This document shows positions 1-26,801 of a stretch of DNA of 26,801 nucleotides, in pieces; positions within the stretch are counted from its first letter, which is position 1; each line of letters opens with the position of its first letter. The notes below the pieces were generated by a model. That model did not search any database. It had not been told where the DNA came from and was given only the letters and a program-made list of their open reading frames with translations. Location: the IMG/VR virus record IMGVR_UViG_3300021559_000006; one strand, given 5' to 3'. The position numbers and the translations under genes are program-made. Origin of the DNA: an uncultured virus (IMG/VR IMGVR_UViG_3300021559_000006). Lineage: Duplodnaviria > Heunggongvirae > Uroviricota > Caudoviricetes.

Positions 1-165
1 GATGGTCTGGCCGCACTCCACGCAGCGCTCAGCCAGCAGGTGGAACGCCTCGACCGAGTCCGGGTGCTGCATCTCGTCCAGCAGGTGGTCCTGCTCGGGG
101 ATGCCGGAGTGCGGCAGGGTAGCGACGGCGGGGGTGTGGGCTTGGGTGTACTGCTCGACGGTCAT
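1..165 (-). CDS. Hypothetical protein, partial (MTVEQYTQAH...RCVECGQTI; runs off left edge)
   Basis: ATG at 165 with GGAG upstream; frame open to the window edge; CxxC motif. Confidence 0.6.
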   Translation of the reverse strand, partial: MTVEQYTQAHTPAVATLPHSGIPEQDHLLDEMQHPDSVEAFHLLAERCVECGQTI

Positions 166-257
166 GGCTTTCTCCGGGGCTTGTCGGCGTGGTGCAGGAG
201 TAGGGCGGCCAGAGTGAGAGCCGCGAGGGCAACGGTGAAGAGCAGGGCTGGGTTCAC
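162..257 (-). CDS. 31-aa single-pass membrane micro-protein (MNPALLFTVALAALTLAALLLHHADKPRRKP)
   Basis: Manual translation; start overlaps the upstream TAG, stop overlaps the next ATG; hydrophobic core with basic tail. Confidence 0.55.
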   Translation of the reverse strand: MNPALLFTVALAALTLAALLLHHADKPRRKP

Positions 258-601
258 TAGGCACCGTCCTTAACGATGCGCACGACGTTGGCGAGCGGCT
301 TCTCGGTCATCCATGCGCGGGACGCCTCCCGCCAGGCGAGCAGCTCCTGCACCGGGTCGCGCCACCGCAGGTTGGGCCGGTCCTGGATGAACGGTGCGGT
401 GAGGATCTGCACGGGGTCGATCTCGGCGGCCACGAACGCAGCGAAGCGCTGGGTGGTGGCCCAGTCGTCGAACCCCCACGCCCATTCGGGTTCAGCGCCG
501 CGCAGTGCGACAGCGAACCGCGGTGCGGGTGCGGGTTCGGGCTGGCCTGTTTCGCGGCGGCCGTGCGCGGCCATATCGGCGGACAGGCTGCGGTCGGTCA
601 T
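257..601 (-). CDS. Phage hypothetical protein (114 aa)
   Basis: ORF track; ATGA overlap with upstream gene; GAGGAG RBS. Confidence 0.7.
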   Translation of the reverse strand: MTDRSLSADMAAHGRRETGQPEPAPAPRFAVALRGAEPEWAWGFDDWATTQRFAAFVAAEIDPVQILTAPFIQDRPNLRWRDPVQELLAWREASRAWMTEKPLANVVRIVKDGA

Positions 602-795
602 GGGGTCGGCTCCTCGTTGCCGTCGATCCAGTCCGTCTCGATGACGCGGAAGATCCGGCCCTGGTCGATGAGGCGGTCGGTCTTGGCGACCTCGGTGATG
701 ACGTCGTCGGCGAGGGCGTACAGCTGATCGACCCGCAGCACGATGCCGAGGCGGTCTGAGGAGTTGCCGAGGGCGGCGACGATGTCGTCACGCAT
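598..795 (-). CDS. Phage hypothetical protein (65 aa)
   Basis: TGATG overlap with upstream gene; protein-like composition. Confidence 0.7.
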   Translation of the reverse strand: MRDDIVAALGNSSDRLGIVLRVDQLYALADDVITEVAKTDRLIDQGRIFRVIETDWIDGNEEPTP

Positions 796-1271
796 CAACG
801 GCTCGGCGCCCGCACAGCAGCAGCGTCCTTGCGCCAGGCGTCGACGGCACCACGGATCCGCTGGACGGCTTCACGCATGCCGTCGTCGTCCTCGTCGTGC
901 TGGCCGTAGACCTCCTGCACGATGGCGTCGCACTCGGCGATCACCGCGTTGTGCAGGCTGTCCCGCTGGGCGAAGAACGTGCCCGCCTGGACGCGAAGAT
1001 GGTCGGCCTCGGCGGTGAGCATCTCCACGTCGGCGGCGAGGGACTGGGCGCGGTCGCGGGCGTGATTCCACGCGAACAGGTACCGGCCACGCTCGGCGGC
1101 GACCAACTCCAGGTCGGCACGCAGCCGGTCGACCTCGGCGAGCAGTGCGCAGAGGTCGGCGACGGCCTCGTGCTGTACGAGGGTCCGCCACTCGCCGCTC
1201 GCGCTGCTGCGCTCGTGACGGGCGCGGATCTCGGTGAGGCGGGCATCGGACAGGGGCAGGGGCTCAGGCAT
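795..1271 (-). CDS. Phage coiled-coil protein (LLAEVDRLRA motif, Ead/Ea22-like)
   Basis: ORF track; AAGGAG RBS; heptad pattern. Confidence 0.7.
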   Translation of the reverse strand: MPEPLPLSDARLTEIRARHERSSASGEWRTLVQHEAVADLCALLAEVDRLRADLELVAAERGRYLFAWNHARDRAQSLAADVEMLTAEADHLRVQAGTFFAQRDSLHNAVIAECDAIVQEVYGQHDEDDDGMREAVQRIRGAVDAWRKDAAAVRAPSR

Positions 1272-1446
1272 TGCGGGTCTCCTTGGTCTGGTGGGTGCGG
1301 TGTTGGACGGTGTGGAGCAGCATCATGCGTTCGGCCTCAGCCTCGTCGACGCCGAGGATCGTGGTCGGGCACGCCGTCGACGCCGTACAGATCAGGGCGC
1401 GGCCGCCCTCGGGGATCGCGGCGTCGGCGGTGGTGAGCGTGTCCAT
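1264..1446 (-). CDS. Small Cys/His protein (60 aa, MDTLTTADAAIP...)
   Basis: AAGGAG RBS, TGATG overlap; C-x5-C...H-x3-H pattern. Confidence 0.65.
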   Translation of the reverse strand: MDTLTTADAAIPEGGRALICTASTACPTTILGVDEAEAERMMLLHTVQHRTHQTKETRNA

Positions 1447-1673
1447 CAGGACTCCTTCGGCGTGGTGGCCATGCGGCGGAATTCGTCGGCGACCTCGCAG
1501 TGGCAGGTCATCCAGCCGTGCTCGGCCTTCGGGTTGTGGGTGAAGCACGAGGTTCGGATCATCGCTTCGAGCTGGTTCAGTGCGGCGATGCGGATCGCGA
1601 CAGCAGTCCGGTGCCGCTCCCCGGTCCCGTTCACCTCGGCCCACACGGCAGACCAGAACCGGCGGGCGCTCAC
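1446..1673 (-). CDS. Phage hypothetical protein (75 aa, Cys/His-rich C-terminus)
   Basis: GTGA overlap with upstream stop; C-terminal part of ORF 1446..1781. Confidence 0.6.
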   Translation of the reverse strand: MSARRFWSAVWAEVNGTGERHRTAVAIRIAALNQLEAMIRTSCFTHNPKAEHGWMTCHCEVADEFRRMATTPKES

Positions 1674-1945
1674 TGGCCGGCCTCGGTGCAGGTCTTGCAG
1701 CGGGTGCGTCGGGTCTTCGGGTCGAGAGGGTTGACGGTGACCATCTGCGAGTCCGGGGTCAGCTGGCCGCAGCTCAGGCACTCGTCGCCGAGCATGTTGC
1801 GGAGCCGGTCGAGTTGGTCTGCGAACTCGCGGCGTTCGTTCGGCAGCATGTCCACGGCGATGCGTCGGGCTTCGGTGTAGTCCTGGTTGAGGACGTGCCA
1901 GAGGGCGGCGGTCTCGGCGAAGGTGGTGACGGGCGGTGTGGCCAT
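1670..1945 (-). CDS. Phage protein with C-terminal CxxC...CxxC zinc ribbon (91 aa)
   Basis: AAGGAG RBS; CLSC and CKTC motifs. Confidence 0.75.
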   Translation of the reverse strand: MATPPVTTFAETAALWHVLNQDYTEARRIAVDMLPNERREFADQLDRLRNMLGDECLSCGQLTPDSQMVTVNPLDPKTRRTRCKTCTEAGQ

Positions 1946-1948
1946 GGG

Positions 1949-2284
1949 TCAGCTCTCCTTGGGGAAGCGGGGCAGGCAGGTGTGGCGGTCGGCCAAGGCG
2001 TCCAGCTCGGCGAGTGTCGGCGAGAAGACGCCGGCCATGCCGGTGATCGACTGGCAGTCGAGGCAGCGGATCTCGTCGGCGATGACGGGGTGACTGTTCG
2101 CGACCGGCGCTTCGTAGACCACGGAGAAGCGGCTGCGCGGCTTGGGGCTGACGGCCGGCGCGGCGGCGGCCTCGGTGAGGATCTCGTCGCGGTAGGCGTT
2201 CATCAGGTGGCGGGCGTCGACTCCGCTGGTTGGTGCGGTGATCAGGGCCTGGCGGAGTGCGTAGGCGGCGCTGGTGCTGGTCAC
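1949..2284 (-). CDS. Phage hypothetical protein (111 aa, CxxC...HxC)
   Basis: GAAGGAG RBS before GTG. Confidence 0.75.
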   Translation of the reverse strand: MTSTSAAYALRQALITAPTSGVDARHLMNAYRDEILTEAAAAPAVSPKPRSRFSVVYEAPVANSHPVIADEIRCLDCQSITGMAGVFSPTLAELDALADRHTCLPRFPKES

Positions 2285-2359
2285 GTGCTGCTCCTTCGTT
2301 GGTGGTCGCTGCGGGCCGCAGCAGACAGGGACAGGCGGGCTAGGCGGGGCGGGGCGGGG

Positions 2360-2917
2360 TCAGGTGGTGGGCTCTTCGGCGTCGTCCGACCACGTCCTCT
2401 TGCGGCCGCCGGTCGTATCGGTGTGCCGACCCGAGTGGCCAGCGGCCCGCTGACACATCCAGTCGAGGAATGCGTCACCGCACTGACGCGGCGGCATCCG
2501 GTCGTCGGGCTCGGCGGCACACGTGCAGGCGAGGGCGTTCAGGCCGACCGCAGGGTCGTCGAGGCCGAGCAGTTCGCCGACGTGCTTCTCGGCGTCCTGA
2601 TACAGCCCGTCGAGGTGGTCGCGCTCCGTGCGCAGCTGCTCCACCTCGGCGCGGAGGCGCTGGAGCTCGGCGAGGCCGCCTGCTGCCATCAGTTGGTGCA
2701 CCTCGGCTGGCGGGGCGTGGTACAGCACGACGTGCTGGTCCGCTGCCTCCAGCGCTTGCGCCTCGGTGCGGTGCGACGTCGGGCGGATCCGGCAGATGTT
2801 GCACCACATGTCCCACGGCCACTCGGCGATACGGCTGCGCTCGGCGTCGAACGCCCGGGCTGGGGGTGGAGCCAGGGCGAGGCTGGCATAGGCGATGGGC
2901 GTGGGCTCGGTGGTCAT
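2360..2917 (-). CDS. Phage protein with zinc-finger motifs and a coiled coil (185 aa)
   Basis: GAAAGG RBS; CNIC...HxxxxH, heptads, and a CQRAAGHSGRH motif. Confidence 0.75.
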   Translation of the reverse strand: MTTEPTPIAYASLALAPPPARAFDAERSRIAEWPWDMWCNICRIRPTSHRTEAQALEAADQHVVLYHAPPAEVHQLMAAGGLAELQRLRAEVEQLRTERDHLDGLYQDAEKHVGELLGLDDPAVGLNALACTCAAEPDDRMPPRQCGDAFLDWMCQRAAGHSGRHTDTTGGRKRTWSDDAEEPTT

Positions 2918-2966
2918 GTCTGGCCTTTCGGGTGGTGGTGCGCGGGGTGGGTGGCGGCGAGGGAGG

Positions 2967-3200
2967 TCAGTCGTCCAGTTCGACGGCCTTGAAGACCGTG
3001 CCGTCCGGGAGCGTCACGTCCTCGTCGACCTCGAACTCGTCGAGGTCAAGGGACCACTGCTTCCCCCAGCCGGAGCACTGCGCGCAGACGCTGGTGGTGC
3101 CCTCGTCGTGGGCGCGCTCGATGGCCTGCTCTTCGTTGTCGGCCTCGACGGTGACGGTCTGGGTGGCGGTGGCGCTCATGTGGACGCGGTACTTCGGCAT
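2967..3200 (-). CDS. Small acidic phage protein (77 aa)
   Basis: GAAAGG RBS; strong GC3 codon bias; TVEADNEEQAIERA motif, CAQC. Confidence 0.8.
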   Translation of the reverse strand: MPKYRVHMSATATQTVTVEADNEEQAIERAHDEGTTSVCAQCSGWGKQWSLDLDEFEVDEDVTLPDGTVFKAVELDD

Positions 3201-3212
3201 GGCGGTGGCCTT

Positions 3213-3551
3213 TCAGGCGGCGAGCAGCAGGTGGGCGCGGGCGGTCTTGAACGCGGCCTTGCGGGGCGCGTACTTCGCGGCGATCGCGGCGACCTCGGCC
3301 GGGGAGTACACGGCGCAGTCGCGCATCCGGCCAGCGGCGTGGACGCGGTGCTGCTGGCCGGTGATCTGGAGCTTGACGGCGGCTTTGCGGAGGGAGCCGG
3401 CAACGGAGCGGGCTTCGCGGACGGTGAGGCCGGCGCTGATGCAGTACGTCGAGAGGGATGCTTCGCCGTTGCGCTGGATGCGGGCCTGGGCGCGGGTCTG
3501 GGTGGCGCGGGCGGCGATGGTGCGGCGGGCCTGGCGGCTGCTGGCGTTCAT
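3213..3551 (-). CDS. Basic putative DNA-binding protein (112 aa, MNASSRQARR...LLLAA)
   Basis: TGATG overlap with the 44-aa ORF; C-terminal part of ORF 3213..4637; strong GC3 bias. Confidence 0.75.
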   Translation of the reverse strand: MNASSRQARRTIAARATQTRAQARIQRNGEASLSTYCISAGLTVREARSVAGSLRKAAVKLQITGQQHRVHAAGRMRDCAVYSPAEVAAIAAKYAPRKAAFKTARAHLLLAA

Positions 3552-3685
3552 CAGCGGCCTGCCTTGGCGATGGCGCGCTCGATGGCCTTGCGGGCGGTGC
3601 GGAGTCGGGCGGTTTCGGCTTTGGTGGCGGCGATTTCGGCGCGCAGCCGGGCCATCTTCTCGGCGTGGGCTTCGGCTGCGTTCAC
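3551..3685 (-). CDS. 44-aa basic helical micro-protein (MNAAEAHAEKMARLRAEIAATKAETARLRTARKAIERAIAKAGR)
   Basis: Manual translation; AAGGAG RBS before GTG; stop overlaps next start. Confidence 0.7.
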   Translation of the reverse strand: MNAAEAHAEKMARLRAEIAATKAETARLRTARKAIERAIAKAGR

Positions 3686-3734
3686 GGTCGGCTCCTTGGG
3701 CTAGTGAGCGAGACTCCGTCCGCCTCGTTCCCTG

Positions 3735-3842
3735 CCTTACAAACCTTACAGAACTTACGGGCATGATCGCAAGGTCTGTAAGGAAATCCAGCCCACCAAT
3801 CCGTACTTTCCTTACAGACCTCACCGCCCTTACACTCCAGGC
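3735..3842. promoter_or_regulatory. Divergent promoter/operator region with CTTAC repeats and a perfect 15-bp inverted repeat
   Basis: CTTAC at 3736, 3745, 3754 (9-bp period), 3811 and 3829; IR aggtctgtaaggaaa 3772-3786 / tttccttacagacct 3807-3821; leftward TTGCGA-N18-TAAGGT; rightward TACACT 3831-3836, 6 nt before ATG. Confidence 0.8.
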
Positions 3843-4319
3843 ATGACCAAAGCCCAGAAGCTCACCACCGAGGAAGCCCGCAAGCAGTTCGCCGAGCTGC
3901 TCAACGGCAGCCAATTCCGCAGTGAACACACCGAGATCACCCGCCACGGCAAAGCCGCCGGCTACCTCGTCCCACCCGAGTGGTACGAGGCGCAGCACGC
4001 TGGCCAAGAGGAACTCAAGACGCTCCGGGCCGAGGTCAAAGCCCTGCGCAGGCAGCTGACCGAAGCCCCGGCGGCGGAGGCCGATCAGCCCGCACCCGAG
4101 CCCCGGGAGCGACCGTCCCCGCCAACGGCCCGCGAGCCCGACCCCGTGGCCGCACTGACGGACCAGCAGGCCGCCGAGTTGGCCACACGCGCGTTCTCCG
4201 CCGCCGACCGCGAGCACTACAGCGCACTGGTCGCAGGGACCAAAGACGGCGACCGGGCAGTCGTGGCCATAGCGCTCGATCGTGGCGTGCTCACCGCGTC
4301 CGACCTGCGCGCGATCTGA
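3843..4319 (+). CDS. Phd/YefM-family (antitoxin-fold) DNA-binding protein with coiled-coil, Pro-rich linker and C-terminal extension
   Basis: N-terminus TTEEARKQFAELLNGSQFRSEHTEITRHGKAAGYLVPPEWYE fits the Phd/YefM pattern. Confidence 0.85.
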   Translation: MTKAQKLTTEEARKQFAELLNGSQFRSEHTEITRHGKAAGYLVPPEWYEAQHAGQEELKTLRAEVKALRRQLTEAPAAEADQPAPEPRERPSPPTAREPDPVAALTDQQAAELATRAFSAADREHYSALVAGTKDGDRAVVAIALDRGVLTASDLRAI

Positions 4320-4333
4320 TCCGCGCGCGCCAC

Positions 4334-4365
4334 CCCGCCCGGAACCGTTCCGGCCACCAGGCGGG
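4334..4365. terminator. Possible terminator hairpin between convergent genes
   Basis: ccggaa-ccg-ttccgg (4339-4353) nested in cccgcc/ggcggg. Confidence 0.35.
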
Positions 4366-4399
4366 ACACACGTACGCCCGCACAGCGAAACACGACCGT

Positions 4400-4885
4400 T
4401 CATGCTGCCCACCTGCCGATCTTGCGCACCAGCAGTCCGGCCTTCAACGCCCGCCGGACGCAGTCCGCGGTGCCGTCCGAGCGCGGCTGCGCAAAGGCAG
4501 CGATGACCACCACGGAGCCGAGGTGACGCGAGGCTTCGTTGACCATGCGCTGGTTCCGGAACGCCCCGGCAGCGGGGCACCACGAGGTGCCGTCCGCGCG
4601 TCTGCGGCGGTGTCCGGGCTGGCAGTGGACGCCGCACGGATCAGCCCACCGGGCTTCGTAGGGCAGTTCCAGGACGCCGGGCTGCCCGAGGGTCCAGCGC
4701 GCCGCCATCGAATCCGCACCCGAGGCCGCGCCGTGGATGACCGTCAGGCGCTCGTGGCCGGCTTGCTGGGCGCCGATCCAGGCGTCAGCGAGAGCTGCGT
4801 GCAGGACGGTGCGGTGCGTGGGGGTGCGCCAGAGCCGCGAGCCGGTGACGAGGATCCACGCGCAGCCGGGGTCGGGGTCGGTCAT
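4400..4885 (-). CDS. SLOG-superfamily protein (DUF2493/YspA-like)
   Basis: ILVTGSR, IHGAASGAD, AAGAFRNQRMV and SDGTADC motifs; GGAG RBS. Confidence 0.85.
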   Translation of the reverse strand: MTDPDPGCAWILVTGSRLWRTPTHRTVLHAALADAWIGAQQAGHERLTVIHGAASGADSMAARWTLGQPGVLELPYEARWADPCGVHCQPGHRRRRADGTSWCPAAGAFRNQRMVNEASRHLGSVVVIAAFAQPRSDGTADCVRRALKAGLLVRKIGRWAA

Positions 4886-4932
4886 GGGTTGCTCCAAGGT
4901 GGGCCCGGCCGCCGTGACGGCCGGGCGGGCGG

Positions 4933-5214
4933 TCAGGCTGCTGCGCGTTGTTCGGCGAGGCGTTCGGCTCGCTCGGGGTCCGGGCCGGGCTGGCCCCAGA
5001 TGTCGCCGAACTTGGCCTGCCTGGCGACGAGACCGACCTTGGCGGGCTCGTTGCAGGTCAGTCCCCTGCGGTGGATCTCGAACGACGTGAGCGAGCTGAA
5101 CGTGAGATGGCATCCGCCGCAGTGGCTGCGTTCGTTGCCGGTCCACCAGGCTCCGCAGCCGTGGATGATCGCGTTTTCGGGGATTCCATCGCGACCGGGG
5201 ATCGGGAGTGACAC
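4933..5214 (-). CDS. Phage zinc-binding protein (FDxHR-type)
   Basis: HGCG..WTG...SHCGGCHLTFSSLTSFEIHR...C. Confidence 0.75.
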   Translation of the reverse strand: MSLPIPGRDGIPENAIIHGCGAWWTGNERSHCGGCHLTFSSLTSFEIHRRGLTCNEPAKVGLVARQAKFGDIWGQPGPDPERAERLAEQRAAA

Positions 5215-5349
5215 AGGAAGGGCCTTTCTTGCGGGTTGGGTTTTACCTAGGAGCGATCGGGGGCGTTCCGGCGGGCATCGCCCGGCGTGCGGGGGAGAGC
5301 GGCTGGCTGCGCCTCGCTGCCGGAGGTCCGCGTATCGGCCCGGAAACGA

Positions 5350-5751
5350 TCACCGCGCCGCCCCCAGCAACCCGAGCTCGTAGCCCGCAGCCGTCGCCTG
5401 TACCCGCCCATCCACACCCAGCAACTGGAACAACCGCGCCAACCGGGCCTTGACCGCGTTCACCGTCCAACCCAGCTGCTCCGCGATCTGCGCGTTGTCC
5501 AGGCCGTACGCCACCAGCCGCAGCAGGTCGACGTCCTCGGGGCGCACCGACGGCCGGTCCATGGCCGGCGTCGCGGTCGGTGGCGGTCGGTGGTCGCTGC
5601 GCCCGTCGACGGCGGGGCGTTCGACTCCGGCGGCGCGGGCGGTGGCTTTCGCGAGGCCGTTGACCTGGCGGTCGTCGAGGGTGAGGCCGAGTCCTGGTGC
5701 GGCTTGGCGGATGGCGATGCGGGTGCGGCGTTCGGCGGCGGTGACGATCAC
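5350..5751 (-). CDS. Transcriptional regulator with C-terminal LuxR/GerE-type HTH
   Basis: LLRLVAYGLDNAQIAEQLGWTVNAVKARLARLFQLLGVDGRVQA...GYELGLL; GAGGAG RBS. Confidence 0.85.
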   Translation of the reverse strand: MIVTAAERRTRIAIRQAAPGLGLTLDDRQVNGLAKATARAAGVERPAVDGRSDHRPPPTATPAMDRPSVRPEDVDLLRLVAYGLDNAQIAEQLGWTVNAVKARLARLFQLLGVDGRVQATAAGYELGLLGAAR

Positions 5752-5803
5752 GGGCTTCTCCTCGGGTTGCGGCGGGCGGCGTGGTGCGGCATGAGACTCG
5801 GCG

Positions 5804-6028
5804 TCAGCAAGGCAGCGGCGGCGGTGACGGGCCATCAGGCGGCAGGTGGATCGGGATCACCTGCGCGTCGGGCCCGGCGGCGATGCGCCCTGGGTGCGGT
5901 TGGCTGCGGCGTCGGCCTCGGGTGGTGCATGGGTCACCGGGGCCGGCACGGCAATGCGGGCACGGCACCTGGAGGGCGGGCGGGCGTCCGCCGTACCCCG
6001 CTGCACGGCGGACGTCGTCGGCGGTCAT
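5804..6028 (-). CDS. Phage zinc-finger protein
   Basis: ALQVPCPHCRAGPGDPC...PHPGR; ATGA overlap with the replication gene. Confidence 0.75.
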   Translation of the reverse strand: MTADDVRRAAGYGGRPPALQVPCPHCRAGPGDPCTTRGRRRSQPHPGRIAAGPDAQVIPIHLPPDGPSPPPLPC

Positions 6029-7227
6029 GAGGCACCGGCCTGGTCTGCCGCGACGCGGCCTTCGAGTTCGGCCATCCGCTCGGCGAAGCTCGGCGGCTTA
6101 GGCGTGCTGGCCGTGCCGCTGCTGGCCTGTTCGTGTGGCCACAGGTGGACAGGCTCGTTGGGGACGCCGTGGAGGATGGAGGTCTGGCCGGTGTCGGTCG
6201 GGCGTTCGCGTTCGGCCCACTCCTGCCAGCGGGCACCCCAGCCGCTGGCGGGTGCTCGGCGGGCGTCGGCGTTCTGGCGGCGGGCGAACTTGCGGGTTAC
6301 CTCAGCGAGCTGCTGGCCGGTGAGGACGGGATTGCCTGCGGCGAGTCGGGCGTCTTGCGCGGCGTGGATGTCGTCCTGGGTGGGCTGCCAGTCGGGGGTG
6401 ATCAGAGAGAGAGGATTTTGGTCACCGACAGTGACGGGCGCCGGTTCGCCTCTCTCTCCCTTCCCTTCCCTTCCCTTCCCTTCCGGCAGTGAATGGGTGG
6501 GTGAATCGTTCACTGAGTCATTCAGTGAACGATTTTCACTCTGCGTAGACCAATTCGAGGCTTCCGGGTCATGGTCGTCACCGTCTGCGAAACCGTCGCC
6601 TGTGGACGAGTTCACTGAATCGTTCAGTGAATCCCGCCCGCCGCCCACGCTCCGTGGCGGAACGTAGTCATCATCCGGCCGGTCGCCGCGCCCCTTGTTG
6701 CACGCCTGATGCGTCGCCCGAAGGTTCGACGGATAGTCCGAACCGCCCTGACTCTGCGGCACGATGTGATCGATCGACAGGTTCCACACGTCGTTACTGA
6801 CTGGCTTCTCCGGGATCTGCTGCTTGCACAACTGGCACGTCCAGCCGTCACGCCGGGCGTACATCTCCCGCACCCGACGGTTCTGCAACGAGGGCGCCGG
6901 CATGCGGCCGGGCTGCGGCCGGTTGATGCGCTGGTGCTTGCGGAAGTTGACGACCGCGGCGAGCTGCTGGCGGGCGATGCCGCCGACGTAGGGGAACAGG
7001 AGCCCGGCGTCGGTGATCTCGCCCATGAACTTCGTGACGTCCGCGATGGTCAGGTCGTCGTCGTACATGAACACGGTGGCCTTGATGTACGACGCAGACC
7101 ACCGCAACAGGCCCTCGTCGTCCGCGAGGTTGAACGTGGCGATGAACAGGAGCCGGGCTTCGCGGGAGAGCAGGCCGACGACCTCGTCCTCCCAGAACTC
7201 CGGCTTCACAGTGCGGATGCGGGCCAT
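6025..7227 (-). CDS. Phage replication initiator-like protein with internal HNH domain
   Basis: MARIRTVKPEFW...LFIATFNLADDEG...NFRKHQRINRP N-terminus; RDGWTCQLC...SIDHIVPQSQGGSD..SNLRATHQACN; EGKGREGKG linker; PDWQP. Confidence 0.85.
   Translation of the reverse strand: MARIRTVKPEFWEDEVVGLLSREARLLFIATFNLADDEGLLRWSASYIKATVFMYDDDLTIADVTKFMGEITDAGLLFPYVGGIARQQLAAVVNFRKHQRINRPQPGRMPAPSLQNRRVREMYARRDGWTCQLCKQQIPEKPVSNDVWNLSIDHIVPQSQGGSDYPSNLRATHQACNKGRGDRPDDDYVPPRSVGGGRDSLNDSVNSSTGDGFADGDDHDPEASNWSTQSENRSLNDSVNDSPTHSLPEGKGREGKGERGEPAPVTVGDQNPLSLITPDWQPTQDDIHAAQDARLAAGNPVLTGQQLAEVTRKFARRQNADARRAPASGWGARWQEWAERERPTDTGQTSILHGVPNEPVHLWPHEQASSGTASTPKPPSFAERMAELEGRVAADQAGAS
6451..6631. repeat. Putative origin of replication: two TTCACTGA-N5-TCAGTGAA palindromes plus a (TTCCC)n tract
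   Basis: 13-bp IR 6504-6534; 9-bp IR 6611-6631; pyrimidine tract 6451-6484; located inside the initiator gene. Confidence 0.65.
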
Positions 7228-7231
7228 CGGT

Positions 7232-8053
7232 TCACACCTCGCCGTCGGAGAGGTGCGCCATCAGGTCGCAGTCAAGGTTCGAGCCCGCCCGGTGGGCGAC
7301 TTTCCGCATCTCCTCGATACTCAGGCCAGCTTTCATGAGCTGCCCCAGGGCGTCCTTGAACGCCTGCGGCGTCTCTGTCGGCTCGATCCCGTCCGTGCTG
7401 GCATCTCGCCATGCTTCGCACCAGACGTCAGCGACAGAGCCGAGCTCTCGCCAGCCTTCGAGGATCGCCTGCATGAGTTCGTGATCCTCCTGCTCGACGA
7501 TCTCGCGAGCCCTTTCCTGGATCTCGCGCACGCGCCGCCAGGCGACACCGCAGCAGTACCGGAAGTGATCCTGAACGCCGTGCGCCGTCATGGTCGCTTC
7601 GACGATGTCCGGCCACATGCGCGACGGCAGTCCTGAGGTACGGAGCGCCTCGACGCTCTGCTTCCAGTTGCTGGGCAGCGCCGCGACCTTGGCACCCGGC
7701 TGCCAGACGGACGCCCAGGGCTCCCATGCGCGTGTGAATTCCGACCAGTTCTCTTCCTTGACACGCTGCTGGTCGTCCTGCATGGCGGCAGCGGCCTCGA
7801 TGGCCCTGGCCCAGCGGACTTGGTCCTGTTCGACGCCGGCCACGATCGCCGCATCGGGCGGCGTAGAGCTCTTGCCGCCGTTGCAGTCGGCACACGCCGT
7901 GATGAGGTTGGTGGGTTCGTCGCCTCCCCCGAGCGCCACGGGGATGACGTGGTCGACGGTCAGCTTCACGCTCGGAGCCGAGCGCCCGCAGTAGCGGCAG
8001 GCGTGGTTGTCGCGCCTGAGGACTTCGAAGCGAAGGCGCTTGGAGACAGCCAT
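7232..8053 (-). CDS. HNH endonuclease-domain protein (N-terminal HNH, helical C-terminus)
   Basis: LRFEVLRRDNHACRYCG...VDHVIPVALGGGDEPTNLITACADCNGGKS. Confidence 0.92.
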   Translation of the reverse strand: MAVSKRLRFEVLRRDNHACRYCGRSAPSVKLTVDHVIPVALGGGDEPTNLITACADCNGGKSSTPPDAAIVAGVEQDQVRWARAIEAAAAMQDDQQRVKEENWSEFTRAWEPWASVWQPGAKVAALPSNWKQSVEALRTSGLPSRMWPDIVEATMTAHGVQDHFRYCCGVAWRRVREIQERAREIVEQEDHELMQAILEGWRELGSVADVWCEAWRDASTDGIEPTETPQAFKDALGQLMKAGLSIEEMRKVAHRAGSNLDCDLMAHLSDGEV

Positions 8054-8100
8054 GATGATCTTCTTTCGGCGGTGCAGGGAGTGGATAAGGGGCGGCCTAT

Positions 8101-8179
8101 GCAGTGCGTGGCCTGCACTGCCATACTACTTTAAAGATTGGCCAATAGTTAAAGGATCACAATGTCTTACACTCTTGCC
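8101..8179. promoter_or_regulatory. AT-rich divergent promoter/operator region
   Basis: 26-bp imperfect palindrome ctttaa-ag-attggccaat-ag-ttaaag 8129-8154; IR gcagtgc/gcactgc 8101-8121; TACACT 8168-8173, 6 nt before ATG 8180. Confidence 0.7.
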
Positions 8180-8392
8180 ATGGCCGAAGCCCCGGAGTTC
8201 CCCGTCGCCGACGACGGCGTGCAGGAGGTGCCGCTCACCCATGCGCGTGCCTACCTGACGCGACTCATCGAGCAGGCCCTCGAATCTGGGCTCGTCAGCG
8301 CGCTGACCGTCCGCAACCGCCGCCGCGTGTACGTCGTCTCGCCCGCCTTCTACGAGCAGGCCCTTGCCGACCGCGAGCGCGCCGACGCCTGA
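8180..8392 (+). CDS. Phd/YefM-like small protein (70 aa)
   Basis: QEVPLTHARAYLTRLIEQA.....SALTVRNRRRVYVVSPAFYE fits the Phd/YefM pattern; apparently leaderless start. Confidence 0.75.
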   Translation: MAEAPEFPVADDGVQEVPLTHARAYLTRLIEQALESGLVSALTVRNRRRVYVVSPAFYEQALADRERADA

Positions 8393-8400
8393 CCCGCGCC

Positions 8401-9225
8401 TCATTGCGCGACCTCCGGCACGTGGTCCTCGCCGCGGACCCGGAGCACACCCATGTGCAGCTCCTGCACGTAGGAGTTCCAGGCCGTGACGACCAGTCCG
8501 TACGACAGACCGTGCGAGTTGGTCAGGGCCCGGCGCTCCTTCGCGAAGCGGTTGCGCAGGTGCAGTCTTGAGTCGAGGCCGGTCAGGTTCTCGCCGTACG
8601 CGAGGCCGTCGAGCCACACCGGGATCCGGTCCGCGTACTGCGTGCGCGACGCCTGCGCGAGGACCGCGAGGTGCGGGGCTGCGAGGATCTGCGACTTGAC
8701 GCGGACGTGCTGCGCGGAGGCCGCGAAGGTGCCCAGCTCAGGCCAGGACGTCACCACGTGCAGCAGCTCGGCAACGCTGGTCCGCTTCGCGTACACCCCG
8801 CCGGAGGTGACAGGACTGTTCACCGTGCCGTCGATGGTGCCCAGGTAGCGGGCGGCGGACGTCATCAGCCTGGCGTGCGGATGGTGGACCATCTGGTTCG
8901 CCGTGCGCTTGTGGCCGGAGTCCAGGACGTCGAACGTGTCCGGGTCGCAGCCCACCCGGATGTCGAGCTGGACGGCGAAGCCGACGAGGACGATCGCGCC
9001 CAGGCGGTGCTGGCCGTCGAGGAGGAACCCGTCCCAGTCGAACGCGATGCCCTGATGCGTGGTCTTCCACCGGCCGGCACGCATCTCGATCGCCCACTGC
9101 TGGGCCTTGTGGTGGCTGTAGGTGCGCTGGCGTTCGACGTTGCGGTGCTCCAGCCAGGACTTGGCCATGGCCGGAGTGACGGTGACGATGCCGTTGGCGG
9201 TCGGCAGAGGGTAGAGGTCGCTCAC
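8401..9225 (-). CDS. ParB/Srx-like (DGQHR) phage protein
   Basis: VTPAMAKSWL...MRAGRWKTTHQGIAFDWDGFLLDGQHRLGAI...LDSGHKRT. Confidence 0.8.
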   Translation of the reverse strand: MSDLYPLPTANGIVTVTPAMAKSWLEHRNVERQRTYSHHKAQQWAIEMRAGRWKTTHQGIAFDWDGFLLDGQHRLGAIVLVGFAVQLDIRVGCDPDTFDVLDSGHKRTANQMVHHPHARLMTSAARYLGTIDGTVNSPVTSGGVYAKRTSVAELLHVVTSWPELGTFAASAQHVRVKSQILAAPHLAVLAQASRTQYADRIPVWLDGLAYGENLTGLDSRLHLRNRFAKERRALTNSHGLSYGLVVTAWNSYVQELHMGVLRVRGEDHVPEVAQ

Positions 9226-9677
9226 GTGGTGGTTCCGTTCTCGGGCTTCTCGTCACGATTGGCGAGGCGGTGGGTCTGCGGTGTCTCGCTGGGGTGGTAG
9301 ATAACGCAGTTGTGGTCGGCCCAGACGGACCCCACTTCTTCTGCCGTGCCGGTGGCGTCTGTCTCCAGCGCGCCGACCTCTCCGTCGGAGCGAAGCGCCC
9401 AGCCGACGACGGGGGCATCCGTGATCGTGCCGTCGTCCCAACGGCGCTCGATGCGCCAGCCGCCCCCGCCGATGACACCGATTACCGCGGGGTCCGCCTC
9501 GCGAATGCATTTGAAGCCGGGCAGGTTGCACGCGATGGCCAGAGCATCCTGATGGAGGATCAGTGCGTCGCCGTTCTGGCTCCAGGCCAGGACCGGTCGC
9601 CCCTCTGACCAGGTGCTTCCGTCTGGCTGGCGGTGCACGAAATTGGCTTCGTGCCGGCCGTTGTCGGGGATCATCAC
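9222..9677 (-). CDS. Phage hypothetical protein (151 aa)
   Basis: Overlaps both neighbours; two related PV(L/V)(A/G)W motifs suggest an internal repeat. Confidence 0.7.
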   Translation of the reverse strand: MMIPDNGRHEANFVHRQPDGSTWSEGRPVLAWSQNGDALILHQDALAIACNLPGFKCIREADPAVIGVIGGGGWRIERRWDDGTITDAPVVGWALRSDGEVGALETDATGTAEEVGSVWADHNCVIYHPSETPQTHRLANRDEKPENGTTT

Positions 9678-10252
9678 GCGCCACTCTCCCCGTGCTCAAA
9701 GCGGGCCGAGCGGGCGGCACGATAGGCCCGAATGACGGGCGTGCCCGTGTCGGAGAAGTCAACCCCGGGGCCTGGCTGAGTGGTTGCCTCAAGCAGGTCT
9801 GGGATGTGTTCCCACTCGCCCGGCCATGCACCGGAGATCCAGTCGGTCCCAGCGTTGCGATACTCGCCCGAGTCACTGAATCCGAAAGGCCGCTCCAGCA
9901 CCTGCTCGTCGTAATTGCAGAGCATCCAGTGAGCGGTGAGGTGGCCGTCTGGTACGTCAGGGATCGGGCCGAGCAGCAACAACCCAAGGGCATCGGGCAG
10001 GCCGCCAGAGAGGACCGTGGCGTGCAGGAGTTGGAGATTCAGGTCTTGGGTACGTCCTTTTACCTCAACCCAGGTATCAAGGTCGGGCAGCCAGAAATCG
10101 GGGAGGTAGGGCGTGCGGTCGGGGCCGATGAGATAGCCCTGCCCCTCGTACTCCCAGCGGACGCCGAGGGCGTCGAAGAACACGGCCCAGCGGGCCTCCA
10201 GGCGCGAGCGGAAGCGGCACCCGGCATACCTGGTCTCAATAGCTGTGATCAC
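9674..10252 (-). CDS. PD-(D/E)XK nuclease-fold phage protein
   Basis: FRSRLEARWAVFFDALG..WEYE...YLPDFWLP...WVEVKG. Confidence 0.85.
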   Translation of the reverse strand: MITAIETRYAGCRFRSRLEARWAVFFDALGVRWEYEGQGYLIGPDRTPYLPDFWLPDLDTWVEVKGRTQDLNLQLLHATVLSGGLPDALGLLLLGPIPDVPDGHLTAHWMLCNYDEQVLERPFGFSDSGEYRNAGTDWISGAWPGEWEHIPDLLEATTQPGPGVDFSDTGTPVIRAYRAARSARFEHGESGA

Positions 10253-10428
10253 TGTGGTTCCTGTCGTCGTTTCGGTAGTCCGGGTCCTGGTGCTGGTTCG
10301 GGTTGTCCTGCGAGTGCTGCGGGGGTGTGGTCTGGGCAGCGGATGCCGGGTTTGAACAGCCGCCCGGGTTCGCCGCAGCGCCCTGTCGGCAGGCCCCAGT
10401 TGCAGCCCGGCAGGCGCGGCCCGGTCAC
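10249..10428 (-). CDS. Small Cys/His protein (59 aa, MTGPRLPGC...RCPDHTPAA)
   Basis: GTGA overlaps on both sides; GGAG RBS. Confidence 0.6.
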   Translation of the reverse strand: MTGPRLPGCNWGLPTGRCGEPGRLFKPGIRCPDHTPAALAGQPEPAPGPGLPKRRQEPQ

Positions 10429-10625
10429 AGGTCCGCGCCTATGTGTTTGCGGAGGTTGGCGCGGACGTTGGCCATGGACCGGTTGCCGCGTCCGGGTGTG
10501 GCGGGCATCGTGACGGTGGCCCCGGATGGTCCGGTGACCCGGTAGTGGCCGGATTTGGCGAGGCGCACCGTGTAGCCCTGTTCGCGTAGGCGGCGTATCA
10601 ACTGGCGGGTGTCCTTGCAGCCCAT
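10425..10625 (-). CDS. HicA-like (dsRBD-fold) protein, 66 aa
   Basis: RQLIRRLREQGYTVRLAKSGHYRVTGPSGATVTMPATP pattern; TGATG overlap. Confidence 0.7.
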   Translation of the reverse strand: MGCKDTRQLIRRLREQGYTVRLAKSGHYRVTGPSGATVTMPATPGRGNRSMANVRANLRKHIGADL

Positions 10626-11488
10626 CAGGCCGCCACCTTCCAGCCGGCTTGCTTCCACCGCAGGACCGTGCGGCCCGTGACATTGAGGCGCCGGCCGGTC
10701 TCTTCCAAGGACAGGCCCTGCACGGCGTGGAAGACCTGGGCGGCAGCGACGCGTTCAGCGCGGTTGAGTTCGGCTGTGCCGCCGTCGACGACCCTCTGTA
10801 CGGCGATCGGGTCGACGTCGGAGGGCTCCAGGTCGGCTTCGGGTACGTCGAGGTCGTCGGGATGCCACTGCTGCGGGGTGCGCCAGCCCTCACGCTGGCC
10901 GCGGAGCCGGTTGCGGCGACTGGGGCCCCGGGTGGCGGATAGTTCGTCGTAGACGGTGGCGATGCTCTCGTAGATGTGTGCGCGGATCCGCGTCACGTGC
11001 CCGTTGATGAGCCCACTGATCAGGGAGCCGTCCACGCTGGACCGTTCGGCCAGGACGTGGGCGATGTGCCCTTCTGCGAGGAGCGCGCGGAGGCGTCGGG
11101 TGGCGCCGTAGGCGGGCATGAGGGCGTGGGGTCCGGCGACGTCGATGGGCCGTAGGTTGAGGATGCGCTGGGCGGTGGTTCGGCGGATCGTGGTTTGGCG
11201 GTTGAACAGGAGGCCGCTGATGGTGCGGGATTGGATGCCGCGGGCGATGAGGGCGGGCCAGGTTGCTCCGTGGGCGAGGAGGTAGCGGAGGTGGTCGGCT
11301 GCGGGGGTGGCGTCGATGGTGAGGTTGCGGCCGGTGGTGTTGAGGAGGACGCGCCGGTTTTGGTAGTGGCGTCCTGCGGTGATGCATTCGGGGCAGCGGC
11401 AGCCGGGGATGCGGCTGTCGTGGCGGCCGACGTAGCGGGCGTAGGTGCCGTGTGGTGCGAGGGGTTTGGTGGACACGGCGGTGGTCAT
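10625..11488 (-). CDS. Multi-HTH DNA-binding protein with N-terminal HGT...CRC..C zinc motif
   Basis: PHGTYARY...GCRCPEC; internal HTH-like segments; C-terminal GLSLEETGRRLNVTGRTVLRWK; GAAAGGA RBS. Confidence 0.8.
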   Translation of the reverse strand: MTTAVSTKPLAPHGTYARYVGRHDSRIPGCRCPECITAGRHYQNRRVLLNTTGRNLTIDATPAADHLRYLLAHGATWPALIARGIQSRTISGLLFNRQTTIRRTTAQRILNLRPIDVAGPHALMPAYGATRRLRALLAEGHIAHVLAERSSVDGSLISGLINGHVTRIRAHIYESIATVYDELSATRGPSRRNRLRGQREGWRTPQQWHPDDLDVPEADLEPSDVDPIAVQRVVDGGTAELNRAERVAAAQVFHAVQGLSLEETGRRLNVTGRTVLRWKQAGWKVAA

Positions 11489-11658
11489 TGGGGGGTCCTT
11501 TCTGTGTGGCGGCGGAGGGTGAGCCAGCGGTCGAGGATCAGGCCGAGCATCAGTGCGGCGAAGTCGATGCTGAGGAGGAGCGCGATGGCACGGATGCTGG
11601 CCACGGTGCCCGCGGGGAGTGTGAGGACGGCGGCGACGAGGCCGGTCAGGACGCGCAC
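11485..11658 (-). CDS. Small membrane protein (57 aa)
   Basis: GGAGG RBS before GTG; hydrophobic; ATGA overlap downstream. Confidence 0.6.
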   Translation of the reverse strand: MRVLTGLVAAVLTLPAGTVASIRAIALLLSIDFAALMLGLILDRWLTLRRHTERTPQ

Positions 11659-12176
11659 GGCAGCACCTCCGGCTCGGCGAGGGCGGCAGCGCCGAGGGGC
11701 CAGATGCGGATGACGCAGCCGGGGCCGTGAGGCAGTACGTCGGTGGCGGGGTGGCCGACGTAGTACTTGGCGAGGCGCACGTACTCCACGACCCGGGCGT
11801 CGTCTTTCCAGGCGACACCAGTCAGGGCGTCCTCGGTAGCCCTCAAAAGCTTGCTCAAGTCCGGCGTGGAGGCGGGGCGCCACAGGAGCTTCCGGGAGAA
11901 CTTGACCCCGGCCGGCCACCACGCGGGTCGGCTGGTGGGCTGCTCGCGGATGGTGAAGACCATGGACGCGACCAAGGGGCCATCGAGCGGCGGGCGGTGG
12001 AGTCGGACGTTGCCGATGTCGCCGCACTCCATGACGGTGATCGCGGCGGCTTTGACGTCGTCACGCCAGGGCTTGACCTTCTTCGACGACTCGATCATGA
12101 CGCCGTTGCCGAGGTGCCGTTTTGAGCCTTGGGGGCCGGGTGTGCCGTGGACGGTGATGGTGATGGGCGCGTTCAC
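11646..12176 (-). CDS. rusA: RusA-family Holliday junction resolvase
   Basis: GTPGPQGSK...KPWR...PDLSKLLRATEDALTGVAWKDDARVV. Confidence 0.9.
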   Translation of the reverse strand: MNAPITITVHGTPGPQGSKRHLGNGVMIESSKKVKPWRDDVKAAAITVMECGDIGNVRLHRPPLDGPLVASMVFTIREQPTSRPAWWPAGVKFSRKLLWRPASTPDLSKLLRATEDALTGVAWKDDARVVEYVRLAKYYVGHPATDVLPHGPGCVIRIWPLGAAALAEPEVLPCAS

Positions 12177-12209
12177 CGGGGTCTCCTTCGGGTGTGGGAT
12201 GGTCGGGTG

Positions 12210-12240
12210 GGGGCCTGCCTGCTTCCGACGGGCAGGCCCC
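12210..12240. other. Intergenic GC hairpin
   Basis: ggggcctgcc 12210-12219 / ggcaggcccc 12231-12240. Confidence 0.6.
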
Positions 12241-12246
12241 GCCGGG

Positions 12247-12465
12247 CTACCTGGGGTCGTGTGCGGGTAGTTGGGCGATGGCCTGGATCACGTCGAGGTC
12301 GGCGGCTGCTTGGAGGTGCGCGGCAACCTCGGCGTGCATGTTGCGGACGTGGGCCCGGTGCGGTTGGGGCGCGGCACCTCGGCGGCAGTCGATGGCGAAC
12401 CAGACGATGCAGCCGACACCGGCCAGCGCGAGCCACACGGCGACGACGAGCAGGCCCCAGTTCAC
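12247..12465 (-). CDS. Small membrane protein (72 aa)
   Basis: N-terminal TM segment WGLLVVAVWLALAGVGCIVWFAI; GTGA overlap. Confidence 0.65.
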   Translation of the reverse strand: MNWGLLVVAVWLALAGVGCIVWFAIDCRRGAAPQPHRAHVRNMHAEVAAHLQAAADLDVIQAIAQLPAHDPR

Positions 12466-12563
12466 GACCGGCTCCCGCGGTTGATGCGGCGCACGATCAG
12501 CGCCGGGAGGACGGCGAGGCCTGCGACGGTGAGGACGCCGAGGATCGCGTGGGCGGTGGTCAC
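12462..12563 (-). CDS. 33-aa membrane micro-protein (MTTAHAILGVLTVAGLAVLPALIVRRINRGSRS)
   Basis: Manual translation; GGAGG RBS; GTGA overlaps on both sides. Confidence 0.6.
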   Translation of the reverse strand: MTTAHAILGVLTVAGLAVLPALIVRRINRGSRS

Positions 12564-12700
12564 TGCGCCTCCCGGTCGCGCCAGGCGACGATGCCGCCGA
12601 CGAGCCCGGACAAGGCGGCGAGGACGACCGTGAGGGCACGAATGGGGTGCAGGTCCTCGTAGAACCCGACCAGGAACGCGACCACTTGCAGGTGGAACAT
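12560..12700 (-). CDS. 46-aa membrane micro-protein (MFHLQVVAFL...)
   Basis: GAAGGA RBS; hydrophobic C-terminal helix. Confidence 0.6.
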   Translation of the reverse strand: MFHLQVVAFLVGFYEDLHPIRALTVVLAALSGLVGGIVAWRDREAQ

Positions 12701-12778
12701 GAGAGGTCCTTCCGGTGGCCGCGCCCGATCGCTGGCCGGGCGCGGCACGAGGTGGTCAGGTGGTTGGGGCGTGGTGGG

Positions 12779-13534
12779 TCATGAGGCTTCGCCGAAGGTG
12801 AGCTGGGAGAGGCGGCGGGCGGCGGCCTCGCAGTAGCGCTCGTCGGCTTCCACTCCCACAGCGCGGCGACCGCACTGCCTGGCGGCGTCGAGAGTGCTGC
12901 CCGACCCGGCAAACAGGTCGAGCACTACCCCCCCCCGCGGGCAGGCGTAGCGGATCAGCGGGTCGAGGATCGCGGCAGGCTTCTGGGTCGGATGAAGTGC
13001 CAGGCCACGAAGGTTCTTCGCCTTGATCACGCTGGTGGTCATGCGAGTTCCGTCGTCCTGCCAAGGATTCGCGTTGATCTCCCCGAGATGCTCCCCTGGA
13101 CTGCCGTTGCCCTTGCTTACGCGGCCTTCGTGGGGGCCGTAGTAGGGCTCACGGATCGCCTCGTGGTGGATGTCCCGCCACTCGCCGAGATACCAATGCA
13201 GGGCGTGCTCATGGACACGCTTGAAGCGGTCAGATGCGAAGCCTGTCCCGGCGTTCTTCTCCCAGACAACGTCTTGGGAGATCTTCCAGCCTGCGTCGGT
13301 GAAGTCGTCGCGCCGGTCGAGGAACATGCGCATGGAGCCGAAGCACCACATGGACCGGGCGTGGCAGGCTGCGAGTGTCGGCCATGCGTCCGGCCAGCGG
13401 TCCCAGGCCAGCGACGTTTCGCCGTACGGCGGGTCGGTGCAGATCAGATCCGCTTGCAGGTCGAGGTCGGGCAGGACTTCCCGCATGTCGCCGAGGTGCA
13501 GCGTGACGGTGTCGTCCTGGTAGTAGACGGTCAC
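12779..13534 (-). CDS. DNA methyltransferase, N6-adenine/N4-cytosine (beta class), orphan
   Basis: TDPPY catalytic motif precedes HPTQKP and the LDLFAGSGST SAM-binding motif. Confidence 0.95.
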   Translation of the reverse strand: MTVYYQDDTVTLHLGDMREVLPDLDLQADLICTDPPYGETSLAWDRWPDAWPTLAACHARSMWCFGSMRMFLDRRDDFTDAGWKISQDVVWEKNAGTGFASDRFKRVHEHALHWYLGEWRDIHHEAIREPYYGPHEGRVSKGNGSPGEHLGEINANPWQDDGTRMTTSVIKAKNLRGLALHPTQKPAAILDPLIRYACPRGGVVLDLFAGSGSTLDAARQCGRRAVGVEADERYCEAAARRLSQLTFGEAS

Positions 13535-14262
13535 CGGGCACCCCCCACGGCGGCTTGTACGGACTCGTGGGCGCGCTTCCCGGTCTCCGCGGACACGGGT
13601 CGAATCAACGGCTTCGGCGGGCTGTTGAGCACGACCGGGAAGCTGCGGGTCGCCAGCGCCATGACGGGAGTTGCCACCGTGGCGGCCTCGGACGGGAGCA
13701 CGTCACCCGGGAACCTGGGCGGCAGCGGCTTCACGCCCCACGTGACCTTCACCGGCCCCGTGATCGCGGGCAGGACGGCGGTGTCGGCCTCGGCGACAGC
13801 GGGCATGACCGCGGTCGCCTCGAGGCCCGCGCGCAGCCCCGACACGTCCGTCGCCAACGTCTCCGCCGTCAGGTCCACGACCTCGACCACCTCGACAGCC
13901 GGAGCCACGGGCGCGGCCAGTCGCGGCCCGTCGGTAACGGGCTCAGCCTCAGGCAGCGCGGCGAAATGCTCCGGGTCGTCCACCAGCGCAGGCATCGGCC
14001 GGGTGACCTCCGCGCCGTCGGACGCCTGCAACAGGTTCGCGTAGTGCCGTGCCGCGCCGTCGGCTTGCTTCCACATGCGCCACACCTGGTCGTGGCGGCC
14101 ACGCGCCTCGTCGCGTTCAGCGGTGAGCGTCTTCACCTGGCCACGCGCCTCGTCGCGTTCCTTACGGGCCTCAGTCAGCTCCGTGGACAGCCGCTCGAGG
14201 ACGCCCTCCGGCGTGTGCCGGCCGGGCCGCTGCGGCGTGCGCAGCATCGTCAGGGTCCTCAT
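13531..14262 (-). CDS. Phage protein with N-terminal coiled coil and Pro/Ala/Val-rich tail
   Basis: Overlaps both neighbours; ERDEARG repeated. Confidence 0.7.
   Translation of the reverse strand: MRTLTMLRTPQRPGRHTPEGVLERLSTELTEARKERDEARGQVKTLTAERDEARGRHDQVWRMWKQADGAARHYANLLQASDGAEVTRPMPALVDDPEHFAALPEAEPVTDGPRLAAPVAPAVEVVEVVDLTAETLATDVSGLRAGLEATAVMPAVAEADTAVLPAITGPVKVTWGVKPLPPRFPGDVLPSEAATVATPVMALATRSFPVVLNSPPKPLIRPVSAETGKRAHESVQAAVGGAR
14097..14160. repeat. 22-bp perfect direct repeat (42-bp period), in frame
   Basis: ggccacgcgcctcgtcgcgttc at 14097-14118 and 14139-14160. Confidence 0.85.
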
Positions 14263-14666
14263 GCCGACACCTGCCGCGGTGTCGCGTACTCGGCCAGGAA
14301 CTCATCCGCCGTGACCGGCCGCTCGGCGTCGTGGCGGAGCCGCCACTGGGCGTGCTCCACACCCTCACGGGCCGCCAGCACATCCGCGAGCCGGTGAGCC
14401 TCCACGACATCGTGGGTGAACGCCTCGGCTGGGATCCCGTACGAGTCGACCCACACGCCGTCGAGCCACACCTGGGCGGCCATCGGCCGGTGCGCGACGA
14501 TCGCCCACCGGTCGGTGGCCTCCAATCGGACCAGGGTGATCGTGAACGCCTCACCGCCCTCGTGCGTGAGCGGGAGGGTGTACACGTGCGCGCGGGCCAG
14601 CTTGCCGGTGAGCCACGCGATCTCAGCGCGGGCCTCCCGCAACGCTTTCGCGGTCGAGGCACTCAC
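14259..14666 (-). CDS. Phage hypothetical protein (135 aa)
   Basis: GTGA/ATGA overlaps with neighbours. Confidence 0.7.
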   Translation of the reverse strand: MSASTAKALREARAEIAWLTGKLARAHVYTLPLTHEGGEAFTITLVRLEATDRWAIVAHRPMAAQVWLDGVWVDSYGIPAEAFTHDVVEAHRLADVLAAREGVEHAQWRLRHDAERPVTADEFLAEYATPRQVSA

Positions 14667-15010
14667 CGGGCACCGCCCGTCAGGGAGCCCTTCGGGGCCT
14701 TCTTCACGGCCGGGCCGACCACGGGGAGTGGCTTGGTGCCGTCGACGTGGTCCTTGAAGGCCTGCCCGGGCCGGAAGCGGGGCAGCACGGTCGCGAGCAC
14801 GGCGACGGGTTCACCGGTCTGCGGGTTGCGGGCGATGCGGGCGCCGCGCTCGACCTGCTCGAACGTGCCGAACCCGGTCACGTTGACCGTGCCGCCAGCG
14901 GTGACCTCGCGGACGATCGTGTCCAGGACCGCGTCCACGGCGGCTGCGGCGGCCTCCTTGCGACCGCCGAGGGTGTCGGCGACGGCGGCGACCAACTGTG
15001 CTTTGTTCAC
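14663..15010 (-). CDS. hup: HU-family nucleoid protein, HupS-like but lacking the Lys-rich tail
   Basis: MNKAQLV...VTGFGTFE...ARNPQTGE...PRFRPGQAFKD...VKKAPKGSLTGG; AGGAG RBS. Confidence 0.93.
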   Translation of the reverse strand: MNKAQLVAAVADTLGGRKEAAAAAVDAVLDTIVREVTAGGTVNVTGFGTFEQVERGARIARNPQTGEPVAVLATVLPRFRPGQAFKDHVDGTKPLPVVGPAVKKAPKGSLTGGAR

Positions 15011-15090
15011 TGTGTGCTCCTGTGAGGGTGGTGCGTCTGGTGGGACCAGCCCGGAGGCAGTGGGCTGCCGTGGGGCCGGGGGAGAGCGGG

Positions 15091-16149
15091 TCAGGCGGCA
15101 GGTTGCCCAGAGCGGCAGGACCAGGGCGAGCAGCCGTCCGGGTCGCCGTCCTCGGCGAGTTCGGTATCGGCGATCTGGTCGAAGATGTTGGTTTGGCGGC
15201 CCTTCCACTCGTGCCAGGTGACGCGGTCGATCGGGGCGTCGGCGAGCGGCAGGCGGGAGGAGTGCAGGTATGCCTCGCCGAGCAAAGGCTTGCCGTTGGC
15301 GTTGCCTCGGGCGTTGCCGCCCCGGATCTGCTGGTCGAAGTCGACGGCGTCGTCCCACTCGGGGGCGCGGAACTTGGGGCAGTTGCAGAGATCGGCGGCG
15401 GCGTCGGGGCCTTCGTGGCGGTTGAGGATGTGGGCGCAGCGGATCGAGCCGTCGAAGTCGGTACGCCAGTGGTCGTCGCGCGGGTGCCCGCAGAAGCAGG
15501 TATCGCGGAGCTGACGCCACTGCCTGTTGCCGTGGAACGGGCAGCCGATGCAGGCGGACTTCGGGGTCGACTCCCAGCCGGAGGCCTTGAGGTAGCGGAT
15601 GCAGTCCTCGCGGGTCCAGCCCATACGCCCGTCAGCTGCTCCGTCGAGGTCCAGGAGCGGGAAGACGTTGCGGGCGTACTGGGTGTCGGAGTCCTTGGCT
15701 CGGCCGATCTCGTCGCGGCTGATCCCGATCCACTGCTCTACGTAGACGCCGCGCGGAACCGGCGTGGGGTGCGGGTAGCCGAGCAGGGCGCGGACCTGCT
15801 TCTTGATGGGCTTGATCTTGTACTCGCTTGAGCATTGACGCCGGGTCATACCGTCGCCGCCGTCCTTGTTCTTCACGAACAGCGGCATCGACGCGAACCT
15901 GTGCGCGGGGTCGAGGGCGTCGACGCGGATGTTCCCGGTCGTGACGCGGTGGATCGGAATCCCGGCGGGCTGGGCAACCTCGGCGTCGATCCGGTCGAGG
16001 TGGGCGTACACCGCGGCGGGTTCCCACTGGGTGTCGGAGAAGATCGCGGCGTCCAGGTGGGGCAACCGGCCCTCGGCTGCGAGCAGCAGCAGGGTTGTGG
16101 ACTGCACGCCCGCACCGAGTGACAGCAGGCGCAGAGTGGGCTCGCTCAT
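15091..16149 (-). CDS. PAPS-reductase-like / adenine nucleotide alpha-hydrolase family phage protein
   Basis: LSLGAGVQST PP-loop variant; IFSDTQWE; RQCSSEYKI; WIGISRDE; FPLLD; PKSACIGCPFH. Confidence 0.8.
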   Translation of the reverse strand: MSEPTLRLLSLGAGVQSTTLLLLAAEGRLPHLDAAIFSDTQWEPAAVYAHLDRIDAEVAQPAGIPIHRVTTGNIRVDALDPAHRFASMPLFVKNKDGGDGMTRRQCSSEYKIKPIKKQVRALLGYPHPTPVPRGVYVEQWIGISRDEIGRAKDSDTQYARNVFPLLDLDGAADGRMGWTREDCIRYLKASGWESTPKSACIGCPFHGNRQWRQLRDTCFCGHPRDDHWRTDFDGSIRCAHILNRHEGPDAAADLCNCPKFRAPEWDDAVDFDQQIRGGNARGNANGKPLLGEAYLHSSRLPLADAPIDRVTWHEWKGRQTNIFDQIADTELAEDGDPDGCSPWSCRSGQPAA

Positions 16150-16406
16150 GAGACACCAACTTCGTAGGTCGTCACGGTCGTGGTGTTGCAGTGCAGGCAC
16201 CGGAACCCGTCCGGCAAGATCTCGGCGGCCTGAATGCCACGGCACACCTGGCAGTCCCAGCGGGGCTCTATCGCCTGCCAATCCGGCGGGATCAACTCCA
16301 CGACCGGCGGCGGAGGGGCGGCGGCGGGCGGGAACAGGCGCGCCCACAAACGCGCCCACAGACGCGACCACCACGGAGCCACAGGCAGCGGCATCGAGGC
16401 GCTCAC
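16146..16406 (-). CDS. Small zinc-ribbon protein (86 aa)
   Basis: CQVC and CLHC motifs; overlaps both neighbours. Confidence 0.7.
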   Translation of the reverse strand: MSASMPLPVAPWWSRLWARLWARLFPPAAAPPPPVVELIPPDWQAIEPRWDCQVCRGIQAAEILPDGFRCLHCNTTTVTTYEVGVS

Positions 16407-16609
16407 GAGGCACCGCCGCGCATGGCGTCGGCGACCGCCAGGGCCGCCTTCACCTCCGCGTCGACACTGACGCCGGCCAGGTCCATCTCGGTCTGCAACG
16501 CCCGCGCATGGAACACAGCCGACGTGGAGCCGGACGTGAGTCCCTCGACGATGTGGTCGACCACGACCCGGCGCATCACAGCCAGCGGATTCTGAGGAGT
16601 GCCAGTCAC
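16403..16609 (-). CDS. Phage hypothetical protein (68 aa)
   Basis: GTGA overlaps on both sides. Confidence 0.7.
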   Translation of the reverse strand: MTGTPQNPLAVMRRVVVDHIVEGLTSGSTSAVFHARALQTEMDLAGVSVDAEVKAALAVADAMRGGAS

Positions 16610-16926
16610 GAGGTCACCCCCGCATCCCAGCCGTCGCCGCTGACGGCGTGCCCCAGCGCGGCCTTCGCCGCGGTGAGGGTCTCGACGAGGGTCACGTTCT
16701 CGCCGTTGGCGGCGGTGACCTTCCCGGCCAGGCGCTCCACGTTCCGCAGATGCACCTCAGCGGTCCGCGCCAACACGGCGACCTGCGTCCGCTCCGCGCC
16801 CAACTGCGCGCGAGTCTCCGTCAACTCGCGCCGGGTGGCCCGCAGCTTCGCCACCACCACGGCGAGCGTGACGGCCAGCCAGACCACCGCCAGCCACAAC
16901 AAGGCGTTCAACAGGTTGGCGTTCAC
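16606..16926 (-). CDS. N-terminal TM plus coiled-coil protein (106 aa)
   Basis: LLNALLWLAVVWLAVTLAVVVA followed by heptads; GTGA overlap. Confidence 0.7.
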   Translation of the reverse strand: MNANLLNALLWLAVVWLAVTLAVVVAKLRATRRELTETRAQLGAERTQVAVLARTAEVHLRNVERLAGKVTAANGENVTLVETLTAAKAALGHAVSGDGWDAGVTS

Positions 16927-17051
16927 GACGCACCGCCTACGGCCGGTGCGCGGAACCGGTACAAGGCGGCCAGGGCGAGCGCCAACAGGCCCAGCAGCGA
17001 CACCCAGCCGACCGCAGCCAACAACGCGACGAGATACGTGGTGACGATCAC
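16923..17051 (-). CDS. 42-aa membrane micro-protein (MIVTTYLVALLAAVGWVSLLGLLALALAALYRFRAPAVGGAS)
   Basis: Manual translation; GTGA overlaps on both sides. Confidence 0.65.
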   Translation of the reverse strand: MIVTTYLVALLAAVGWVSLLGLLALALAALYRFRAPAVGGAS

Positions 17052-17851
17052 GCCGCACCTGCCTCGATGACGAGCTGGTTGCCGTGCTCGAACACGCCAA
17101 TCAGGTCGGCGATCTGGTCGTAGACCTCCTGCAGCAGCGGCCGGTCGTCCTCGCTGTACACCGCGACCTTGTCGATGCGGGAACCGGCAGGGCCGGGGAT
17201 CTTCTCCGGACGGCGGCCGTGGACCTTGAAGTAGCGGTTCGACACGCGCAGCCCGAACCCGGACTGGAACTCCCGCACCGTGCGGGCGGAGTGGCCCTGC
17301 TCGGCGAGGAACGTCGCCGCATACAGCGGCGTCTCCGCCGCCTCCAACTCGGGGCGCTCACCCATTGACCGGGCGACGATGATTTTGCTGGTCGCCGTCG
17401 CGTACGGCACCGGCAACGCGCCGGCCTGCACTAGCACCGCCACGATCTGCGCCTGCTCCAGATACGACACCGGACCTGCCGCGGCGATCGCCTTCGGCTC
17501 ATCGGCTGGGGCCACCATGTAGGTGCCGTGCTTCCGCAGCGCCGGCAGGACTTCGTGGGTGACCCAGCGCTTGAACGTCTTCGCTTCCTTCTTACGAGAG
17601 CGGAACGTCAGCGAGTACAGGCCCGGCTCGTTGACCGTGACCATCTGCTGCGGGCCACCGGGGGTCTCAACAATGCTTAGACCCTTCTCGTCCTCATCGA
17701 GGCCAGCCACGGCGGTGGTCGGGTTGGTGTGGTGGAGCACGGCGCACACGTCGGCCGCAACCCACCAGGGCTCGTCGTCGATCAGGAGGGTGCGGATCTC
17801 GGCACCTTCGAACGCGAACACCTGCAGCGCGGCGGATGGGATGATGGACAT
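17048..17851 (-). CDS. BRO-N domain antirepressor-like protein
   Basis: FEGAEIR...EPWWVAADVCAVL...TPGGPQQM..VNEPGLYSL.FRSRK.EAK.FKRWVTHEVLP.LRKHGTY; AAGGAG RBS. Confidence 0.92.
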   Translation of the reverse strand: MSIIPSAALQVFAFEGAEIRTLLIDDEPWWVAADVCAVLHHTNPTTAVAGLDEDEKGLSIVETPGGPQQMVTVNEPGLYSLTFRSRKKEAKTFKRWVTHEVLPALRKHGTYMVAPADEPKAIAAAGPVSYLEQAQIVAVLVQAGALPVPYATATSKIIVARSMGERPELEAAETPLYAATFLAEQGHSARTVREFQSGFGLRVSNRYFKVHGRRPEKIPGPAGSRIDKVAVYSEDDRPLLQEVYDQIADLIGVFEHGNQLVIEAGAA

Positions 17852-17884
17852 GTGATCTCCTTCGTCGGTAGATCCGGTTCGGAT

Positions 17885-17909
17885 GGGGCCGCCCACTGCG
17901 GGCGGCCCC
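17885..17909. terminator. Intergenic GC hairpin (terminator or processing site)
   Basis: ggggccgccc-actgc-gggcggcccc. Confidence 0.6.
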
Positions 17910-17920
17910 GTTTGCGTCTC

Positions 17921-18448
17921 TCAGGCCGCAGGCGGAAGTTCCGGCGCGCTGATCCCCGGTACCGCGAGGCGGCCAGTCCGCCAGGCCTCAGCGATCGCGT
18001 CGCGGCCGGCCTTCTCGAACGTCATCCGCTGATGCGAGGCGCGACCCTGCATCTCCACGCCCGGCACCTCGTGCAGTTCGCCGGTCTCCTTGTCGCACCA
18101 GCGCGCCACCCCAGCGGCGGTCATCTCCTTCAGGAGCGCCTCGACGAACGCGGGCCGGGCCTCGACGATCAGCTGGCTGTGGACCTGCGCTGGGTGGAAC
18201 TCGCGCACCCATGCCAGGAACGCCTCGTTGTCCTTGACCTTCGCGACCGGGCTCGGAGAGACGAGCGTGACCTTCGCGACGAGAGTCCCGTCGGGGAGTT
18301 CCGCGCCGACCTGCCGCGTGCCCGTCAGCTTCGCGGCATCCGCGAGCCCGGCCTTGACCTCGGCCTGGACGGCCTGCAGCTCTTCTCCGATGGCGTCGTG
18401 CAGGGCGGCGAGCATGGCCGCCCGTGCGGCGGCATCCTTCAAGCTCAC
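17921..18448 (-). CDS. Phage protein, possibly Gam-like, associated with the recombination module (175 aa)
   Basis: Helical N-terminus, VKDNEAFLAWV and DKETGE..VPGV motifs; coupled to the Sak4-like gene. Confidence 0.65.
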   Translation of the reverse strand: MSLKDAAARAAMLAALHDAIGEELQAVQAEVKAGLADAAKLTGTRQVGAELPDGTLVAKVTLVSPSPVAKVKDNEAFLAWVREFHPAQVHSQLIVEARPAFVEALLKEMTAAGVARWCDKETGELHEVPGVEMQGRASHQRMTFEKAGRDAIAEAWRTGRLAVPGISAPELPPAA

Positions 18449-19632
18449 GCCGCACCCCGCAGCGTCTCCGTCATGGCCTTCAGGTTGGCGACGGTCCCCG
18501 CGTCGACAGGCGTCCCATACGCGCGCTGGAAGCCCTCCTCCAAGGCGGCGTCCGTCAACTTCGCCCGGGCGGCGGCGGCACGTAGCGCCTTGACGGCGTC
18601 GGCCTGCTCGTCGCGAACGGCCTGCAGTGGCGGCGCGGGGGTCTCCCACGGCCCGGGGTCCGCCCGCTGGGAACGCACGACGCCGCGAGTCGGCTCCGGC
18701 GGTGCAGCGGCCGCCGCCGAAGCCGACCCTTGAGCAGCCGCGGCACGAAGGCCCTTGCCGCGGCTGAGAAGGTACGCTCCGACGGCCGTCGCCTCACCGG
18801 TGTCCGGGTGGAGCAGCGCCGACCCGAGCAGGCCGCGCGCCTCGATCTCCCGATACAGGGACTGCGCGCTCTCCAGGGTCAGATCCGCCGCGACGGCACG
18901 GTCAATGTAGGTGGCGGCATCCACCACGGGCGTCCCGCCGGACAGCCACTCCAGGATCGTCGTGGCCAACTGCTCGCCCGGGTGACGGATCACGGCACCG
19001 GCGAGATCGGAGCACCGGCTCTTGCTGATGATCAGGGAGTTCTCGGCGTCCATGTCGCCGACGATGTCGAACTCGTACTCGATACCGTCGCGCTGCTCCG
19101 GCTTCATGCCGATCTTCCGGGGCGTTTTGCGGCCCCGCTCGTTCTCCTCGATGACGTACTCGGTCTTGCTGCGCATCGTCACGATGACGTGCCCCGGGTA
19201 GGCGAGGAGCGCCTCGACGAGCTGGCGCTCCATCGGGCGGGCGTCCTTCCACCCCGCGAACGAGTTCCCGCCGTAGCGCTTCGCGGCATTGTCGGCCTGC
19301 TCCAGCATGCCGCCGACGCCGGACCAGAAGTGCGACAGCGAATCGACGATGACCACGGGGTACCTGGCCTGCCCTGCGGCGGCCAGGGAGGCAACCAGGT
19401 TCTGGGGGGCGAAGTTGGTGAGGTTCAGGGCGTCGAAGACGAAGCCCTTGCCGTCGGCGCCGACGGCATACTTCGAGGCCGAGCCGTGCTCGGTATCGAT
19501 CACGGCCATGCGATCCCCGAGGACCTTGCCCAGGGACAGGGCGGTGAAGGTCTTGCCGGATCCGGACGGCCCCGCGAGGGCGATGCGGGCCTTGGACTGC
19601 TCTCGTGTGGCTGGTGCGAAGGTGAAGTTCAT
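18445..19632 (-). CDS. AAA-domain (AAA_24) ATPase, Sak4-like recombination protein
   Basis: Walker A GPSGSGKT; IDTEHGSA; Walker B VIVDSLSHFW; HVIVTMRSK; EYEFD. Confidence 0.88.
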   Translation of the reverse strand: MNFTFAPATREQSKARIALAGPSGSGKTFTALSLGKVLGDRMAVIDTEHGSASKYAVGADGKGFVFDALNLTNFAPQNLVASLAAAGQARYPVVIVDSLSHFWSGVGGMLEQADNAAKRYGGNSFAGWKDARPMERQLVEALLAYPGHVIVTMRSKTEYVIEENERGRKTPRKIGMKPEQRDGIEYEFDIVGDMDAENSLIISKSRCSDLAGAVIRHPGEQLATTILEWLSGGTPVVDAATYIDRAVAADLTLESAQSLYREIEARGLLGSALLHPDTGEATAVGAYLLSRGKGLRAAAAQGSASAAAAAPPEPTRGVVRSQRADPGPWETPAPPLQAVRDEQADAVKALRAAAARAKLTDAALEEGFQRAYGTPVDAGTVANLKAMTETLRGAA

Positions 19633-19862
19633 GGTGCGTCCCCCTGGACGGTTGGTGCGGAGTTGGTGACGTCGGCGTTCATGGCCGGGAGGTTGGGGTA
19701 CTGGTCGCGCAGTCCGGCGGCGGTGGCCTCTGCGGCGGCGCGGCTGGGGTAGGCGGCGGTGGAGCGGCGCTTGCCGTTGAGGCGGTAGCGCACCCGCCAG
19801 GCGCCCTTGGCGGTCGGCATGACCCGAACCCTGGTGAGGCGCGGCAGCGTCGGGGCGGTCAC
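19629..19862 (-). CDS. Small AP2/arm-type DNA-binding-like protein (77 aa)
   Basis: GAWRVRYRLNGKRRSTAAYPSRAAAE three-strand-plus-helix pattern; overlaps on both sides. Confidence 0.65.
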   Translation of the reverse strand: MTAPTLPRLTRVRVMPTAKGAWRVRYRLNGKRRSTAAYPSRAAAEATAAGLRDQYPNLPAMNADVTNSAPTVQGDAP

Positions 19863-20071
19863 TCGGCACCGCCCGTCACGTCCACGTGGGTGAGCGCGAT
19901 ACCGCCCGCGTAGCCCTCGACCGTCACCACGGGCGTGTGGTCGCCGAGCGTCCACGCCGGGGTACGCGTCACCGTGACCAGCCCCGGATGATCAGGGCAG
20001 CCACGCATGCACGGGAAGGCCACGACCGGCGTGCCGACCGGATGCAGGCGGTTGAACTCTTCGGCGGTCAT
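19859..20071 (-). CDS. Phage hypothetical protein (70 aa, MTAEEFNRLHPVGTPV...)
   Basis: ATGA overlap; GAGG RBS. Confidence 0.75.
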   Translation of the reverse strand: MTAEEFNRLHPVGTPVVAFPCMRGCPDHPGLVTVTRTPAWTLGDHTPVVTVEGYAGGIALTHVDVTGGAE

Positions 20072-20442
20072 GCCGCCTCGCTCTCGGGCTCGTAGTTGTC
20101 GGCGGCCAGCTCGGCCGCGGCGCACACCTGGCAGCGGCCACCGACCAGCTGCGGGCGCACCTCGCAGTCCGTGCACACCGGGCCGGCCAGCACGGCCGAC
20201 GCCCGGTACTCCGCCAGGGACTCGGCAGCGTCGGCGTCCGACCAGAACGCCGGGTGCAACTCCGAACCGCCGCAATGCCGCAGGTCCGCGGTCGCCTCCG
20301 GGTGGCCGGCGTAGAAGATGCACACCAACGGACCCACGTGCACGGAGTCCTCAGGCGTGTAGTAGGTCGACAAGCACAGCGCAGGCTCGTCATCGGCGAG
20401 GAGCGGCGCCAGGGCGGGGGACCAGAAGTCGAGGACGCTCAT
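20068..20442 (-). CDS. Cys/His-rich phage protein (124 aa)
   Basis: ATGA overlap; CTDC and CQVC motifs. Confidence 0.7.
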   Translation of the reverse strand: MSVLDFWSPALAPLLADDEPALCLSTYYTPEDSVHVGPLVCIFYAGHPEATADLRHCGGSELHPAFWSDADAAESLAEYRASAVLAGPVCTDCEVRPQLVGGRCQVCAAAELAADNYEPESEAA

Positions 20443-20618
20443 CGCCGCACCGCCGCGAGGTCCGCCGTCGGAACCTTCTCCGCCGCCAGCCGATTCCGCA
20501 GATAGTCCTGCAACGGGCTGCTCCTCGGCAGGTGCGTCAACTCCTCCTGCACCAACAGCCGATCCAACGGCTCCAACGTGGGTACGACCGTGCCACCCGG
20601 GCACAGGCGGGCGCTCAC
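20439..20618 (-). CDS. Phage hypothetical protein (59 aa)
   Basis: GTGA/ATGA overlaps. Confidence 0.6.
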   Translation of the reverse strand: MSARLCPGGTVVPTLEPLDRLLVQEELTHLPRSSPLQDYLRNRLAAEKVPTADLAAVRR

Positions 20619-20899
20619 GCCGCGACCCGCGCCGTCTGGAGGTGGTACATGCCAGCGAGGGACACCTTGACGTCGTGCCACGTCGTGAACAACTGCTCGC
20701 CGAACTCCGTCGGCAACAGGTAGTCCGCGCCGAGGACCGCGACGTGGGCGTGGAACGCGACGGCGGTACGCACCGTCCCGGACAGGTAGCCGTCCGGGCC
20801 GAGAGTCCAGCGCGCCGGAGGCAGTTCGGGGTGCTCGGTACGCAGCGCGACGAGGGCCATCGCTGGGCCGAGCTGAGGGTCGGTAAGCTGAAGAGGCAT
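20615..20899 (-). CDS. Phage hypothetical protein (94 aa)
   Basis: GAAGGAGAG RBS before ATG 20899. Confidence 0.7.
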   Translation of the reverse strand: MPLQLTDPQLGPAMALVALRTEHPELPPARWTLGPDGYLSGTVRTAVAFHAHVAVLGADYLLPTEFGEQLFTTWHDVKVSLAGMYHLQTARVAA

Positions 20900-20984
20900 T
20901 AGCCCTCTCCTTCGGTTGGATCGTGTGGTGGGCTGTGCTAGGCCGTGTGCTCCGGGTGCCACCGGGGCCGCGGCCGTCGTGCTG

Positions 20985-21146
20985 TCAGGCGGCTTCGCTG
21001 GCCTGCCCGTGCTGCTCGGGTTCGGCGAAGACGCGCTGCAGGAGCGCGAGTTGCGCGGCGGTGGGCGGTGGGGCTTCGGCTCCGATGCGTTCCGCTTCGG
21101 CGAGGGATTCCGGGCCGAGGATCGCCAGGCGCTCGTCACGGGTCAT
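20985..21146 (-). CDS. 53-aa protein, candidate recombination directionality factor (phiRv1 Xis-like)
   Basis: GGAGG RBS; ATGA overlap with the Cro-like gene; AEAPPPTAAQLALLQRVF motif. Confidence 0.65.
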   Translation of the reverse strand: MTRDERLAILGPESLAEAERIGAEAPPPTAAQLALLQRVFAEPEQHGQASEAA

Positions 21147-21430
21147 GCGCTGATCGCCTCCACTCGGGGGCGGTCGGCGATCGCGCCGGTTAGGGGGGCG
21201 AAGAGGATGAGCACGCCGACGCCGATGCGGTCGGCGATGGCTTGCGCGATCTCGGCGTTGACGTTCGGACGGAACCCGGAGAGCAGGTGGCCGATGGTGC
21301 TGTGGGAGCATCCGGCGGCCTCGGCGAGGCTGCGGGTGCTGACCTTCGATCCGTCGTAGGTGCGGTCCATCAGGGTCCGCAGGAGTTCGCGGTTGACGAG
21401 CCGGTAGGCGGGAGGGGCAGGGGCGCTCAT
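21143..21430 (-). CDS. XRE-family HTH protein, Cro-like first lytic gene
   Basis: STRSLAEAAGCSHSTIGHLLSG...AQAIADRIGV; GGAGGT RBS. Confidence 0.9.
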   Translation of the reverse strand: MSAPAPPAYRLVNRELLRTLMDRTYDGSKVSTRSLAEAAGCSHSTIGHLLSGFRPNVNAEIAQAIADRIGVGVLILFAPLTGAIADRPRVEAISA

Positions 21431-21485
21431 GTTCACCTCCAAGATCAGAGTGTTGTTTTCCGTGAACAAGAACAGCATCGCATGA

Positions 21486-21657
21486 CCGTAGACGCCCTGT
21501 CTACGGAAATGAACAATCGGCGCATCGAGATCGGGCCATTGACCCCGCGCGCCCTAGCGCGGAACGTCTATCGCAGTGGACACTTTGTTCAGTTTTCTGA
21601 ACATGTCAGGCGTCTGAGCAGGCGGCGAAGCGGTAGGGACTGCTGAGACGGGTAGAC
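21486..21657. promoter_or_regulatory. Immunity operator region, consensus GTAGAC-N5-GTCTAC
   Basis: Perfect ccgtagac-gccct-gtctacgg 21486-21506; degenerate gtggac-acttt-gttcag 21576-21592; half-site gtagac 21652-21657. Confidence 0.65.
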
Positions 21658-21699
21658 ATTGCCTTTGCATACATGCACAGGAGCGGCAGGATGTGCCTC

Positions 21700-22125
21700 A
21701 TGGTGGAGCAAGTAGTACGCGCAGACCTCAGCGATCTCGTGCGCAACCGGCGCGAGGAGTTGCGACTCAGCCTGCGCGAACTCGCCGTCGCCTGCGTCGA
21801 CCCGGACACCGGGCTGCAGCCCTTCAAGTTCGGGTGGATCAGCAAACTCGAGCAGAACAAGCCCGACCTCGACGTACCGAAACAGCCGCAGCTACGCGCG
21901 CTGGCCGTCGGCCTGCGTCTACCCGTAGACGTGATCAAGGAAGCGGCCGGGGCGCAGTTCATGGGCATCGAGCCGCCCGGGATCTGGTCGGAGAGTCGCG
22001 AGGCCCGCATCATGGTCGCCCGAATGGATGAACTCACCCCCGAGGCGCGCAAAGCCCTGGCCGACATGGTCGAAGCGTTCGCCCGAGGCAACCCGACCCC
22101 CACTACCGAATCTGACCACCAGTAG
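21700..22125 (+). CDS. XRE-family immunity repressor (start could be 21673 or 21691)
   Basis: LSDLVRNRREELRLSLRELA...WISKLEQ...QLRALAVGLRLP...EAAGAQF; divergent from the Cro-like gene. Confidence 0.88.
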   Translation: MVEQVVRADLSDLVRNRREELRLSLRELAVACVDPDTGLQPFKFGWISKLEQNKPDLDVPKQPQLRALAVGLRLPVDVIKEAAGAQFMGIEPPGIWSESREARIMVARMDELTPEARKALADMVEAFARGNPTPTTESDHQ

Positions 22126-22266
22126 TACTTTTGCGTAGCGGACTAGCCACAGCCTGTCCAAGCGGGCAACATTAGGCGTCCGCCGTGGGGGCGTTCTCTT
22201 CACGGCTCCTTCACGCCTGCGATACAGGGGCGCCACCGGAGCCGAGTACAAGTCCGGGGTGGATCC

Positions 22267-22494
22267 ATGCCAGTCGTCCGTACCGCGTTCGCTCCCGCCC
22301 TCCCAGACGGCCGATTCTTCACCATGCTGGAGCGACGCGGCGAGGTCGTCCTCACGTTCGTCGAAGGCGAGATCTCCCCGCGAGCCGCCCGCGAGATGAC
22401 CGAAACCTTCCAGGCCTGCCTCGACTCCGAAGCGTGGACGCAGAACTGGGCCGACCCCGGGCAGCCAGGGTCGGCCCATTCGCGCGCCAGCTAG
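22267..22494 (+). CDS. Hypothetical protein downstream of the repressor (75 aa)
   Basis: Good codon bias; GGGGTGG purine tract upstream. Confidence 0.7.
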   Translation: MPVVRTAFAPALPDGRFFTMLERRGEVVLTFVEGEISPRAAREMTETFQACLDSEAWTQNWADPGQPGSAHSRAS

Positions 22495-22503
22495 GCAACC
22501 GCA

Positions 22504-22533
22504 GCGGGCCGGGGCAACACGCCCCGGCGCCGC
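22504..22533. terminator. Hairpin between convergent genes (probable bidirectional terminator)
   Basis: gcgg-gccggggc-aacac-gccccggc-g-ccgc. Confidence 0.6.
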
Positions 22534-22536
22534 ACC

Positions 22537-23982
22537 TCACAGCACATCAGGAACCTGCGGCCCAAACCGCAGATCCACCCGGCCAGGCTCGATCCGCCGC
22601 ACTCCGCGCCGACCCGGACTGACCGTCACCGCCACACACGCCCTAAGCACCATGCGCCGCCGCTCCAGCACCAGCGCATTCCACCGCGCATCCGCATCCG
22701 GAGCACCCAGCAGCCCGCGCAACACCGGCGGAACCATCGCCCGCTGGACGCGATCCTGAAGCCTCTCGATCTGCGGCAGAATCCCCGACTCCACCGCCGC
22801 CAAAGACACCGCCGACAACTTCCGCGACGCCGCCAACAGTCGGGCCTCCTGCAACTCCGCGTTCAACTCGTCGACCTCCGCCAGGATCGCCGACACCGAA
22901 CTCCCCGGATCCGCAGGCTTGAACGCCTCCACCGCCGCCGGACTCGACAACCACGACACCAACGCCGACTCCACATAGGCGTCCAGGCGCGTCTCCAGGA
23001 TCGCCACGTGCGCCCGCGGCCGGCACACATACGTGGACCGGCCCCTGTTCTTCAGGATGTACAGATCGGCCCGGCCGCACACCCCGCACACCGCGATGCC
23101 GGACAGGAGATGCGACAGGGGACGCCCGGCGCCGTCGTTGCGGCCCGGCGTGGAGAGCATGGCCTGGACCGCCCAGAACGTGGCAGGGTCGATCAGCTCA
23201 GGCCAGTCGGCATTACGGATCACCTTGCCCTGGTGGATCCGCTTGCCGATGTTCGTCTGACTCCGGAACACCTTCAGCAGGGCGTCGCCGTCCCAGTCCT
23301 TGCCCGTGCGCGTCGTGTGGCCGCGCTCGTTCAGCCATGCGGCGATCGGAGGCGCGGACTCGCCCGCGGCATACCGCTTGTAGGCCGTCTCCAGGTCGGG
23401 GCCCTCGGTGGGGTGGAGCCTCTGGGCGACGAGTTCGCCGGTGTGCGGGTCGTACTCGCGCATGTAGCCGAACGGGATCCGGCCGTGGGGGCGGCCCTTG
23501 GCGGCGTTGAGTCTCACGGTGCGCAAGTTCCGTTCGCGGATCTGTTCGGCCTCGTCTTCGGCCTGGGCTGCGTCGCGGGTGGCTTCGCGCCGGTCGCGGC
23601 GGTCGTTCATGTCGAAGGTGTGGCCGCCGTAGCGCCACAGGACGCCGGACTCCTCGATGAGCTTGCGGAGTTCGACGTAGCCGTCCATCGTGCGGTTGGC
23701 GCGGGAGGATTCCCACGTGACCAGGACGTCGCACTCGCCGGCGCGGATGCGGACGGCCATGGCCTCGAACTGGTCGCGGGTGCGTCTGGCGTGGCGGGAT
23801 GCGGAGCGGTTGTCGTCGGTGAACTCGCCGACGACGGTCCAGCCTTGGTCTTCGCATTCGGCGTGGTTCTCCGCTGACTGGTCCTTGGTGGAGCGTCCGC
23901 GGCGTTTGGGGTCGCGGGAGGCGCGGTTGTAGATGAAGGCGCGCAGGGGCTGTTCCGGTGGCTGGGTGGGCATGGATGTCAT
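22537..23982 (-). CDS. int: Large serine recombinase (phage integrase)
   Basis: FIYNRASRD catalytic Ser motif; DDNRSAS; WESSRANR; PFGY recombinase domain; LLSGIAVCGVCG...YVC zinc ribbon; coiled coil. Confidence 0.95.
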   Translation of the reverse strand: MTSMPTQPPEQPLRAFIYNRASRDPKRRGRSTKDQSAENHAECEDQGWTVVGEFTDDNRSASRHARRTRDQFEAMAVRIRAGECDVLVTWESSRANRTMDGYVELRKLIEESGVLWRYGGHTFDMNDRRDRREATRDAAQAEDEAEQIRERNLRTVRLNAAKGRPHGRIPFGYMREYDPHTGELVAQRLHPTEGPDLETAYKRYAAGESAPPIAAWLNERGHTTRTGKDWDGDALLKVFRSQTNIGKRIHQGKVIRNADWPELIDPATFWAVQAMLSTPGRNDGAGRPLSHLLSGIAVCGVCGRADLYILKNRGRSTYVCRPRAHVAILETRLDAYVESALVSWLSSPAAVEAFKPADPGSSVSAILAEVDELNAELQEARLLAASRKLSAVSLAAVESGILPQIERLQDRVQRAMVPPVLRGLLGAPDADARWNALVLERRRMVLRACVAVTVSPGRRGVRRIEPGRVDLRFGPQVPDVL

Positions 23983-24113
23983 GGCGTCAGGCTAGCGTTA
24001 TTACTATGTCTACGCCGCGCGGTCGGGCGCGAAGGTCCATCAGGGATGTGAGTATAACTATGCAACGCGGGCGTAGTCCTTGCGATCGTGCAGGCTGCGG
24101 GCGCCAAATAGCA

Positions 24114-24144
24114 CTGAGCCCCCGCTGATGGGGCGGGGGCTCAG
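24114..24144. terminator. 12-bp stem hairpin (terminator-like; first of a hairpin array)
   Basis: ctgagcccccgc 24114-24125 / gcgggggctcag 24133-24144. Confidence 0.6.
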
Positions 24145-24320
24145 CTTGGGCGCTCCGTCGTCCGCCATGGGGGGCTGGGACTGACGGGGCGCCGTCTATG
24201 TGGGGATAGAACTGGAGTTCGTATCCCTTGGGCAACCTATCGGTAAGTCGGCTGCGGTCGGTAGGTCCTTACGGGGCTGGTTGATCAGATGACGACAATC
24301 GAACCCTGATCCCGACCGGC
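24114..24320 (+). ncRNA. Candidate structured RNA or 5' leader (five tandem hairpins)
   Basis: Five consecutive stems found by eye; non-Watson-Crick stem pairs are G-U on the + strand; no credible CDS. Confidence 0.4.
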
Positions 24321-24341
24321 GACCCGAGGAGGTAACAGGGC

Positions 24342-24728
24342 ATGGTGCAGCCCAGGGAACCCGACAAGCCTGTCGTGGTCTATCACCGCCACCACCTCCA
24401 GCGTTGCTGTGTGCCCAAAGATCCAATCGACCCAAGCGCGCGGAGGGACATCCAGCGCATCGGTCGGAACGTCGCCAGTCTCCGCGCCTGGCGCAAGATC
24501 GGGCAAGAGGACCTCTCCCATGTATCCGGGGTCAGCGTCCGCCACATCCAGCGCATCGAAGCCGGCGACGGCGACCCGGCGGCGTCGTTCTACATCCGTC
24601 TCGCGCGGGCGTTGAACGTGCCCCTGTTCTGGGTCTTCACGGACGACTGGCCGCGGTTCGCCGAGGAGCAGGTGGGGGGTGGCGAAGCGTCTGTCAATCC
24701 GTCGCATGGCCACCCTGATGGGCGCTAG
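24342..24728 (+). CDS. XRE-family HTH regulator (start at ATG 24342 with GAGGAGGT RBS, or leaderless GTG 24411)
   Basis: IGRNVASLRAWRKIGQEDLSHVSGVSVRHIQRIEAG...IRLARALNVPL. Confidence 0.88.
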   Translation: MVQPREPDKPVVVYHRHHLQRCCVPKDPIDPSARRDIQRIGRNVASLRAWRKIGQEDLSHVSGVSVRHIQRIEAGDGDPAASFYIRLARALNVPLFWVFTDDWPRFAEEQVGGGEASVNPSHGHPDGR

Positions 24729-24796
24729 GGGTAGCCGATGCACACCAGCGCACGCGGCCGTCGTGCGCTCCCCCCGTGCGCGCCCCCTCGGGGTGC

Positions 24797-24982
24797 TCAA
24801 GCGGGCCATCTCCGCGGGTCGCTGGGCTGTCTCGGGCGGGCCAAGCCGACGTGCTCGGGGTGTCGCACGATCGTGCCGCCCGCACCGGAGTCCGACACGA
24901 CCTCGCTGACGACGACGCCCTCCCGTGTCCACTCGTCGCAGTACGAGCAGTAGCCCGGCTTGGTGCGCGGCTCCTCGCTCAT
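24797..24982 (-). CDS. Small protein with CxxC (61 aa)
   Basis: ATGA overlap; GYCSYC...SDSGAGG motif. Confidence 0.65.
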   Translation of the reverse strand: MSEEPRTKPGYCSYCDEWTREGVVVSEVVSDSGAGGTIVRHPEHVGLARPRQPSDPRRWPA

Positions 24983-25137
24983 CGCCCGCCCTCGCAACCG
25001 GCGTCGGCCTGGCGGGCGATGAGTTCCTGCACGCGGGCGTCGGTTGCCGGCGTGAGGCCGCCGCGGTCCGCGGTCTGCATCAGACGATCGAGCTCCGCCT
25101 GCTCGCCCGGGGTGAGGGCCTGCTGGTCGTGGGTCAT
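24979..25137 (-). CDS. Hypothetical protein (52 aa)
   Basis: GGAG RBS; ATGA overlaps on both sides. Confidence 0.65.
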   Translation of the reverse strand: MTHDQQALTPGEQAELDRLMQTADRGGLTPATDARVQELIARQADAGCEGGR

Positions 25138-25502
25138 GGGTGTCTCCGGAAGGTGTCGAGGGCGGCGGCGAGCCATACGGCGCCGGTGAGTTGGGCGGGA
25201 TTGTCGGGCTGGTGGAGCCAGGTTGCTGACGCTGGGTCGAGGCCGGCGCCGGGTAGTGCGATCCAGGAGCCCCGGGTGAGGAGTCGGCAGTCGGTGGGCC
25301 AGGCTTCGGGGGTGGTGCCGGTGGGGATGAGCCAGTACGTCATGGCTGAGCGCCTGGAGTAGGCGACGGGCCCGAGGTGTTGGCGGTCTTCGGGGTCGGA
25401 CGCGAGCCAGCGTAGGAGTGGCAGGCCGTGTGTGGCGGGGATGCGTAGGGCGTCCCAGTGTTCTCCGGCGGCGACGGTTTGGGAGTGCAGTACGACGGTC
25501 AT
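25134..25502 (-). CDS. Conserved-looking actinomycete mobile-element protein (possibly degenerate Prim-Pol-like fold), 122 aa
   Basis: AGEHWDALRIP...LGPV...YWLIPTGT..AWP...GSWIALP; AAGGGAG RBS. Confidence 0.7.
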   Translation of the reverse strand: MTVVLHSQTVAAGEHWDALRIPATHGLPLLRWLASDPEDRQHLGPVAYSRRSAMTYWLIPTGTTPEAWPTDCRLLTRGSWIALPGAGLDPASATWLHQPDNPAQLTGAVWLAAALDTFRRHP

Positions 25503-25588
25503 GTCTGCTCCCTTGTGCGCGCCGGGTGTCTTTCGGTCGTTGGCGCGATACGATCTGTGACGAGCGCCTCACTCCTTAGACATCAGAG

Positions 25589-25608
25589 TTGCCTAGTTAC
25601 ATAGGCAA
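25589..25608. promoter_or_regulatory. Putative GntR operator 1
   Basis: IR ttgccta-gttaca-taggcaa; shares CTAGTTwCmTAGGyAA with 26415-26430. Confidence 0.65.
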
Positions 25609-25635
25609 GTCAAGTCCCGACGTCACGCAACACGA

Positions 25636-25663
25636 AGCCCCCGCCCGGTATCGGACGGGGGCT
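25636..25663 (-). terminator. Intrinsic terminator downstream of the GntR gene
   Basis: Minus-strand stem AGCCCCCGUCCG-AUAC-CGGGCGGGGGCU followed by UCGUGUUG. Confidence 0.7.
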
Positions 25664-25678
25664 CAACTGTGCCCGCAC

Positions 25679-26404
25679 CTACAGGGCGTACTCCTCCGTG
25701 CGCGCCCAACGCCCACCCGGCGCCACACCCACCTCGAACGCAATCGGCTCACCGTCCGCGTCGAACACGGTGTGGTGCACCTCGGAGACGGCAGCCGGCG
25801 CCGTGAGCTCCAGCCGCCCCAGCTCCCCGTCCGTAGCGAGCCGTGCGGTCCACACGTCCCGCCCGGTCGACGGGCGGCGGCGCGTCTGCACCTCGATGTA
25901 GCGGGTCGTGCCCTCACGGATCCGCTCACGCAGCAGCAGCCGCGGACACCGCTCCAGCAGGTCTGCGAGGAACCACGACACAGATTCCGCTGTGGGGCGC
26001 TGGCCTTCCATAGTGACCCGGTGGCGGCGGACGACCGGTGTGCCCGGGTCGACGCCGAGTGCCGCAGCCACGTCGTCGGGTGCGGCGACTTGCTCGGCCG
26101 TCAGGATGTCGGCGTGCTCGCCCGAGGTGTAGGCGGCGCCGGTGTCGCGGGCGGTGTGGTAGCGCTCGCCTGCGGTGCGGGCCAGTGGGGCGCGTTCGCG
26201 CACGTAGGTGCCGGATCCCTGGCGGGCCTCGACGAGGCCTTCCTGGCGCAGTAGTCCGATGGCTTTCTCGGCGGTGGCCTTGGCCACGGACCAGGTGACG
26301 GAGAGTTCGGGGGCGGAGGGCACGGTGTCGCCGGGTGCGAGCTCGCCCCGCACGATCTTGCCTCTGATTTCGGCGGCGATCTGCTCGTACTTGGGGAGTG
26401 CCAT
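25679..26404 (-). CDS. GntR-family (HutC/UTRA) transcriptional regulator, KorSA-like
   Basis: PKYEQIAAEIRGKI..GEL.PGDTVPS..EL...W.VAKATAEKAI..L..EGLVEARQGSGTYV plus a UTRA-like C-terminus. Confidence 0.93.
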   Translation of the reverse strand: MALPKYEQIAAEIRGKIVRGELAPGDTVPSAPELSVTWSVAKATAEKAIGLLRQEGLVEARQGSGTYVRERAPLARTAGERYHTARDTGAAYTSGEHADILTAEQVAAPDDVAAALGVDPGTPVVRRHRVTMEGQRPTAESVSWFLADLLERCPRLLLRERIREGTTRYIEVQTRRRPSTGRDVWTARLATDGELGRLELTAPAAVSEVHHTVFDADGEPIAFEVGVAPGGRWARTEEYAL

Positions 26405-26414
26405 GCGAACCTCT

Positions 26415-26430
26415 CTAGTTTCCTAGGTAA
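26415..26430. promoter_or_regulatory. Putative GntR operator 2 (autoregulatory)
   Basis: ctagtttcctaggtaa matches 25593-25608 at 13 of 16 positions; lies just upstream of the GntR start. Confidence 0.6.
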
Positions 26431-26526
26431 CCTCCTCGAATGCTCGCATCGGCCGGGCGCAGGGTCAAGCAGGAAGGCCGCCGACGTGGTCAGTTCCGCC
26501 CATCCGGCGCTGGGACAATGGATCAC

Positions 26527-26801
26527 GTGCTTCTGCCCCGCATCCCGTCTGACCTGATAGCCCTGCAGCGGGAGGCGTATCAGGCGTCGCTGCGGCTGTA
26601 CGCGTGGATCCTGGCCGGGCCTGGTACGCCGCCCGCCTTGTGGCCGCTGCCGAGGCAGCGCGAGTACCTGCACCTGCGGGCCGTACAGGAAGAGGCGCGG
26701 CAGGCCGTCGAGGAGCACCCCGTCATGGCCGACGCCATCGCCCGCGGACGGTGGGACGTCACTGCCAGGGCGCTGCGGGACGCGACGCGGGCAGCCGAAG
26801 A
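26527..26801 (+). CDS. Hypothetical protein, partial (MLLPRIPSDLIALQRE...; runs off right edge)
   Basis: Manual translation open to the window end; GACAAT -10-like hexamer 7 nt before GTG. Confidence 0.6.
   Translation, partial: MLLPRIPSDLIALQREAYQASLRLYAWILAGPGTPPALWPLPRQREYLHLRAVQEEARQAVEEHPVMADAIARGRWDVTARALRDATRAAE

Follow-up and report, generated by a model that had tools for sequence, protein, structure and literature searches.

Two solitary Phd/YefM-fold genes as candidate leaderless regulators of divergent control regions in the early operon of an actinobacterial prophage

Results

Genes at the locus

The window, i.e. the whole 26,801-nucleotide stretch of viral record IMGVR_UViG_3300021559_000006 that was analysed, is a prophage of a soil-metagenome actinobacterium. 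It carries a serine integrase gene, a cI/cro-like pair (21143-22125) and a leftward early operon, deep within which, about 13 and 17.5 kb from this main switch, lie two genes of opposite orientation, referred to as gene 1 and gene 2 (Table 1). ORF list and GC3 screen bear out the initial annotation in that these are the only credible plus-strand genes within the first 21 kb; their GC3 (0.84 for gene 1 and 0.86-0.89 for gene 2, 8162/8180-8392) resembles that of the minus-strand genes. The only other plus-strand ORF flagged in the GC3 screen of positions 1-21000 (18986-19201) was rejected as an antisense shadow with a GC1 of 0.39. Further plus-strand genes are found past 21 kb (21673-22125 and 24342-24728), beyond the reach of that claim. 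PADLOC gave no match for gene 1 or gene 2; about 2 kb from gene 2 it detected a solo HicA-like gene (10425-10658, E 2.7e-9).

Table 1. Features of the two Phd/YefM-like loci (window coordinates)
Feature	Position	Strand	Description
Second leftward gene	3213..3552	-	113 aa; ATGA overlap with the 44-aa gene
First leftward gene from spacer 1	3551..3685	-	44 aa, predicted helical
Left array, spacer 1	3735..3761	+	Three 9-bp-phased units CCTTACAAA CCTTACAGA ACTTACGGG
Inverted unit copy, spacer 1	3772..3786		AGGTCTGTAAGGAAA; 15 nt, 100% complementary to 3807-3821
Right array, spacer 1	3801..3836	+	Four 9-bp-phased units CCGTACTTT CCTTACAGA CCTCACCGC CCTTACACT
TACACT, -10-like hexamer	3831..3836	+	6 nt ahead of ATG 3843; putative promoter of a leaderless gene 1 mRNA
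Gene 1	3843..4319	+	158 aa; N-terminal Phd/YefM domain, residues 8-72
Gene 1 model parts			Long helix 45-73; low-confidence linker 75-105; folded helical C-terminal domain 107-157
Convergent neighbour of gene 1	4400..4885	-	SLOG/YspA-like; PF10686 E 5e-5; phrog_289 E 1.3e-19
Divergent neighbour of gene 2	7232..8053	-	HNH endonuclease; heads HNH/replication-initiator block (6025-7227)
7-bp inverted repeat	8101..8121		GCAGTGC-N7-GCACTGC; left of the CTTTAAAGATTGG box; read from sequence
Imperfect palindrome	8129..8154		CTTTAAAGATTGG / CCAATAGTTAAAG; centre about 38 nt ahead of ATG 8180
TACACT, -10-like hexamer	8168..8173	+	6 nt ahead of ATG 8180 (gene 2)
Gene 2	8180..8392	+	70 aa (76 aa from ATG 8162); Phd/YefM DNA-binding domain alone
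Convergent neighbour of gene 2	8401..9225	-	274 aa; phage family of unknown function, phrog_5931 E 1.7e-38

Fold and C-terminal regions of the two proteins

Both proteins contain the N-terminal Phd/YefM domain that had been proposed for them. Gene 1 matches PF02604 with 35 bits (E 1.2e-8), above the Pfam cut-off of 29.8, and a relative of just 58 aa does so with 36 bits. Gene 2 remains below this cut-off (18 bits, E 2.5e-3); among the 32 relatives aligned for the test, 30 match the family at E<=0.01. The top Foldseek matches of its AlphaFold model (pLDDT 72.5) are Phd and YefM chains, the best being a Phd cut down to its DNA-binding domain (3hs2_A, E 2.5e-3, prob 1.00, TMt 0.70), with 4zm0 and 4zm2 (Phd on operator DNA) and 2a6q among the others. 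The whole gene 1 model gave no Phd match in the PDB, and its N-terminal part is of low confidence (pLDDT 50-66, as against 90-96 for the C-terminal domain).

In Phd and YefM the toxin is bound by the C-terminal tail. Gene 2, whose conserved features comprise an N-terminal ADDGVQEV stretch and an RNRRR hairpin, ends only 6 residues past the fold, and the tails of its relatives differ in length and sequence; by this comparison it is devoid of a conserved toxin-binding tail. Gene 1 carries, in place of a conserved segment of this kind, a folded helical domain common to non-Phd proteins, where it recurs behind HTH-like N-termini. This recurrence, together with the finding of a Phd domain fused behind a GIY-YIG nuclease domain, is what one would expect if the DNA-binding module were exchangeable. 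Residues 95-158 of gene 1 match ankyrin-repeat proteins in phmmer searches (E 1e-7 to 1e-4), the matches being made up of 3-7 repeated stretches, and a Pfam search of gene 1 returned no Ank family at E<=0.1; a possible ankyrin-repeat-like nature of the domain is a lead only.

Families and neighbourhoods

The gene-1 family was followed in 5 independent loci (relatives 50-69% identical in protein) and the gene-2 family in 24 distinct loci, the window included in both. Aligned to each other, the two families score a hhalign probability of 85.6% (E 5.6e-6), and the two genes are remote paralogues belonging to two separate conserved families. A gene-2 relative was found in neither of two gene-1-type viral records and a second, separate Phd-like gene in none of 10 gene-2-type viral records, one of which has an adjacent GIY-YIG-Phd fusion. 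In these records the two genes are thus not conserved as a pair, and the suggestion of a repeated module finds no support.

As stated initially, no toxin follows either gene: the convergent genes begin 80 nt past the stop of gene 1 (4319) and 8 nt past that of gene 2 (8392), leaving no room for one. The survey of homologue neighbourhoods that had been suggested revealed a divergent layout in most gene-2 loci and no co-oriented known toxin. Of the 24 loci, 21 have their upstream and 20 their downstream neighbour on the other strand; the 14 convergent downstream neighbours scanned encode WhiB, C5 methylase, Bro-N, RuvC, HTH_58, MarR or unknown proteins and no toxin family, and co-oriented downstream ORFs had no Pfam match at all (0/20). 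Since both families are toxin-less in relatives as well, local toxin loss does not account for the arrangement. The divergent neighbours are HNH (window, L008 and L019), GIY-YIG (L001) or endonuclease VII (L020) nucleases, and HTH_36 proteins in others. When nine window neighbours were compared by tblastn with all loci fetched, only the HNH gene (L008/L025) and scattered weak matches were recovered, and no relative of the HicA-like, SLOG, 44-aa or 113-aa proteins was found at the fetched family loci. The 44-aa gene is probably leadered, as AAGGAG lies 6 nt ahead of its GTG; for the 113-aa gene, whose frame has a GC3 of 0.82-0.97, a family search found none.

Gene starts

CTTACACTC, with TACACT exactly 6 nt ahead of the ATG, is indeed identical at both genes (3829-3837 and 8166-8174), and the window contains no further exact copy of it. 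More generally, TANNNT-N6-ATG occurs five times in the window as compared to 0.89 expected, each time at the first ATG of a credible gene, the cro-like gene and the integrase among them; within the window the leaderless design is not peculiar to genes 1 and 2. It is conserved in all 24 distinct gene-2-family loci and in all 5 independent gene-1-family loci. Consensus scanning of both strands of the two spacers detected no sigma-70-type promoter. One metatranscriptome contains the stretch, in the form of contigs that give neither the strand nor the ends of transcripts. TANNNT and 21% leaderless mRNAs are reported for Streptomyces coelicolor (PMC4895711). Judged by motif and spacing, both genes may be transcribed as leaderless mRNAs.

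Gene 1 has no upstream start, and only AGG stands 3 nt ahead of ATG 3843. In gene 2 another in-frame ATG is present at 8162, with AAAGGA 5 nt ahead of it, and hence the initial statement that a ribosome binding site is lacking is true solely of the 8180 start. Located 18 nt upstream, this ATG is retained by 21-22 of the 24 loci and is preceded by SD-like GGAAGGA/AAAGGA, so that a leadered form of gene 2, longer by 6 residues, is possible. In 2 gene-2 loci, however, the hexamer reads TAGACT and introduces an in-frame stop upstream of the ATG, and in all 24 the two 'codons' over the hexamer end in T, despite a GC3 of about 0.85 in these genes. The codons between the upstream ATG and the gene 2 start are constrained at the DNA level.

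Repeats in the spacers

The two intergenic spacers (3686-3842 and 8054-8179) are relatively AT-rich and repeat-bearing as described, with a GC of about 0.51-0.56 versus 0.69 for the window, and contain all six CTTACA copies of the 26.8-kb window (1.5 expected; 0 of 100 shuffles reached six). In spacer 1 the CCTTACNNN-type unit occurs eight times in all, seven times within the two 9-bp-phased arrays and once as an inverted copy, the last unit of the right array including the gene 1 -10 hexamer. Throughout the gene-1 family CCTTAC(A/G)G repeats stand at conserved distances (5 independent loci): C(T/G)TAC units at -14 in 5/5 and at -32 in 4/5, and an inverted CTGTAAGG at -50 to -68 in 4/5, the fifth having a palindromic CTTAAG at -45. 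One related phage record contains a second CCTTACAG-N8-CTGTAAGG pair, with another gene starting 7 nt away. In spacer 2 the left arm of the palindrome, CTTTAAAGATTGG, is the conserved box of the gene-2 family (TTTAAA in 19 of 24 loci); at the position of the 7-bp inverted repeat to its left the relatives have different inverted repeats. The conserved repeats either overlap the -10 region or lie next to it. On the minus strand of the left array, TAAGGT (3748-3743) and TAAGTT (3757-3752) are candidate -10 elements of a leftward promoter, being bare TANNNT matches.

Discussion

The conserved TANNNT-N6-ATG starts and the family-specific upstream repeats are consistent with DNA-binding proteins that act alone as switches on divergent control regions. 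We therefore propose, with moderate confidence, that genes 1 and 2 are leaderless, autoregulated DNA-binding regulators of such regions that operate without a toxin. This retains the toxin-less, stand-alone switch of the initial interpretation, which fits the comparison of relatives, and leaves aside its repeated module, its decoy function and its sensing of host proteases, which the observations do not support. According to this model the TACACT -10 element of each gene would give rise to a leaderless mRNA that runs counter to the early operon. The gene 1 protein would bind the eight units in its own upstream spacer, the gene 2 protein the conserved box and palindrome in its own, perhaps together with the -10 region. 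Binding would repress the protein's own promoter and set the activity of a presumed leftward promoter in the same spacer, which would restart the next early block, namely the HNH/replication-initiator genes at gene 2 and the small genes at gene 1. As a further inference, lytic read-through could silence both genes by transcriptional interference, as they are antisense to the early operon.

But might the proteins act on something other than the prophage's own control regions? A role as immunity or exclusion factors, made by the lysogen and binding the same operators on incoming related phages to block their replication or early genes, with control of the resident prophage being secondary, appears unlikely; with present data it is inseparable from our proposal, as the DNA-binding step is common to both. 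It would agree with the own promoters and the orientation opposing the lytic operon, with the conservation of the putative operator repeats among related phages and with the position that relatives keep beside replication or nuclease genes (divergent HNH, GIY-YIG, endonuclease VII, HTH_36); then again, Streptomyces phage SF3, called virulent in the title of PMC5336643, has a similar reverse-oriented Phd-like gene. We give still less credence to decoy antitoxins, i.e. toxin-less Phd/YefM proteins that neutralise host toxins of the Doc/YoeB/RelE type from TA defence. Both proteins have the antitoxin fold, phages carry orphan antitoxin-like counter-defence genes, for instance against DarTG1 (PMC11825919), and the extra folded domain of gene 1 could bind a protein partner, which would suit an antitoxin-like role. 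However, gene 2 is devoid of a conserved C-terminal tail, the upstream repeats, for which a decoy has no need, are conserved along with the genes, and the genes are oriented against the early lytic operon.

We consider it just as improbable that the two are true antitoxins of an unconventional partner whose gene lies elsewhere or in another orientation, be it the divergent HNH nuclease, the SLOG protein convergent with gene 1, the product of a small leftward gene or that of the HicA-like gene. Divergent nucleases at several loci, the presence of that HicA-like gene and the possible partner-binding domain of gene 1 would be in line with it, whereas in the loci compared no neighbour is conserved with either family and a non-nuclease HTH_36 protein is the divergent neighbour in other loci. 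Finally, chance ORFs or decayed, functionless remnants are very improbable: gene 2 is short and under the Pfam cut-off, but has 72 relatives with 14 invariant residues, gene 1 has 9 relatives, GC3 is 0.84-0.89, and the putative promoter and operator sequences are conserved.

Known systems share individual traits with this arrangement. Phd of phage P1 (Phd-Doc), which is likewise phage-borne, and YefM (YefM-YoeB) have the same N-terminal fold as genes 1 and 2, and each acts through repeats to repress its own promoter. Unlike in these antitoxin systems, a co-oriented toxin gene of the Doc, YoeB or RelE/ParE type is absent here and in most relatives, gene 2 lacks the conserved tail that would bind a toxin, the C-terminal domain of gene 1 is folded and of another kind, and both genes are solitary and antisense inside a phage operon. 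Closer in layout is gp67 of Streptomyces phage SF3 (NC_028952.1, 44375-44590), a Phd-like protein of 71 aa (PF02604, 21 bits; hhalign probability 90.8% with the gene-2 family) whose gene, in the examined stretch, is alone on the minus strand beside four neighbours on the plus strand and has TAAAGT 7 nt ahead of its ATG and two TGTACA palindromes upstream. It is too remote for tblastn at E 1e-3, and its repeats differ from those of genes 1 and 2; its annotation is no more than that of a hypothetical protein, for which a table of PMC5336643 lists a weak pfam02604 match. The orphan gene directed against DarTG1 is likewise phage-borne and encodes an antitoxin-type protein without a toxin, according to PMC11825919 an antitoxin-like enzyme through which the DarTG1 system is neutralised, whereas genes 1 and 2 conserve a DNA-binding domain and putative operators. 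In cI/cro-type switches, too, the gene of a small DNA-binding protein faces a leftward block over a repeat-bearing spacer; genes 1 and 2 differ from these in having the Phd/YefM fold rather than an HTH, repeats in 9-bp-phased direct arrays and a site deep in the early operon.

Two plus-strand genes in a prophage early operon

The window has a G+C content of 69%, is of soil metagenome origin and is present as a whole in DNA runs of soil metagenomes. It contains a serine integrase gene, a cI/cro-like gene pair and an early operon that runs leftward from the cro-like gene, with GntR-type host genes beyond the integrase/cI/cro-like region, and is therefore a prophage, as the initial annotation had assumed. 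The operon encodes in its first part AAA_24 ATPase, Bro-N, HU-like, N6/N4 methylase, RusA and HicA-like proteins, followed by an endonuclease-I-like protein, two HNH proteins (one of the replication-initiator type), LuxR-type HTH, zinc-binding and SLOG proteins and small unknown genes. The HicA-like gene has no match in Pfam and no recognised HicB-like neighbour; translation probably begins at the second Met codon, which overlaps the stop of the upstream HTH gene. Inside the HNH/replication-initiator gene 6025-7227(-) the G+C content dips to 0.53-0.58 at 6400-6640, and iteron-like repeats of the form GTTCACTGA.TC.TTCAGTGAA at 6508 and 6610 are accompanied by nested inverted repeats; this region is possibly the phage replication origin. 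A blastn search with 3400-8500 returned only short matches, which cover 3-5% of the query and lie mostly in HNH-endonuclease genes of phages. One soil metatranscriptome contains 83% of the sampled words, with contigs over 3557-4183, 6049-8600 and other stretches; as these contigs come without strand, ends or level and may reflect DNA carry-over, we draw no conclusion from them.

Genes 1 and 2, the two plus-strand open reading frames under study, show the codon-position G+C typical of real genes, with GC3 values of 0.84 and 0.86-0.89, respectively. Each is met head-on by a minus-strand gene (4400-4885 faces gene 1; 8401-9225 ends 8 nt past the stop of gene 2), and between each of them and a leftward gene lies a common spacer of low G+C. 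Both are preceded by the identical CTTACACTC, of which there are exactly two copies in the window, at 3829 and 8166, with TACACT 6 nt upstream of ATG 3843 and ATG 8180. The claim that gene 2 has no ribosome binding site holds for the start at 8180 but not for the in-frame ATG at 8162, which has AAAGGA shortly before it.

All six window copies of CTTACA lie in the two spacers (expected, 1.5; six reached in 0 of 100 shuffles), and spacer 1 has phased repeat arrays, spacer 2 an imperfect palindrome. At the place matching the 7-bp inverted repeat of spacer 2, relatives of gene 2 have other inverted repeats, such as GGCAG...CTGCC, and this positional agreement suggests a conserved hairpin or a second operator. 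Promoter and terminator scans of both regions gave no consensus match, and the RNA fold between gene 1 and its convergent neighbour is no better than those of shuffled sequences (z 0.21). The leftward -10 candidates were set aside as evidence, TANNNT being kept in only roughly half of the spacers of gene-2 relatives.

Features of the two genes, their spacers and the prophage setting
Feature	Coordinates	Strand	Remarks
Gene 1	3843-4319	+	158 aa
Spacer 1	3686-3842		5' of gene 1
Left array, 9-bp-phased	units from 3735, 3744, 3753		spacer 1
Right array, 9-bp-phased	units from 3801, 3810, 3819, 3828		spacer 1
Inverted copy, 15 nt			spacer 1, between left and right arrays
Candidate leftward -10, TAAGGT/TAAGTT		-	inside left array of spacer 1
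Gene 2	8180-8392	+	70 aa (76 aa from ATG 8162)
Spacer 2	8054-8179		5' of gene 2
Inverted repeat, 7 bp, GCAGTGC-N7-GCACTGC	8101-8121		just left of conserved CTTTAAAGATTGG box
Candidate leftward -10, TAGTAT	8128-8123	-	spacer 2
Imperfect palindrome CTTTAAAGATTGG/CCAATAGTTAAAG	8129-8154		spacer 2
Solo HicA-like toxin-fold gene	10425-10658	-	PADLOC HicA-like, E 2.7e-9; phrog_2089
cro-like HTH gene	21143-21478	-	right part of window
cI-like HTH gene	21673-22125	+	right part of window
Serine integrase gene	22537-23982	-	right part of window
TANNNT-N6-ATG, cro-like gene	21476-21490	-
TANNNT-N6-ATG, serine integrase gene	23980-23994	-
TANNNT-N6-ATG, host ORF	26428-26442	+

Fold of the two proteins

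A Phd/YefM pattern had been read in the N-termini of both proteins. Gene 1 indeed lies above the Pfam threshold of the PhdYeFM_antitox family; gene 2 lies below it, yet 30 of 32 of its relatives match. The AlphaFold model of the gene-2 protein (pLDDT 72.5) shows the order strand-helix-strand-strand-helix and finds its best PDB matches in Phd and YefM chains, with a truncated Phd DNA-binding domain ranking first and Phd on operator DNA third to fifth. The gene-1 model is confident only for the C-terminal helical domain (residues 107-157), the Phd part having pLDDT values of 50-66, and when compared as a whole with the PDB it gave no Foldseek match below E 4 and no VIA-align match above Z 4.8, only generic helices being found. 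Alignment of the two families yields an hhalign probability of 85.6%, and we therefore regard genes 1 and 2 as remote paralogues. A PHROGs family was found for neither gene, NCBIfam returned only phd_fam, under its cut-off, for gene 1, and the ESM Atlas gave no usable feature match, with structure matches falling below the bar.

The gene-2 family

A protein search found 72 relatives of gene 2, mostly of 70-129 aa; tblastn of both proteins against 50,697 records of cultured phages gave no match at E 1e-3. Loci were fetched from species genomes (17) and viral contigs (10), and after removal of the duplicates L022, L025 and L029 and of the fusion form L017, 24 distinct loci remain, the window included. 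Every one of them has TANNNT exactly 6 nt upstream of the conserved ATG (TACACT in 20, TAGACT in two, TACAAT and TACAGT in one each). Where the hexamer is TAGACT (two loci), it places a stop codon in frame and no upstream ATG is present, so that these proteins must start at the second ATG. Moreover, both 'codons' covering part of the hexamer have T as their last base at all 24 loci, in a set of genes with ~85% G+C at third positions, and the 'Leu codon' that follows is free to vary at its third base. It is thus the DNA that is constrained, as a -10 element would be. Further upstream stands a CTTTAAAGATTGG-type box, with TTTAAA in 19 of the 24 loci. The in-frame ATG located 18 nt before the proposed start (8162-8164 in the window) is kept in 21 of the 24 loci and is preceded by a purine-rich stretch. 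It gives rise to a CATG...CATG pair on either side of the -10 hexamer, and it may serve as a second, leadered start, belong to a binding site, or do both.

Opposite-strand neighbours are found upstream at 21 and downstream at 20 of the 24 loci. The downstream convergent genes encode WhiB, C5 methylase, Bro-N, RuvC, HTH_58, MarR or unknown proteins, and the divergent ones, which typically head a replication/nuclease block, encode HNH, GIY-YIG, endonuclease VII or HTH_36 proteins; the family has no one conserved partner, and none of the 20 co-oriented downstream ORFs that could be drawn has a Pfam match.

Among the relatives are also fusion proteins of ~150-254 aa that carry a GIY-YIG nuclease domain N-terminal to a Phd/YefM-like part (L024 4247-4693, L011 2245-2709, L017 3767-4231 and protein P0009). 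In L024 and L011 the fusion gene directly follows, and is co-oriented with, a gene of the gene-2 family. The layout is reminiscent of a homing endonuclease with a Phd-fold domain for DNA binding.

The notion that the two genes form a repeated module does not survive the comparison. Neither of the two viral records with a gene-1 relative has a gene-2 relative, the single match there being the gene-1 relative, and the 10 viral gene-2 records hold one Phd-like gene each, the one exception having an adjacent GIY-YIG-Phd fusion. Judged from these records, the pairing of genes 1 and 2 is a trait of this one mosaic prophage.

A cultured example of a reverse-oriented solo Phd-like gene is provided by gp67 of Streptomyces phage SF3 (L035 1376-1720; NC_028952.1 44375-44719; 71 aa), with four plus-strand neighbours and no other minus-strand gene in the stretch examined. 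Its annotation is 'hypothetical', and a table in PMC5336643 gives it a weak pfam02604 line. The protein aligns with the gene-2 family at an hhalign probability of 90.8%, and its gene has TAAAGT 7 nt before the ATG and two TGTACA palindromes upstream. By this likeness the theme reaches beyond the gene-1 and gene-2 families; in the open-access papers searched we found no study of solo phage genes of this kind.

The gene-1 family

Nine relatives of gene 1 were found by protein search, none of them in species-representative genomes, and those fetched have just 50-69% identity with the window protein. They derive from two viral and four metagenome contigs, the upstream region being identical in three of the metagenome set, giving five independent loci with the window included. 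TANNNT-N6-ATG is present in all five (TACACT in three, TACGCT and TACGAT in one each), as is a C(T/G)TAC unit at -14, with another at -32 in four. Four loci carry CTGTAAGG in inverted orientation at -50 to -68, the fifth having a palindromic CTTAAG at -45, and copies of the direct repeat follow further upstream. The phage record of locus L018 contains a second CCTTACAG-N8-CTGTAAGG pair (G001 1859-1882 = L036 859-882) and a third GTAAGG within a spacer of 68 nt; the pair lies 7 nt from where an unrelated leftward gene of 183 aa without a Pfam family starts, and far from that phage's own Phd-like gene. Such a trace would be expected of a regulator that has several targets.

One gene-1 relative of 58 aa consists of the Phd domain alone, further relatives have a different C-terminus, and the C-terminal domain of gene 1 (4125-4316+) recurs behind HTH-like N-termini in the small proteins P0084, P0085, P0091 and P0092; the protein is therefore composed of a DNA-binding head and an exchangeable tail. 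The tail has phmmer matches to ankyrin-repeat proteins and no Pfam Ank match; it resembles a single ankyrin repeat and looks like a capped one.

Proposed leaderless starts

TANNNT-N6-ATG occurs five times in the window (0.89 expected), in each case at the first ATG of a credible gene. For Streptomyces coelicolor, the transcription start data in PMC4895711 list TANNNT at 80% of starts and 21% leaderless mRNAs, which prefer AUG and in many cases encode regulators. The window fits this picture, and transcription units with leaderless heads would thus seem to be the normal style of this organism and no special mark of genes 1 and 2. The feature special to these is the longer common CTTACACTC. We considered it as a possible site of cross-regulation between the two genes; in the gene-2 family the 9-mer occurs in its own right, with or without a gene-1 relative, and it is present in three of the five gene-1 loci.

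Discussion

The observations of the initial annotation stand and its interpretation is borne out in part. On balance, and with modest confidence, we favour the view that genes 1 and 2 encode toxin-independent, autoregulated DNA-binding regulators. The comparisons show the fold, the absence of both a toxin gene and a conserved toxin-binding tail, and the conservation of promoter and repeat designs. Transcription of both genes would start at their ATGs and their products would bind the spacer repeats; leftward promoters with candidate -10s are predicted within both spacers, and the genes may be silenced when lytic transcription reads through them in antisense.

The proteins could instead act as a prophage-expressed exclusion factor, a reading that has the DNA-binding step in common with that of a regulator and that we hold to be unlikely. 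The fold is that of a type II antitoxin, and neither a toxin gene nor a conserved toxin-binding tail goes with it; a decoy antitoxin is a still weaker proposition, and there is just as little to be said for an antitoxin of an unconventional partner. That genes with such conserved promoter and repeat designs have no function at all is scarcely credible.

A regulatory role of genes 1 and 2 may be part of a wider picture, speculative and rather doubtful as a whole, in which the Phd/YefM fold serves actinobacterial phages outside its toxin-antitoxin role as a general sequence-specific DNA-binding module. The solo antisense genes would be checkpoint switches, in which a repressor made in the lysogen shuts the internal restart promoters of the replication and small-gene blocks, and which are turned off by transcriptional interference upon lytic read-through. 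Gene 1 would bring in an ankyrin-like partner-binding domain, so that its switch could also sense a protein signal. Behind the GIY-YIG nuclease, the Phd fold would direct a homing-endonuclease-like protein to its target.

Orphan genes of the antitoxin type are widespread, antitoxins that repress their own promoters are textbook knowledge, and the Phd/YefM fold is labelled 'antitoxin' almost by reflex. Here it is found unaccompanied by a toxin in two conserved phage and prophage families, for which the protein search gave 72 and 9 relatives and the locus comparison 23 and 4 further distinct loci. Each family has its own conserved promoter and operator design, and the GIY-YIG-Phd fusions point to a DNA-targeting role for the fold. 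In the open-access papers searched we found no description of conserved toxin-less Phd-fold phage families with their own operator architecture, nor of such fusions or of a DNA-targeting use of the fold. If the proteins are regulators, many 'orphan antitoxins' of actinobacterial prophages would be misnamed transcription factors, the early operons of temperate actinophages would hold internal checkpoints besides the cI/cro switch, and these small proteins, together with defined arrays of 9-bp repeats, would offer compact, testable repressor-operator pairs for Streptomyces genetics.

Compared with Phd/YefM, the products of genes 1 and 2 would operate like the DNA-binding half. Different from type II antitoxins, they come without the two defining features, an adjacent toxin and a neutralising tail, and since both are missing we do not class them as antitoxins.
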